Assembly (NCBI GenBank): GCA_965206595.1
Contig: OZ242214.1
Location: 5,344,001 to 5,408,000, forward strand
Length of the DNA stretch: 64,000 bases
Direction of reading: 5' to 3'
From: Candidatus Latescibacterota bacterium
GTDB taxonomy: Bacteria; Latescibacterota; UBA2968; UBA8231
Shown here one piece after another: positions 1-64,000 of the stretch (positions are counted from its first letter, which is position 1; the number at the start of each line of letters is the position of its first letter). Both the position numbers and the translations under genes were made by a program. The notes under the pieces were generated by a model. That model was given only the letters and a program-made list of their open reading frames with translations. It did no database searches and had not been told where the DNA came from.

Positions 1-61
1 CATAGAGGTCGGACAGGTCCCAGGTAGGAAGGGCTTCGGTTTCCCGAGGGGATCGGGTCAT
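1..61 (-). CDS. 5' end of probable oligoendopeptidase F (M3B), runs off the window
   Basis: Reverse strand reads MTRSPRETEALPTWDLSDLY; WDLSDLY is the typical PepF N-terminal motif; AGGA RBS upstream. Confidence 0.6.
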   Translation of the reverse strand, partial: MTRSPRETEALPTWDLSDLY

Positions 62-81
62 GGGGTTTCCTGTTGAATATT

Positions 82-314
82 GACTCCTTCGTTAACAACC
101 CGGTTTCAGACAGGGATTCTGCTTGAAACGCTTGAAACCTAAATTTTACGACAATCAACGAATCTGGAATACGCAGGCATGATGAGACTGCCTCAGTGCT
201 TTATCGTCTCGTGGCCTCGGATCGGGGCTTCGAGGGCCTTTATTCGGCATCGAAAGCGACTTTTTCTTCCTTTTTTCAGCCCATCGCCGGGCTCAAGGCT
301 CCGGGTTTGGGCGC
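82..314 (-). mobile_element. Diverged right-end remnant of the IS1182-like element
   Basis: Reverse complement aligns by eye to 44988-45209: transposase tail APKPGALSPAMG* (vs APKPGAMSPAMG*) and terminus GAAACCGGGTT...ACGAAGGAGTC. Confidence 0.85.
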
Positions 315-343
315 CCGGACCATTGGCGGCATGCGCTCTGACG

Positions 344-2244
344 ATGCTGGTGCCCCGTCTCCTCGTGGGTCTCACTGTCTACAGAATTGGTGGAGACAGC
401 TTGCCACCTCCCGCTGAAGTTGGCGACGGCGACGCCGCTTTTGTTTTTGTGGAATGGGAGGATATCGGGAAGGAGGGTGCAGCCCATCAATTGGATATTG
501 GAGTCGGCATCTGGATATTGGAGTCGGCATCAAGCCCCGCCAGCATGACCCCCATTTGAACCTGGTACCCCAAGCGAAACAGAGGATGCAGAAGGAACTA
601 GGCCTCGAGTTCGGTTTACCAGGAGCGGCCTTGGACGGCGATCTGTCCACTGCATGGCAGGCGGAAGAGTACTTTTGTCTCTCTTACGGTGATCACATCG
701 GAAGGATTCTCTGCGATGAGGATGGGTACAGTCGTCGCGAGAGAGTGTCGATCGACCTCGGGGCGGAGTTGCTTCTCGAGCGCATCCGCATCGTATCTGG
801 TCTGGAGGATCCGCGCCGAATAGCCCGGGACTTCAAAGTCTCAATCTCACCGGTGCGTGCCGTTTACCTTGATCCTTTCTCAGACGAGGGCGTAACCCGG
901 CGAATACCCTTCTGGGCTCTACCCCGTGAACTGCACGTCACTGACAACGTGCAGCAGGTACGTGAGGTTGTTGTGCCTGCGCAACATCGACGTGCGATTG
1001 CTTTCGCCATATCACTGGGAGAACATGACACCCCATGGGATGTGGTTGAGATCGAAGCATATGCACGTGGTGTCGTAAGACTCGGCGTCTTACGTTTCCA
1101 GAATCCTCGATATGGGAGGACGGGGGGAGTGTGGGGGGAAATCAGGTGGTCTGGTCGAGAAAGCGATGGCTCGGAAGTTTTTCTCCAGACGAGAAGCGGA
1201 CGTGACAGTACACCATTCCGGTATTGGCGCTTTACAGGGCGTGGAACTGAAAGACAACAGGTCGACGAGGATGGCTACTCCAGGCTCCATGTCGGGGAGC
1301 GAGCTGGATTGACGTACGACGTTGAGAACTGGGATCCATGGGCTTCGCGGTATGAATTCGCGGACAGTCTGGGCACGGAGATCGTCCAGACAGCTCCACA
1401 TCAATTCTTCCAAGTAAAGGTGGACCTGGTGTCCAGCGGGGAAGTGGGACCGCAGCTGGATTATCTGGAAATCCTGGCTTCGAATCCTCCTGCAGCAATA
1501 TCCCTGACCGGGGAGGTATCGCCCAACATTGCGGAAGCAGGCAAGAGAACCACGTTCACGTACGTGGTGCGCCCCGAACTCTCGAAATCGGACCGTGGTT
1601 TTGACACTATGGAGCTCACGGCGACAAGTGCTCTAATACGGAACATCGACGATGTCCGATTGGACGGTTCTTCAGTGGATTTTTCGGTTGAAGAGAGCCG
1701 GGATGGGTTGTTCAGCGTGAAGTTCCCCAGGGTGGATTTTGCGCAAACCGGGAAGTTCATTGAAGTCGTGTTTGATGCTGAAGTCATGCGGAACGAGACG
1801 AAATTCGAAGCCCGTGTCCGCGACGGTTCGAAGCCCTATGAAGTCCCGCAACCGATTCTCGACGGGGACGCAAGCGATGAGTTCTCTGGGAACCGAACGT
1901 CGGTGAGAACATCGGCGTCAATCAATTCCATCTTGGAAACCAGCAAAAAAAGAATCGTGCTGACGCCAAATGATGATGGAGTCAATGACTGGGTCGACCT
2001 CCACTTCGTGCTCTTGGAGATAGTCGATCCGGTACCTTTGTTGGTGCGCATACATGATCTCAGCGGCGCGGTCCTGTGTCCATTGATGAGACATCCTGTG
2101 GACCTGGGCCGGCACCGAGTCAGGTGGGATGGCCGCGATAATGCTGGTAGTATCGTTGCGCCCGGTATATACCTCTATACCGTGGAGGCCGAGGCGGACG
2201 CCGGGACCGTTCGGAAAAGCGGGTTGATTCACGTGGTTTACTAG
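344..2244 (+). pseudogene. Secreted-type protein with C-terminal FlgD-like Ig domain, frameshifted by a 20-bp tandem duplication
   Basis: C-terminus TPNDDGVND...WDGRDNAGSIVAPGIYLY is FlgD-Ig-like; ORFs 179-559 and 454-2244 both encode LDIGVGI at the duplication and join if one copy is removed. Confidence 0.75.
492..531. repeat. Perfect 20-bp tandem duplication TGGATATTGGAGTCGGCATC x2
   Basis: Directly visible at 492-511 and 512-531. Confidence 0.95.
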
Positions 2245-2280
2245 CAACCGGGAGGGTTCCGGTCGATGGATCGGATTGGG

Positions 2281-3382
2281 TCATGGGGTTGGCCATTCCG
2301 GGCGGGAGCCCCGTCGCGTCAAACCGAGCAGCACCCGCTCTATCCAGAGTGGATTCCTGGGATGCAAGTATTCGCACAAGTCCCACCAGTACCGCACCTG
2401 TCGCGCATGTCGAACTATATCGAACATCAGGCGCAGTTCGAAATCGAACTCCGGATTGACACCGCGCAGGGTTCCGTAGGCGTTGCGAAGGCCTTCGACA
2501 TAGTGCGTCTCGCGGTTACTTCCCGGGGGACAGGATGAACCTCGCGCCGTGTGCGTGGCGATGCTGCCCTCGGCCTTTTTCAGGTCGGTAATTGCGGGTC
2601 CGAGCCGAGCCGCCTGAAAGTCGAAGAGGCCGCTGATCCGCACGCGCCTGCCGTTTTCCTCAACGAGCAGATTGTGCAAGCCCACCTCTACCTTCAGCAG
2701 CACCTCATCGCCCTTCTCCCCTCTGAACTCTGCCGCGCTCAGACATCGCCGGAGCCGGCGCTCAAACCCGGGAACCTGCGCTTCCAGTTCCCTCCTGAGG
2801 GTTGCGTTCCCCAGGAGAGTCTCTTCGACACTTTGAGGACCCTCCGGGAGGGCCGGCAGGCCCGCTGGCGGAGTCGGCTCGTGGATCCGGCCCAGCATCA
2901 CCCCCAGCTGCTCCGCCAGGGACAGACGCAGTTCGTGACTGGTCTGCTCGAAGAAGATTTCGCCCTGGCGGCCTTCCAGTCTGTTCGAGATCAGGTAGGG
3001 GTGTGGGAGCAGAGCGCCGCTCTCATCCAGTTCGCACTTCTCCGACACCGGTACTTCATCGGCACGTTGCAGAGCGCGGATCGCCCGGTGTTCCTGACGC
3101 AGGGACCATCCAGGCAACGAGCGGGTCTGGATCTTGATGATGAAGGATTCGCCCGTCGATGTACTGCTTGAGACGGGCCCAGTTGGTGAAGCCATGCTCG
3201 CGGGCGATGACGGACTGAGCGTTGCGCAGAGGGAAGGCCACCGGATCCTGGGGGACCGGCCAGCGCTGTCGGTGTACGCGCAGGTTGGCTTGCGCATTAC
3301 CTGCTGCCACGGCATCGCGCAGCTCTCGAGCCCGGAGCTTGAGTTGATCTATGTCGGGACGGGTGGGAAGGGGGGTATACAT
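2281..3382 (-). pseudogene. Small N-terminal helical domain fused to an APH/phosphotransferase-like domain; frameshift near 3152-3154
   Basis: MYTPLPTRPDIDQLKLRAREL...AQSVIAREHGFTNWARLK in one frame with GAAAGGAG RBS; IIKI...PYLISNRLEG...LGRIH...HNLLV...GLFDFQAA in the +1 frame. Confidence 0.7.
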
Positions 3383-3385
3383 GGG

Positions 3386-3592
3386 CGATCTCCTTTCCAA
3401 GAATGGCCTGGTGTCCGCAGAACAGGCAGAAAGAAGAATCGTTTGCAGTGAGGCTGGTTCGCAGGTGGGACTCGGTCCCTTGCCGCGGACTGGAGGCTCC
3501 CTATGAGCAACTAGGGGCAGGACAAGGCAGAAGAGTCAGGACGGCAAGCTCTCCGAGACCTGTTCGGTCGGTGCCGAGCCCACGCCCTCACT
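3386..3592 (-). ncRNA. Candidate structured cis-regulatory leader RNA
   Basis: Nested complementary segments 3447-53/3586-92, 3465-75/3574-83, 3479-85/3542-48; RBS-sequestering hairpin 3389-97/3429-37. Confidence 0.55.
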
Positions 3593-3661
3593 CCAGGAGC
3601 AGCGGTGCCTTGCATTCACCTTGTCGCCAGGCGTCCCGCGGCAATTCGTTGAACCCGGGTG

Positions 3662-4792
3662 TCAACCGCTCGCCACCAGCTGCCCCGCCCTCACCGTCGC
3701 CAGCGGCTCCCAGCAGCCCCCCGGCCGCTCGACGTCCAGGGTGTCGCGCAGCCGGCCCTCCTCGTTCCACTGCAGCAGCGCGAGGTCGGCGCAGGCCCCG
3801 GCCGCCAGGGTGCCGGCCTCCCCCTTCAGCCCGAGCAGCTCGGCAGGCCGCGCCGTTGCCCGCGCCAGGACCTCGGCTTCCGGCATGCCGGCGGCGATGA
3901 ACTTCGACATCGTTCTCGGCAGGTCGTGCTGCGGGTCGCTGCCGACGTGGCGGCTGTACTGATCGGTGGAAACGGTGTCGGGGTAGAACCCCTCGGCGAT
4001 GGCGGGCTCGACGTGGGCGAAGCTGAAGGACCTCATGCCGTGGCAGCCGTCGAACAGCACCCCCCGCTCCTTCGCCTCCCATACCGCCGATCGAACCTTG
4101 CCGCCGGCGATGATGTTGTCCTCGAGGAAGCTGAAGGTGTAGGTGAGGAGGTCGCCGGCCCGCAGGCAGGGCAGCTGCTCCTCGAGGGGGTAGTCGCTTT
4201 TGAACCGCGGTCCGTAGAGAACGGGGCGGCCGCTGCGCCCGGCCGCCTCGATTCCCCGGCGCAGGATCTCTCGCGGGTCGTGGGAGACCGCGGGGTTGTA
4301 CATGGTGTTGAAGGCGATGCCCCAGATCTCCTCCCCGGCCGCGAGGATGGTGCCGGCGCAGAGATCGACGTCGGCGTTGTCGAGGTGCTCGAAACAGTGG
4401 CCCTCCTGCGACTCGCCGTGTTTCGACAGGTGCAGGGCGAGCCGCACCCGCGTGCGGCAGCCGCCGATCACCTCGTCCCGGTAGGCCGGCCAGTTGAGGG
4501 CCCCGGCGTCCCCCTGCGACATGCAGGTCGTGACCCCGCGCGGCAGGAAGTGCTCGTCCGGGTCGATGCCGTAGCGCGACCCGCCCCGGGCCGGGTGGGC
4601 GTGCATGTCGACGAGGCCGGGCAGGAGCAGGGCATCCGGGTAGTCGAGGGTTTGCGCGGCCGTTCCCGTGACCTCGGGACCGGAGGCGGCGATGCGGTCG
4701 CCGCGCACGGCGACGGCGCCCGGGCCGTCGAGGCCGGTGTCGGCGCAGAAGACGCGGCCGGCCGTAATCAGCAGATCGTAGTCGGTCGTCAT
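3662..4792 (-). CDS. Amidohydrolase / dihydroorotase-like metallohydrolase
   Basis: PGLVDMHAH, GVTT, DAG, ATARPAELLG...GTLAAGACADL motifs; ATGA overlap with upstream gene. Confidence 0.85.
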   Translation of the reverse strand: MTTDYDLLITAGRVFCADTGLDGPGAVAVRGDRIAASGPEVTGTAAQTLDYPDALLLPGLVDMHAHPARGGSRYGIDPDEHFLPRGVTTCMSQGDAGALNWPAYRDEVIGGCRTRVRLALHLSKHGESQEGHCFEHLDNADVDLCAGTILAAGEEIWGIAFNTMYNPAVSHDPREILRRGIEAAGRSGRPVLYGPRFKSDYPLEEQLPCLRAGDLLTYTFSFLEDNIIAGGKVRSAVWEAKERGVLFDGCHGMRSFSFAHVEPAIAEGFYPDTVSTDQYSRHVGSDPQHDLPRTMSKFIAAGMPEAEVLARATARPAELLGLKGEAGTLAAGACADLALLQWNEEGRLRDTLDVERPGGCWEPLATVRAGQLVASG

Positions 4793-5856
4793 GGAGATCG
4801 CGGGTCCTGTCCGGCGTATTCGTTGTTGACCGCCTGCAGGAGCGCCCGCATGTAGGCGATGGAATAGGCGGTGCCGGCACGGCTGCCGCCGATGATCTCG
4901 GGGATGTGGTCGGGGATCACCGCCCCGTCGTACTCCACCGCCCGCAACGCCTGCATCACCCGGTGCATGTCCTGGTAGCCGTCGTCCATCAGGGTCTCGA
5001 CGCAGAGCTCGGGCATCGGGTTGGAGACGTTGCGGAAGTGGACCTTGAACAGCTTGTCGCGGCTGCCGAAGTAATGGATCGCCTCTTCGACGCTGCCGCC
5101 CATCCCCTGCTTGCCCCCTTCGAGCCAGCAACCGACGCAGAGGCAGACGCCGATGTTGGGGCTGTCGGCCATGTCGATGGCCCGCTTGTACCCGGCGAAG
5201 TTGCCGAACAGGCAGCGGGGCACGCCGCCGAGGGCGTAGACCGGGGGGTCGTCGGGGTGGATGCCGACGTAGACCCCGGCCTCCTCGGCCGCGGGTGCGA
5301 GCCTGCGGATCAGGTAGTCGTAGTTGTCCCACAGCTCTTCCTCGGTGTAGCGGCGGCCGTGGGTCAACTCCCCCGGGAAGGTCCGGTCCCCCCAGCGCCC
5401 GACGGCGTTGGCGACGTCGATGGTGCGGGCGGTCATGCCGCCGCGGCGGGTGGTTTGGCCGGTGCTCCAGATGCCGTTGCCCATGTGGGCGTAGGTGTGA
5501 TAGTGGATGCCGGCCTCGCCGAGGTTGCCGATGAAGCGGATCAGCTCCTCGACCTTGGCGTCCCGCCCCGGCAGGTTCAGGGTGATTTCAGGGACGTTGT
5601 GCACCCCGTGGTGGGCGATGCGGTAGATCTGCAGGCCGAACCCGGCGAAGCGGGCCTTGAGCCGCCTGTAGGTCTCGACCGTGTGCAGCGCCGGGTCGCG
5701 GATGCCGACCATCAGCCATTCGATGCCGAGCTGCTGGTGAAACCGCAGGTCTTCGTCGCTGGCGTCGTGGGAAGCCTGCCCGGCGACCTGGATTCCCGGT
5801 GTCGTCGAGAAGAAGCCGGGAACGGCGCGCAACGGGTAGCGTTTGTCGGTGCTCAT
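4789..5856 (-). CDS. Mannonate dehydratase (UxuA) family protein
   Basis: EELWDNY..., IHPDDPP, VHFRNV, IPDHIP motifs. Confidence 0.85.
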   Translation of the reverse strand: MSTDKRYPLRAVPGFFSTTPGIQVAGQASHDASDEDLRFHQQLGIEWLMVGIRDPALHTVETYRRLKARFAGFGLQIYRIAHHGVHNVPEITLNLPGRDAKVEELIRFIGNLGEAGIHYHTYAHMGNGIWSTGQTTRRGGMTARTIDVANAVGRWGDRTFPGELTHGRRYTEEELWDNYDYLIRRLAPAAEEAGVYVGIHPDDPPVYALGGVPRCLFGNFAGYKRAIDMADSPNIGVCLCVGCWLEGGKQGMGGSVEEAIHYFGSRDKLFKVHFRNVSNPMPELCVETLMDDGYQDMHRVMQALRAVEYDGAVIPDHIPEIIGGSRAGTAYSIAYMRALLQAVNNEYAGQDPRSP

Positions 5857-5877
5857 GGGACTCCTTGGGAACGGGGT

Positions 5878-6258
5878 CTAAACCTCGAGTGGCTCCGGGG
5901 TCTTCAGCACGAAGAACTTGCGGACCGCCTTCCTGACGTTCCAATGGGCCTTCAGGCCGATCGGAAAGTGGGCCATGTCGCCGGGGCCGACGGCGTAGCT
6001 CCTGCCCCCTTCTTCGGTGATCGTCACTTCTCCTTCGAACAGGTAGACGAACTCGTCCCAGGTGTAGGTCCAGTCGAACTCGCCCGGATCGCAGGTCCAC
6101 AGACCGCTGGACAGGGTCTTGTCGGCCGACTGGTTGAGCACGGCGCCGCGCGCGACCGGATTGCCGGCGGTGATCGAATCCCCGTCGATCGGCATGTCGG
6201 GGAGGGAGCCCTCCGGCTCGCTGGCGGTGATCATGGCGATGGTGCTGAGGTCTGTCAT
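5878..6258 (-). CDS. Cupin domain protein (DUF861/EutQ-like)
   Basis: SGLWTCDPG...DEFVYLFEGEV...GPGD...FPIG...W...RKFF. Confidence 0.85.
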   Translation of the reverse strand: MTDLSTIAMITASEPEGSLPDMPIDGDSITAGNPVARGAVLNQSADKTLSSGLWTCDPGEFDWTYTWDEFVYLFEGEVTITEEGGRSYAVGPGDMAHFPIGLKAHWNVRKAVRKFFVLKTPEPLEV

Positions 6259-6361
6259 GGGATTGTCTCCGGTGGGAGGTGGGAGTGCGATTTCTGCCGG
6301 CTCAGACGCTGAGAACCGGGGGACAAGCGGCCGAAGCGAAGATCGGCTTTACACACTGGGT

Positions 6362-7342
6362 TCAGACAGCCGCGGCGCAGGAGACGGCGCGGATTCCGGA
6401 GGAGGCGCTCCAGACCCTCTGCCAGCGCCGGCCGCGGTCGCAGCTTCGGTACAGTCTCTCCTCTACGGCCGCCCAGGCGCTGCCGGCGGCGTCGAAGGCG
6501 ACCTGGAAGGTGTCGACGTTGTCGTGGGCAACCTCCGGGAAGCCGTCGCGGACGTGGGCCCAGGAGCGCCCGGCGTCGTCGCTGCGGAACAGCTTGCCCG
6601 TCCCCTCGGCATGCGGCCCTCTGCTCACCGATGCGAGCAGGCAGTCCGGGTCGGCCGGATGCACCGCGACCGCCCTGCCGTAACGGGCGGGCAGTCCGCC
6701 GGAGCGGTGCTCCCAGGAGTCGCCGCGGTCGCCGCTGACGAACACGGCCTGCGCGGTGTTGGCGTACACCCGCTCCGGGGCCGCGGGGCAGACCGCGACC
6801 TGGTGCACGTCCTGGTGCAGACCGGGGGTCACCGGCTTCCAGGACTCGCCGCCGTCGGCGGAGCGCATGATGCTGCCGACGTGGATGTCGGCGTACACGT
6901 CGGCGCCGGAATGGGCGAGGCTGCGCACTGCCGGCGGGCCTCCCCATGGGGTGTACCAGTCGTCGCGGACAGCGAGCCGGGCGAAGGATTCGATCCGCCG
7001 TGCCGGCATTCCGCGTTCCATCCGATAGACATGAGGCGGCTCGGTCCCGATCAGCAGCACCAGCGGATCCTCGGCGAGAAGGTGCAGGCAGCAGATCTCG
7101 TCGTCGATGCCGCTCTCGAAGCGCTCCGCCCCGTCCGCACCGATGCAGGCGACCTCGCCGTTCGGCAGCGCCGCGACTCCGCCACCGTTGGCGGCCTCGC
7201 CTGCGATCGCGGCTTCGTCGAGCACCGGGACCGGTTCTGGTTCCGGGGCCGCTTCGTCCGCTACGTATACGGCCTCTTCCGTCAGTATCAGCACAGGGTC
7301 GCTCGCGGCCGGCAAGCCCGGCGGCGAAACCCTCCTTTCCAT
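6362..7342 (-). CDS. BNR/Asp-box beta-propeller protein (start uncertain)
   Basis: Repeated S-x-D-x-G-x-x-W Asp-boxes (SADGGESW, SGDRGDSW, SDDAGRSW, SCDRGRRW). Confidence 0.75.
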   Translation of the reverse strand: MERRVSPPGLPAASDPVLILTEEAVYVADEAAPEPEPVPVLDEAAIAGEAANGGGVAALPNGEVACIGADGAERFESGIDDEICCLHLLAEDPLVLLIGTEPPHVYRMERGMPARRIESFARLAVRDDWYTPWGGPPAVRSLAHSGADVYADIHVGSIMRSADGGESWKPVTPGLHQDVHQVAVCPAAPERVYANTAQAVFVSGDRGDSWEHRSGGLPARYGRAVAVHPADPDCLLASVSRGPHAEGTGKLFRSDDAGRSWAHVRDGFPEVAHDNVDTFQVAFDAAGSAWAAVEERLYRSCDRGRRWQRVWSASSGIRAVSCAAAV

Positions 7343-7580
7343 TGGATGGCGACTACGTGACATACGGCGCTCGCGGTTGTCAAGGCATATATACTGCGCT
7401 AAAATGAGCGCGATCAAGCAGGCACGAAAACTCAGCAGCCCTTCCAAGGATGGATGCCATGCCGGGGAGCGGGGGAACCGCGATGGGAGTCCGGATGTTG
7501 TTTCACCGAAGCCGGGATGGATCGGCGGAAGAGTTGCGAGGTGTTGGCGAGACAGGACGCCAGGGAAAGGACCGGGAAAA

Positions 7581-8969
7581 ATGACCATCTCACGCAGGAC
7601 GTTTCTCCGCAGGACCGCGGCCGTGTCCGCCGGCTTCGCTGGTCTCCGCGAGCTTTCGATGGTGTACGGCGCCGAGGCCCCCGAACAGATTTTCGATTCT
7701 CTCGAGAAGGACCCGAACGGCCTGCTCGAGCTGCCGCGCGGCTTCGGCTACCGGGTGATCTCGTGGGTCGAGGAGCGCATGGCCGATGGTTTCCTGGTGC
7801 CGTGGGCCCCGGACGGCATGGCTGCTTTTCCCGCCTCCAACGGCAGAACCTTGCTGCTGTGCAACTCCGAAGCGAGCCCCTCTGACGAGAAGGATGGGCC
7901 GATGGGGGAGCAGGCGAAGCTGCTGTCGCAGCTGCCGGAACGGCTGGTCTACGACCCGCGCGAGGACGACGGCGAGTGTCTCGGCGGGGTGACGACCATC
8001 ATCTACGACACCCGCACCGGGCTCGTGGAGAAGCAGTTTCTCAGTCTCGCCGGCACGGTGCGCAACTGCGCCGGGGGTCCGACCCCGTGGAACAGCTGGA
8101 TCACCTGCGAGGAGACCACTGACAAGGCGGGGGACGGGTACACGAAGGACCACGGCTACAACTTCGAGGTGGCCGCCTCGGAGAAGCAGGAGCTGCAGGA
8201 GCCGGTGCCGCTGGTCGACATGGGCCGCTTCGTTCACGAGGCGGTGGCCGTCGACCCTGCCTCGGGGATCGTCTACCAGACCGAGGACCGCGGCGACGGC
8301 CTCATCTACCGGTTCATTCCCGACAAGCCCGGCCGCCTGCAGGAGGGGGGGCGGTTGCAGGCGCTGGCCTCCTGGGACAAGTCCTCCCTCGACACCCGCA
8401 ACTGGCGGGGCGAAGGGGCCTCCGCGGGGACGGAGATCCCGGTCGGGACCGAGTTCCCGGTGCGCTGGATCGACCTCGAAGACGTGCAGTCCCCCGACGG
8501 CGACCTGCACCTGCAGGGGTTCAACAAGGGGGCGGGGCGCTTCGCCCGCGGCGAGGGGATGTGGTACGGGATGGGGAGCGTCTTCTTCGTCTGCACCAGC
8601 GGCGGCCACGCCGGACAGGGGCAGGTCTGGCGCTACACCCCGAGCCCGCACGAGGGGACCGCCGGGGAGCTCGGGGCCGGGGCGGGAAAGCTGATGCTCT
8701 ACGCCGAGCCGAACGACAAGGGCCTGGTGGAGAACGCCGACAACCTCACCGTCGCCCCGTGGGGGGACGTGATCCTCTGCGAGGACGGCGGCGGGCCCGA
8801 CCGCCTGGTCGGCATCCGGCCGGACGGGACGTTCTACGAGCTGGCGCGCACCGTCTCCTCGTCGGAGCTGGCCGGGGCGACGTTTTCTCCGGACGGCAGC
8901 ACCCTGTTCGTCAACGCCCAGCAGGACGGGGTGACCCTGGCGATCACCGGCCCTTGGCCGGCCGCCTGA
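7581..8969 (+). CDS. PhoX-family alkaline phosphatase (DUF839), Tat-exported
   Basis: SRRTFL twin-arginine signal; NCAGGPTPWNSWITCEE, GRFVHEA, DNL, CEDG motifs. Confidence 0.9.
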   Translation: MTISRRTFLRRTAAVSAGFAGLRELSMVYGAEAPEQIFDSLEKDPNGLLELPRGFGYRVISWVEERMADGFLVPWAPDGMAAFPASNGRTLLLCNSEASPSDEKDGPMGEQAKLLSQLPERLVYDPREDDGECLGGVTTIIYDTRTGLVEKQFLSLAGTVRNCAGGPTPWNSWITCEETTDKAGDGYTKDHGYNFEVAASEKQELQEPVPLVDMGRFVHEAVAVDPASGIVYQTEDRGDGLIYRFIPDKPGRLQEGGRLQALASWDKSSLDTRNWRGEGASAGTEIPVGTEFPVRWIDLEDVQSPDGDLHLQGFNKGAGRFARGEGMWYGMGSVFFVCTSGGHAGQGQVWRYTPSPHEGTAGELGAGAGKLMLYAEPNDKGLVENADNLTVAPWGDVILCEDGGGPDRLVGIRPDGTFYELARTVSSSELAGATFSPDGSTLFVNAQQDGVTLAITGPWPAA

Positions 8970-8978
8970 TCTTCCGCC

Positions 8979-10158
8979 TCAGCAGGCTCGCTCCTCGAGC
9001 CACCCCCTGCTGATCTCGAGCCCGAACCCCGGGGCGTCGCTGGGGACGACGAAGCCGTTCTCGACGACGGAGGTTCCGGGCAGCCGCACCATCTCCGCCA
9101 GCGGCACTCCCGGCGGGGAGACCCCCTCCGAGCGTTCGCCCCAGGCGACGGCAGGCATCGCGAAGGAGAGGTGCTGGCCGTACGGGTAGTTCATGCCGCC
9201 GTGGGCGAGCACGTGCTGGCCGTGGGCTTCGGCGAGGTGGCAGATGCGCAGGGGCGGCGCTGATGCCGCCGACCCAGCGGACGTCGGGCTGGAAGATGTC
9301 GACGAGGCCGTTGGCGGCGGCGAAGGCGAACGGCGGGATGGAGTACCAGTGCTCGCCGGTCGCCAGGATCTGGTGGGGAATGCGCTCCCGCAGCTTGACG
9401 TAGCTGCCGAGATCCTCCGGCCGGACGTAATCCTCGAACCACTTGATGCGGTACGGTTTCAGGGCTTCGGACAGGCGCACGACGTACTCGACGTCGAACG
9501 ACATCCAGGCGTCGACCATCAGCTCGCGCTCGTCGCCGATCAGCTCGCGGGCGGTGGCGACGAGCTCCTCGTTGCGGCGCAGCCCCTCCATGTCGTCGTC
9601 CGGCCCGTGGCGGAAGAAGACCTTGACGGCATTGAAGCCGAGCTCGAGGAACCACTCGATGCTGTTCTCGATGCCGTAGTTGTGCCCGGTGGCGCTGGCG
9701 TAGCAGGGGATGGCGGTCTTCTGCGGCCCGCCCAGAAGCTCGTAGACCGGCCGCTGCAGCAGCTTGCCCTTGAGATCCCACAGGGCCATGTCGACGGCGC
9801 TGATCGCGTAGCTCGCCAGGCCGGAGGTGCCGTAGTGGGCGGTGGCGCGCTGCATCGCGTCGAAAAGCTTCTCGGTGGCCATGCAGTTCTCGCCGGCGAT
9901 CATCGGGCCGAGGTGGTCCTCGATGATCCCGGCTACGGGAGGTGAGAAACAGCCGAGGCCGAAACCCCAGGTGCCGTCCCGGGCGGTGACGACGCAGGCG
10001 ACGTCCCGCCAGTCGCCCCGGGAGCGGGGCAGCAGGCCGGGGTAGCGGCGCATCGGGCTGACGATGGGAGGGGCGTCGGGTATCTCCGGAACGCGCGGCT
10101 TCGTCCTCTGGCGGGGTGCCGTCTCGATGGGGAAGGCGCGTACTTCGGCGATTTCCAT
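8979..10158 (-). CDS. Mandelate racemase/L-rhamnonate dehydratase-type enolase, one frameshift at G4 9251-9254
   Basis: AISAVDMALWDLKGK, MVDAW, WFED, ATGEH, QPD; removing one base restores ...LRICHLAEAHG...HGG...DAPGFGLEI C-terminus. Confidence 0.85.
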
Positions 10159-10279
10159 CTGTCGAATTCTCCGGTTTGTCCGGGTGCGGGGGAACCGCTA
10201 TACTCGAAAAACCGTTCGCTCTCCCCCGCACCTCCGTTCGCAAGCTCCCCCCATCTCCGGCTCTCCGCAAGGAAGGCAT

Positions 10280-13200
10280 ATGTCGCGTCGCGGCAGCAGG
10301 CGTTTTGTGGCCGACGTGCACCTGCACTCGCGCCACTCGCGCGCAACCAGCAAAGAGCTCAACCCCGAAAACCTCCACAAGTGGTCGGCGCTGAAGGGCG
10401 TAGACGTCGTCGGTACCGCCGATTTCACCCACCCGGAATGGCTGGCGGAGCTGAAAGAGAAGCTCGTCCCTGCCGAGGAGGGGTTGTACCGGCTGCGCGA
10501 CGACCTGCTGGAAGCGGTGGAGGAGAAGCTGCCTGCCTCCTGCCGCGGCGAGGTGCGGTTTCTTCTTTCGGTCGAAATCAGCTCGATCTACAAGCGCCAC
10601 GGCCGCACCCGCAAGGTGCACAACGTCGTCATTCTTCCCGACTTCGCCGCGGCCGACCGCTTCAACCGGCGCCTGGGGCGGATCGGCAACCTCAAGTCGG
10701 ACGGGAGACCGATCCTCGGCCTCGACAGCCGCGACCTGCTCGAAATCTGTCTCGAGGTCTGCCCCGAGGTGCTGTTCATCCCAGCCCACATCTGGACCCC
10801 CCACTTCGCCGTGCTCGGTGCCAGTTCCGGCTTCGACAGCATGGAGGAGTGCTTCGACGACCTGCTGCCCCACATCCACGCGGTCGAGACCGGGCTGTCG
10901 TCCGATCCGCCGATGAACGGCCGCCTCTCGCAGCTCGACCGCTTCGCCATGGTTTCGAACTCCGACGCCCACTCGCCGCGCAAGCTGGCGCGCGAGGCGA
11001 CCTGCTTCGACACCGAGCTGTCGTACCGGGGGATGCTCGAGGCGCTGCGCGACCGCGATCCGCAGCGCTTTACCGGCACCATCGAATTTTACCCGGAAGA
11101 GGGGAAGTACCATTACGACGGCCACCGCAAGTGCGGCGTCTGCTGGACCCCGCCGCAGACCATCGCCGCCGGGGGGCTGTGCCCGGAATGCGGCCGCAAG
11201 GTGACCGTCGGCGTGCTCCATCGCGTCGAGAAGCTGGCCGACCGCGGCGAGGGGGAAGCCGCGCCGGAGCGCCGGTTCGAGCATCTCATCCCCTTGGAAG
11301 AGGTGATCGGCTCGGCACTCGGCGTCGGGCCCAACAGCAAGAAGGTGCAACGGATATACCACGCCCTCGTCGAGCAGCTCGGCCCGGAGCTCGACGTCCT
11401 GCGGACCGCCGACATTGCGAAGATCGCCCAGAGCGGAGGCCAGCCCCTGGTCGCCGAGGGTGTGCGGCGGATGCGCAGCGGCAAGGTGGCGATCGCGCCG
11501 GGATACGACGGCGAGTACGGCAGGATCGAGGTGTTCAGCGACGAAGAGCGACGCCGCATCGAGGGTCAGTCGCAGCTGTTCGACATGGGGGCGGTCCTCG
11601 ACGAGGAGTCGCTGCGGGCGGCAGAGGTCGTCGAGTCGGTGGCGGGGGACAGGGTCGGGCCCAGGGCCGAGACCCTGCTGGAGCAGGGCAGGGCGGTGAT
11701 GGAGGGCTTGCTGTTCTCCTGGACCGCGCTCGACGACGGGCAGCAGGCCGCGGTGGAGGAGCCCGCGGGGCCTGTGGTGGTTGCCGCCGGGCCGGGCTCC
11801 GGCAAGACGCGAACCCTGGTGCAGCGGATCGCCCACCTGGTCCGCCGCGAGGGGGTCTCTCCGGGCAAGATCTACGCCGTCACCTTCACCAACCGCGCCG
11901 CCGACGAGATGCGGCAGCGGCTGCGCGCCATGGACCCGCCGCTGCCGAACGTCGAGCGGGTATTCACCGGCACCTTCCACCGTCTCGCCCTGCAGCTGAT
12001 GGGCAACTTCCGCCGGAGCCCCGAAGCCGCCGTCATGGACGCACAGGACGCGCGGGCAATCGTCGCCGCGGTGATCGAGGAGCAGGGCGCAGGCTTGCGC
12101 CCTGCCGCGGCGCAGGAGCAGATCTCCCGGTGGAAGGCGGAGGGGCGGCTGCCGGCGCAGGTGCCGGCTTCCGAGGCCGGGCTTGCTGGCGTGTACGAGG
12201 GATACCAGCAGCGGCTGGCGCGCCTTGGAGCGCGGGACTACGACGACATCCTTCTCGATTTCCTGCACCTGCTCGAGGAGGAAGGGTTCGCCGCCTACGC
12301 CGCCGGCTGCATTCAGTGCCTTCTGATCGACGAGTTCCAGGACGTCAACGCCGTCCAGTACCGCCTGGCGGTCAGGCTGGCCGGCGACGGCCGCGGCCTC
12401 TTCGTCATCGGCGATCCCAACCAGTCGATTTACGGCTTCCGCGGCGCCGACCCGGCGTACTTCGACCGCCTCGGGTCGGCTTTTCCCGGAATCAGGCGCA
12501 TCCACCTGACCACCAACTACCGCTCGGCGCCGTACCTGGTGCGGGCCGCCCGTTCCCTTATCGGCCTTGAAGAAGAAGCCGGCGGCAACGGGGCCGCCGC
12601 CGCGGCTCGCGGCGCCATCCGCATAGTCGCGACCGACAGCGAGATGTCGGAGGCGATCGCCGTGGTCAGGGAGATCGGCCGCCTCGTCGGGGGCGCCGAC
12701 ATGATCGCTTCCGACAGCGCCGCGGGAAGCGGTGGCGGGGGATACAGCTTCGGCGATATCGCCGTGCTGTTCCGCACCGGGAGGCAGGCGGAGGTGCTGG
12801 AGACCTGCTTCCTGACCGAAGGACTTCCGTACCGCCTCATCGGGCAGCGCGGTTTTCTCGAGACCCCCGCGGTGCGCCAGGCACTGGCCTTCTGGCGCTA
12901 CGTCGCGCAGCCGGACAGCGGCCTGCGACTGCTCGAGGCGTTGCGCCGGGATCCGTTCAACCCGGGTCGCGCCGCCATGACGCAGATCACCGCGGCCGTG
13001 CTCGAGACCACCGGGCCGGTGGACCTGGCGACCCTCGCTGCAGCGCTTTCGGAACGGGAGCGCGCCAAGATCGCGACCCTGACGGAGGCGGCAGGGCGCT
13101 ACCGGAGTCGGGCGGGGGAGCCGCCGGCCGACCTGCTGCGCTCCTGGCAGCAGGAGTTCGGTGCCGGCGCGGCGGGGGAAGAGACGGGTTTCTCCCGTTT

Positions 13201-13630
13201 CGTTGCCCTCGCCGAGACCGCGGAAACCGTGGACCAGCTCCTCGAGCGGGTGGTGCTTGGTCAGGACGCCGACATCGAGCGCCGCGGCGGCGCCAGGCAG
13301 GCGGAGGCGGTTAGCCTGATGACCATGCACGCCGCCAAGGGACTGGAGTTCCCGGTGGTGCTGGTCTGCGGCGTCGAGGACGGGATGGTACCGCTGGCAG
13401 AACCGGGGAGGGAGTGCGACGAAGAGGAGGAGCGGCGCCTGTTTTACGTCGCCGTTACGCGCGCGGGGAAGGAACTGGTCCTGTTCCGCGCCCGCAGCCG
13501 CATGCGGCACGGGCAGCGGGTGCAGTTGCAGAAGTCGCGGTTCGTGGGCATGATACCCGAGGCGCTCGTGCGGGAAGAGGAAGAGGCGATGTCCGAGTCG
13601 CGGCGGGGGCGCCAACTGAGCCTGTTCTGA
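10280..13630 (+). CDS. Endonuclease Q-like PHP domain fused to UvrD/PcrA-type SF1 helicase
   Basis: DVHLHSRHS, HIWTP, SNSDAHS, CxxC/CPxC; AGPGSGKT, DEFQD, GDPNQSIYGFRGA, TMHAAKGLEF, EERRLFYVAVTRA. Confidence 0.9.
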   Translation: MSRRGSRRFVADVHLHSRHSRATSKELNPENLHKWSALKGVDVVGTADFTHPEWLAELKEKLVPAEEGLYRLRDDLLEAVEEKLPASCRGEVRFLLSVEISSIYKRHGRTRKVHNVVILPDFAAADRFNRRLGRIGNLKSDGRPILGLDSRDLLEICLEVCPEVLFIPAHIWTPHFAVLGASSGFDSMEECFDDLLPHIHAVETGLSSDPPMNGRLSQLDRFAMVSNSDAHSPRKLAREATCFDTELSYRGMLEALRDRDPQRFTGTIEFYPEEGKYHYDGHRKCGVCWTPPQTIAAGGLCPECGRKVTVGVLHRVEKLADRGEGEAAPERRFEHLIPLEEVIGSALGVGPNSKKVQRIYHALVEQLGPELDVLRTADIAKIAQSGGQPLVAEGVRRMRSGKVAIAPGYDGEYGRIEVFSDEERRRIEGQSQLFDMGAVLDEESLRAAEVVESVAGDRVGPRAETLLEQGRAVMEGLLFSWTALDDGQQAAVEEPAGPVVVAAGPGSGKTRTLVQRIAHLVRREGVSPGKIYAVTFTNRAADEMRQRLRAMDPPLPNVERVFTGTFHRLALQLMGNFRRSPEAAVMDAQDARAIVAAVIEEQGAGLRPAAAQEQISRWKAEGRLPAQVPASEAGLAGVYEGYQQRLARLGARDYDDILLDFLHLLEEEGFAAYAAGCIQCLLIDEFQDVNAVQYRLAVRLAGDGRGLFVIGDPNQSIYGFRGADPAYFDRLGSAFPGIRRIHLTTNYRSAPYLVRAARSLIGLEEEAGGNGAAAAARGAIRIVATDSEMSEAIAVVREIGRLVGGADMIASDSAAGSGGGGYSFGDIAVLFRTGRQAEVLETCFLTEGLPYRLIGQRGFLETPAVRQALAFWRYVAQPDSGLRLLEALRRDPFNPGRAAMTQITAAVLETTGPVDLATLAAALSERERAKIATLTEAAGRYRSRAGEPPADLLRSWQQEFGAGAAGEETGFSRFVALAETAETVDQLLERVVLGQDADIERRGGARQAEAVSLMTMHAAKGLEFPVVLVCGVEDGMVPLAEPGRECDEEEERRLFYVAVTRAGKELVLFRARSRMRHGQRVQLQKSRFVGMIPEALVREEEEAMSESRRGRQLSLF

Positions 13631-13633
13631 ACG

Positions 13634-14488
13634 ATGACGGACACCCGGCTGACGCAGCAGCAGATCGACTTCTTCAACACCTTCGGCTACCTCTGTTTCC
13701 CCGGCCTGCTGGCCGACTGCATCGACGGCATCATCGCCGAGTTCGAGCGCATCTGGGAGCGGCACGGCGGCGGCCACCACGGCAGGCCCCACGACAGGCC
13801 CCACGACGAGGGCCAGCGCTCCTGCATCGTGCCGTTCCCCGACAAGAGCGAGTACCTCAGCAGCCTTCTCGACGACCCGCGCATCCACGACATCGCCGCC
13901 GGCCTGCTCGGTGAGGACTTCAACTACACCAGCGGCGACGGCAACCTCTACGTCGGCGACACCCGCTGGCACTCCGACGGCTACAGCGGCACCCGCATCC
14001 CCAGCATCAAGATCGCCTTCTACCTCGACCCGGTGACCGCCGACACCGGCGCCGTGCGCGTCATCCCCGGCAGCCACCACTGCGGCGACGCCTACGCCGA
14101 CAGCCTCGAGCGATCCGTCAGGGAGAGCGGGGAGCAGTGGGGCGTCGCCCCCGAGGAAGTGCCGGCCGTCATCGTCGAGACCGAGCCGGGGGACATCGTC
14201 GTCTTCTGGCACAACACCAAGCACTCGGCCTTCGGCGGCTCGGTGCGACGCCGCATGTACACGATGAACTTCTACGAGCACGTCCCCGAGGAGCGCCTTG
14301 AGGATTTCCAGAACGCCCTGGCGAACGAGGGACGCTTCTGGATCGATCACATCCTGGGTGAAGAGATGTTGAGAACCGCGGGACCGGAGCGCATGGTGCA
14401 CCTGCGGCAGGTCATCGAAAACGATTTCAAGGTGAAGGAAGTTCACGCCCGCATGCGGGCGGAGCGTTCGGAACCGTCCCGGGGATGA
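13634..14488 (+). CDS. Phytanoyl-CoA dioxygenase (PhyH) family protein
   Basis: FFNTFGYL, WHSD, GAVRVIPGSH, PGDIVVF...H. Confidence 0.85.
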   Translation: MTDTRLTQQQIDFFNTFGYLCFPGLLADCIDGIIAEFERIWERHGGGHHGRPHDRPHDEGQRSCIVPFPDKSEYLSSLLDDPRIHDIAAGLLGEDFNYTSGDGNLYVGDTRWHSDGYSGTRIPSIKIAFYLDPVTADTGAVRVIPGSHHCGDAYADSLERSVRESGEQWGVAPEEVPAVIVETEPGDIVVFWHNTKHSAFGGSVRRRMYTMNFYEHVPEERLEDFQNALANEGRFWIDHILGEEMLRTAGPERMVHLRQVIENDFKVKEVHARMRAERSEPSRG

Positions 14489-14710
14489 GGTTTCTGGCGG
14501 TGGCGACAGGCCGCGACTGAAGGTTCCCAGAGAGTGAAGTGCAGGCTGGCGGATCATGCCGGCCAGATAACTGGTGAAGCTTCCACCAAACCGCTTTCCA
14601 ACCATTACTTCCGTTCGAGCTTTTCTACCCCAGGAGCTCGCATTCCCACCTTGGAATTTGGCGCGCCACGGCTGCGGTACATGGCCGGCACCAAGCCTCG
14701 GATCCAAAGG

Positions 14711-15460
14711 TTATTTACAGAGAAGGTCGGCTGTTGAGGAATAGCCGTTCTCCGTAATGGCGTCCCGCAGGAAATCGAACGGAAGAGCACGAGGTTCAGC
14801 CTCTTTTTTCCAGCGGCCGACCGCCTCCGGCCGTACCACGATCCGTGCCAGCGGGATGCCCAAAAAAGCCTCGAGTCGTGTGAGCGTCTCCTCCTGTTTC
14901 AGCACGAAGTCCTCGAAACGGATCTCGATCACCTGTTTCGGCCTCGGTGTGGCTTTCATCAGCTGGTATTGATAGAACCAGGAGATCGCCCGCATTTCGT
15001 GAACATCCTCGGACTGGGGGTAATCAATCCCGAACTTGCGTAAATCGTCCGTTTTGTGGCCGCCAAGAATGCAATCCCTCGGATCGCGGATCCAATGAAT
15101 GAACCGGGCATCTGGAAACAGGCGGGTCATCCACGGATAGACGAGGGTCGTCTCAGGTATCTTCCACCCCTTGTGCGCGGACGGGTTATGCAACACGTCC
15201 TCCAGGTAGGTGTGGATGTGGCGCTCGAACTCGCGGTCGATCGGCATCGAAAACAGGGGATCGAAGTTCCACGACAGCCCACCCTTCCATTCGACGTATT
15301 GGGCCATGACCCGGCAGGCGTCGTACATCGCCTGCCCCGGCACCTTGTCCCCGGATGGGTTCAGCCGGCTTCCCATGTATAACCCACTGGCGTACAAGGT
15401 GTGGGAAATGGCACGCGTCCCGGAATGACCGCGGCCGATCACTGTGATCAGGGTTTCCAT
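14711..15460 (-). CDS. Sulfotransferase family protein
   Basis: GRGHSGT (5'-PSB-like), GWKIP, IHWIRDPRD, IRFEDFV, VGRWK. Confidence 0.8.
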   Translation of the reverse strand: METLITVIGRGHSGTRAISHTLYASGLYMGSRLNPSGDKVPGQAMYDACRVMAQYVEWKGGLSWNFDPLFSMPIDREFERHIHTYLEDVLHNPSAHKGWKIPETTLVYPWMTRLFPDARFIHWIRDPRDCILGGHKTDDLRKFGIDYPQSEDVHEMRAISWFYQYQLMKATPRPKQVIEIRFEDFVLKQEETLTRLEAFLGIPLARIVVRPEAVGRWKKEAEPRALPFDFLRDAITENGYSSTADLLCK

Positions 15461-15641
15461 ATGCGAGTTGAGTGCCTGTCCGCGAAAATCCCACGCGAAT
15501 CTGGAATGATACCGCCCATGGATACACTGCCCGAAAATCTGGACACAAGAAGCCCTGCAGCATAGAGTTCCGGCCTTTCGCCGAGGCCAGGGGTGTGTCC
15601 GCCCAAGGTCGCTGAAAATCTACTCCCACGGAGATTGCACC

Positions 15642-16400
15642 ATGAGCTCAAATGGAAAGGTCGCCCTCGTTACCGGGGCGGGAAGCGGTATCGGTCAGTG
15701 CACCTCCCTTGCCCTGCTGAAGGAGGGATACTCGGTGGTGTTGGCCGGCAGGCGCGAGGAGGCGCTGCAGTTGACGGTCGATCTCGCCGGGCAGGATGGG
15801 GAACGCACCCTTCCCGTGCCGTCGGATGTCACCGATCCCGATGCGGTGCGGGCGTTGTTCGCGAAAACGAAGGAGGAGTTCGGGCGCCTGGATCTGCTGT
15901 TCAACAACGCCGGCATGGGGGCGCCCGGGGTGCCCCTGGAGGATCTGACCTTCGAGCAGTGGACGGCGGTCGTCAACGTCAACCTTACCGGGGTGTTCCT
16001 GTGCACGCAGGAGGCGTTCCGGATCATGAAGGACCAGGATCCGCGCGGCGGCCGCATCATCAACAACGGCTCGGTGTCGGCGCACGTGCCGAGGCCCAAC
16101 TCGACGCCGTACACGGCGACCAAGCACGCCGTTCAGGGATTGACGCGGGTAACCTCGCTCGACGGCAGGAAGTACGACATCGCCTGCGGGCAGATCGACA
16201 TCGGCAACGCCGCTACGGATATGACCCAGCGGATGAATGACGGGGTTCCGCAGCCCAACGGGTCGATGATGGTGGAGCCGCGCATGGACGCCGACGACGT
16301 GGCGCGGGCGGTGGTGTACATGGCCAGCCTGCCGCTGGAGGCCAACGTGCAGTTCATCACGGTGATGGCGACGAAGATGCCGTATATCGGACGGGGGTGA
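15642..16400 (+). CDS. Short-chain dehydrogenase/reductase
   Basis: [17 protein letters not shown]. Confidence 0.92.
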
Positions 16401-16497
16401 GACGGTCCTTCGGGCCGTCCTGCACCGGTGACGAAGCAGGGATTTCGAAAAGGGATTTGGGGGAAGCCGATGTGCAGGCGGTAACCGCGGGGGGAAG

Positions 16498-18462
16498 TCA
16501 GGTGGCGCTCGCCGCCTCCGCCGGTTCCGGGTTGAGCAGCGTCGCTATGTGCACCGCCTGGAACAGGGTCGCCGGCTCCAGCTGTGTCCGCAGGGCCCGC
16601 TTCCTCGGCAGCAGCGTCGTTTCCCCCAGCATCGGAGGCGACACCACGACCTCGACCCGGCCGGGGTTGATGTCGTGGTTGCCCCGCGGGCACTTGGGCC
16701 AGACCTGGTGAATGCCGCGAAACGCCATCGGCACGATCACCGTGTCCTGCGGCAGGTAGGCGAACAGGGCGTGTTGCATCGGCAGGATCTGCAGCGCGAA
16801 GGCGGCCACCGTCCCGGCTCCGTATACCACTCCCGCCCGCTGCTCCAGCAGCTCGGCGAAGCGCTGCGTCGGGTTGCCGGTGTCCCTGCTGCGGCGCAGG
16901 ATGACGTAGCCGTCCACTTCTTCGCTCAAGGTGTCGATGCGGTCCGGGTCGATGCCGATCAGCGAAAACTCCCTTCCCCCGATCCGGACCGCGGTGGCGT
17001 CGAGCAGCCGCTCCCGCGACAGGATGGTGCACGGCCGCGGCCTTTCCCATCCCATTGCCCGGCACAGCTGCGGCGACTGCAGGACGCAGTACATCACCGG
17101 GTGGTCGAGCAGGCTGAGATGGGTCGGCAGGAAGGCGACCTTGCGAGCCCCCGGCTCTCCCAGCCGCAACTCGCGGGCAATCTCCTCGAACAGAGGGTCG
17201 ACGATCACATCCAGTTCGATGCCGAACAGGTCGAGCACCTTGTCGCCCATGTCGAGCATGCTCTTCCACGCCTCCTCGATACGCACCTGCTCCGGGATCT
17301 CGGGGCGCCAGAGCTTCATCTTTATCCTGCGTGTCTTGCGGAAGAGTCGCAGCCATGCCAGCAGCCGCGCGCGGCGTTTCCAGGAGGAGATCGTCTGCTT
17401 CTTTCCGACGCCGGGGTGCTCGAGAAAACGTCCTGCCTTGCCGTCGTGGAAAAACAGGGGAACCTCCACCGGGGGAATTTCGTCCCCGCCGCGGGCGCGC
17501 TTGAGCAGGGCGTTCGCCTTGGGAATCAGGGCGGTTACCAGGTCGATCATGTCCCGCGTGAGATAGCTGTACTGCTGGCCGTACCAGTATTCGCGCGGCC
17601 GGATTTGGGCCGGGTCCTCGAGGTGGGCATTGAGGAACTTCAGCAGCATCCCCTGCGCCAGGCGCACGTGCAGTTCGAGCTTCTCCAGCCAGCGGCGCCG
17701 GACCTTGCCCCGCAGCTTCGAGACGAGCAGGTCGAGGTCGGTGACCGCCTTCCAAATAGAGATCCCGAACCAGATGAAGTTGCTGAAGGTGTTGAAGCGG
17801 ACGGCGAGGTGCTCGCCGGCAGCGAGCATGCCGACCACGGCTTCGGCAATGCCGGTGAGAAGGTCGCGCAGCGTCGCCGTACGCCGTTCCCCCGAGGCGG
17901 TGGTGCAGGAGTACTCCTCCGCCCAGCGGGGATCGTCGGGGTCGGCGTTGCGGTGCACTCTTTCCGCGACCGAGCTCGCCAGCGCCAGGGGCGCGCGGGC
18001 GACGCGGAACTCGACGAGAGCGGCCTCTCCCTCGTCGAGGGGTACCGGGTCTTCGCGGCGCAGGGCTTCGAGGTAGACGGTCTGGTAGAGTTGCAGTAAG
18101 TCGCGCTCGTCCCCCGCGCCCCGTTCCCGGAACTGGTCCTGAATCTGGGCGAAGAGGCGGTTGCTTTCGTGGTAGGCGGGAAGCCTTTCGCTGTAGCGTT
18201 CGTACGCTTCCCCGAGGCGGCTGTCGCGGCGGGAGGGCGTGCCGTCGTAGATCTCGGCGATGAGAACTGCCCGCCTGGCGAGGGCTTCGGTGCCGGGCAC
18301 CTGCCCCGGACCTGGACTGCAGGGCCAGGCGACCTCTTCGGGATTCCAGCCGGCGAAGTGCCCGTCGGCGCGGGCAACGCGCAGAAGCTCCTGCGCGGCT
18401 TCGTCGTACCTGGAGAGGATCTTCTCGAGATTTTCGCTGACCTGGGCGAGGGCTTCCTTCAC
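16498..18462 (-). CDS. Large protein with C-terminal PlsC/LPLAT-like acyltransferase domain
   Basis: FLPTHLSLLD (HxxxxD), IVPMAFRG...WPK...PGRVEVVVSPP; ~380-aa N-terminal region not recognised. Confidence 0.6.
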   Translation of the reverse strand: MKEALAQVSENLEKILSRYDEAAQELLRVARADGHFAGWNPEEVAWPCSPGPGQVPGTEALARRAVLIAEIYDGTPSRRDSRLGEAYERYSERLPAYHESNRLFAQIQDQFRERGAGDERDLLQLYQTVYLEALRREDPVPLDEGEAALVEFRVARAPLALASSVAERVHRNADPDDPRWAEEYSCTTASGERRTATLRDLLTGIAEAVVGMLAAGEHLAVRFNTFSNFIWFGISIWKAVTDLDLLVSKLRGKVRRRWLEKLELHVRLAQGMLLKFLNAHLEDPAQIRPREYWYGQQYSYLTRDMIDLVTALIPKANALLKRARGGDEIPPVEVPLFFHDGKAGRFLEHPGVGKKQTISSWKRRARLLAWLRLFRKTRRIKMKLWRPEIPEQVRIEEAWKSMLDMGDKVLDLFGIELDVIVDPLFEEIARELRLGEPGARKVAFLPTHLSLLDHPVMYCVLQSPQLCRAMGWERPRPCTILSRERLLDATAVRIGGREFSLIGIDPDRIDTLSEEVDGYVILRRSRDTGNPTQRFAELLEQRAGVVYGAGTVAAFALQILPMQHALFAYLPQDTVIVPMAFRGIHQVWPKCPRGNHDINPGRVEVVVSPPMLGETTLLPRKRALRTQLEPATLFQAVHIATLLNPEPAEAASAT

Positions 18463-18529
18463 GCCGCCAAGATAAGCCAGGGCCGTACGGGGCTACAAAT
18501 GCCAACTTGTCGCGGAGTGGGTCCCGGAA

Positions 18530-19609
18530 TCAGGGCTTGAGGGCGCGAATGACGCGGGTGCCGTCCGTGAGCTCGCGCAGCTCGGGATCGGCACAGCCGG
18601 CCTGGCGCAGCCAGTCGCCGTGCTCTTCCTGGGTGAACGAGCGTCCCTCCTCGTAGATGTTGAGGAAGACGAGGTTGAACAGCGCTCCTTTGGCAGGTGT
18701 CGTACGGCTGTCGTCGAGGATGCCGGCGCCGATGACGTAGAGGGCGCCTCCCGAGCGCAGGAGCCCGGCAGCGCGGCCGACGACCCGGGACGCCTGCCCG
18801 GGGTCCAACACCTGCAGGAAGGAGACCATCAGCACCGCGTCGAAGGAGCCGGGGGCCAGTCGGGAGCGGTCGGGTTCCGGCATCGCCACCCGGCCGGCAG
18901 TGAGGTCGGAGGCGACGATTTCGATTCTCTCCGCGGCCGGGGATTGCGAGACGAAGTCTCTGGTCACCTCCGCGACGAGGGGCAACTCCACCGCGGTTGC
19001 GCGGAGTTCGGGCAGTTCCTCGGCGAGGCCGATGAGGAGACCTCCCGAACCGCTGCCGATATCGGCTACGCGGCGGCAGCGTCCGAGCCATCCGCTGCCC
19101 GCCAGCTCGCGTCCTCGCTGGAGAGCAGCGGAATGCAGTCCCCCGAGAAAGGTGGTCAGCTCCTCTCGGGGCATGGCGGCGAAATTCTTCTCTGCAAGCG
19201 GCCTGCCTGCCCGGATCGAATCCGCGGTTTTGAGGGCGGCGTCCCAGAGGATGGCGAGCAGCTCCTGGTGGCCGGCGAGGTACCCCGCTTTTCCCGGCAC
19301 GAGGAAGCGGCTGGCCTCGGCGCTGTTGCGGAAGCGCGGCTCATCCTCGTCCGGCGTCCCGGGCGCGGCCGGTTTTTCGATGGCGAGCAACTCGACCGCG
19401 GCCAAGGCGTACAACAGCTGGTCCAGGCGCCGGCGGTCGGCGCCGAGGCGATCGGCCAGTTCGGCCGCGGTGGCAGGACCGTTTTCCAGCAGTGCGAAAA
19501 GGTCGAGCCGCAACCCCGCCAGCAGGGCAAAGGAGGGCAGGATTTCAAGCAGCTTCTCCAGCCGTTCCCTACCGGTTGCGTCCGTGGTCACGTGTTGGTA
19601 TCCGGACAT
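18530..19609 (-). CDS. O-methyltransferase (dimerisation + Methyltransf_2 type)
   Basis: AGLRLDLFALL...AELA wHTH; DIGSGSG SAM motif; EGRSFT...W...AG. Confidence 0.85.
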   Translation of the reverse strand: MSGYQHVTTDATGRERLEKLLEILPSFALLAGLRLDLFALLENGPATAAELADRLGADRRRLDQLLYALAAVELLAIEKPAAPGTPDEDEPRFRNSAEASRFLVPGKAGYLAGHQELLAILWDAALKTADSIRAGRPLAEKNFAAMPREELTTFLGGLHSAALQRGRELAGSGWLGRCRRVADIGSGSGGLLIGLAEELPELRATAVELPLVAEVTRDFVSQSPAAERIEIVASDLTAGRVAMPEPDRSRLAPGSFDAVLMVSFLQVLDPGQASRVVGRAAGLLRSGGALYVIGAGILDDSRTTPAKGALFNLVFLNIYEEGRSFTQEEHGDWLRQAGCADPELRELTDGTRVIRALKP

Positions 19610-20118
19610 GGGATCGAGTGGTTTTTCCCGGTTAACCCGGAGTGAGGAGCGGCTGTCATTCCGCGGTGAATTGGCAATACCCGTTAGCCGGCGGCCTCCG
19701 GGTCGATGCCGCCGCGGGATTTCCGCTGAAGGCCCCCTTTCCGGCAAGAAGGCCGGGGATTGTGAACGGAGCAGGGAAAATGGAAAACTGCTTTTCGGGC
19801 AGGTCGCGGCTCCGGGCGAGTTTCGCGGATTCATGGGAAAGGTGCCGGCAATTTTGTCAAAAGGTCAATCGGCAGGCTGCTATCGCTGCAGCGATAGCCC
19901 GCCTCCGGGGCCGCGGTGGATGGCAAGCGTCAGGGACAGGGCAAGCATCCACCAGAACAGCCGCTGAATTGCAGCCGCCGAGGCGCTCCACATTCGCAAT
20001 CTGTGAATCATCGCAATCCTTTCATCGCAAGGTCGGGTGGTCGGAGACGATTGGATCCGTCTCCGCGGCAGGTTTCACGCCTTTCACGGGACCTTTGCCT
20101 CGACCATCGTCGCGCCGC

Positions 20119-20208
20119 TCAGGTGAGGAACGGAGCGGCGATGAAAACGAAGAGGCTGACGAGTCCGTACATCAGGCCTTGGTTCAACAGTTCGCGTCGG
20201 ATGGGCAT
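20119..20208 (-). CDS. Putative 29-aa hydrophobic small protein
   Basis: MPIRRELLNQGLMYGLVSLFVFIAAPFLT; AAAGGAGG SD, but only 1 nt before the ATG (7 nt before in-frame ATC); GC3-rich codons. Confidence 0.4.
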   Translation of the reverse strand: MPIRRELLNQGLMYGLVSLFVFIAAPFLT

Positions 20209-20287
20209 GCCTCCTTTCGAGTGTAGCTTCTTTCGATTCCGGAATCCGTATCCCCTGCAGCCTCCCGCGCCTGCCGGTGCCGGCACG

Positions 20288-20320
20288 AAAAAACCGCAGA
20301 CACTCCAGGTGTCTGCGGTT
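20288..20320 (-). terminator. Intrinsic terminator
   Basis: AACCGCAGACAC-CTGGA-GTGTCTGCGG-TTTTTT on minus strand. Confidence 0.8.
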
Positions 20321-20530
20321 CGTCCCGCCGGACAGGGACCCATGAGGGGCCGGTCCGGTCATTTGCAGGGGCGTCGGCTCCGCCGGGCCGCACTCGCACA
20401 CACCTTCAAGTTTTCTCGAAGGAGAACTGGGCTGAGTGCGATCGGCAGCGTTCTTATCTCAGCTCGTTCCTTCGGTTGTCAACAGATGAGCCATGCGTTC
20501 CTCGAGTCTTATGCATGGTGAACAGTTGCA
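20288..20530 (-). ncRNA. Candidate sigma54-dependent small RNA or attenuator leader
   Basis: Bounded by the sigma54 promoter and terminator; internal stems 20389-95/20434-40, 20413-17/20422-26, 20375-78/20382-85; no convincing protein-coding ORF. Confidence 0.5.
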
Positions 20531-20540
20531 CCAACCAAGT

Positions 20541-20556
20541 TGCAACATTTGTGCCA
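20541..20556 (-). promoter_or_regulatory. Sigma54 (-24/-12) promoter
   Basis: TGGCAC-AAATG-TTGCA matches consensus TGGCAC-N5-TTGCW. Confidence 0.75.
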
Positions 20557-20642
20557 GTTGCCGAACGCAGGGCGTAACTCCCTGCGGCGAAAGCGGAGGG
20601 CTCGTTCAGCGTTACGCCGGGCTGGTGCAACGGGGCAATTCC

Positions 20643-20678
20643 TGCAGCAATTGCACGGGACGCGCTGCAACAATTGCC
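20643..20678. promoter_or_regulatory. Tandem palindromic sites, possible enhancer-binding-protein UAS
   Basis: TGCAGCAATTGCA (20643-55) and TGCAACAATTGCC (20666-78), 23 bp apart, ~90-120 bp upstream of the sigma54 site. Confidence 0.45.
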
Positions 20679-20887
20679 TCGCTGCGGCCAAGTCCTCGGG
20701 ACCGGCTGCAAAGTGACCGGGCGCCGCGGACGGTCGCTTGCTTGCGGTTATGTGCTGCCCGTGTCGGCAAGGATCCCGTGAGGTCACGTTTCTGCCGCTA
20801 TCGCGAGAGTTTTATCTTTGGCCCCTTTAAAGGCGGCGGATTGCCGCCGATGAAATGCAGAAAAAAAACCGAAACGGAGGTGAGTTG

Positions 20888-21934
20888 TTGGAAAAACGCA
20901 GCTTCGTCAGCGACAACAACGCCGGCATTCACCCGGAGGTGCTGCAGGCGATGATCGACGCCAATGTCGGTCACGAGGTGGGGTACGGTGAGGATCCGTA
21001 CACGGAAAGGGCGGTACATGCCTTTCGCGACCACTTCGGGGAGGAGACCGAGGTGTTTCTCGTATTCAACGGAACCGCGGCAAACGTCGTCAGCGCCGGC
21101 GGGGTCTGCACCCCGTACCAGGCGCTGATTTGCGGCGACTGCTCGCATATCCACGTCTCCGAAAGCGGCGCCGTCGAGCGCTTTGTCGGATGCCGGGTTT
21201 ATCCCGCCCCCACCGTCGACGGCAAGTTGACGGTCGCCGCTATTGAGCCGCTGACCCGCGAAGAAATTCCCGGACACAGCAGCCAGCCGCGTCTGCTGTC
21301 GATCACGCAGGCGACGGAGATGGGCACGGTATACACCGTTGAGGAGACGCGGGCGCTCGCGGACTTCGTCCACGAACGGGGGATGCTGCTGCATCTCGAC
21401 GGGGCGCGTCTCGCCAATGCTGCGGCAGCCCTGGGATTGTCCTTGCGCGCGGTTACCCGGGACGCCGGGGCCGACATCGTCAGCTTCGGAGGCACCAAGA
21501 ACGGCATGATGATCGGGGAGGCGGTGCTGTTCTTCGATGCCGGACTGGCGCGAGACTTCGGGTACGTGCGCAAGCAGGGTCTGCAGCTGGCGTCGAAGAT
21601 GCGGTTCATCGGCGCCCAGTTCGAAGCGGTGCTGCGCGGGGATCTGTGGCGCCGCACCGCCGAGCACGCAAACCGGATGGCCCGGCTGCTGGCCGAAAGG
21701 GTCCGCAACGTGCCGAACTTGAAAATCCTCTATCCCGCCGAGAGCAACGGCGTATTCGCCGAAATCCCCACCCCCTGTGTCGCCGAGTTGCAAAAGGAGT
21801 TCTACTTCATCGGCTTCGACCTCAGCGGTCCCACCTGTCAGGTGCGCTGGATGGCTTCTTTCGACACGACCGAGGAGGACGTCGAGCGGTTTGCCGCCCT
21901 GGTCGACAGAATCGTCGGCGGTTACGCTGGCTGA
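20888..21934 (+). CDS. ltaE: Low-specificity L-threonine aldolase
   Basis: FVSDN, YGED, NGTAAN, LHLDGARLANA, SFGGTKNG; GGAGG RBS before TTG. Confidence 0.88.
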   Translation: MEKRSFVSDNNAGIHPEVLQAMIDANVGHEVGYGEDPYTERAVHAFRDHFGEETEVFLVFNGTAANVVSAGGVCTPYQALICGDCSHIHVSESGAVERFVGCRVYPAPTVDGKLTVAAIEPLTREEIPGHSSQPRLLSITQATEMGTVYTVEETRALADFVHERGMLLHLDGARLANAAAALGLSLRAVTRDAGADIVSFGGTKNGMMIGEAVLFFDAGLARDFGYVRKQGLQLASKMRFIGAQFEAVLRGDLWRRTAEHANRMARLLAERVRNVPNLKILYPAESNGVFAEIPTPCVAELQKEFYFIGFDLSGPTCQVRWMASFDTTEEDVERFAALVDRIVGGYAG

Positions 21935-22085
21935 GGTTGAGCCAGGGCGGAGCTGTCGGAGCCAGATGTCGCCAAGGGTTGAAGCGGGGCGGATCCCACT
22001 GACAGCCGCCCCGCGAGCGGGCCCTGTTGGAAGAGTCGGATTGACGGCCCCCCGGGGGCACGGCCCCGGAACCGGCCAGGGCAGC

Positions 22086-23114
22086 TCAGAAGCTGAGAAC
22101 CATCGTCCAGAACGGCGACTTCCCGACCTCGATATCGTCTCCGAACGGCTCCAGGCGGCCGGACTGCTGGTCGACGCGGAAGCAGCGCATCTGGTTGGCC
22201 GCCTCGCCGGTGCAGTAACAGAAGCGGCCGCCGGGATCGATGTTGAAGGAACGCGGGCTCGAGGGCACGGGGTAATGGCCGAAGGGGGACAGCCGGCCGT
22301 CTCCGCCGATCTCGAATCCGACGATGGAATCGCCGGGGCCGCGGTTGGAAGCGTAGAGCCACCTGCCGTTTGGGTGGACTTCGACGTGGGCGCAGTGACT
22401 GGTCTCGGAGTAACCGTCCGGCAGGGTCGAGACAGTCTGGAAAATCTCCAGCGTTCCGCAATCGGCGTCGTAGCGGTGAGCGGTGACGCTGTTCCCCTGC
22501 TCGTTGACGGTGTAGACGACGTCGCCCCCGGGACCGAAGCACATGTGGCGTGGTCCGGTGTTGTCGTCGGACGGTGTCACTTCGGTCGGGTCGTTCGCCC
22601 GTAGCTGTCCCGAGCTGCTGTCGAAGCGGAACTGGGAGGTCTTGTTGTTGGGACAGACGTGGGGGATGAATACGAACCGCTCCGTCGGATCGATCAGCAC
22701 GGCGTGGGCTTTCTCCCCGGTGTCGACGCGCTGTACCAGGTCCCCGATGGAGCCGTCGTCTGCAACCGCGTGAACGGTCACTCCGCCTCCGGTGTAGTAC
22801 CCGGCGATCAGGAAACGGCCGCCTCCGCAGGGGACCGCAAGAGCGGGGGTGGCGTGGCCTGTCGCCACCTTGTTGATGTGCTCCAGGGCGCCGGTCGTCC
22901 TGTCCAGGCGGTAGCTCGACAGCTCCGTCGAACCGACGTGGGCACCGAATACACGGTCACCGGAGGGCCCCAGGGTCAGGGCGCCGATCGGTCCATGCGC
23001 GGGGCTGACCCCGGCAAGCTCCAGGGCACCGCTGTTGGCGTCCATCGAATACGTTCTGATCTCTTCGTCGCCGGTGAGAGCGACAAATACGAAAAACCGC
23101 GATGCGTCCGTCAT
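22086..23114 (-). CDS. 6-phosphogluconolactonase-type beta-propeller lactonase
   Basis: AHAV, GPRH, VNE, LYASNRG, PRSFNIDP. Confidence 0.85.
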   Translation of the reverse strand: MTDASRFFVFVALTGDEEIRTYSMDANSGALELAGVSPAHGPIGALTLGPSGDRVFGAHVGSTELSSYRLDRTTGALEHINKVATGHATPALAVPCGGGRFLIAGYYTGGGVTVHAVADDGSIGDLVQRVDTGEKAHAVLIDPTERFVFIPHVCPNNKTSQFRFDSSSGQLRANDPTEVTPSDDNTGPRHMCFGPGGDVVYTVNEQGNSVTAHRYDADCGTLEIFQTVSTLPDGYSETSHCAHVEVHPNGRWLYASNRGPGDSIVGFEIGGDGRLSPFGHYPVPSSPRSFNIDPGGRFCYCTGEAANQMRCFRVDQQSGRLEPFGDDIEVGKSPFWTMVLSF

Positions 23115-23196
23115 TTCCTTGCTCTTCGGTGGCGGTTGGACTGTTCCGGACCAGCGCCGGGTGCTCGGAGGAAAAGTATGGAGATCCGGCGGGCTC

Positions 23197-24723
23197 TCAA
23201 ACCGCGCGATCGAGGGTGCGGTACTGTATCGCCTCGGAAATGTGCTGTTCCGAGATGTCGTCGGCGCGGTCGAGATCGGCGATCGTCCGGCCGACTTTGA
23301 GAATGCGGTCGTAGGCGCGCGCGGAGAGTCCCAGGGTTTCGATCGCCCTCCCGAGCAGCTTCTCGCCGCCGCATGTGAGATGACAGTAGCGGCGAATGTC
23401 CCTGGCCTCCATGTGGCCGTTGCAGAAGAGGTCCTCACGCCCTTCGAAGCGGCCCCGCTGTATACGGCGCGCCTCTTCGACGTGCCGGCGGAATTCAGAC
23501 GACGGGGCGCGCTCGGAGCGGGACGCGAGGTCGCGGTACTCGACACCCGGTACGTCGATGTGGATGTCGATGCGGTCGAGGAGCGGTCCGGAGATCCGGG
23601 CGCGGTAGCGCTCGATCAGCAGCGGCGTGCAGGTGCAATCTCGCCGCGGGTCGAAAAGAAAGCCGCACGGACAGGGGTTCATGGCGGCGATCAGCATGAA
23701 ACGGGCGGGAAAGGACAGGGTCACCGAAGCGCGGCCGATGGTGATGCGGTGATCTTCCAAGGGTTGCCGCAGGGCCTCGATCACGTGCCTCTGGAACTCC
23801 GGCAGCTCATCGAGGAAGAGCACGCCGTGATGGGCAAGGGACACCTCGCCAGGGCGCGGATGCGAGCCGCCGCCGATCAGTCCGGCGTTGGAGATGGTGT
23901 GATGCGGTGCCCGGAACGGGCGCGACGCAACGACAGCTTCGCCGGGCGCCAGGGCCCCGGCCACCGAGTGAATCTTGGTCGTCGCCAGCGCTTCTTCGAG
24001 CGACATCGCGGCGAGGATCGACGGCACCCGGCGGGCGAGCATGGTCTTGCCCGAACCGGGCGGTCCGATCATCAGGATGTTGTGGGACCCTGCGGCGGCG
24101 ACCTCGAGGGCGCGCTTGGCGTGCTGCTGGCCGCCGACGTCGGCGAAGTCGAAATCGGCGCGGGTGCCTTGGGGGAGCATCTGTGAGGGGTCGAAGTCGT
24201 GGGGCGCCAGGCGCACGCTGCCTTCGAGAATCTCCACCGCCTCGCGCAGGGTGCTGGCGCCGTAGACGAGGGGTCCGCCGGCGAGCGCTGCCTCGCGGGC
24301 GTTCTGCCGGGGCACGATCATGCCGTAGACCTCCGGGTCCATGTCGGTGGCCACGGAGAGCGCACCGGTGACCGGGCGCAGACTGGCGTCGAGAGAGAGT
24401 TCCCCCAACAGCACGAAATCGCTCAGGCGGCTGGTATCGACCTGGCCGGAGGCCACGAGGATGCCTACGGCGATCGGCAGGTCGAAGGAAGAACCCTCCT
24501 TGCGAATTCCGGCCGGGGCGAGATTCACGGTGACGCGCCGCCGCGGCCACTCGAATCCCGCATTGCGGATCGCCGCCATGACCCGCTCGCGGCTTTCGCG
24601 CACCGCGCTGTCGGGAAGGCCGACGACACAGAAGGTCGGAAGGTGGCGGTCGGTGTCGACCTCGACGTGGACGAGATAGGCGTCGATACCGAGGGTGGCG
24701 GCGCTTAGCACGGTGGCCGGCAT
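23197..24723 (-). CDS. comM: YifB/ComM Mg-chelatase-like AAA ATPase
   Basis: VGLPDSAVRESRERV, GPPGSGKT, FRAPHHT, GVLFLDELPEF, SGPLLDRID. Confidence 0.93.
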   Translation of the reverse strand: MPATVLSAATLGIDAYLVHVEVDTDRHLPTFCVVGLPDSAVRESRERVMAAIRNAGFEWPRRRVTVNLAPAGIRKEGSSFDLPIAVGILVASGQVDTSRLSDFVLLGELSLDASLRPVTGALSVATDMDPEVYGMIVPRQNAREAALAGGPLVYGASTLREAVEILEGSVRLAPHDFDPSQMLPQGTRADFDFADVGGQQHAKRALEVAAAGSHNILMIGPPGSGKTMLARRVPSILAAMSLEEALATTKIHSVAGALAPGEAVVASRPFRAPHHTISNAGLIGGGSHPRPGEVSLAHHGVLFLDELPEFQRHVIEALRQPLEDHRITIGRASVTLSFPARFMLIAAMNPCPCGFLFDPRRDCTCTPLLIERYRARISGPLLDRIDIHIDVPGVEYRDLASRSERAPSSEFRRHVEEARRIQRGRFEGREDLFCNGHMEARDIRRYCHLTCGGEKLLGRAIETLGLSARAYDRILKVGRTIADLDRADDISEQHISEAIQYRTLDRAV

Positions 24724-25099
24724 GAGGACGGGGCCGCAAATCACATGCCCGCGGAGCCACCCCGGAAAACGGGCCGGCGCCGCGTCGCGTTGTATCCTGT
24801 GGGTTACAGTCTGTACCCCGGGGGAGCCGGGATCCCCGGGAAGCCTCCCCGAATTTCGGAAACCCCATTACTCCGCAGCTGGTTTTCCAGACAGGTGCGC
24901 CTGACGCTCCGGCATCCCGTCGTGCCATGTCGCCCCGGGATTTTGCCCGTTGCCGGAATGGCGCCGAGCTACAGGGCTGCTTGAGACAGGGGGAAAGGTT
25001 GCGCAATATTCTGAATCCAAAAGGCAATGTGCACCTGCGAGCGCCAAAAATGCTCGACTCCATCTGCCAATCCCGCATCCCGGACGCATCGGAAAACAA

Positions 25100-25837
25100 T
25101 TGTCCAGCGAAAACGAGCAGCTCGACACCCTCGAACGCGATGGTTTCGTTCACGTTCACAGAGCTCTCACGGCAACGGAGACCGAGGGGGTAAGGAAGCG
25201 GATCGACCACGCCCGCGAGATGGGATGGGAAGAGGGCCTCAACGAGGTCGGCAACATGTGGTTCGACTCGCTTCTCCAACGCGAACCTGACCATTTCCAG
25301 TTCCTGGTTGCCCACCCGAGCGTGGCCCCCCTTCTCGAGGGCATGATGGGCAGGCAGTGTCAGCTGCGCAGCCTGCGCTGCCACATCAATCCCGGGCCCT
25401 ACCTGCAGGAGTGGCACATGGACTTCTACGGGTACTGGGAGGAAAGGCGGCGTGTCGGCCAGCACCGTCTCGCCGTGCAGCCCGCCGGGGTCAATACGAC
25501 GTTCTACCTGCAGGACAACAACCCCGGGGACGGCCACCTGAAGTTCATCAAGGGCGGCCACCTCGTGGAGCCGCCGCATCTGTGCCCGCTGGACCGCCCC
25601 CGGTTCGAGGAGTGGTGCGAAGCGCAGGACCACGTAGTTCTCCACCCAATGGCGGGAGACGCCGTCGTGTTCCTGAGCCACATCCCACACCAGGGAGCCA
25701 AGGAGAGGGACGACATGGAGCGAAGCAACGTCGTCTGCCACTACCATGTCGCGCCGATGTACGCCGGCATCTGGCACGTGTCGCGGCCACCCGGAGAATC
25801 GGCGGCCACCTTTCCCTTCGCGGCAGCCGGCTCATGA
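25100..25837 (+). CDS. PhyH-family dioxygenase (start uncertain)
   Basis: ERDGFV, WHMD, GHLKFIKGGH, AGDAVVFLSHIPH. Confidence 0.8.
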   Translation: MSSENEQLDTLERDGFVHVHRALTATETEGVRKRIDHAREMGWEEGLNEVGNMWFDSLLQREPDHFQFLVAHPSVAPLLEGMMGRQCQLRSLRCHINPGPYLQEWHMDFYGYWEERRRVGQHRLAVQPAGVNTTFYLQDNNPGDGHLKFIKGGHLVEPPHLCPLDRPRFEEWCEAQDHVVLHPMAGDAVVFLSHIPHQGAKERDDMERSNVVCHYHVAPMYAGIWHVSRPPGESAATFPFAAAGS

Positions 25838-26328
25838 AACGGGTTCGGTGCAAATGGTTTGCCCAGCTGGGGGCGCTCTTCCTTGTCGCCAACTGCGGCA
25901 CCAACCCCGAAACGGCTCCTGGCAATGCATCAGGAGCCATGGAACAGGACAAGTTCGCCGGCTTGGAGGGCGTTCTCCTGTATTACCTCAAGGCCCAGGA
26001 GGCCCTGGCCAACGACCGCTTCGAGCCGGCAAAGAAGGCCCTGGAGACGCTGCAGGCGCACATGGATCCGGAGCATGCCGGGCGGTTCGGTGCTGTTGCC
26101 GACATCGAGGCGCTGCGCGCCGAGTTTCTGCCGCTGTCGAACGCCTTGCTCGACAGCGAGCTCCCGGAGGGCTACCGCGTCGCCCACTGTCCGATGGCCT
26201 TCGACTACGAGGGGGCGTACTGGATTCAGAAGGATGGGGAGATCGCAAATCCCTATTACGGTTCGGGGATGCTGCACTGCGGTGTGTTCGTGGAACTCGA
26301 AGCGAAGCCCGAAGATTCCGGCAACTGA
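25834..26328 (+). CDS. DUF3347-type heavy-metal-binding lipoprotein
   Basis: Signal ending LVANC; CPMA...W...IANPYYG..MLHCG motif; ATGA overlap. Confidence 0.75.
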   Translation: MKRVRCKWFAQLGALFLVANCGTNPETAPGNASGAMEQDKFAGLEGVLLYYLKAQEALANDRFEPAKKALETLQAHMDPEHAGRFGAVADIEALRAEFLPLSNALLDSELPEGYRVAHCPMAFDYEGAYWIQKDGEIANPYYGSGMLHCGVFVELEAKPEDSGN

Positions 26329-26391
26329 ACGATCCCCCTCGCCGCTATGCCGGAGTCAGCTGCCCTGCACCCACTTTCCCAGGGAAACCAG

Positions 26392-27152
26392 ATGAGAACG
26401 ATTGACCTGACGGTCCGCTATTTCCAGGACAGCCCGCCGGAGGGCCGGCCCTACCGCGAGGAGCTGTTCATCAGGCGGGAGACGACCATGTCCCTGCCGG
26501 TCGGCCAGACCGCCCTGGTGCTGGTGGACGTGTGGAAAATCACTTCATAGAAAGCTGGCTGGAGCGGGCGTCGCAGGTGATGCGGGAGGCGCTGGTTCCC
26601 GTCCTCGAAACGGCCAGGGCTGCGGGTCTCACCATCGTACACGCCCCCTGTCCAGAAGTGGCGGCGCAGTACGATCAGCTTGCCTGCCACCAGCCCCCGA
26701 CGTCGCAGCCGGAGCCGGACTGGCCCCCCGCCGGGTTCCGCAACCGGCTGGGGGCCTATGCAGCTTTCCGCGGCCCTCGCGACCAGCCCCCCGGCATTCC
26801 CCGGATCGAATCGCTGGGCATGTCCCCGGCCATCGAGGTCGCGGCCGACGACTTCGTTGTCGCCACCGGCCAGCAGCTGCACGACCTCTGCCGCGAGCGC
26901 GGGATCCTGCACCTGGTGTACGCTGGCTTCGCGACCAACTGGTGTATCCTGGTCCGCGACTATGGGATGCGCGCCATGCGCAGGCGGGGCTACAACCTGA
27001 TTCTGCTTCGCGACGCAACCATGGACGTGGAGTTCCCCGACACCCTCGGCGAATTGATGGCGACGGAGCTGGCGATTCGCGAAGCGGAGCAGCAGATCGG
27101 ATTTTCCGCCTCCAACGAGGATTTCCTCGCGGTCTGCAGGGGCGTGGGTTAG
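26392..27152 (+). CDS. Isochorismatase/cysteine hydrolase family protein, frameshift near 26533-26538
   Basis: TALVLVDVW in one frame continues as ENHF...ARAAGLTIVHAP...AGFATNWC...LRDAT if one base is added. Confidence 0.75.
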
Positions 27153-27199
27153 TTCTGTTTCCGTCTGAAATTCACGCCGAATTGCGCGCAACAGGAGAC

Positions 27200-27777
27200 C
27201 TAGTTGAGCTCCAGGGGCCGCAGCATGCCTTCATACGGTCCGGCCTGCTGGCCTGGACGCATGTAAACCTTGCGCATGTAGTCGAGCGCCCCGGAGATCG
27301 ACTCGAAACTCAACGGCAAGCGCCTTGAACACCGAGGCCTGTGGGGACATCGTCATCTCCATGCGTTCTGCAACGATGCCGTATGCCTGTTAGACCCTGT
27401 TCGAGGTAGTAGCCCAGCAGCGACTCCGCCTCCAGGTGGGCTCTGAAGAGGCCGCATATGAACAGGGTGTAGTCGCCGCAGTGACGCCGCACCTCCACTT
27501 CGCGTTCGAAATGGTAGGGGATCGCCGGGTTCCAGGCGCGCATCAGTTCGAGCAGCATGGCGGCCACCGTTTCCAAGCGCCGGCCGCGAGCGTCGCGGAT
27601 TCGGTAGAGCTCGTCGGCCCGCGCAAAGTCGGCGAGCAGTCTGGTTACGTAGTCGATGAGCTCGCGGCTCTGCAGGCCCAGCATGCCGAACGAAGGGGCC
27701 ACCATGTGCTGGAAAAACCGGCGCAGGCAGGCCTGGGATTCCGCAGTGACCGGCCTGTTTTGAATCGATCTCGACAT
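27200..27777 (-). pseudogene. Conserved-looking hypothetical protein with two +1 frameshifts
   Basis: YRIRDARGRRLE...RHCGDYTLFICGLF; protein-like C-terminus QAYGIVAE...FESISGALDYMRKVY recovered after shifts near 27392 and 27307. Confidence 0.55.
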
Positions 27778-27932
27778 GTTATACCGTATGCGGGAACGAG
27801 GTCATATGATATCCATCATGCTTTCTCTTCAAAGTAGTCGCCTCGGTTCCGGGTTCCGAAGGACGCTGAAGACCGCGACAGTATCTTGGGGCTCCTCCGA
27901 ATCGATCCCCCCCGCCACGACAGGATAACACC

Positions 27933-28688
27933 GTGTTTCCCGGGCGCAAACTGACGCTGTTGCTCATCCCCGAAGAGGGTGGCCGCACCTACGAACTCAA
28001 GATTCCCCGCATCTTTGTCGGGCTCTCTGCGCTGCTGGCGGCAGGCGCCTGCGTGCTGCTGGTTATCGGCGCCCGCTATCTCTTCGAGGCGCACACCCTC
28101 TCTTCCAAACTGGAGCGGCTGGAGAAGGAACGGCGGCATCTCACCGAGGCGGTAATGCAGATCGACGAGCTCGAGAAAACCCTCGGCCGCCTGCAGAGCC
28201 AGAGTGACCAGCTGCGCCGTATACTGGGCAGCCAAAGCGGCTACCACTCACCGCAGGAAGGTTCGACAACGGACCGCTACCGCGGCCGCTACGTCTCTTC
28301 GGTATTTCGGCTGCAACACGGCCAGGTCCGCACCGTCCCGGCACTGTGGCCTGTCCGGGGAGTGCTTCGCCAACCTTTCGGAAGCAAGGGCGTGCTCATC
28401 GCCACGCCGCCGGGGAGCCTGGTGCGGGCGACCGCACCAGGCCGCGTGACGGAAGCCGGTTTTGACCGGGGGCTCGGCCAGACATTGCGCATCGATCACG
28501 GCAGCGGTCTTTCCACTTGTTACGGCCACAATCGCATCCTCCTGGCCGAAGCCGGGGAGTACGTCTTCCGCGGGCAGCCGATAGCGCTGTCCGGGGCCCC
28601 GCCAAGCGGGGGAGAGCCGGCGATTCATTACGCCGTGTTCGAAAACGGCCGGGCTCGCGACTCCACTCGATTCCGTCTGTGGTTGTGA
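27933..28688 (+). CDS. M23/LytM peptidase-like protein with TM helix and coiled coil
   Basis: PALWPVRG, VRATAPGRV, IDHGSG..TCYGH, V.RGQPIALSG, IHYAV. Confidence 0.8.
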   Translation: MFPGRKLTLLLIPEEGGRTYELKIPRIFVGLSALLAAGACVLLVIGARYLFEAHTLSSKLERLEKERRHLTEAVMQIDELEKTLGRLQSQSDQLRRILGSQSGYHSPQEGSTTDRYRGRYVSSVFRLQHGQVRTVPALWPVRGVLRQPFGSKGVLIATPPGSLVRATAPGRVTEAGFDRGLGQTLRIDHGSGLSTCYGHNRILLAEAGEYVFRGQPIALSGAPPSGGEPAIHYAVFENGRARDSTRFRLWL

Positions 28689-29073
28689 AACCCCCGCGAA
28701 AAAAGAGGGGGACGGCACCGTTATCGGGCCCGGAGCGCAGGTAGACGGGGTGTTCGATATCGATCATCCCGTCCGCGTCGACGGCAAGCTCAGCGGGCGC
28801 CTGATCACGTCCGGCCCCCTGATCGTAGGTGAAAACGGCTTCGTGGAAGCCGAGGAGATCGAGGTGGGAGAGGCTGTCATCCGCGGCCGCGTTGCGGGCA
28901 GAATCGTGGCCAGCGAGAGGGTCTGCCTGGCCTTGACTTCCCGGTTTCGAGGTTCCGTCAGGACCCCCCACCTGGTGATCGAAGAGGGGGCGCAGGTCGA
29001 GTATTCCTCCCCGGAAGAATCCGGCTCGTCTATTTCCGCGCCTCCGGGTTCCACCGAACGCAACGACTCCTGA
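28685..29073 (+). CDS. Bactofilin (polymer-forming cytoskeletal protein); GTG start needs a -1 shift at A6
   Basis: TVIGPGAQVDG...VRVDG...LIVGENG...LVIEEGA; typical M23-bactofilin gene pair. Confidence 0.8.
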
Positions 29074-29123
29074 AGGCGGGACTGCGGCGGCCGGGGGGGG
29101 GGGCAGTGCTGGCGCAAAACAGA

Positions 29124-29156
29124 AAGGGGGTTCCGCTGTTTGGGCGGAACCCCCTT
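29124..29156. terminator. Hairpin terminator between convergent bactofilin and groEL
   Basis: 13-bp stem AAGGGGGTTCCGC / GCGGAACCCCCTT. Confidence 0.8.
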
Positions 29157-29180
29157 CTATTTCGTATCGCCTTGAGACGA

Positions 29181-30863
<1,683 letters not shown>

Positions 30864-30890
30864 TCACCGGAACGAAGGACAACAAATAGG

Positions 30891-30917
30891 ATAGCACTCA
30901 CAGGCTTGGAGTGCCAA
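30891..30917 (-). promoter_or_regulatory. CIRCE element (HrcA operator)
   Basis: TTGGCACTC-N9-GAGTGCTAT vs consensus TTAGCACTC-N9-GAGTGCTAA, upstream of groEL. Confidence 0.88.
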
Positions 30918-30946
30918 TTCAGTCTTGTGAGACTTTGAATATAGGG

Positions 30947-31765
30947 ATGACCGAGGAGCGTAGCAACCCGAATCTGCTGGTCTGTCCTGCCGGGACCATC
31001 CCCTACGACAGCGCCTGGCAATGGCAGAAAAGCCTGCGCGAACGCCGCCTTGCCGGGGAACTTCCCGACCTCCTCCTGCTGCTGGATCATCCCCCGAGCT
31101 ACACCCTGGGTCGTTCGACCAGACCGGACCACCTGGAGGCCGCCGAGGGCAGGGGGATATCGATACACAGGATCGAGCGCGGTGGCAGCATCACCTACCA
31201 CGGCCCGGGACAGATCGTCGGCTACCCGATCATCGACCTGCGCCCGAGGGGGCGGGACATTCACCGCTTCATCCGCGAGCTGGAGGAGGTGCTGATCCGG
31301 ACGCTGCTCGAGCTCCGGCTCGGTGCCCGGAGGCGTTCCGGCTTGACCGGGGTCTGGGTTGAAGACAAGAAGATCGTCGCCATCGGGGTACATGTCCGCC
31401 ACTGGATCACCATACATGGCTTTGCGTTGAATGTGACGACCGAGCTCGACCCCTTCCGCTGGATCCGGCCCTGCGGGCTCGACGTCGCCGTAACTTCGGT
31501 TGCGCAGCTTCTGGGGGAGAGCGCTCCCGGCATCGACGAGGTCCGCGCCATCGTCAGACGCCAATTCGAAGCGGTGTTCGGATGCCGCAGCGAGCTGGTC
31601 GAGCCGGAGCAGCTGGGGCTTTACCCGATGGTCGGGGGGAATTCCATCCCAGAGAGAGGTGCAGAGGTGGAGCCTGGGGGAACGGACATCGGCAAATTGC
31701 CGTTTCCACAGGCAGCGGTTACCTTCGGGAAATTTGGCGACCAAGTCGCCCGCAAGAACGGATAG
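30947..31765 (+). CDS. lipB: Octanoyltransferase LipB
   Basis: HPPSYTLGR, RGGSITYHGPGQ, HGFALNV, IRPCG. Confidence 0.93.
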   Translation: MTEERSNPNLLVCPAGTIPYDSAWQWQKSLRERRLAGELPDLLLLLDHPPSYTLGRSTRPDHLEAAEGRGISIHRIERGGSITYHGPGQIVGYPIIDLRPRGRDIHRFIRELEEVLIRTLLELRLGARRRSGLTGVWVEDKKIVAIGVHVRHWITIHGFALNVTTELDPFRWIRPCGLDVAVTSVAQLLGESAPGIDEVRAIVRRQFEAVFGCRSELVEPEQLGLYPMVGGNSIPERGAEVEPGGTDIGKLPFPQAAVTFGKFGDQVARKNG

Positions 31766-31780
31766 CGACTCATACTCATC

Positions 31781-33037
31781 ATGACCGATTGGCGACCTTC
31801 AGTACCAGTTCGGGGGCAGCGGATCAACGCCGGAAACGGCGGTCTGCACGTTCCCGACAATCCCATAATTCCATTCATAGAGGGGGACGGCACCGGGCCC
31901 GACATATGGGCCGCGGCGGCCAAGGTTTTCGACGCGGCCCTCGGGAAGGCCTACGGTGGCCGCCGCGGCATCGCCTGGATGGAAGTGCTTGCCGGTCAGA
32001 AGGCGTTCGACACCACGGGAGACTGGCTGCCCGAGGCGACGGTCCAGGCGTTCCGCGACTACCTCGTCGGCATCAAGGGGCCCCTGACCACGCCGGTCGG
32101 CGGTGGCATTCGCAGTCTCAACGTCGCCCTGAGGCAGATCCTCGACCTCTACGTCTGTCTGCGGCCGGTGCGGCATTTCGAGGGGGTTCCGTCCCCGGTG
32201 CGGCAGCCCGAGCTCGTCGACATGGCGATCTTCCGCGAGAACACCGAGGATATCTACGCCGGCATCGAGTTCCAATACGGCGACGCCGATACCTCCCGGT
32301 TCAGCGACCTGATGGGACAGCACTTCTCCGAGCGCTTCGCCAAGGTGCGCTTTCCGCGCACGGCCGCGTTCGGCATCAAGCCGGTGTCGCGGGAAGGCAC
32401 GTCGCGTCTCGTGAAGGCGGCCATCGACTACGCCATCGAACGCGGCCGCGACAGCGTTACCCTCGTGCACAAGGGCAACATCATGAAGTTCACCGAGGGC
32501 GCCTTCCGCGACTGGGGATACGAGGTGGCGAAGAAGGAGTACGGCGGGGCCGAGATCGACGGGGGACCATGGGTTGCGCTGCAGGTCGACGGTCGCGAGA
32601 TCGTCGTCAAGGACGTGATCGCCGACGCATTTCTGCAGCAGATTCTCACGCGCCCGGCGGAGTACGATGTCATCGCCACCCTCAATCTCAACGGGGACTA
32701 CATCAGCGATGCCCTCGCCGCCTGCGTGGGCGGAATCGGCATAGCGCCCGGCGGCAACATCAACTACCAGTCCGGGCACGCCATTTTCGAAGCGACCCAC
32801 GGCACCGCTCCCAAGTACGCCGGTCAGGACAAAGTGAACCCTGGTTCGGTGATCCTCTCGGGGGAGATGATGTTTCGCCACCTCGGCTGGAATGAAGCGG
32901 CCGACCTGATCATAGACGGTCTCGAGCGGACTATCGGCAGCAAGATCGTGACCTACGACTTCGCACGCCTTATGGAGGAGGCTACCGAGGTGAAGTGCTC
33001 GGAATTTGGGGCGGCTATAGCCGGCAACATGGGGTAG
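31781..33037 (+). CDS. icd: NADP-dependent isocitrate dehydrogenase
   Basis: [43 protein letters not shown]. Confidence 0.97.
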
Positions 33038-33059
33038 GTCCCCGATTCCATCCGGACAC

Positions 33060-33551
33060 ATGGCGGATTCCAGGCTTACCCACGTCGACGAGGCGGGTCG
33101 CGTGCGCATGGTCGACGTCAGCGGCAAGGATGTCACCGACCGCCTGGCGCGCGCCCGGGGCGAGATCCTCATGCAGGCGGACACGGTTCGCCTTATCGCT
33201 GACAACCGGATCGCCAAGGGGAACGTGATCGAGACCGCCCGTCTCGCCGGCATCATGGCGGCCAAACGTACCGCCGATCTGATACCCCTCTGCCACCCGC
33301 TCAATCTCACCGCCATAGACCTGGAATTCGAGATCGCCGAGGACCGCGTCCGCGTGTCGGCGGAAGCGAGAATTTCCGCCAGGACCGGGGTCGAAATGGA
33401 GGCCCTGACCGCGGTGACCGCGGCCTTGCTGACGATCTACGACATGTGCAAGGCGGTCGATCGCGGGATGGTGCTGTCGGAGGTCAGGCTGGTGGAAAAA
33501 CAGGGGGGGAGCCGGAGCTACCCGGCGTCGGGCACGAGCTCAGGATCCTGA
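33060..33551 (+). CDS. moaC: Cyclic pyranopterin monophosphate synthase MoaC
   Basis: LTHVD, MVDVS, LIPLCHP, TGVEMEAL, YDMCKAVD. Confidence 0.96.
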   Translation: MADSRLTHVDEAGRVRMVDVSGKDVTDRLARARGEILMQADTVRLIADNRIAKGNVIETARLAGIMAAKRTADLIPLCHPLNLTAIDLEFEIAEDRVRVSAEARISARTGVEMEALTAVTAALLTIYDMCKAVDRGMVLSEVRLVEKQGGSRSYPASGTSSGS

Positions 33552-33621
33552 GCCGGAGTCCCTCGGGGCGCAACGGCGTCCGGCAACGGAGCGCGGCAGT
33601 GGCCCCGGGTTTCACAAGGGC

Positions 33622-34539
33622 TCATTCCAGCAGGCCGGAGACCTTCAGCAGCACTGCCTTCTGGCTGTGGAGCCGGTTTTCCGCTTGCGAATAGATCAGC
33701 GAGCGGGAATCCTCGAGCAGCTCACCCTCGATCTCATACCCCCGATGCGCCGGCAGGCAGTGCATTACCCGCGTATCGAGGCCGCGCAGCAGCTCGCGGT
33801 TTACCTGGAACGGCTGGAACTCCTCGATGCGCCGCTCCTTCTCCGTCGCGAATGCCGGATCGACGAAGTACTCCATGTCGATCCAGGTGTCGGTGTAGAT
33901 AATATCGCTCCCCTCGACCGCGGCGCGCAGGTCGTCCGCGGTCCGGTAGGCACCCAGGTTCCGCGCCTCCTGAAAGAGCTCCTCGTCCCTGGCCTCCGCG
34001 TTGGTTTCGGGGGCGACGACGGTGATTTCCATACCGAGCTTCGCCGCCGCGGCGATCAGCGAGTTGGTGACGTTGTTGTGCACACCCGTGTAGGTCAGGC
34101 GGATTCCATCGAGGCGGCCGAAGGTTTCCTGGATGGTCTGCAGGTCGGCGAGGATCTGCATGGGGTGGTAGCGGTCGCAGCAGCCGTTCATCACCGGAAC
34201 CAGCGAGTTTTCGGCCGTCGTCAGAACGTCCTTGTGAAGCAGGAGACGGGCGACGATGAAATCGCAGTAAGAGGACAGGACTCGCACCTCGTCGCCGAGC
34301 TCCGCAAGGCCGAAGTTCGTGGTCGTCCAGTCGAGGTAAACGGCCTGTCCCCCGAGTTGCATCATCCCTATCTCCCCGGAGCAGCGCGTCCGCGTGGAGG
34401 TCTTCTGAAACAGCAGCGCCAGGGTCTTTCCGGCGAGGAGGGTGCGGTGCCGGCTCGAATCCCGCCTGAGAGCAGCACCTTCCTCGACCACGGCCAGGAT
34501 GTCCTCGCGGCTCCAGTCTTTCAGGGTTACCAGGTTCAC
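33622..34539 (-). CDS. argF: Ornithine carbamoyltransferase
   Basis: STRT, HPMQILAD, MHCLPAHRG, QAENRLH. Confidence 0.85.
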   Translation of the reverse strand: MNLVTLKDWSREDILAVVEEGAALRRDSSRHRTLLAGKTLALLFQKTSTRTRCSGEIGMMQLGGQAVYLDWTTTNFGLAELGDEVRVLSSYCDFIVARLLLHKDVLTTAENSLVPVMNGCCDRYHPMQILADLQTIQETFGRLDGIRLTYTGVHNNVTNSLIAAAAKLGMEITVVAPETNAEARDEELFQEARNLGAYRTADDLRAAVEGSDIIYTDTWIDMEYFVDPAFATEKERRIEEFQPFQVNRELLRGLDTRVMHCLPAHRGYEIEGELLEDSRSLIYSQAENRLHSQKAVLLKVSGLLE

Positions 34540-35489
34540 GCCAGTGCCTTCTCGATTTCGCCGATAACCGCAGCAGTGACCGAAGCAAGATCCCCCCGGC
34601 GTCGGCAGCCGGCTGCGCGTTGGTGTCCGCCCCCGCCCAAATGGGAGGCCACGGCGCTGACATCGACTTCGCTCCGCGACCTCAAGCTGACGCGGAACTG
34701 CCCCGGTTTTTCTTCCTTCAGCAGGGCGGCCACTTCGACACCCTTGATCATCAGTCCGTAGTTGACCACTTCTACCGGGTCGCCCCGGTGCATGTCTTCG
34801 TGCGAAAGGTGAAAGAGAGCGATGCGGTCTTCACCCAGCAGCGACAGGGACTCGACGGCCTTGCCGAGCAGCTTCATCTCACCGAAAGAGCAGTTGTTGT
34901 AAATACGGTCGGCGACGTAGTCGAGGCGCGCTCCGCAGCGAATCAGCTGTGCGGCGACGTCGTGGCTGCGGGCGCTCGTCAGCGAATAACGGAAGCTCCC
35001 GGTGTCGAAAAGAATCCCGGTGTACAGCTGTTCGGCCAGCGGCGCATCGATTTCCGCATCCATTGCCGCGTACAGGTGAAAGAGCAGCTCGCACGTCGAG
35101 CTGACATCCTCGGACACGAGGTTGGCAATGCCGAAATACCGGTTTTCCCTGTGGTGGTCGACGTTGAGGATCGCCGTGTCCGCCCCCAGGTGATCCCCGA
35201 CTGAGCCGATGCGGTCCAGCGACGGACAATCGAGGACCACCGCGGCGTCGGCGCCGTTGCCCTCCAGTCCGTCGGCCTGCTGAATTTCGCCGAATCCCTG
35301 CAGGAAATCGAATCTATCGGGAACATCGTCGAGAACGACGGTTGCGGACTTTCCCATTCCGGAAAGGAGGTTGGCCACCGCCAGGCAGCTGCCGATCGAA
35401 TCGCCGTCGCCGTTGACGTGGGAGGTCACGAAGAACGGGCCGGCGCGTTCGAGGAAGGCGATCGCGGCGTTGAAGTCGGTAAGGCTCAC
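34536..35489 (-). CDS. DHH/DHHA1 phosphoesterase (NrnA-like)
   Basis: DGDSIGS, DHH, DTGSF, SLRS, GGGGH. Confidence 0.9.
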   Translation of the reverse strand: MSLTDFNAAIAFLERAGPFFVTSHVNGDGDSIGSCLAVANLLSGMGKSATVVLDDVPDRFDFLQGFGEIQQADGLEGNGADAAVVLDCPSLDRIGSVGDHLGADTAILNVDHHRENRYFGIANLVSEDVSSTCELLFHLYAAMDAEIDAPLAEQLYTGILFDTGSFRYSLTSARSHDVAAQLIRCGARLDYVADRIYNNCSFGEMKLLGKAVESLSLLGEDRIALFHLSHEDMHRGDPVEVVNYGLMIKGVEVAALLKEEKPGQFRVSLRSRSEVDVSAVASHLGGGGHQRAAGCRRRGDLASVTAAVIGEIEKALA

Positions 35490-35503
35490 TGGACAGCGTC
35501 AGA

Positions 35504-36310
35504 TCAGTTGGGAAGCCTGAGGACGAAGTGGACCCGGTCCGAACGGTCGGACCCGCGGTGCATGGAGAAGCCGTCGAAGGCAGCGAGGAATTCGAACCGG
35601 CTGGCGGCGACCATGGCGGCCATTTCGTCGAACTCGTAGATCCGCTGCTCGTGTGTTTCGCAAACGCGGCGGTCTTCGTAGCCGATATCGAACGAATTGA
35701 ACTGCACGCGGCGCTCTGCGTCGTAGAAGCTGTGCCGCGTGTAGACGAACCCCGGGCCCTCCTCTGCGTCGCGCACGTCCCGGAAGTGGTCGAGGGAGTT
35801 ACGCTCGGTGCAGATGTCGAACACGAAGACTCCCTCGGGCTTCAGCAGGCCCGCAACCGATTCCAGCGCGGCACCGACCTCCCCCTCGGTCATCAGGTAG
35901 TTGAAGCTGTCGTACAGGCAGGTTGCGGCATCGAACTGCCCGAGACCTTCGAGGCTGCGCAGGTCTCCTGTCGAGAACGGAACCGCAGATTCGATGCTCG
36001 CCGCCTTGCCCTGAGCCACGGCGACCATCGCAGCGGAAGCGTCGACGCCCGAAACCTCGTAGTCCAGCTTGCTGAACTCCAGGGTGACGTTGCCAGTGCC
36101 GCAGGCGAGATCGACGAGGGTTCCGGGTCCGTTTCCGAACTTCCCCAAGAGAGTGTCGACGTAGCCCGCCCAGGAGACGTAGTCCACGTGCCTCATCACG
36201 AAATCGTATATGGCGGCCAGCCCTTCGTAAGGCGGTCTCTGTGGCGTCGCGCCATCGTGGGGGGCGGCTCGCGACACCGGAAACGGAGAGTATTCCGGTA
36301 CTGGGTTCAC
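35504..36310 (-). CDS. Class I SAM-dependent methyltransferase
   Basis: VDLACGTG, DSFNYL. Confidence 0.85.
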   Translation of the reverse strand: MNPVPEYSPFPVSRAAPHDGATPQRPPYEGLAAIYDFVMRHVDYVSWAGYVDTLLGKFGNGPGTLVDLACGTGNVTLEFSKLDYEVSGVDASAAMVAVAQGKAASIESAVPFSTGDLRSLEGLGQFDAATCLYDSFNYLMTEGEVGAALESVAGLLKPEGVFVFDICTERNSLDHFRDVRDAEEGPGFVYTRHSFYDAERRVQFNSFDIGYEDRRVCETHEQRIYEFDEMAAMVAASRFEFLAAFDGFSMHRGSDRSDRVHFVLRLPN

Positions 36311-36433
36311 AGGCGCCTTCCCTGAATTACCATCCGGCCGCGGGGACGCATCGGCGAAGAACAGGGGCTGGGGAGGACCGGGCTGCTGCCAGGGGATTCC
36401 CCGGCGAAGGTTCGTTGCTACGAGAACCCTTTA

Positions 36434-36739
36434 TCATGGAAGCGGCTCATCGTCGTCGAAACCCAGGATCTCATCCCGCCTGCGGCGCTCGGTGTGCAGC
36501 ACGCGGACGAAATTCAAGCGCTGTTTTTTCGGCACAGGTCTGGATGGGATCTCGATGATCTCGGCCTCCACGTGCGCATCCTCCAAGTCTAATATCAGCA
36601 CCTCACCGGCCCTGGGCTCGCGCGCCGGCTTGGCGGCGGCCCCGGCGATAGTGACACGGCCCTCCTCGCATACCCGCTTGGCGTCGCTGCGCCGTGCGAA
36701 CAGGCCGGTGTTCTTCAGATAGGCGTCCAGCCGCGGCAT
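36434..36739 (-). CDS. S4-domain RNA-binding protein (Hsp15/RqcP-like)
   Basis: RLDAYLK...RRSDAK...GRV...KPA. Confidence 0.8.
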   Translation of the reverse strand: MPRLDAYLKNTGLFARRSDAKRVCEEGRVTIAGAAAKPAREPRAGEVLILDLEDAHVEAEIIEIPSRPVPKKQRLNFVRVLHTERRRRDEILGFDDDEPLP

Positions 36740-36749
36740 GCCTGCAGGT

Positions 36750-38096
36750 TCAACCTCGCTTCCCGTCCGTGCCCGAGGCCGAATCGCTCCCAGCTTCGCG
36801 CGGGTCCCACAGGAACTGTTCCTCGTCGAGGCGGTTTTCCAGGTGTATTTCTTTCTTGAAATCCTCGATCAGCTCGACCATGAGCTCGTTCATGCGCACC
36901 TCCCGAACCAACCCCTCGAGGGTCGGGTGATCGTCGTTGATCTTGAGGATGTGACCGTCCTCCTCGAGCAGGAAGGGCTGCGATACCTCCCCGAGCTTGA
37001 GATGCCCGATGTGGGGCTGCAGAAACGTTGGAATCTGCCGTGAGTCCAGGATCTGCCAGAGGCCGCCGGCTCTCGCGCTCTGGAGGTCTTCGGAGAATTC
37101 CTTGGCCAGGGGGGCGAAATCCTCCCCCGTCATTGCCCGCTGGCGCAGCTCCGACAGGCGGGCAAGGGTGCGCTCGCGGTCGTCGGCGGTGATGCGGGAG
37201 CGCACGAGGATGTGACTGGCGCACAGCTCGTCTTCCCGCTTCTCGTGCAGGCGGATCAGGTGGAATCCGTGCTTGGTGCGCACCGGGTGCGATATCTCCT
37301 CGGGCTTCAGCTCGAGAGCGGCCATCTCGAACTCAGGCATCAACATGCCGAACTCGAAGCAGCCGAGATCCCCTCCCGCGGCGGCTGTGCCAGGGTCTTC
37401 CGAGTAGATCCTGGCCAGCTCGGAAAAATCACCCCCCGCGTCGATCTCCTCCTCGATACGGGAGATTCTGGCCATCGACGCGGTGAGAACCTCCTGGGAG
37501 GGACTCACCTTGATGTTGATCTGGCTGATCGAAATCCGGAAAGGCAGGGTGTCTGCGTGGGCATTGCGAAACTCCTCGACGTCTCCCCGGGTGATGAAGG
37601 TCCGGTAGGCGAGCTGCCCGAGCATCTGCTCGTAGAGCATGCGGTTCTGGATCTGTTTGCGATAGCGCGTCTTCAGCTGGCGCTCACTGATCCCGGTGCG
37701 TTCCAGCATGTCCTCGAACTCCGCAGGATCAATGCTGTCCTTGATGCGGCCCAGCTCGGCGTTGAGCAACTCGTCGACGCGAGAGTAGTCGATCTCCAGA
37801 CTGTCCTTCCTCGCCTTGAGAACGACGACCTGCTCGTCGATCATCTCGGCCAGGGTGCGTTGGCGGCGCCTGTCGATCTCCTCCGGACCGAGATAAGTCA
37901 ACCCCTGCTGCTGCAGCTCGAGGCTCAGCCTGAGGTTCAGCTCCGACCACAGGATCACCTGGTCGTCGACGACCGCGACGATTCGGTCCAGCAGCTCCGG
38001 AACCGCGTCCGCCGGCCTCGGGGTCCCCAGTAGACTGATCAGGAAAACGGGCAAGGCTGTCGCGAGGAGCAGGTTTTTTCGAAGGGATGCAGTCAT
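36750..38096 (-). CDS. SurA-like chaperone/peptidylprolyl isomerase
   Basis: Signal peptide, DRIVAVVD, two parvulin domains (GGDLG, SHILV). Confidence 0.85.
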   Translation of the reverse strand: MTASLRKNLLLATALPVFLISLLGTPRPADAVPELLDRIVAVVDDQVILWSELNLRLSLELQQQGLTYLGPEEIDRRRQRTLAEMIDEQVVVLKARKDSLEIDYSRVDELLNAELGRIKDSIDPAEFEDMLERTGISERQLKTRYRKQIQNRMLYEQMLGQLAYRTFITRGDVEEFRNAHADTLPFRISISQINIKVSPSQEVLTASMARISRIEEEIDAGGDFSELARIYSEDPGTAAAGGDLGCFEFGMLMPEFEMAALELKPEEISHPVRTKHGFHLIRLHEKREDELCASHILVRSRITADDRERTLARLSELRQRAMTGEDFAPLAKEFSEDLQSARAGGLWQILDSRQIPTFLQPHIGHLKLGEVSQPFLLEEDGHILKINDDHPTLEGLVREVRMNELMVELIEDFKKEIHLENRLDEEQFLWDPREAGSDSASGTDGKRG

Positions 38097-38139
38097 TGGT
38101 TCGGTTCATTCGCAGGCCTGAAGCCTGCAGCGGTGGTGA

Positions 38140-38955
38140 TCAGTTGACGGAGATTTCCCAGGAGCGCCGGGCCTTCAGTGCTTCGACCAGCTCGTCGAGG
38201 CGGCGCCGGTGCTCTTCGAAAACGATGGTGTCGACGATCTCGGAGCGAACCTGTTCCAGCGCCATCACGCTCCCGGCCGGTTCGTGCGCCAGGACGCGGA
38301 CGAGGTGGTAGCCGCGCTCTGTGCGGATCGGGTTCGACACCTCGCCTGGCGGCAGGTTCCGGCAGGGTTCCCACAGCTCCGGCAGGTCGTCGGCGGTGAA
38401 GTACCCGAGATCGCCGCCGACCATTTTGGTTTCCTGGTCGAGAGAGTTCTCCTCGGCAGCCTTCTCGAAGGAGTCGCCCTGCAACAGTCTCAGACGCAGG
38501 GCGACCGCCCGGCGGAGGTTGGCGAGCAGAATGTGCTGTACCCTGATTTCCGCCTGTGGGCGCTGGTAGTCGTTCTGGTGATTGCGGTAGTATGCGGCCA
38601 CCGCTTCATCGCCGACAACGACGGGGCGATTCGCCAAGACGCTGTCGAGGAAGGAGGCCGCCACGAGATCGCGGCGAGCCTGTTCGATCAAGCGCCGCAC
38701 GTGCGCTTTCTCGTGTACCTTGAGATCGAGCGCTTCCCGGTAAATCAACTCCTGCCCGACCCAGTCCTCGATGAATTGACTGCGCTCGACCGCCGCCAGT
38801 TCCTCGTCGAGCTGATCCGGAAGCTGGTCGGCGAGTTCGGCCTCGGTGAGAACTACATCGTCGACGCGGGCAACGATCTCGGAGGCGTCTCGCTGTTGCC
38901 CGCAGCCTGTGAGCAGCGCCGCCGATATCGAGAGCGCGGCCTGAAACCTCGTCAC
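38140..38955 (-). CDS. PpiC-type peptidylprolyl isomerase lipoprotein
   Basis: LTGC lipobox; HIL, GGDLGYF, GYHLV. Confidence 0.85.
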   Translation of the reverse strand: MTRFQAALSISAALLTGCGQQRDASEIVARVDDVVLTEAELADQLPDQLDEELAAVERSQFIEDWVGQELIYREALDLKVHEKAHVRRLIEQARRDLVAASFLDSVLANRPVVVGDEAVAAYYRNHQNDYQRPQAEIRVQHILLANLRRAVALRLRLLQGDSFEKAAEENSLDQETKMVGGDLGYFTADDLPELWEPCRNLPPGEVSNPIRTERGYHLVRVLAHEPAGSVMALEQVRSEIVDTIVFEEHRRRLDELVEALKARRSWEISVN

Positions 38956-41900
38956 ACCAGTTCCTGCATTACGCGTTTTGCCTTTTCAAGGCGTTCCTGT
39001 TCATCGCCGGCGCGCAGAAACGTCTCGATCGTAAGCCGCTCGGCGACGTCGAACTCGAGCTCGGACGAGCTCTTCTCGACCAGACGCTGAATATTGGATG
39101 GGGTGATCTGCACCTCTTCCGGGAAGACCAAGCGGAATCTCGATCTTTCCAGTTGCACCCCCGCCAGGCGCAGCTGCCGCGCCAACACCTTGATTTCCAT
39201 GATGTTCATCAGCGACCTGGCCTGCCAGGGCAGGCGCCCGAAGCGATCCTCCAGCTCTTCCTGGATCGCGAGCAGGTCGACGACGCGCCGGGCGTCGGCC
39301 AGACGCTGGTAGAAGCCGATCTTGAGATCGGCGTCGGATATGTAGTCCTCGGGGATGTAGGCGGTGGCGGCGATCCTGATGTCGGGCTCGACCTCCGGTT
39401 CCACCTCTTCTCCCTTCAATTCCCGCACCGCCTCGTCGAGCAGGCGGCAGTAGAGGTCGAAGCCGACTGCGTGTATGAAACCGTGCTGCTGCGCCCCCAG
39501 AAGATTGCCGGCGCCGCGGATCTCCATGTCGCGCATGGCGATGTTGAATCCGGAGCCGAGGTCGGCGAATTCCTCGATGGCGCGCAGGCGCAGTCGGGAC
39601 TTGCGCGTCAGGCGTTTGCCCTTGGGAACCAGCAGGTAGGCGTAGGCTCGCTCTTTCGAGCGGCCGACCCGGCCGCGGATCTGGTACAGCTGGCCCAGGC
39701 CCAGCATGTCGGGGCGGTTGACCAGGACCGTGTTGACCGTGGGGATGTCGATCCCGGACTCGATGATCATGGTGGTGACCAGGCAGTCGTATTTCCGCTC
39801 GAGAAAATCGAACATGATCTTTTCGAGCTGCCGCGAGCCCATCTGTCCGTGGGCGACGCAGAAACGGACGGCGGGCAACAACTCCTCAAGGTACTCGGCC
39901 AGCCGCTGAATCGACTGTACGCGGTTGTGAACGAAATAGACCTGCCCGCCGCGGGTGATCTCGTGGCTGATCGCTGCGGCGATGCGGTCCTCGTCGAAGG
40001 GCAGGATTTCGGTGTGGATCGGCAGTCTGTCCTGGGGCGGCGTGTTGATCACCGACATGTCCCTGGACCCCATCAGGGACATGTGCAGGGTGCGCGGAAT
40101 CGGCGTGGCGGTCAGGGTCATCACATCGATAAGGCGCTTGATCTGCTTCAGCTTTTCCTTGTGCCTGACGCCGAAGCGCTGCTCTTCGTCGACGACCAGC
40201 AGGCCCAGGTCGCGGAATTCGACGTCCTTCGACAAAATCCGGTGGGTGCCGATCAGAATGTCGACTTTGCCATCCTTGACATCCTTGGCGATCCGTTTCA
40301 GTTCCGTCGCGGTGCGGAACCGGCTCATGACCTCGATGCGGGCTGCGGTCTGCGACATCCGCTCCGAGAAGGTCAGGAAGTGCTGCTGCGCCAGGATCGT
40401 CGTCGGCACGAGAACCGCTACCTGCTTGCCGTCGCACACCGCCTTGTACGCGGCGCGCACGGCGACTTCCGTCTTTCCGTAGCCGACGTCCCCGCACACC
40501 AGCCGGTCCATCGGGTGGGACGCCTCCATGTCGCTCTTGACTTCCTCCACCGCGCGCAGCTGGTCGGGTGTTTCCTGGTATGGAAACGAGGCTTCCAGCT
40601 CCCGCTGCAGCGACGAGTCGACAGTGTAGCCGAATCCCGCCCGGGTCTGGCGCTCGGCGTTGAGCTGGATCAGCTCGCGGGCCATCTTGAAGATCTCTTC
40701 CCGGGTGCGCTCCTTGAGCTTCTCCCAGGCATTTCCGCCGAGCTTGTTGAGTAGCGGCGGTTCCCCTTCCGCGCCGGAGTACTTCCGCAACCGGTCGAGC
40801 TGTTCCACCGGGACGAACAGCTTGTCCTCCCCCTGGTAGAGGACCTCCAGGCAGTCGTGGTCGCGTCCGCTCAGCGTCAGCCTGCGAATGCCCCGGTAGC
40901 GCCCGACGCCGTGGTCGACGTGAACGACGAAGTCCCCGACTGAAAGTGAATCGCGGGAGGCGATCGGTTTGGCAGCCTTGAAGCGCCGGTAGCGGTAGCG
41001 CTGCTTGCGGCGGCTGAAGATCTCGTGATCGTTGAGCACCGCGATGCGGGCTTCCGGGAAGACGAAGCCGCGATGCAGCGTCCCCAGGCCGAAGGCCAGC
41101 TTGTCGGAGCCGTCGGCCAGGATCTCCTCCAGCCTGCTCGACTGGCCTTGCGTTTCGGTAAGGAGGTGGATCTCGTATCCCTGGACCTCGAGGGTCTCCA
41201 GTTCCTTCCGCAGCACGGTGAGTTCTCCCTGTACTACGCGGGGCTCGCGGCTTTCGAAGCGGACGGCGCTCCCGTAGGATCCTACCGGCGCCTGCGTCAG
41301 CCGGCGTTCCGCGGAGATGCGCTGGCGCAGCCAGTCGGCGTCCCGCACCAGCGCCGGGGGCGGCAGTCGGTCGCCGCGGTCGCGGTGTTTTTCGTAGTCG
41401 GCAGCCGAGGTCCTGAGGGCCTTGGCGATCTCGGGCTCGAACTCTTCGGACTCGTCGCAGAGAAGGACCGGGTCGTGGAGGTATTCGAAGAGGCCGTTGT
41501 CGCGGCCGTAGAGGAGGGACATGAAGGTCTCGATTCCCTCCAGGGATCCGCCGAGTTCGATCTGGTCCTTCAGGTGGTCGAGGCTGATTTCGTGGTCCCG
41601 TTCCGCATTCTCGATGGCGCCAGCGTATTGCTCGAACAGCGGAGGGTGAAGCAGGAGCTCGGCCGCCGGCAGCACGCTCACCTCCTCCATCGCGCTCAGC
41701 GAACGCTGGGTAGCGACGTCGAACTGGCGTATGGACTCGATTTCGTCTCCGAAGAACTCGAGACGCAGGGGGTGTTCGAGGGCAAACGGGAAGACGTCGA
41801 CGATACCGCCCCTGACGCTGAACTGCCCGACCCCGTCGACCATCGGGACGCGCTCGAACCCGGAGTCGACCAGATGCGAAGAGAGACTTTCAGGGGTCCG

Positions 41901-42359
41901 CTCCTCGCCGGACCGGAGCGACAGTATCCCATGCTCGAGGGCGTGCGGGGGGATTACGGGGGTCACCAGGGCGGCGGCCGGGGCGACGGCGATGGTGGGC
42001 CCGCGCCCTGCGAGCTGCGCCACCGCTTCGATGCGCAGCCGGGTTACTTCCTCGGAGGGGGAGCCCCCATCGTACAGGGCTACGTCCCATGCGGGGAAGT
42101 AGCGCACCACACCCTCGCCGGCAATGGCCTGCAGGTCGTCGCGCCAGCGTTCGGCGCCGTCTTCATCACTGGTGATAACCAGCAACGGCCGGTTCATCGA
42201 ACGCTGCACGTGGGTCGCCAGGAAGGCTGCCAGCGTCGCCGGCAGGCCGTGCAGAAGAACCTCCTCCTCCCCCTGCCGAAGGCGCCTCACGGTCTCTTTG
42301 AAAGCGGCGGTCAGCGCCGTCTTGCGAGCGATGTGATCGAGGGATGAAGCCGGGGTCAT
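38952..42359 (-). CDS. mfd: Transcription-repair coupling factor
   Basis: UvrB-homology region, VVHVDHGVG, CGDVGYGKTEVA, DEEQRFGV, QIRGRVGR. Confidence 0.97.
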   Translation of the reverse strand: MTPASSLDHIARKTALTAAFKETVRRLRQGEEEVLLHGLPATLAAFLATHVQRSMNRPLLVITSDEDGAERWRDDLQAIAGEGVVRYFPAWDVALYDGGSPSEEVTRLRIEAVAQLAGRGPTIAVAPAAALVTPVIPPHALEHGILSLRSGEERTPESLSSHLVDSGFERVPMVDGVGQFSVRGGIVDVFPFALEHPLRLEFFGDEIESIRQFDVATQRSLSAMEEVSVLPAAELLLHPPLFEQYAGAIENAERDHEISLDHLKDQIELGGSLEGIETFMSLLYGRDNGLFEYLHDPVLLCDESEEFEPEIAKALRTSAADYEKHRDRGDRLPPPALVRDADWLRQRISAERRLTQAPVGSYGSAVRFESREPRVVQGELTVLRKELETLEVQGYEIHLLTETQGQSSRLEEILADGSDKLAFGLGTLHRGFVFPEARIAVLNDHEIFSRRKQRYRYRRFKAAKPIASRDSLSVGDFVVHVDHGVGRYRGIRRLTLSGRDHDCLEVLYQGEDKLFVPVEQLDRLRKYSGAEGEPPLLNKLGGNAWEKLKERTREEIFKMARELIQLNAERQTRAGFGYTVDSSLQRELEASFPYQETPDQLRAVEEVKSDMEASHPMDRLVCGDVGYGKTEVAVRAAYKAVCDGKQVAVLVPTTILAQQHFLTFSERMSQTAARIEVMSRFRTATELKRIAKDVKDGKVDILIGTHRILSKDVEFRDLGLLVVDEEQRFGVRHKEKLKQIKRLIDVMTLTATPIPRTLHMSLMGSRDMSVINTPPQDRLPIHTEILPFDEDRIAAAISHEITRGGQVYFVHNRVQSIQRLAEYLEELLPAVRFCVAHGQMGSRQLEKIMFDFLERKYDCLVTTMIIESGIDIPTVNTVLVNRPDMLGLGQLYQIRGRVGRSKERAYAYLLVPKGKRLTRKSRLRLRAIEEFADLGSGFNIAMRDMEIRGAGNLLGAQQHGFIHAVGFDLYCRLLDEAVRELKGEEVEPEVEPDIRIAATAYIPEDYISDADLKIGFYQRLADARRVVDLLAIQEELEDRFGRLPWQARSLMNIMEIKVLARQLRLAGVQLERSRFRLVFPEEVQITPSNIQRLVEKSSSELEFDVAERLTIETFLRAGDEQERLEKAKRVMQELV

Positions 42360-42600
42360 TAAGGCAAAGAGCAGTCCCTAGACGGCTGTGCCGCCGCGGC
42401 AGGTGCGCCGGTGCGAAGGTGGTTCTGGTGTGGAGTGAGTTGGGGGCTTTGGGAGCGCCTGAGAAACTTGGAAAGATAAAGGGGCCTGGGAACCGGCGCC
42501 AATCCGACGCTTCTGCGAAAGGAGCCGAAACCGAGGTGATTGCAGCAACTGCTGACCAGGTTTGCCGGTCGTTCGGTCGATCCAACCGTGAACGGCCAAA

Positions 42601-42627
42601 AACTTTCTCACTCCTCCAGGCGTCTAA
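42601..42627 (+). promoter_or_regulatory. Putative ECF-type promoter
   Basis: AAC-N17-CGTCTAA ~60 nt upstream of the ECF sigma fragment. Confidence 0.45.
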
Positions 42628-42685
42628 CCCATTGGTCCTGCGGGAAGTCTCGACCGGGACGTCCTGGTTTGTCCATGAGGGTAAG

Positions 42686-42856
42686 ATGACGGACGCCGAA
42701 CTGGTGAGGCGTTTCCGCGGCGGCGATCCCCAGGTTTTCAACGCCCTGGTGGGGCTTAGGCAGGGGCGTCTCTACAACTTCATCCTGAGCTGTATGGGAG
42801 ATCGCGAAGAGGCACGGGATCTGTGCCAGAAGCGCAACAGCAGTCTCTGGTTCTGA
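42686..42856 (+). pseudogene. Truncated ECF sigma factor (region 2 only)
   Basis: MTDAELVRRFRGGDPQVFNALV...LYNFI...GDREEARDLCQ then premature stop. Confidence 0.75.
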
Positions 42857-43234
42857 TCGCGGTATTGATTCGTACGGCCTACGAACAGCAACGCCTTGAA
42901 CTCGGTCTGGTCCTGGCCCCAATTCGACCAGGATTTCGAAGCCAGAATCCAGGAGGAATCATCGGTCTTTCCCATCACTTCGGTGCGAACGCTTTCATAA
43001 AGCAGCTGCAGGATTTCGAAGAAACCAGGAGATCGGTTTTGAAGAGAAAGCGAGGAAGCTGCAAGAGAATGGCCGGGATGCCCAGTAGGATCGGATCGCG
43101 GAATTCCTGGGGACTTACGCGGATGCAATTTACCAGTTGAAAGAAGAAGATAGAGTTGCGGTTTTGCTGCGTATCTACCTGTCGATTCGTTCGGTGTCGA
43201 GACGAGGATAAGACCCTATGAGGATTCAACGCTT

Positions 43235-45209
43235 GATTCTCTCGTAAAAACCCCCCTCTCACAGCCCCGATAATCAGGGATTCTTGGTATATTTGTGTAT
43301 ACCAATCCGTCACACACTTCCTCTCTAGTGGATGGGGCTGATGTTTCGTAAGAAGGATTCGCAACGCACCCTGTTCGAGAGCCGCAACCTGGTGCCTGCG
43401 GCCAAGCGGCGGCGCCTGCAGGCGAGCTGGGCCGAGACCTTTCGCACGCGTGCCTTGCCGCTGATCGATGAAGCGCAGTTTGCGTCCTTGTATTGCGACG
43501 ACAACGGTCGTCCCAACCAGCCGGTGGCGACGGTCTTGGGCGTTCTTCTGCTCAAGGAGATGTTTGCGCTGACCGACGTCGAGGCGCTGGAGCAGCTGGA
43601 GTTCAGCCTGCTGTGGCAGCACGCCCTGGAGCTGACCCCGGACGAGGCCCACCTGGCGCAAAAGACGCTGCACAACTTCCGCGCTCGCTTGCTGGCCCAT
43701 GACCGCGGCCGGCAGGCCTTCGAGGCGACCACGGATCGCATTCTCCAAGCGCTGGGTACGAAGGTCACCCGGCAACGTCTGGACTCCACCCATGTGATCA
43801 GCAACATCGCGGTGTTGTCGCGTCTGGGGCTGTTGTGTGAGACCCTCCGTCACTTTCTGAAAACCCTGGCCGCGGAGCATCCGCGCCTGTACGGGCGGGT
43901 GCCGAAGCGCCTGCGCGAGCGCTACCTGAAGGAGGACGGCAGCGCCACATCCTACCAGGACGCGCCCTCCGGCACGGGCAAGAGGCGGCTGCCGGTGTGC
44001 GCGCGCGATCTGTATCGTCTCCATCAGCTGTTTGCGGGCACCGCGGCCGAGGGCCTGGAATCCTACGCGCTGCTGCAGCGCCTGCTGTCCGAGCAGTGTG
44101 AGGTGATCGCGGACAAGCAACGCCCCTCGACCGAGGACGACGACGCCGGCGAAGGCGGCGTGCCGGTGGTACTGAAGGCGCCGGAGCACGTCGGCAGCGA
44201 CTCGCTGCAAAGCCCTCATGATACGGAGGCCACCTACAACGCCCGCAAGGGCAAAGGGTATGAGGTGCAGATCGCCGAGACCTGCGTCGAGACCGACGAC
44301 GACCCAACCGACGACGACCCAACCGACACCGTGAACAGGATCACCCACGTAGCGGTGACCGCTGCCTGCGCCAGTGACGAGCACGCGACGATGCCGGTGC
44401 TGGAGGCCCTCGAAGAGCGCGGGCAACGACCCGACGAGCTGGTCGCCGACACCGCCTTCGGCTCCGGCGACAATGCCATCCACGCCGAACGCCTCGGCAC
44501 CGAGTTGGTCAGCCCGGTCAAAGGCCCCCAGGTCGACGTCGAGGTGCGGCCCGATACGGTGACCGAGGCCGACTTCCTCGTCGATGCCCGTCTCCGGGAT
44601 CCGGCCATCTGCCCGGCCGGATACTTGGCTAGAGAGCAAACGTCGTATGAGAAGAAGAAGCACCACGTGGTGCTGACCTTCGAGCGCGAGGCCTGCGAGA
44701 CCTGCGCCCTGCTTGCCGTCTGCCCGGTGAAACGGAACAGGGCCCGGGACGACTACGCCGTGACCGTGGACCTGAAGGCGGCCAACCTCGAACGCCGCCG
44801 CCGCGCCATCGCCAGCGGCGCCTTCAAGGAGCGCTATCGCATTCGCGCCGGCATCGAGGCCACGGTCTCGGAGCTCAAACGAAGACACGGACTGGGCGCC
44901 CTGCGCGTGCGCGGGCGTTGGCGCGTGGAGCTGGCCGTCTACCTGAAAGCCCTGGCCTGCAATATCAAGAGAATGCTGCGGGCGCTTGCGCCCAAACCCG
45001 GAGCCATGAGTCCGGCGATGGGCTGAAAAAGGGAACGGAGGCCCCTTTCGGCGCCGAAAAAGGCCCTTGAAGTCTTGGATCGGGCCCCTGCGCCGATAGC
45101 GCCCGAAGGCAGCTTCATGGCAGCGCATTCCGGATTCGTTTCATAGTTGAAAACTTTAGCTTTGGGTGCCAATTCTTACCCGCGGAAACCGGGTTTCTAC
45201 GAGGGAGTC
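43235..45209 (+). mobile_element. IS1182-like insertion sequence (~1975 bp)
   Basis: Imperfect TIRs GATTCTCTCGTAAAAACCC / GGGTTTCTACGAGGGAGTC; flanking direct repeat AACGCTT at 43228-34 and 45210-16 (exact boundary ambiguous by a few bp). Confidence 0.88.
43332..45026 (+). CDS. DDE transposase (IS1182/IS5-like)
   Basis: GRP N-terminal motif, LDSTHV, VADTAFGS, CxxC, RAGIEATVSELK. Confidence 0.92.
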   Translation: MGLMFRKKDSQRTLFESRNLVPAAKRRRLQASWAETFRTRALPLIDEAQFASLYCDDNGRPNQPVATVLGVLLLKEMFALTDVEALEQLEFSLLWQHALELTPDEAHLAQKTLHNFRARLLAHDRGRQAFEATTDRILQALGTKVTRQRLDSTHVISNIAVLSRLGLLCETLRHFLKTLAAEHPRLYGRVPKRLRERYLKEDGSATSYQDAPSGTGKRRLPVCARDLYRLHQLFAGTAAEGLESYALLQRLLSEQCEVIADKQRPSTEDDDAGEGGVPVVLKAPEHVGSDSLQSPHDTEATYNARKGKGYEVQIAETCVETDDDPTDDDPTDTVNRITHVAVTAACASDEHATMPVLEALEERGQRPDELVADTAFGSGDNAIHAERLGTELVSPVKGPQVDVEVRPDTVTEADFLVDARLRDPAICPAGYLAREQTSYEKKKHHVVLTFEREACETCALLAVCPVKRNRARDDYAVTVDLKAANLERRRRAIASGAFKERYRIRAGIEATVSELKRRHGLGALRVRGRWRVELAVYLKALACNIKRMLRALAPKPGAMSPAMG

Positions 45210-45541
45210 AACGCTTGTCACGAGAAAACTGTTCGCTGGCAACGATTCGCTGGTGGTCGAAACAGTCGAAGACAATGGGGCGAGTAATATCAAAGGTTAC
45301 GGAACAAAATTTCGGTTCCTGTAAGTGCAGTTTTTCGAAGTTTCGGCGAAAAAGCGGGATATAGTCGAGTATCGCAACGGGCGTATCAACGAGGAAGTGT
45401 TTCGCAAGCGCAACGTGCTGAAGGTCCGGAAGAAGGACGTCGATTCCTTCAGCCGGGAGTAAATGGACCTGGAGGAGTTTCGTCGAAAGGCCGAAATCCA
45501 GGAATTTTAGTTTCGCCCGGATGCTCCTGCGCAAGGAACCC

Positions 45542-46591
45542 TCATCCTGCTTCCAGCGAGATTCCCAACTTCACTCCCCACTCGACGATCTGCCTCCAGG
45601 TTTCCTCTTCGACGGCAATGCCCTGGGCCCGCTCCTGCGCGACTCTCGCCTCGATTTCTCCGGGCATCAGGATCTCGTCGAAGCCTTCCACAGGAGGCGA
45701 CGATTTGACGTGGGCGACGAATTTCTCCGACTCCTCGAAAAACTCGTCGAGAGGCAGGAACTGCTCGACGTCGATGACGATGAGGAGCACGCCGTTTCTC
45801 AGCCTATTGTCCTTCCCGACGTACCCCGAACCGGTGAGCACACCGGCTATCAGCTCGAGTGCGACGTTGAGGGCATACCCCTTGTGACCCGCGGCGGCGC
45901 CCCCGAGCGGGAGGATGCTGCCGGGGGGGTCGGCGTAGAGGTCGTTGGGATCGTTCGTCGGTTCCCCCCTGGAGTTGAGCAGCCATCCATCCGGCGTCTC
46001 CACTCCGCGGTTGCGGGCCACCCTCACCTTGCCTTCCGCGACCACGGTGGTGGTCATGTCGATTACGATCGGCGCCGAGGAGTTTGGAATCCCGAAAGCG
46101 AGGGGGTCGGTCAGGAGCCTCGGCTCGGTGCCGCCCCATGGGGCCATTCTGAACTGCGGCACTCCCACGGCGTTTACGAACATCATCCCGACCATCCCTC
46201 GTCTGGCAATCTGTTCGACGTAGCTGCCGAGGCGGCCGATGTGATTCGCCTGGCGGACGGCGACCGCGGCCATTCCCGTCTGCCGGGCTTTGTCCAGACC
46301 GAGTTCGGTGGCACGGCTCATCGTGACCTGTCCGAATCCCCAGTTTCCCTCGACAACCGCCATTATCGGGGTATGGCGGACAACCTCCACTTCAGCATCC
46401 GGGAGGATCTCCTTCTTTTCCACCGCGGCGAGATACTGCGGCAGGCGGATGACGCCATGCGAGTCATGGCCGGCGCCGTTTGCTTCGACGAGCAGCCCGG
46501 CAACCAGCCCGGCCTTGTCCGCCGGTGTTCCCGCGGCAACCAGGACGGCCGTCGCGTGTTCGACCAATTCGTTCGGTGTGAAGGTTGGCAT
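45542..46591 (-). CDS. Ldh_2 (malate/L-lactate dehydrogenase-2) family oxidoreductase
   Basis: GHDSHG, NHIG, GHKGYAL, MPGEIE. Confidence 0.9.
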   Translation of the reverse strand: MPTFTPNELVEHATAVLVAAGTPADKAGLVAGLLVEANGAGHDSHGVIRLPQYLAAVEKKEILPDAEVEVVRHTPIMAVVEGNWGFGQVTMSRATELGLDKARQTGMAAVAVRQANHIGRLGSYVEQIARRGMVGMMFVNAVGVPQFRMAPWGGTEPRLLTDPLAFGIPNSSAPIVIDMTTTVVAEGKVRVARNRGVETPDGWLLNSRGEPTNDPNDLYADPPGSILPLGGAAAGHKGYALNVALELIAGVLTGSGYVGKDNRLRNGVLLIVIDVEQFLPLDEFFEESEKFVAHVKSSPPVEGFDEILMPGEIEARVAQERAQGIAVEEETWRQIVEWGVKLGISLEAG

Positions 46592-46790
46592 ATGTAAGGC
46601 ATTCCCACGCCAGATCCGGCCCGGAAACTGCTTGCGGCCGAACCGGAAAGGAGCGTTTCAGGCTGTTGAGAGGGTAGCGGAAACCGCGGGCTGGGGACGC
46701 TGAGCGCGCCGGTCGCCCCGCGGCAACCGATGGAAGCAGAAAGAGAAAGGCGCAACTCCTGTTTGAACGAGGAGTCGCGCCCTCGATTCC

Positions 46791-46866
46791 TGGTGGAGCT
46801 GAGGGGAATCGAACCCCTGACCTCCTGAATGCCATTCAGGCGCTCTCCCAACTGAGCTACAGCCCC
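46791..46866 (-). tRNA. tRNA-Ala(GGC)
   Basis: GGGGCTGTAGCTCAGTTGGGAGAGCG-CCTGA-ATGGCAT-TCAGG...GGTTCGATTCC...CTCCACCA; G3:U70 pair, encoded CCA. Confidence 0.97.
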
Positions 46867-46877
46867 GGATGCAAGAA

Positions 46878-46906
46878 AAACTAGCGGTCCCTCCCCGGCC
46901 CGTCAA
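46878..46906 (-). promoter_or_regulatory. Sigma70-like promoter for tRNA-Ala
   Basis: TTGACG-N17-TAGTTT just upstream of the tRNA. Confidence 0.6.
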
Positions 46907-46923
46907 TTTGCCCCGGAGGGCGC

Positions 46924-47508
46924 CTACTCGTTCACCACGACGCCGAGACGGAGATCCTCATTGTGATACTCCTCTCGGTCACTGGAGCTGGGGCCAAGCG
47001 ACAGGAGGGTCACTTCGATCCGCGCCTTCGTCTGGGAGGTGAAACCGTCGCTCGTTCGCACGGTGAAGGTTCCGAACTGCTGGTACCCCTCTATCGTCTT
47101 GCTGACGCTGGCTCCGCCGATGCGAAGCCGTCCGCCGTCGAGCGGTTCAACGCCGTTGCCGAAGGTAATGAACGGGTCCTTGGGTGCGAACACGGCGCTG
47201 TCGAGATCGAAAGAGCTTGCCGGAACAGGATCGAGAATCAGCTCGACTTGGCGGATGTTCTTCAAATCCCGGCCACTGAAAAGCAGCGCGATTTCCCGGC
47301 CGCCGCTCGTCGCTTTCCAGTTATCCCCTTCGATGAGGACCTCGCCGGCATAGGCGCCGTTGAGGGTGACGCTCTGGCGCAGTCCGGAGACGGCCTCGGT
47401 GCCGGCTACGGGTTGCGGTGGATTCGAAATGCCGTCAGGTTCGGTTCCCCCACAATGCAGGAACCAAGCGAACGGCAAAATGGCTGTTAACGAGCGACGA
47501 CGGCGCAC
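46924..47508 (-). CDS. Hypothetical lipoprotein, beta-sandwich (cohesin-like)
   Basis: GGAG RBS, GTG start, basic plus hydrophobic N-terminus ending in Cys (FLHC). Confidence 0.6.
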   Translation of the reverse strand: MRRRRSLTAILPFAWFLHCGGTEPDGISNPPQPVAGTEAVSGLRQSVTLNGAYAGEVLIEGDNWKATSGGREIALLFSGRDLKNIRQVELILDPVPASSFDLDSAVFAPKDPFITFGNGVEPLDGGRLRIGGASVSKTIEGYQQFGTFTVRTSDGFTSQTKARIEVTLLSLGPSSSDREEYHNEDLRLGVVVNE

Positions 47509-47834
47509 TGTGGTTTCTCCCAGGGAAAACCAGGTCACTCTGTTCCGAATTTCAAGACCTCGGCCTGACGGGCAGGCAGAATCCCCAGACGGCTGTTTCG
47601 GCCGTGGCACCGGAAACAACCGGTCCGCCCGTTCGGCACGATGTCGTAAAAGGGCGGATGCCGGACCCGCGAGAGATGGCCACCTCGAGCCCGCGACCCG
47701 TCGCAGGTGGGCGGTTCCGAATCGCAGAGCCGCGGATGGGCAGAATATGGTTCAGGGCTCCGGTTATTCCTACCGCCCGTATCGGGGCGGTTGGCGCTGA
47801 GGGTGGCGCGGTGGATGGCCGGAGCGCGCTGGGG

Positions 47835-48425
47835 TCACTGGAATTTCCAGATCAGCGAAAGATCCGCTGGGAGATCGGAACTGCCGGCAAAAGACAGTCC
47901 AAAGTCGGCGAGATGGGCATCGACGTAGGCATCCAGGGCGGAAAAGGTCGCCGTGGCGATGAACAGGAGCAGGCGGGTGTTGCGGCGGCCGGCCGCGGCC
48001 TGGCGTTCCGAGGCCTCGGCGCGGTCGAGGTTGCGTGTCTCTGAAATGCTGGCCCCTGCAAAGCCGGCCGCGGCTGCGGAGAACAGAACCGCCTTGAAGT
48101 ATCCGCCGTTGTGCAACTGACCCCACCCGGGAATCAGGGCGGATCGCCACAAGGCCCCCTTCGGGGTGAGTCGGGCTTTCGCCCTCGAAAGTTCCCGGTT
48201 CGCGGAGTTCGCGGCGGCGGCTGCTGCCGTATCCGAATCAGCTCGTTTCAGTAGCTCCGCGGCACCGGATTCACCGCCAGGGGCTGCAACGGCGTCGGAG
48301 GTGGCGGTCGCACCCGCCGTCAGCAAAGAGGCCAGGACGAGAAGACTGCAGGCCGCCATCGGTGGCAGGGCATGGGCGCGGCTGGGTTCCCCGGTATCCG
48401 AAGCCTGTGAGCTGGCCGAGGTCAC
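47835..48425 (-). CDS. DUF5683-like membrane protein
   Basis: ALWRSALIPGWGQLHNG, DAYVDAHL. Confidence 0.7.
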   Translation of the reverse strand: MTSASSQASDTGEPSRAHALPPMAACSLLVLASLLTAGATATSDAVAAPGGESGAAELLKRADSDTAAAAAANSANRELSRAKARLTPKGALWRSALIPGWGQLHNGGYFKAVLFSAAAAGFAGASISETRNLDRAEASERQAAAGRRNTRLLLFIATATFSALDAYVDAHLADFGLSFAGSSDLPADLSLIWKFQ

Positions 48426-49357
48426 GCGCCGAAACGGTCCCCCGGCAGCACTTGGTAACCCCGCACGAAGGCCTCCCCGGCCATGCGGTTGCGCCCGGAT
48501 GGTTGCACTTCGGCGGCGACGAGGGCCCCGTCCCCGGTGGCGATCACCAGGCCGGATTCACTGTCGGCGGCAAGGACCGTGCCGGCGTCCGCGCGCAGGG
48601 TTTCCCCGCAGGCGTGGGCGCGGTGAATCATCAGTATCCGATCCCGTCCCCATGTCGTGAACGCTCCGGGAACGGGGTTGGTACCGCGGATGCGGTTGCG
48701 CAGCGACTCGGTCGGCTGAGACCAGACCAGCCTGCCGTCTTCCCTGGACAGCTTGGGGGCCTTGCTGGCGCCTGAGGCCGGTTGCGCCCTGGGGTGCAGC
48801 TCCCCTCGCTCCAGGCCTCCGACCGTTGCGGCCACGAGCTGTCCGCCGAGCGCGGCGAGGCGCTGCTCCAGTTCTCCGGCGGTTTCCTCTCTCCTCACGG
48901 CGACCCGCTGCTGCAGCAGAATGTCGCCGGCGTCGACCCGGGAGTTGAGGAGGATGGTCGTCGCCCCGGTTTCGCGCTCGCCGTTGAACAGGGTCCAAGG
49001 AATGGGGGCGGCGCCGCGATAAGCGGGCAACAGCGAAGGGTGAAGGTTGACCGCTCCCATCGGCGGGACGGCGAGCAGCTCATCCGGAAGGATCGAGAAA
49101 GCGACGACGACGAACATATCGCAGCCCAAGGCGGACAGGGTTTCGGGCAGTCCTGGTTCGGCAACCGATCCGGGCTGCAGACAGGGCAACCCGAGTTCAG
49201 CGGCCGCTGCTTTTACGGCTGGGGGGGCGGTCCTGCGACCGCGGCCCCGGGGACGGTCTGGGTTGGTGACGACCGCGACCACATCGTGCCGGCTCGCCGC
49301 CAAGACGCGAAGCGACGGAACGGCGAATTCCGGCGTTCCCATGAACAGGATTTTCAT
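48422..49357 (-). CDS. fmt: Methionyl-tRNA formyltransferase
   Basis: FMGTPEFAVPSL, NLHPSLLPAYRGAAPI. Confidence 0.96.
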   Translation of the reverse strand: MKILFMGTPEFAVPSLRVLAASRHDVVAVVTNPDRPRGRGRRTAPPAVKAAAAELGLPCLQPGSVAEPGLPETLSALGCDMFVVVAFSILPDELLAVPPMGAVNLHPSLLPAYRGAAPIPWTLFNGERETGATTILLNSRVDAGDILLQQRVAVRREETAGELEQRLAALGGQLVAATVGGLERGELHPRAQPASGASKAPKLSREDGRLVWSQPTESLRNRIRGTNPVPGAFTTWGRDRILMIHRAHACGETLRADAGTVLAADSESGLVIATGDGALVAAEVQPSGRNRMAGEAFVRGYQVLPGDRFGA

Positions 49358-49411
49358 GGTGCATCGGGGATGACAAATGCGGGGAAGGCGCCGTCGGCGC
49401 CCGCGGGAAGG

Positions 49412-49747
49412 CTACTTTTCGTCGCCGTTCTTGACGCGCTGCACGGCCGCTCGCGAGAGGTCGACCTTGACGTTCTCGGCGATTTTGACGACGAGGACGT
49501 CGTCCTTGATGTTGAGGATCACTCCATGGATACCGCCGTTCGTAACGATGCGGTCTCCCTTTTCCAACTCGTCGATCATGCGCTGCTGCGCCTTTTGCTT
49601 CTTGATTTGCGGGCGCAGAATGAGCAGGTAGAGGACGAGGAACATCAGGACGAAGGGCAGCAGCTGCACCAGCGGCGCGCCGCCCCCGGCGCCCTCGGCT
49701 CCGCTGCCCCCCATGGCATGGGCGGCGTCTGGGAAGAAAACCAGCAA
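49412..49747 (-). CDS. yajC: Preprotein translocase subunit YajC
   Basis: TM helix then ILRPQ, KGDRIVTNGGIHG. Confidence 0.93.
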   Translation of the reverse strand: MLVFFPDAAHAMGGSGAEGAGGGAPLVQLLPFVLMFLVLYLLILRPQIKKQKAQQRMIDELEKGDRIVTNGGIHGVILNIKDDVLVVKIAENVKVDLSRAAVQRVKNGDEK

Positions 49748-49802
49748 GACAACCTCTCTTTCGGGTCGTTCCGTTGCGAAGGACTCGCAAAGATAACGCC
49801 TG

Positions 49803-52150
<2,348 letters not shown>

Positions 52151-52224
52151 GTGAGGTACACTTCACCCCGTTCCGGGAGAAGCGGCGTAAAGTTGGGGGA
52201 TGGGGGATGACGAGCCGGGCGTGC

Positions 52225-52932
52225 TCAGCCAGCGGTTTTGAGCGCGGACCAGGAGACCGAAGGGAACAGCGTGGGCCCGGCCTTGGGGGATTCCTCTTCG
52301 GGTTCATCGCCTCCGCAGTCGTCGCCGACAAGGGGATCGTCGATCCAGCGCACGATGCGCCAGATTCCGTCGTCACCCTGCCGCAGCTTGAAGGTCATGG
52401 TCTGCTTGACGGCGAAGCCGTCGTCGTCGGTTTTCAGCAGCAGGATTTCGACCCGGCCCCGGAAGACCTCCCAGTCCTCTTCCGGATGGCCGTCGGGATC
52501 CCCCTCGAAGGCCATCGGATGGTCCCGCCCGAGTTCGGTCTTGCGCTCGATCAGCTGAAATTTCCAATCCACTTTCCGGAACAAGCCGAAAATGCCGTGG
52601 CTGCTGCCGTCGCGGGTGCCCATGATCTCCAGCTCTTCTTCGCGGCCGTTCTCCAAGACCAGGTTGCCGAGACAATCCTCCTCCGTGAACAAGTAGCGTA
52701 CGTCGAGGAGGGTCTCGTACAAATCCTTGTCGCGCTCGTTGAACGCCCGCTCGAGGTTGTCCATCACGATCTGCGGCTCGGTCGCCTTCTCGGCGGGAGG
52801 GAGTATGGCTCTGTCGCCAGGATCCACTTCGATTTTTTTAGGAGCGAATGGGTTGCCGCAGGCCGTCAGGAGAACGCTGGCCGCCACTGCCGCTGCGGCA
52901 ACGGCGGGGTTTCTTAGAGTCGATGCAATCAC
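52225..52932 (-). CDS. Hypothetical lipoprotein (NTF2-like core)
   Basis: LTAC lipobox; GTGA overlap with upstream stop; W.I..W.D motif. Confidence 0.65.
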   Translation of the reverse strand: MIASTLRNPAVAAAAVAASVLLTACGNPFAPKKIEVDPGDRAILPPAEKATEPQIVMDNLERAFNERDKDLYETLLDVRYLFTEEDCLGNLVLENGREEELEIMGTRDGSSHGIFGLFRKVDWKFQLIERKTELGRDHPMAFEGDPDGHPEEDWEVFRGRVEILLLKTDDDGFAVKQTMTFKLRQGDDGIWRIVRWIDDPLVGDDCGGDEPEEESPKAGPTLFPSVSWSALKTAG

Positions 52933-53696
52933 TGTGAAAACTCGCCTCTCAATTCGGTCCACGACTTCTTGGCCGACGCCTGATCGCGGAAATCCCGCCA
53001 TCTCGTGATGGTCCACACCGGGTTTTCCTGGCTCGGCGTGGCTATATCGATCTCCATCTGGCCCTTGACGGGGAAAATGGTCGCGCCGATCCCTTCGCGC
53101 GGCTGCTCTGTGAACTCGATCTCGTAGTTGAAAATATAACGCTCGACCAGGGGATTGTCCCCGAGGATCCGCTGGTCCCTGGTCGAATCGTACCAGCGCT
53201 GGAAGCTGATTCTCTGGAAGCGCTCCTTGTCGAGCACCAAGTTGGCAAAACGGCGCTCCTGGGACCCCGTCCACAGCGTGTCGAGGTCGGCCTCGGGGTT
53301 GTAGTCCTCCGGGGGCTGGAACACCTCGAGAAACAGCTGCAGGTCATCGGCGTCCGGGACGAACAGGAACCTCTCCTCCAGCTGGTCGAGGTACTGAACC
53401 GGACTGAATCCGCGAAAGCTGTCGCGGATATTGAACAAGACGGCTTCAGGGGTTGTGGGTTCCCGGAGAACGAGCTGGATGCCGCTGGGGCAGTCGGGAG
53501 TGCGGCCCACGAAGGGGCTCGACGGGTCGGTGCGCTCGGCTGGGGGATCCGCATCGGCGCACTGCGGAAAGCTCCTGAGGTCCGTTGACTCCGTGCAGCG
53601 GCACTCGACCTCGCCGCCTTCCTCCAGGCCGCAACCGGACAGGACCCAGAGCACTGCCGGAACGGCGGCTTGACGAACGGAAACTCGCCTAAACAC
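52929..53696 (-). CDS. Hypothetical lipoprotein, similar in motifs to downstream gene
   Basis: LSGC lipobox; TPEAVLFNI...F, WTITRWRD, terminal SW.EL. Confidence 0.65.
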   Translation of the reverse strand: MFRRVSVRQAAVPAVLWVLSGCGLEEGGEVECRCTESTDLRSFPQCADADPPAERTDPSSPFVGRTPDCPSGIQLVLREPTTPEAVLFNIRDSFRGFSPVQYLDQLEERFLFVPDADDLQLFLEVFQPPEDYNPEADLDTLWTGSQERRFANLVLDKERFQRISFQRWYDSTRDQRILGDNPLVERYIFNYEIEFTEQPREGIGATIFPVKGQMEIDIATPSQENPVWTITRWRDFRDQASAKKSWTELRGEFSQ

Positions 53697-54726
53697 TGAA
53701 AGGTACGGGACTGAAGCAGGAGGCGAAGACGACGAAGCAGAGCACCCCGATACGCCGGCGCCGGCGGTCCAGGGGAATGTTGGGATAAAAAGGCGCCGGA
53801 TGATCCCTGCCCAGCAGGGCGAGCAGGAGAACGAGGAGAATCCACCCCGGCCACCCCGGCGGCAACTCCAACATTCTCCAGAAGATACCGTGCAGTCCGA
53901 GCCCCATCAATAAAACGAAGGTGGCGCGGGCGATGTAGCGGTGCCAGGGACCGAAAACGGCGTACGAAACATGGCCGCCGTCCAGCTGGCCGACAGGAAA
54001 CAGGTTGAAAGCCGTGATGAACAGGCCCACCCAGCCGGCAAAGGCGACCGGGCTGAGAAGCACCATGTCGCCGGGCTCGGTCACCGGCGTCAGCCAGGCG
54101 GAGAGGATGGCGAAGATCGGCGGGGCACCAAGCTGCCAGAACGGCTCTGGATTTGCGAACGGGAGCTGCTCGAAATAACCGGCGTCGACGACGCGCGACT
54201 GCGGCAGACCGACGACGCAGGCTGCGAGAGCCACGGCGAAGCCGGCCAGCGGTCCGGAAGCGCCGATATCGAGAAGGGCTCTCTTGTGAGGTATGGGGGA
54301 CCTGATGCGAATCACCGCTCCAAGGGTGCCGAGGAAGGATATGTACGGCAGCGGGATGAAGTACGGCAGCGAGGCTTTTACCCCCCAGCGGCGGGCGGCG
54401 AAATAATGGCCGAACTCGTGGACCGTGAGGATTCCCAGCAAGGTCGCTGCGAAGGGAATGCCCTCGACGAGGTGCACGAGCCGCTCGGGGCCGAAAAAGG
54501 GGTTCACCCCTCTCTGTATCGCTCCGGCCGCGGTCATCGAGAAGAGGGTCAAAAGGAACAGGGCGGCGTGCAGGAGGGGACTGGTGGCAGGGCCCCCGTT
54601 CCTCGGCCCGACGGCGAACACGGAAGACTCACCGGCGCTTCGTTCCCGCACTTTTTCTGATTCGAGGTTGTCATGCCGCGAAGTCGGACGCGGGGCCGGA
54701 AGCCGCTTGCGCCAGAGCTGCATCAC
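53689..54726 (-). CDS. Site-2 protease (M50 family)
   Basis: HEFGH, SGPLAG, NLFPVGQLDGG; multiple TM helices. Confidence 0.9.
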   Translation of the reverse strand: MMQLWRKRLPAPRPTSRHDNLESEKVRERSAGESSVFAVGPRNGGPATSPLLHAALFLLTLFSMTAAGAIQRGVNPFFGPERLVHLVEGIPFAATLLGILTVHEFGHYFAARRWGVKASLPYFIPLPYISFLGTLGAVIRIRSPIPHKRALLDIGASGPLAGFAVALAACVVGLPQSRVVDAGYFEQLPFANPEPFWQLGAPPIFAILSAWLTPVTEPGDMVLLSPVAFAGWVGLFITAFNLFPVGQLDGGHVSYAVFGPWHRYIARATFVLLMGLGLHGIFWRMLELPPGWPGWILLVLLLALLGRDHPAPFYPNIPLDRRRRRIGVLCFVVFASCFSPVPFSV

Positions 54727-55655
54727 GGCATCTGTAAGGCGGGAGCGCTCGCTGGCGTCCGCCCGCGGTACAGACTGAGGCGATGCGCCTGACCGAGGCC
54801 GGATGCAAACGGCACGTAGGCGTAATCGAGGCGCCAGGACCGCACCTGCAACCCGAAGCCGGCCGACAACGAACGGCGGGACCCGGTTTGGTAGCCCCCC
54901 CGCAGCAGAAGGGTGGCCGACAGCGGCAACTCGACACCGCCGTGAAAGCTGGAACCGTACCCCTGTGCCAGCTGGACTTCGAGCAGGGCAATCCGGCTTG
55001 CCATCGGTTCGAAGGGTCTCCCGAAGCAGCTGCAGGCGAGGGCGAGGCGCAGCTGGCCCGGCAGCTTCGTGGAATCGTTCGCAAGGGGATTCAAGGCGCC
55101 GAAATTCCGCACCGAGCTGCCGACGCGAAGGTGGTCACCCAGCCGATACAGAAACCCGAAATCGACGGCCGCACCTAGCGCCGATTCGGTATGAATCGAT
55201 TGCCGAATCAGTTTCCCGGCTGCTCCTATCTGCAGGTTTTCCGTCGATCGCCGGCCGTACCCCAGGCCGAGGGCCCACTCGTACACCCCGAATTCACCGA
55301 GCGACTCGCTGCTGGGCCCCACGCGTCGCTCCAGCCCCCCGGTCTGCGAAAGCGACAGCTGGACCGACAGAATACCGGCGCCAAGCGGCTGCAGGGCGGT
55401 TGCGTACTCGTGCCGTACGTCCTGAATCCAGCTGCTGTGCGTCACCCCGAGGCGACCACGCGCGGCGCTGACTGCGGCGGGGTTGGCCGCGGCGGCATCG
55501 ATGTCGGCAAGTGCCGCGGCGGCTTCCCCGAGGGCGGTCGCGCGGGCCCCGGAGCCGAGCAGCAGGAAAGGCAGCCCGGATGCCCCGGCGCCCGCAGTCC
55601 AGGAAAGCAGAAGGGCGGCGACCGCAATGCGCGCGTTCGCCGTCGCGGGAGCCAT
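54723..55655 (-). CDS. PorV/FadL-like outer-membrane beta-barrel
   Basis: Signal peptide, FLLLGSGARATALGEA...NPA, LRGGY, LDYAY...HRLSL. Confidence 0.75.
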   Translation of the reverse strand: MAPATANARIAVAALLLSWTAGAGASGLPFLLLGSGARATALGEAAAALADIDAAAANPAAVSAARGRLGVTHSSWIQDVRHEYATALQPLGAGILSVQLSLSQTGGLERRVGPSSESLGEFGVYEWALGLGYGRRSTENLQIGAAGKLIRQSIHTESALGAAVDFGFLYRLGDHLRVGSSVRNFGALNPLANDSTKLPGQLRLALACSCFGRPFEPMASRIALLEVQLAQGYGSSFHGGVELPLSATLLLRGGYQTGSRRSLSAGFGLQVRSWRLDYAYVPFASGLGQAHRLSLYRGRTPASAPALQMP

Positions 55656-56608
55656 CAGAACGCGGCTCCCACCCCGAACAGGGTGCGCGGGCCGGCATCG
55701 AGGTTATCGCCGACGTAGGCGTAATGAAACTGCACGGCGTCGATTCTCATCGGCCGCAGGGTCAGCCCGAATGCCGGCGCCCCTACGATGCCGGCCTCCC
55801 CGATCCGCGCCAGCCCCGCCCTCACCGTCAACAGCGGGTTCACGTTCCACTCGCCCCCCAGACCGGCGAAAGGCGCGATCGTATCGAAGCGGAAATCCGC
55901 GGCTATCAATACCCCCTCGACGGGCATGTGGGCCGCCCCCAGCGACAAGCTGGCCGGGAGATCCTCGGTGCTTCGATTCTTCTGGTCGGAGGCCTTCAGC
56001 ACGGTCCACCGCAGTCTGGAACCGAGTCCTTTCAAGCCGGCTGCCAGCGCTGTTTTCTCCGACAGGGAATAGTGCAGGTGAAGATCGAGCCCCCTTCCCG
56101 TAGCCGTCGAGGCGCCCGTTTGCGGCACCTCGATTCGATGCCGGAGGATCTTCACACCGGCCCCGGCGGAGAGCTTTTCGCCGAGGGGAAAACCCAGGGC
56201 GAAGAAGAAGGCGTTCTCGCTGTCGTCGATGTCGCCGAAAGGATCGCCAGCCCCGGTGCGCGCTTCCAGATTGCCAACCGAGGCATGTATCCAGGCCAGG
56301 CCGAAAGCGAGCCCGCCCCGGCTGTTGAAGGCTGCCGCCAGGCTGTTCCGCTCGCGGCCGAGGCTCAGGCGGTGCAGCGAAGCGGAGGCGGTGAGCCCGA
56401 GGTTGCGGGTGAGTCGCGCCGCGTTCCAATAGATCGCGGATTCGTCGTCGACGACCGCGGAGAATGCATTCCCCATACCCGGGCCGCGGGTGCCGAGCCC
56501 GCCCTCGAGATAGGCTCCAGCGTATTCACCCGATGTGGGGGAGCAGATTGCGGCCAGGATGGCCGCGGTTGCCGCCAGCGGAGGCAGGAGATCGCGCACG
56601 TACGTCAA
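55655..56608 (-). CDS. PorV/FadL-like outer-membrane beta-barrel
   Basis: GLGTRGPGMGNAFSAVVDDESAIYWNAA, VRAG, FHYAY, terminal Phe. Confidence 0.78.
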   Translation of the reverse strand: MTYVRDLLPPLAATAAILAAICSPTSGEYAGAYLEGGLGTRGPGMGNAFSAVVDDESAIYWNAARLTRNLGLTASASLHRLSLGRERNSLAAAFNSRGGLAFGLAWIHASVGNLEARTGAGDPFGDIDDSENAFFFALGFPLGEKLSAGAGVKILRHRIEVPQTGASTATGRGLDLHLHYSLSEKTALAAGLKGLGSRLRWTVLKASDQKNRSTEDLPASLSLGAAHMPVEGVLIAADFRFDTIAPFAGLGGEWNVNPLLTVRAGLARIGEAGIVGAPAFGLTLRPMRIDAVQFHYAYVGDNLDAGPRTLFGVGAAF

Positions 56609-58293
56609 TCCAGCACCACCACCTTGCCGAAGGCCAGGTCGCCGTTATCCGTGCTCAGGCGATAGAAGTAGACGCCGTTGGCCACGAGGTCGCCGTCGTC
56701 GTCCCGTCCATCCCAGTTGATGTAGTGATAGCTCTGTCCTGAACGCGGTTCCCTCACGGCGAGTTCGCGCACCAGGCGGCTGGCGAAATCGTAGAGGGAG
56801 ATCGAGACCGCCGCGGGGTTGCGCAGACCGAAGACGATGCGGGTGTGCCCGTCGCGCGAAGGAGCAAACGGGCTCGGAGCGGCGTAGGTGACGGCGCTGT
56901 CGGGATCGGCAACGCCCCCCTGGCCGATGAAGTCTCCCGAATCGAGGGCCCGCGTTTTCAGGGGAAACGCCAGAATCCGCCATTCAATGACGGCGACGGA
57001 TTCGCCGTCCGGGGTGGCGATTGCGGCCTGGGCGAGACCGTTCTCAGCCCCGACCCAGAGCGTCTTCCCTCCCTCTGTGTTCGGCGAAATTTCCACGCCG
57101 ACGAAGGGCTCGCGCAGCTGGTCTCGCGACTGAAGGTCCTCGACTGCGACCGTTTCCCATGTGAAGCCGGCGTCGCCGCTGCGGAGCAGACCGTCGTTGC
57201 TGGCCGCCCAGACCGCGTCCTCGGCGAAGGCGAATCCCCATGCAAACGTCGGCCCGCCCGACTGCCAGGATTCGCCGTCGTCCGCGGTGAAGTTGATGGC
57301 AGCAGTTTCCAGGTTCGTCGGCCCCAGGTTCGCCCCGGCCCAGACGACGCTGCCACCGGGGCGCCGCTGCCTGGCGAGGGCAACCACCCAATTGGCGCTC
57401 AGACTGCCGGCCAGCCGCTCTCCGAACTCGTCGAAGGCGGCCCGGGAGTGCCTCCAGGTGGTTCCTCCATCGAGGCTGCGGGCGACGCCGGCGGAGGTTC
57501 CGATCCAGACCGTGTCGCCGTATGCGAGGGCCGAGAAGGTGCGATGTACGTACAATTGCCGGCCGAGGCTGTCCGCCGCGGCACGGGCTTCCCGTATCCG
57601 TTCGTCGTCGTTGCCGCTGTTGGCCAGGCTGTCGGCGAGGATGCGAAACAACTCCGCGTCGTTGTCTCCTTTGCGGTACACGATTTCACCGGCGCCGTCG
57701 GGAAGGACCCTTTCCCAGGTGCGGCCGGCGTCGCGGGAGCGCACTGAAGAGCCGGCGAAGAAAGCCGCCCATACTGTGTCGCCGTCGAGTGCGAGCCCGA
57801 AACAGGCGTTGTCGACAGGAGTAGCAGGGTCGAGCGCGAAGGAGGGGCGCGAAGGATCGAAGATGGTTTCGTTCGGGATGTGCCGCCACGACATGCCGCC
57901 GTCGATGCTGAAACTGAGGCCGCTGCCCACCTGCGGGGATCTGTCCCGCCCGGCGATTGTCGTGTCGAAGAGGGTGGCTGCCCAGACCGTGTCGCCGGTG
58001 GCGGCCAGGGCGCTCACCCCCCCGCGTCCGAGTCCGTGGGCTTCCGTGAAGGTCACCCAGTCGCTGTCGCGGCTGCCGTTGCTGAGAGCGGGGTCGAGGC
58101 GCGCCAGCCCGCGCTCGGTGGCGATCCACAGGTAGCGGCCGCTCCAGACAATGTCGCCGATTTCGGTGCCGAGAAGGCCGGGAACAGGAGGAACTGCTTC
58201 CTGATGCGGGGTTTGCGGAAGGAGACTGGGTGCTGCCTGAAGGGTAAGCGCCCAGGCCGAAGCGACCGCCAGAGCCGGCAGCAGACTACGCAT
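56605..58293 (-). CDS. Secreted beta-propeller with C-terminal FlgD-Ig domain
   Basis: Asp-boxes SIDGGMSW, SRDAGRTW, SLDGGTTW; PSPFAP...YDFASRLVR...WDGRDDDGDLVANGVYFY. Confidence 0.8.
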   Translation of the reverse strand: MRSLLPALAVASAWALTLQAAPSLLPQTPHQEAVPPVPGLLGTEIGDIVWSGRYLWIATERGLARLDPALSNGSRDSDWVTFTEAHGLGRGGVSALAATGDTVWAATLFDTTIAGRDRSPQVGSGLSFSIDGGMSWRHIPNETIFDPSRPSFALDPATPVDNACFGLALDGDTVWAAFFAGSSVRSRDAGRTWERVLPDGAGEIVYRKGDNDAELFRILADSLANSGNDDERIREARAAADSLGRQLYVHRTFSALAYGDTVWIGTSAGVARSLDGGTTWRHSRAAFDEFGERLAGSLSANWVVALARQRRPGGSVVWAGANLGPTNLETAAINFTADDGESWQSGGPTFAWGFAFAEDAVWAASNDGLLRSGDAGFTWETVAVEDLQSRDQLREPFVGVEISPNTEGGKTLWVGAENGLAQAAIATPDGESVAVIEWRILAFPLKTRALDSGDFIGQGGVADPDSAVTYAAPSPFAPSRDGHTRIVFGLRNPAAVSISLYDFASRLVRELAVREPRSGQSYHYINWDGRDDDGDLVANGVYFYRLSTDNGDLAFGKVVVLD

Positions 58294-59113
58294 ACTCGGA
58301 GGCGCGCGCTTCGAGGGCTGCGATTGCCTCGCAGCCTATCCCACAGTCTCCTATACGCGGTCCCGACTCTTCCCCGTGGCTGTCAGAGCCGCCTGTCGGC
58401 AAGAGTCCGTAGCGCTTCCCAAGTTGTGAACAATGTTCGATCTGGGCGGGCAGGTGCGACGGATGGAACACCTCGATGCCATCGAGTCCAGAGTCGACAA
58501 GCCTTGTAAGAATCGCCAATGGGCAGTTGTTGCCGGGATGCGCCAGGACGGCGACGCCCCCCAGGCGGTGGACCATGGCAATCACGTCGGAGGCGGGGGA
58601 CCGCGGTTTCGGCACCGCGGCCGGCCGGCGATCGCCGATGTAGCGATTGAAGGCCTCTTCCTTCGAGGCAACGGCCCCGCTTCCCACCATCGCCGCGGCG
58701 ATATGAGGTCTTCCCAGGAGCCCCCGCGTCGCGTGGCGCATCACCTCGTCGACGGTGATGGCGACCCCGAGCTCGTTGAGCCGTTCGACCATGGCGACCC
58801 CGCGCTCGTGACGGCGCCGGCGAAGCAGACCGACGTAATCAGTCAGGACCGGGTGCCTGCGGTGGATGAAGTAGGAGAGCAGATGAACCTCGCGGTCGTC
58901 GACATGGGCGCTCAGCTCGATTCCGGGAATTACCCGGACCCCCGAACGCAGGCCGGCTTCCACGGCTTCTTCGACACCCTCGACGGTATCGTGGTCGGTC
59001 AGGCTGATGGCGCGGACACCGGCTTGTTGCGCCTCCCCGACCGCCTCCGCCGGGGTGCGCAGTCCGTCGGAGCACAGCGAGTGCATGTGGAGGTCGGCGA
59101 GGTTGTAGCTCAC
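58286..59113 (-). CDS. PHP-domain phosphoesterase
   Basis: DLHMHS..SDG, TDHDT, GRPHIA, LAHP, GGSDSHG. Confidence 0.9.
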   Translation of the reverse strand: MSYNLADLHMHSLCSDGLRTPAEAVGEAQQAGVRAISLTDHDTVEGVEEAVEAGLRSGVRVIPGIELSAHVDDREVHLLSYFIHRRHPVLTDYVGLLRRRRHERGVAMVERLNELGVAITVDEVMRHATRGLLGRPHIAAAMVGSGAVASKEEAFNRYIGDRRPAAVPKPRSPASDVIAMVHRLGGVAVLAHPGNNCPLAILTRLVDSGLDGIEVFHPSHLPAQIEHCSQLGKRYGLLPTGGSDSHGEESGPRIGDCGIGCEAIAALEARASEYA

Positions 59114-59407
59114 GGCAGGAAAACGAGGGTGGTGGACCGGCCGGCGTTGCCCGGCGGTCCCGGAAAAGGATCGAAGTCGAGTGGGAAGATAGCGAAATCG
59201 AGGGTCGGTTGCCCGTCAGTTGGGCGCGAAGATCCAGGTAACTGCTGCCGGCTTTCCCCGTGAACGAGGGGCTGCCGTAGGCACCATGCCGCCGGGACCG
59301 GTGTTCTGGTTGCCGGCGTACATGTAACGTCATGGACGTGCAGAGGGGCGCCGGGTTCCAACGGGGGCCGGAAACCGCACGGGATGGTATGGCCCTTGGG
59401 AAGGTGA

Positions 59408-59686
59408 TCAGAGATAGTTGAGCCCAAGCTCCGCAACGAGATCGCGGGTGCCGCCATCGAGCAATGCACAGATCAGAGCGAAACCGAAATCCCTCTCCAG
59501 CTCATTGGCGTACTTCATCTGCTCGTCGCGAAAGTTGAGCCGCTGAAATCCGAGAACCGTGTCTTTGAAGCGATCTGGAGATTCGTAGATGACAACCTGG
59601 GCAAGCTCGGTGTTGGCGAGCGCATCGCTAACGAATTCGACGCCGAAAATCTCCTCGAGGGCAGAGCGCAGTTGACGGTGGAGCAT
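59408..59686 (-). CDS. Hypothetical protein (92 aa)
   Basis: Protein-like composition, co-oriented with neighbours, no recognised motif. Confidence 0.6.
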   Translation of the reverse strand: MLHRQLRSALEEIFGVEFVSDALANTELAQVVIYESPDRFKDTVLGFQRLNFRDEQMKYANELERDFGFALICALLDGGTRDLVAELGLNYL

Positions 59687-59920
59687 GCCGGGATATCTGT
59701 GAAAAACAACACCTAGAATGGGTAGACTTCATCGAGCTTTCGGCGCAATCGGATGGCGGTCTCCGAAGCCCGGTTCAGCACGATCTCGATCACGGGGCGC
59801 CGCAACCAGATCAAGACGATCAAACCCGTATCAAGAGGAACCTGCCGTGTTTCCAGGCGCAGCACCAAGGCCGCTGAGATAAGGTTCTTTATCAAGATCA
59901 AGGGTGCCGGGCGGGAAACA

Positions 59921-60910
59921 CTAGTTCGCGAAATAGGGGGTGATCGCCTGTTCAATGCGGTCCCTGATCGGCGCGGAACTGGTCTCGGCCGCGAATGGCT
60001 GGCCAGTAACGCGCTCGAAAAGATCGATGTAGCGCTCGGCGACCTGCACCCTGATGTCGTTGTCCAGGTCGGGAATGTTGTCGTCGCAGATACCCTTTTC
60101 CTTGAGCCACAGCCGTAGGAACTCCTTGTCGAGGCTCTCCGGTTCCTCGCCGCGCTGGTGACGCTCTGGGTAGGTTTCGGCGATCCAGTAGCGAGACGAA
60201 TCGGGAGTATGGATTTCGTCCGCCACTGCGATATCACCCCTGGAATTGAACCCTAGCTCGTATTTCGTGTCGACGAGAATCAGCCCTTGCTCCGCGGCCA
60301 GCTTGGAGCCGCGGGCGAAGAGGGCGAGGGCGATGCGCTCGATCTCCCGCCAGGTGTCGGGCTCGACGAGACCGCGTTGGACGATCTGCTCGGGGGAGAT
60401 GGACTCGTCGTGATCCTCGGACTTCGTTGTCGGCGTGATGATCGGCGCTTCGAAAGGCTGGTTTTTCACCATCCCGTCGGGAAGGCGCAAACCGCAAAAG
60501 TCGCGGACTCCTCTGTTGTAGTGCGTCCAGACGGAGGTTTCCGTGCTGCCTGTAAGGTAGGCTCGCACCACCACTTCGACCGGAATCATCGCCAGCTCTT
60601 CGGCCACGGTGACGTTGTCGTCGGGAACGTCGATCACCTGATTCGGCGCGATGTCGCTAGTCCGGTCGAACCAGTGTTTGGCGATGCGATTCAGCACCTG
60701 CCCCTTGAGCGGAATGGTGCCGAGAACATGATCGAATGCGCTCTGGCGATCCGTGGTGATCAGAATGCGTTTGTCCTCGAGCAGGTACATGTCGCGGACC
60801 TTGCCCTGCTTGTAACAGGATTCCCAGCGTTCGAAGCGGGCGTCCTGAAGGCAGTTGTCGAGCTGATCGTACAGTTTCTCGCGGGGGATCATCGGTGTGA
60901 GCTCCGCCAT
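59921..60910 (-). CDS. purC: SAICAR synthetase
   Basis: GKVRDMY, TDRQSAFD, DTKYELG, DEIHTPDSSRYW, LDKEFLR. Confidence 0.95.
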   Translation of the reverse strand: MAELTPMIPREKLYDQLDNCLQDARFERWESCYKQGKVRDMYLLEDKRILITTDRQSAFDHVLGTIPLKGQVLNRIAKHWFDRTSDIAPNQVIDVPDDNVTVAEELAMIPVEVVVRAYLTGSTETSVWTHYNRGVRDFCGLRLPDGMVKNQPFEAPIITPTTKSEDHDESISPEQIVQRGLVEPDTWREIERIALALFARGSKLAAEQGLILVDTKYELGFNSRGDIAVADEIHTPDSSRYWIAETYPERHQRGEEPESLDKEFLRLWLKEKGICDDNIPDLDNDIRVQVAERYIDLFERVTGQPFAAETSSAPIRDRIEQAITPYFAN

Positions 60911-61203
60911 GGGAGGGCTTGGGATCGAGTTTGACGGCGGGAAGGTGCGGCGAACGGCTGCCTTGGGTGGGTGACAGCCTCAAGGCAGATGAAAGGTACT
61001 GATACCGCAAATAGCGTCAAACCCGCTCGGGAGACTTGCCCGGCCCAATCGCTATCTTGATTTTAGTCCTGATCAGGCGTACGTTACGGCCGAAATTTGC
61101 TGACTGACGGGTGTTCGACAGCTGTTGGACCCGGTCGGAGAGTGCGCGCGGCTGCGCGCGTGTTTCGCCTCATACTATGAATACCTCAACCGGGAGGTTG
61201 CCG

Positions 61204-61692
61204 ATGTTTCGGGGGCTAGCGGCATGCGCATTGGTTCTGGGTCTTTGGGGATGCAGTGACGAGGCTCAAATCGCGGAGTTGACGACGTACGTCAAGGCGA
61301 TCCAGAAGTTCCATCCATACAACGAGAAGGTTCAGTATTTTCTCTCCAACCTGGACGACCCCTCATTCGATCTCAACGAACAGCACGTCGTTGATGCCCG
61401 CCAGCTGCTCGAGGATTACGCGGCCGTAGTGAACAGCGTGGAAGATCCCGACGATAACACCCTGCGCCACTCACACGGTCTGTACAAACGTTCGTTCAAC
61501 GACGCGCGGCGGTTGGCGCAGGATCGCACCGGTGACCTCAGGAGGCAGGCTCATTCGGTCGCCATCGGCTTCCGAAACTTGCGTCGCGACATCGCTGATC
61601 GCTTCTACCCTTCGATCGAAGTGCTGCTGGCGCGCAAGGGTCTGGATCACGAGGACGAATACGCCTTGGTCTGGCCGTTCCCGAATAATTAG
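61204..61692 (+). CDS. Hypothetical lipoprotein
   Basis: GGAGG RBS, MFRGLAACALVLGLWGC lipobox; TTGATT-N17-TACGTT at 61057-61085. Confidence 0.7.
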   Translation: MFRGLAACALVLGLWGCSDEAQIAELTTYVKAIQKFHPYNEKVQYFLSNLDDPSFDLNEQHVVDARQLLEDYAAVVNSVEDPDDNTLRHSHGLYKRSFNDARRLAQDRTGDLRRQAHSVAIGFRNLRRDIADRFYPSIEVLLARKGLDHEDEYALVWPFPNN

Positions 61693-61808
61693 AATCGGAG
61701 GACGCTGGCCGAGCCGCTCAAGCGGCCTCGCAGCAGCGGCATGACGGAGTCGGCGGCGGGGTTTGTTTACTCGGGCCTTCGTTCCTGAGCGATCACGATC
61801 GGGATCGC

Positions 61809-63287
61809 TCAGGAACGAAGGCCTTTTTGTATAATCCATGGCTGCAGCGCCGACAGAATTCCCGTGTAAAGGAACCCGGTCTGAAACAGTAGCAGAAAGG
61901 GAATTCCGAAGTACAGGCCGACGGTCCACGCCTCCTGAAGGATGGAGGCAAAGTAGACGGCCATCGACATTTCGAGGCCTGCCATCAACGTCTTTGCCCC
62001 GACGTATTTTCCTCCCGGGGTCCGCTTTTTCTCGACGCCGTATTTGGGAGTGCGCCGGAAAGAGCTCTGGTGTCCGACCAGGGCCTCCAGTACCGCGCGT
62101 GCGTTGTTGATGCAGAGGCTGATTCCGACCGCCATGAGCGCCGGCAAGAACTTTATCTGCTTTTTCCAGTCGACGTACAGCGCTTTCTGCGAGACCAGGT
62201 AAAACCCGGAGATCGCCATGGTCGCCATCGAAAACAAAGGCAGGTCGATGATGAACATGCGATGGCGCCAGTCGAGTTCGGCGCGAATCTCGAACACAGG
62301 CAGCATCAGGACGGCCATCGCCAGCATCAGCAGGTAGGTGCTGTTGGCGGTAAGGTGAAAGGTGGCCTCGATCTTGACGGCGAGAGGAAAGGGACTGCGC
62401 CAGACCCGGGGCAGGATTTTTCTCGCCGTCTGCACTGCCCCCTTGGTCCAGCGGTGCTGCTGGGACTTGAAGGCATTGATCTCGACGGGGAGCTCCGCGG
62501 GAACCTCGACTTCGGGCAGGAACAGGAACTTCCACCCCGCCAGCTGGGCGCGATAGCTCAGGTCGAGGTCCTCAGTCAGCGTGTCGTGCTCCCAGCCTCC
62601 TGCATCGAGGATGCTGCGCTTTCTCCAGATTCCGGCGGTGCCGTTGAAATTGAAGAAGCGGCCCGAGCGATTGCGGGCGGTGTGCTCGATGACGAGGTGG
62701 CCGTCGAGAAAGATCGACTGGATCCGGGTAAGCAGGGAGTATTCGCGGTTCAAATGCCCCCAGCGCATCTGAACCATGCCGATCTCCTGGTCGGTGAAGT
62801 AGTGTATGGTGCGCTGCAGCAGGTCCGGCCCGGGGACGAAGTCGGCGTCGAGAACGAGGATGAAGTCGTACTCGGTGCGCTCGAGACCGGCGGCGAGGGC
62901 TCCTGCCTTGAATCCTGCCCGAGAATCCCGGTGGAGGTATTCGATATTCAACCCCCCGGCGGCCAACTGCTCCACCGCCCGGCGGGCGCGCTCCTGGGTT
63001 TCGTCGATGGAGTCGTCGAGAACCTGGACCTGCAGCCTGTCCCGGGGATAGTCGAGTTGTCCGACCGCGGTGAGCAGGCGGTCGACGACGTGGTACTCGT
63101 TGTAGAGCGGCAGCTGTACGGTCACACCGGGAAGCTCTGAAAAACGGGAGGGCGGCGCTGTGGAATCGCCGCGATGCTTGAAGTACAGCCTGAGCATGAA
63201 CCAGCGGTGAAAGCCGTAGAGGCTGAGCACTGCCACGATGAGGCAATAAAGGGAGAGGCAGGCAATCTGCCAGCTGTCGAGGCTCAT
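61809..63287 (-). CDS. GT2 glycosyltransferase (cellulose synthase-like)
   Basis: QLPLYNE, DDS, FKAGAL, DADF, TEDLDL, QQHRW. Confidence 0.92.
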   Translation of the reverse strand: MSLDSWQIACLSLYCLIVAVLSLYGFHRWFMLRLYFKHRGDSTAPPSRFSELPGVTVQLPLYNEYHVVDRLLTAVGQLDYPRDRLQVQVLDDSIDETQERARRAVEQLAAGGLNIEYLHRDSRAGFKAGALAAGLERTEYDFILVLDADFVPGPDLLQRTIHYFTDQEIGMVQMRWGHLNREYSLLTRIQSIFLDGHLVIEHTARNRSGRFFNFNGTAGIWRKRSILDAGGWEHDTLTEDLDLSYRAQLAGWKFLFLPEVEVPAELPVEINAFKSQQHRWTKGAVQTARKILPRVWRSPFPLAVKIEATFHLTANSTYLLMLAMAVLMLPVFEIRAELDWRHRMFIIDLPLFSMATMAISGFYLVSQKALYVDWKKQIKFLPALMAVGISLCINNARAVLEALVGHQSSFRRTPKYGVEKKRTPGGKYVGAKTLMAGLEMSMAVYFASILQEAWTVGLYFGIPFLLLFQTGFLYTGILSALQPWIIQKGLRS

Positions 63288-63309
63288 ATGGCGGCGGGAA
63301 ATGGAGGAA

Positions 63310-64000
63310 TCAAGCGCGGCCGTGACAGTGTTTGAACTTTTTCCCGCTGCCGCAAGGGCAGGGTGAGTTCCGCCCGACCTTGGGGCCGGTGCGTACCGGT
63401 GCCTGCTTGGCCGAATCGGTGCCTTCGCTGCCGGCGGCGACCAGTCCGCGTCCTCGGGGAGACCCGGCCGGCCTGCCCAGCATGCCGATTTCAGGTTGAT
63501 CTCCGTCCGGGGGAGTCGGTGCCGCACCCTGGAACCCGAGGTTGGTCGCTTCCCTGTGGATCGAGCTGTAGCGCCCCCCCCGCATCGGCGACCTGAACTC
63601 CGGGGCCTCGGAGTCGATGCGCAGGCGGAAAAGGTTCTGCATCGTCTCGGAGTCGATCTTGGCGATCAGGCTCTCGAACATCTCGAAGGCACCCTTTTTG
63701 TACTCGATCAGCGGGTTCTTGCCTCCGATGCCGACGAATCCGACACCTTCCTTCAATTCGTCCATCGCGTAGAGATGTTCCTGCCAGGAGGTGTCGACCG
63801 TGTGCAGCAGGATGGCTTTCTCGACTTCGCGGAAGGTTTCGTCGCCGACCAGGTCCAGGCGCTGGTCGTAGGCGCTGCGCACGCTTCCGACGAGGCGCTC
63901 CCGGGCTCCCTCGACGCTGATACCGATCCGTTCCTCCGGTTCGATGGGAAAGCCGGAGAAGAAGGTGCTGCCGTAATCGCGGGCCATGTCCTCCCAGAGC
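63310..64000 (-). CDS. secA: Preprotein translocase SecA, 3' part
   Basis: W.EHL..MD.LKEG, PLIEYK, SEC-C motif [19 protein letters not shown]. Confidence 0.95.

Follow-up and report, generated by a model that had tools for sequence, protein, structure and literature searches.

A conserved leader RNA with two pseudoknots pairs the Shine-Dalgarno region of genes that share a small N-terminal module

The DNA analysed here (the window) is a stretch of 64,000 nucleotides from a Candidatus Latescibacterota genome. Positions 3508 to 3380 of its minus strand in all likelihood specify a structured 5′ leader RNA of about 125 nt, a member of an uncatalogued family; we read it as an off-switch of translation that an effector keeps folded. 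The structure is conserved, with six covarying helices that include two pseudoknots, and it pairs the Shine-Dalgarno (SD) region of the gene that begins directly behind it. The leaders are tightly linked to genes whose products start with one and the same module of about 78 amino acids. These findings add a widespread, well-supported structured leader to the known RNAs; Rfam 15 does not contain it. Unusually, it tracks a small N-terminal module of the genes behind it, whatever domain comes next.

Architecture of the leader RNA

The leader is built of a 5′ domain (helices P0 and P1, which form an H-type pseudoknot, a junction strand, and P2), a variable linker, and a 3′ hairpin with P4 as its outer and P3 as its inner helix. 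The P1 loop holds the conserved junction strand and the P2 hairpin, and in a second pseudoknot the P3 loop GCGGAC docks on GUCCGC of the junction strand. The elements of the window copy and of the putative promoter before it are as follows:

3543..3548, minus strand: -35-like hexamer CTTGCC of the putative promoter, at the same distance from P1 as CTTGAC or CTTGCC of other copies
3520..3525, minus strand: place of the -10 site of other copies; the window has the poor match TTGTCC
3496..3508, minus strand: P0, GCUC (3508-3505) with GAGC (3499-3496); its loop carries the 5′ strand of P1, so that the RNA begins with an H-type pseudoknot
3462..3503, minus strand: P1, UAGG (3503-3500) with CCUG (3465-3462), enclosing the junction strand and P2
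3485..3490, minus strand: 5′ strand of the second pseudoknot (anti-loop), GUCCGC, whose partner is the loop at 3418-3413
3467..3479, minus strand: P2 hairpin, GGGAC, loop CGA, GUCCC
3437..3461, minus strand: linker that joins the 5′ domain to the 3′ hairpin, variable in length and sequence, with insertions of up to about 40 nt in some copies
3428..3437, minus strand: anti-SD, the 5′ strand of P4, UCUUCUUUC(U), a pyrimidine tract whose partner is 3397-3389
3406..3427, minus strand: P3 hairpin, GCCUG (3427-3423) with CAGGC (3410-3406); its loop contains GCGGAC (3418-3413), the 3′ strand of the second pseudoknot
3389..3397, minus strand: SD region, the 3′ strand of P4, GAAAGGAGA

Of the 133 consensus columns of the leader alignment, 38 reach 90% conservation or more. 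The covariance model of the family ends at the start codon, and position 1 of the module profile (below) coincides with that codon in 58 of the 77 module matches. The RNA probably reaches from P0, a few bases past a sigma-70-like promoter, to the start codon, with a transcription start that we infer from the upstream sequence: 31 of 83 copies match TTG[ACT][CA]N-N16-19-TANNNT with a -10 hexamer that begins 25-18 nt upstream of P1, which is a match to a pattern only. A strict scan of window positions 3350-3720 for promoters and terminators found none, and the window copy has no consensus promoter. The conserved blocks of the leader lie downstream of the -10 position.

Covariation and folding energy

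Across 84 distinct copies 97.7% of the cells of the proposed helices are paired, as against 31-45% when the partners are slid (an initial alignment of 18 copies gave 96.5%), and 15 of 19 pairs have changed on both sides. None of 500 shuffles reached the observed values, a significance that is overstated because related sequences are not independent. The alignment behind P1, P2 and P3 was fitted to the search model and so favours those three helices; P0, the second pseudoknot and P4 were absent from that model, yet compensated variants support all three.

These last three helices can be judged as follows: A fully complementary upstream 4-mer for P0 is present in 76 of the 84 copies, and where the 3′ strand is other than GAGC (25 copies) the complement was found in 21, versus 28% for mismatched pairings (GCUU/AAGC, GCGC/GCGC, GCAC/GUGC and GCGU/ACGC are compensated examples). 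All six pairs of the second pseudoknot are formed in 78 of 84 copies, three of them with changes on both sides, and its compensated variants include GUCCAC/GUGGAC, GCCCGC/GCGGGC, GCUCGC/GCGAGC, GCCUGC/GCAGGC, GGCAGC/GCUGCC and GUCUGC/GCAGAC. The P4 duplex has a mean energy of -14.7 kcal/mol with its own partner and -11.4 with the partners of other copies; among the 19 copies with an unusual strand (UGUUAAG/CUUAACA or CUUAAUCU/AGAUUAGG, for example) their own partner ranks first or second of 84 in nine. As to the fitted helices, P1 has both-sided changes at all four pairs (the outer pair is CG in 28 copies, AU in 22, GC in 17 and UA in 3) and is also predicted by RNAalifold; P2 is paired in 99.7% of cells with both-sided changes at all four counted pairs; and P3 is paired in 98.1% with such changes at four of five pairs, one of which is UA in 48 copies, CG in 27 and UG in 6. 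G-U pairs are frequent (UG in 6 and GU in 2 copies at one P3 pair, for example) and are tolerated on the gene's strand only, so the structure fits an RNA of that strand and not DNA.

The case for the leader structure is decided by this comparison of copies and not by the folding of a single sequence. The element alone (3377-3512) folds no better than its shuffles (z -0.67, with pseudoknots outside the folding model), and the same is true of the 226-nt region 3375-3600 with its distal nested stems (z -0.76, 46 of 200 shuffles as good). The proximal hairpin alone (3385-3440) gives -19.5 kcal/mol (z -2.84), equalled by 2 of 200 shuffles. This P4-P3 hairpin looks stable by itself, which counts against a switch that opens.

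An initial annotation of the window had proposed a multi-part fold that reached further upstream, and every pairing that it quoted is literally present: AGUGAGG 3592-3586 with CCUCACU 3453-3447, UCUUCUUUC 3437-3429 with GAAAGGAGA 3397-3389 (one G-U), GCCUG 3427-3423 with CAGGC 3410-3406, and GCGGAC 3418-3413 with GUCCGC 3490-3485. Its SD/anti-SD hairpin, inner stem and loop/anti-loop pseudoknot are borne out by the covariation of P4, P3 and the second pseudoknot in the 84 distinct homologous leaders. The distal part of the proposal (3542-3592) is not supported: besides folding no better than shuffles, it is not conserved (nothing similar is seen there in the other copies), and its strands overlap or precede the -35/-10 pattern, the -35 hexamer lying within the distal stem strand 3542-48, which puts these stems in or upstream of the putative promoter. 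Two of the proposed stems, 3465-75/3574-83 and 3479-85/3542-48, compete with the covarying P2 and P1. P0 (3508-3505/3499-3496) and P1 (3503-3500/3465-3462) had been missed.

Distribution

Searches with the covariance model found the leader in 49 of the family's 76 genomes, a single genome holding as many as 16 copies, and in 59 of a sample of 151 genomes from the phylum; E-values reach down to 1e-29 in many genomes. A 24-base pattern from the leader is present in 57 species and the model matches in all 57 of them (one match, L101, covers the 5′ domain only). Their record titles name Gemmatimonadota/Latescibacterota, Poribacteria, Planctomycetota, Verrucomicrobiota and Actinomycetota, that is five or six phyla, and cultured carriers by the same titles are Kutzneria, Actinoplanes, Plantactinospora, Actinopolymorpha and Cerasicoccus frondis. 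In the window's own genome blastn of the leader returns only itself, and it took the covariance model to reveal the other two copies. A canonical leader thus precedes three of the four module genes of that genome; the fourth is interrupted by a transposase gene, and upstream of that the model finds only a weak and divergent match (10.1 bits, E 0.048).

The N-terminal module

The module stands directly behind 77 of the 84 distinct leaders, and the other seven have none. In five distant genomes it follows immediately after 14 of 15 leaders, and there 14 of 17 module genes have a leader (15 if one weaker match is counted). Some weaker relatives of the module have no leader, and genome G040 has a seemingly intact leader before an ankyrin fragment that lacks the module, and two weaker module genes without a leader. 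The proteins continue with unrelated C-terminal domains: of 40 examined, 22 carry ankyrin repeats, three each a sigma-54 AAA+ domain and FliG_C, two FliM, and one each a sulfotransferase, an APH-type and a bifunctional nuclease domain; the remaining seven match no Pfam family. These comparisons support the view that promoter, leader RNA and N-terminal module together form a portable unit. The initial annotation had suggested an autoregulatory cassette of leader RNA and RNA-binding N-terminal domain on varied effector domains, and it had named ankyrin-repeat and glyoxalase proteins as partners; both kinds (the latter as Pfam Glyoxalase_8) do occur among the module proteins, and the N-terminal motif that it described is present in the window's gene.

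The module is predicted to have four helices (AlphaFold2 model of the window's module, pLDDT 79.8). A profile built from 41 modules describes it. The basic residues at positions 15 and 19 are invariant and R61 is present in 90%, and the mean net charge is +3.4. Outside its two orthologues, modules are only 26-47% identical to that of the window, and conservation is much higher in the RNA core. The nearest family is PF20066 (Glyoxalase_8): the module aligns to positions 4-52 of the 143 of that profile with 15.2 bits and E 0.023, below the cutoff of 23.7 bits, the module behind leader L120 aligns to positions 4-59, and a 166-amino-acid PF20066 protein (P0013) is among the module's relatives. The likeness is thus to the N-terminal part of that profile; the module lacks the glyoxalase part and sits mostly on ankyrin-repeat proteins. 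A search of NCBIfam gave no match, the best row of a sequence profile search of the PDB (E 0.032, a chain named JUBO2) was not significant, Foldseek found nothing in the PDB at E 0.001 or better, VIA-align found nothing significant among 48,161 chains (best Z 4.3), and the ESM Atlas returned only clusters of 'hypothetical protein'. With no significant match by sequence or fold, these searches speak neither for nor against an RNA-binding fold of the module.

Proposed function

How would such a leader act on the gene behind it? The outer helix P4 ties the pyrimidine tract to the SD sequence, and the folded RNA should block ribosome binding because the SD belongs to the conserved, covarying fold. 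An effector would then hold the leader in this fold and keep translation off; we infer both the repression and the existence of the effector. That the effector is a small molecule or an ion, which would make the leader an orphan riboswitch, has in our estimate somewhat less than an even chance. Control by the encoded module itself, in autogenous feedback, is possible and rather doubtful, and we think the same of another factor, temperature and constitutive structure when these are taken jointly. The conserved, covariation-supported structure by which a riboswitch aptamer is recognised is found in the leader, and since the RNA core is so much more conserved than the module, a small-molecule effector fits at least as well as binding by the module. 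The genes upstream of the leader at 42 loci belong to unrelated families and give no hint of a ligand. A small-molecule sensor here would be a new orphan riboswitch class, through which a signal is tied to a large 'eukaryote-like' family of ankyrin and leucine-rich repeat (LRR) proteins.

In the autogenous alternative the module, as a putative RNA-binding domain, would bind the leader of the mRNA that encodes it and those of its paralogues' mRNAs and repress their translation, so that any protein that gained it would inherit the feedback. We regard this as a tentative explanation. The module is the sole thing common to the regulated genes (77 of 84, and 14 of 15 in the distant genomes, with at least seven kinds of C-terminal domain), its conserved basic residues and positive charge are suited to the role, and double pseudoknots that span the ribosome-binding site have precedents among autogenous ribosomal-protein leaders. 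Leaders L141 and L142, which have no module behind them, sit in genomes rich in module genes, one with 16 and the other with 8 leader copies, and might therefore be controlled in trans. Against this stand an RNA core nearly invariant across phyla next to a module of such low identity, and the lack of any significant relative, RNA-binding or other, in the sequence and fold searches. A second RNA that the leader might mimic was not found in the window's genome, and the G040 leader before a module-less ankyrin fragment and the two leaderless module genes there do not fit either. The linkage could also be explained by adjacency, with the leader and the 5′ end of the module gene having been duplicated together. 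If the module does bind the leader, it would be a new RNA-binding domain in a portable autoregulatory cassette; this self-contained feedback cassette, which we put forward with considerable reserve, would have been grafted, in at least five phyla, onto ankyrin, LRR, sigma-54 AAA+, FliG/FliM-like, kinase, sulfotransferase and nuclease domains and would set the cell's total level of module proteins.

An improbable explanation is that the structure works without an effector, either as an RNA thermometer or as a constitutive translational attenuator or stability element, giving a low and perhaps temperature-dependent output. The pairing of the SD with a U-rich tract, G-U pairs included, agrees with this, as do the stability of the hairpin in the absence of a ligand and the want of a conserved alternative pairing for the on state: where the anti-SD strand is unusual, inspection of the alignment revealed no conserved anti-anti-SD. 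A simple attenuator, however, needs only P4, and would leave unexplained why a conserved 5′ domain, its two pseudoknots and some 38 near-invariant positions are kept across phyla; moreover, the thermometer families of Rfam have no match. The SD-like AGGGAG of the 5′ domain was considered as an on-state competitor for the anti-SD and rejected, since L104 and L084, in which the anti-SD is changed, have no matching change in the 5′ domain (read from the alignment, uncounted).

It is extremely improbable that this is an ordinary untranslated region, with chance complementarity in G+C-rich DNA or with blocks conserved as promoter or operator signals, because, although whole-region folding equals that of shuffles and a promoter lies directly upstream, the compensatory changes in six helices of 84 copies contradict chance pairing, G-U pairs are tolerated on one strand only, the conserved blocks are downstream of the -10 position, and the matches recur in many genomes at the E-values given above.

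Comparison with known leader RNAs

Our preferred reading, the off-switch held by an effector, has precedents. SAM-II, preQ1-II and NAD+-II are translational off riboswitches with the SD built into a pseudoknotted aptamer, and the leader resembles them as a compact element of the probable 5′ untranslated region with a pseudoknot, near-invariant junction bases and the SD inside a fold that stands before the start codon. It exceeds them in size, having six helices and two pseudoknots; its genes share an N-terminal module and not a pathway, it occurs in up to 16 copies per genome, and no Rfam class matches it. Ribosomal proteins control the S4 alpha-operon and S15 rpsO mRNAs autogenously through leaders whose pseudoknots cover the ribosome-binding site. 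The present leader is likewise pseudoknotted across that site and lies upstream of genes for one protein family, but its partner would be an uncharacterised 78-amino-acid module on unrelated domains and not a ribosomal protein, and no cellular RNA that it mimics was found. The ROSE and fourU thermometers are simple hairpins that pair the SD with a U-rich strand; the leader shares the pairing with a pyrimidine tract, including G-U pairs, and differs in its additional conserved double-pseudoknot domain and in having no Rfam match.

With Rfam 15, searched at gathering and at E-value thresholds, the whole window gave only a tRNA (46794-46866), the region 3200-3800 at E up to 10 gave two chance snoRNA rows on the other strand only, and seven further copies from other genomes gave no matches, in agreement with the earlier remark that no known riboswitch consensus is recognisable. 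Listings and abstract openings of the literature on riboswitch candidates, structured noncoding RNA motifs, ankyrin genes and Latescibacter hold no description of the leader. By term search the main texts of PMC11109978 and PMC8632094 do not name any of the taxa given here; their supplements, outside that scope, may hold such motifs.

The gene behind the window's leader

The coding region behind the leader in the window is made up as follows:

3155..3382, minus strand: start codon (3382-3380) and four-helix module, residues 1-76, 71% identical to residues 1-76 of a 430-amino-acid orthologue (genome G020)
3056..3154, minus strand: out-of-frame tail of the 108-amino-acid open reading frame, past a deletion junction at about 3155
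2281..3154, minus strand: APH-type phosphotransferase domain (PF01636) in another frame, with its first part missing

The small helical domain that the initial annotation saw here is thus encoded, as the four-helix module, but it is not the whole of the gene. The PF01636 match is above the cutoff (53.1 bits, E 5e-14), covers profile positions 21-206 and lies in a frame unlike that of the start codon, and this region shares 68% identity with residues 142-426 of the G020 orthologue. Judged from its sequence, the gene is what remains of a module-APH kinase fusion after a strain-specific deletion of about 215 nt near 3155 inactivated it; 214 extra letters stand at position 3155 in near-identical contigs that come from three other studies.

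Occurrence of the leader RNA

When window positions 2281-3700 were compared by blastn with 41 related genomes, the stretch 3509..3379 was matched at several places elsewhere (five in genome G021 and three in G022, with a 33-nt core that is 97% identical), and those that were fetched all lie directly 5' of open reading frames (ORFs) that open with the same N-terminal module. RNAalifold gave three helices for an alignment of 18 leader sequences (A1); with the loop/anti-loop pairing of the initial annotation included, 96.5% of its cells are paired, versus 32-47% with slid partners. A covariance model built from A1 (R1, which holds P1, P2 and P3 only) matched 49 of the 76 genomes of the family (at most 16 matches in one genome, three in that of the window) as well as 59 of 151 genomes sampled across the phylum. 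Of the species genomes scanned, 57 contain a 24-base pattern taken from the 5' block; by record title they belong to Gemmatimonadota and Latescibacterota, Poribacteria, Planctomycetota, Verrucomicrobiota and Actinomycetota; named carriers are Cerasicoccus frondis (Verrucomicrobiota) and Kutzneria, Actinoplanes, Plantactinospora and Actinopolymorpha (Actinomycetota). R1 matched all 57 species (locus L101 has the 5' domain only).

The leader sequence family is new. The comparison with Rfam 15 suggested in the initial annotation gave no match for the window copy or for seven further copies from other species, so the leader belongs to no Rfam family, and full-text literature searches found no description of it. 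Its putative working mode is that of known pseudoknot leaders that sequester the Shine-Dalgarno sequence (SD), whether riboswitches or autogenous ribosomal-protein leaders; it is unusual in being tied to a protein module, not a pathway. The sole Rfam match in the window is a tRNA gene (46794-46866, minus strand).

Covariation of the helices

Features of the leader and its gene in the window (all minus strand)
3548-3543: -35-like CTTGCC
3525-3520: -10 position, a poor match
3508-3505 / 3499-3496: P0, found by reading the alignment; complementary 4-mer in 76 of 84 copies
3503-3500 / 3465-3462: P1; 4 of 4 pairs with changes on both sides
3490-3485 / 3418-3413: pseudoknot; 6 of 6 pairs in 78 of 84 copies
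3479-3475 / 3471-3467: P2; 99.7% paired, both-sided changes in all 4 counted pairs
3437-3429 / 3397-3389: P4 (anti-SD/SD); own duplex -14.7 versus -11.4 kcal/mol with foreign partners
3427-3423 / 3410-3406: P3; 98.1% paired, both-sided changes in 4 of 5 pairs
3382-3380: start codon ATG of a 108-aa frame ending at 3056
2281-3315: second frame, with an APH-type phosphotransferase domain (PF01636, E 5e-14, profile positions 21-206)

The main covariation counts come from an alignment of 85 R1 matches, 84 of them distinct (A4), in which 97.7% of cells are paired (31-45% with slid partners) and 15 of 19 pairs have changed on both sides, values reached by none of 500 shuffles; A4 was fitted to P1-P3 and so favours those helices, and the pseudoknot, P0 and P4 lie outside the model. 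Matched changes on both strands of the pseudoknot occur in seven copies (for example GUCCAC/GUGGAC, GCUCGC/GCGAGC and GGCAGC/GCUGCC), and of the 12 copies whose 5' strand is variant, 9 retain all six pairs. For P4, among the 19 copies with unusual strands, 9 have their own partner ranked first or second of all 84, for example UGUUAAG/CUUAACA and CUUAAUCU/AGAUUAGG. The SD/anti-SD hairpin, its inner stem and the loop/anti-loop pseudoknot, all originally proposed from the window sequence alone, are thus borne out by compensatory changes across 84 copies. The P0 complement is kept in 21 of the 25 copies whose 3' strand is other than GAGC, versus 28% in mismatched pairings, and since P0 encloses the 5' strand of P1 the two helices form an H-type pseudoknot. 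Frequent G-U pairs in A4 fit an RNA of the gene's strand, and conservation reaches 90% or more in 38 of 133 consensus columns. Loci L141:148-283 and L142:145-280 (genomes G021 and G007) carry the leader variant with the compensated GCUCGC/GCGAGC pseudoknot.

All pairings quoted in the initial annotation are present in the window sequence. Its distal multi-stem domain did not hold up: single-sequence folding of the 226-nt region gives -83.2 kcal/mol, whereas shuffles average -79.3 (z -0.76) and 46 of 200 do equally well, and two of its stems, 3465-75/3574-83 and 3479-85/3542-48, would be in competition with P2 and P1. Taken by itself, the proximal hairpin (3385-3440) beats chance, at -19.5 kcal/mol and z -2.84, a stability equalled by 2 of 200 shuffles. 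Upstream of P0 the copies have in common only a promoter-like pattern, CTTGAC or CTTGCC and, 16-19 nt later, TAnnnT, with the -10 hexamer starting 25-18 nt before P1; 31 of 83 copies have it in strict form. In the window its CTTGCC falls inside the discarded stem 3542-48. From the position of this pattern, transcription should start at or just before P0.

The gene behind the window leader

The motif recognized earlier (LP..P...QLK..A...AQ.VIAREHGF..W..LK) makes up the first 76 residues of the 108-aa frame; what was noted as a small helical domain is the remnant of a larger gene. Its 430-aa orthologue in genome G020 is divided between the two window frames, residues 1-76 aligning to one at 71% identity and residues 142-426 to the other at 68%, so the window gene has lost about 65 codons, and with them its frame, at about 3155. 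Contigs from three runs of three other studies differ from the window at 0-3 of 900 bases and have 214 extra letters exactly at 3155; a contig from the probable source sample matches the window exactly. The deletion is thus genuine and strain-specific, and the intact gene is present in sister strains. The window locus is a module-APH kinase fusion gene (2281-3382, minus strand; junction 3155) shortened by about 215 nt and put out of frame. The upstream gene (3662-5332, minus strand), a 556-aa ORF, stops 280 nt short of the start codon of the leader-linked gene; neither Pfam nor NCBIfam gave a match to its final 345 residues at E 0.1 or better.

Interruptions occur elsewhere: 11 of the 84 leader-linked genes in A4 (12 with the window's deletion) are broken by a stop or frameshift in their first 100 codons, among them L046, L060, L077, L095, L102, L136, L137 and L140, which suggests fast turnover of the gene family or metagenome assembly errors. 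In two unrelated copies, from different genomes and with different C-terminal domains (L006:1637-1650 and L063:1734-1750), codon 4 or 5, immediately 5' of the conserved LP, is an in-frame TAA, although the long module ORF is otherwise intact; this could reflect a pseudogene, a sequencing error or something regulated.

Linkage of leader and module

Counting a module at E 1e-3 or better within 420 nt, 77 of the 84 distinct leaders precede one, and in 58 of these the predicted start codon lines up with profile position 1. The other seven precede four decayed genes (L046, L077, L136, L132), an ankyrin fragment (L027) and two small FliG_C-like proteins, about 96 aa long (L141, L142). Across five genomes of other groups the module stands behind 14 of 15 leaders and the leader before 14 of 17 module genes (15 counting a weaker match). 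The sole leader of genome G040 precedes a gene without the module, and its two weaker module genes have no leader. The window's genome has a canonical leader at three of its four module genes; the fourth (L122, G000:C1:1407350-1410568, ~480-1520), a 648-aa frame with module and ankyrin repeats, has a gene inserted after codon 12, read from its sequence as a putative IS630-type transposase, with only a weakly matching, divergent leader 5' of the insertion (10.1 bits, E 0.048; P0 GCACC/GGUGC). Upstream neighbors of the leader loci are unrelated to one another.

As stated in the initial annotation, the module heads unrelated proteins: the C-terminal domains of 40 proteins are ankyrin repeats (22), sigma-54 AAA+ (3), FliG_C (3), FliM (2), sulfotransferase, APH and bifunctional nuclease (1 each), or match no Pfam family (7). 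Among 8000 proteins scored in a profile search, 1034 longer ones carry the module; ankyrin proteins of about 465 aa make up most of the best 120, which also include some LRR proteins and one PF20066 (Glyoxalase_8) protein. Residues 1-76 themselves match PF20066 weakly (positions 4-52, 15.2 bits versus a cutoff of 23.7). The AlphaFold2 model has four helices (pLDDT 79.8, pTM 0.63); among solved structures no significant relative was found by sequence, Foldseek or VIA-align (best Z 4.3), and the ESM Atlas returned hypothetical clusters only. The residues at positions 15 and 19 are basic in every case, R61 occurs in 90%, and net charge averages +3.4, features compatible with possible nucleic-acid binding and not diagnostic of it. 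In L080, L070, L094 and L063 the module takes the usual place of the N-terminal sensor or receiver domain of sigma-54 activators (module, AAA+ and lid total 338-343 aa; Pfam reports no DNA-binding domain), a place that hints that it may be a regulatory input domain.

Proposed mechanism

Because the helix that includes the SD covaries in all lineages, the conserved fold would be that of a closed ribosome-binding site. The P3 loop ties the SD hairpin to the 5' domain, and the near-invariant junction bases and helices suggest a candidate recognition surface. On these three features the leader is most likely a putative effector-stabilized translational OFF-switch, but what is the effector? A small molecule or ion is quite possible: the RNA core hardly varies between phyla, whereas modules, apart from the two orthologues, are only 26-47% identical to the window's, and riboswitches with the SD inside the aptamer have a similar architecture. 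In favor of the encoded module, as in the autoregulatory cassette first envisaged, it is basic and is the sole feature common to the regulated genes, but adjacency during duplication and swapping of C-terminal domains could by itself produce the linkage, which therefore does not decide the matter; we consider the module a somewhat unlikely effector. Another effector, or none, seems similarly doubtful. Two points complicate the OFF-switch reading: the P4-P3 hairpin is stable by itself, and no conserved ON-state alternative pairing was seen among the leader copies.

Two orthologues of the window gene (L002:922-1059 in G020 and L003:914-1051 in G004) are natural "half" leaders, keeping the P4-P3 hairpin and its GCGGAC loop with other sequence in place of the 5' domain (P0-P2), and could help reveal what that domain does. 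L002 has a TATAAT-like box about 45 nt 5' of the anti-SD.
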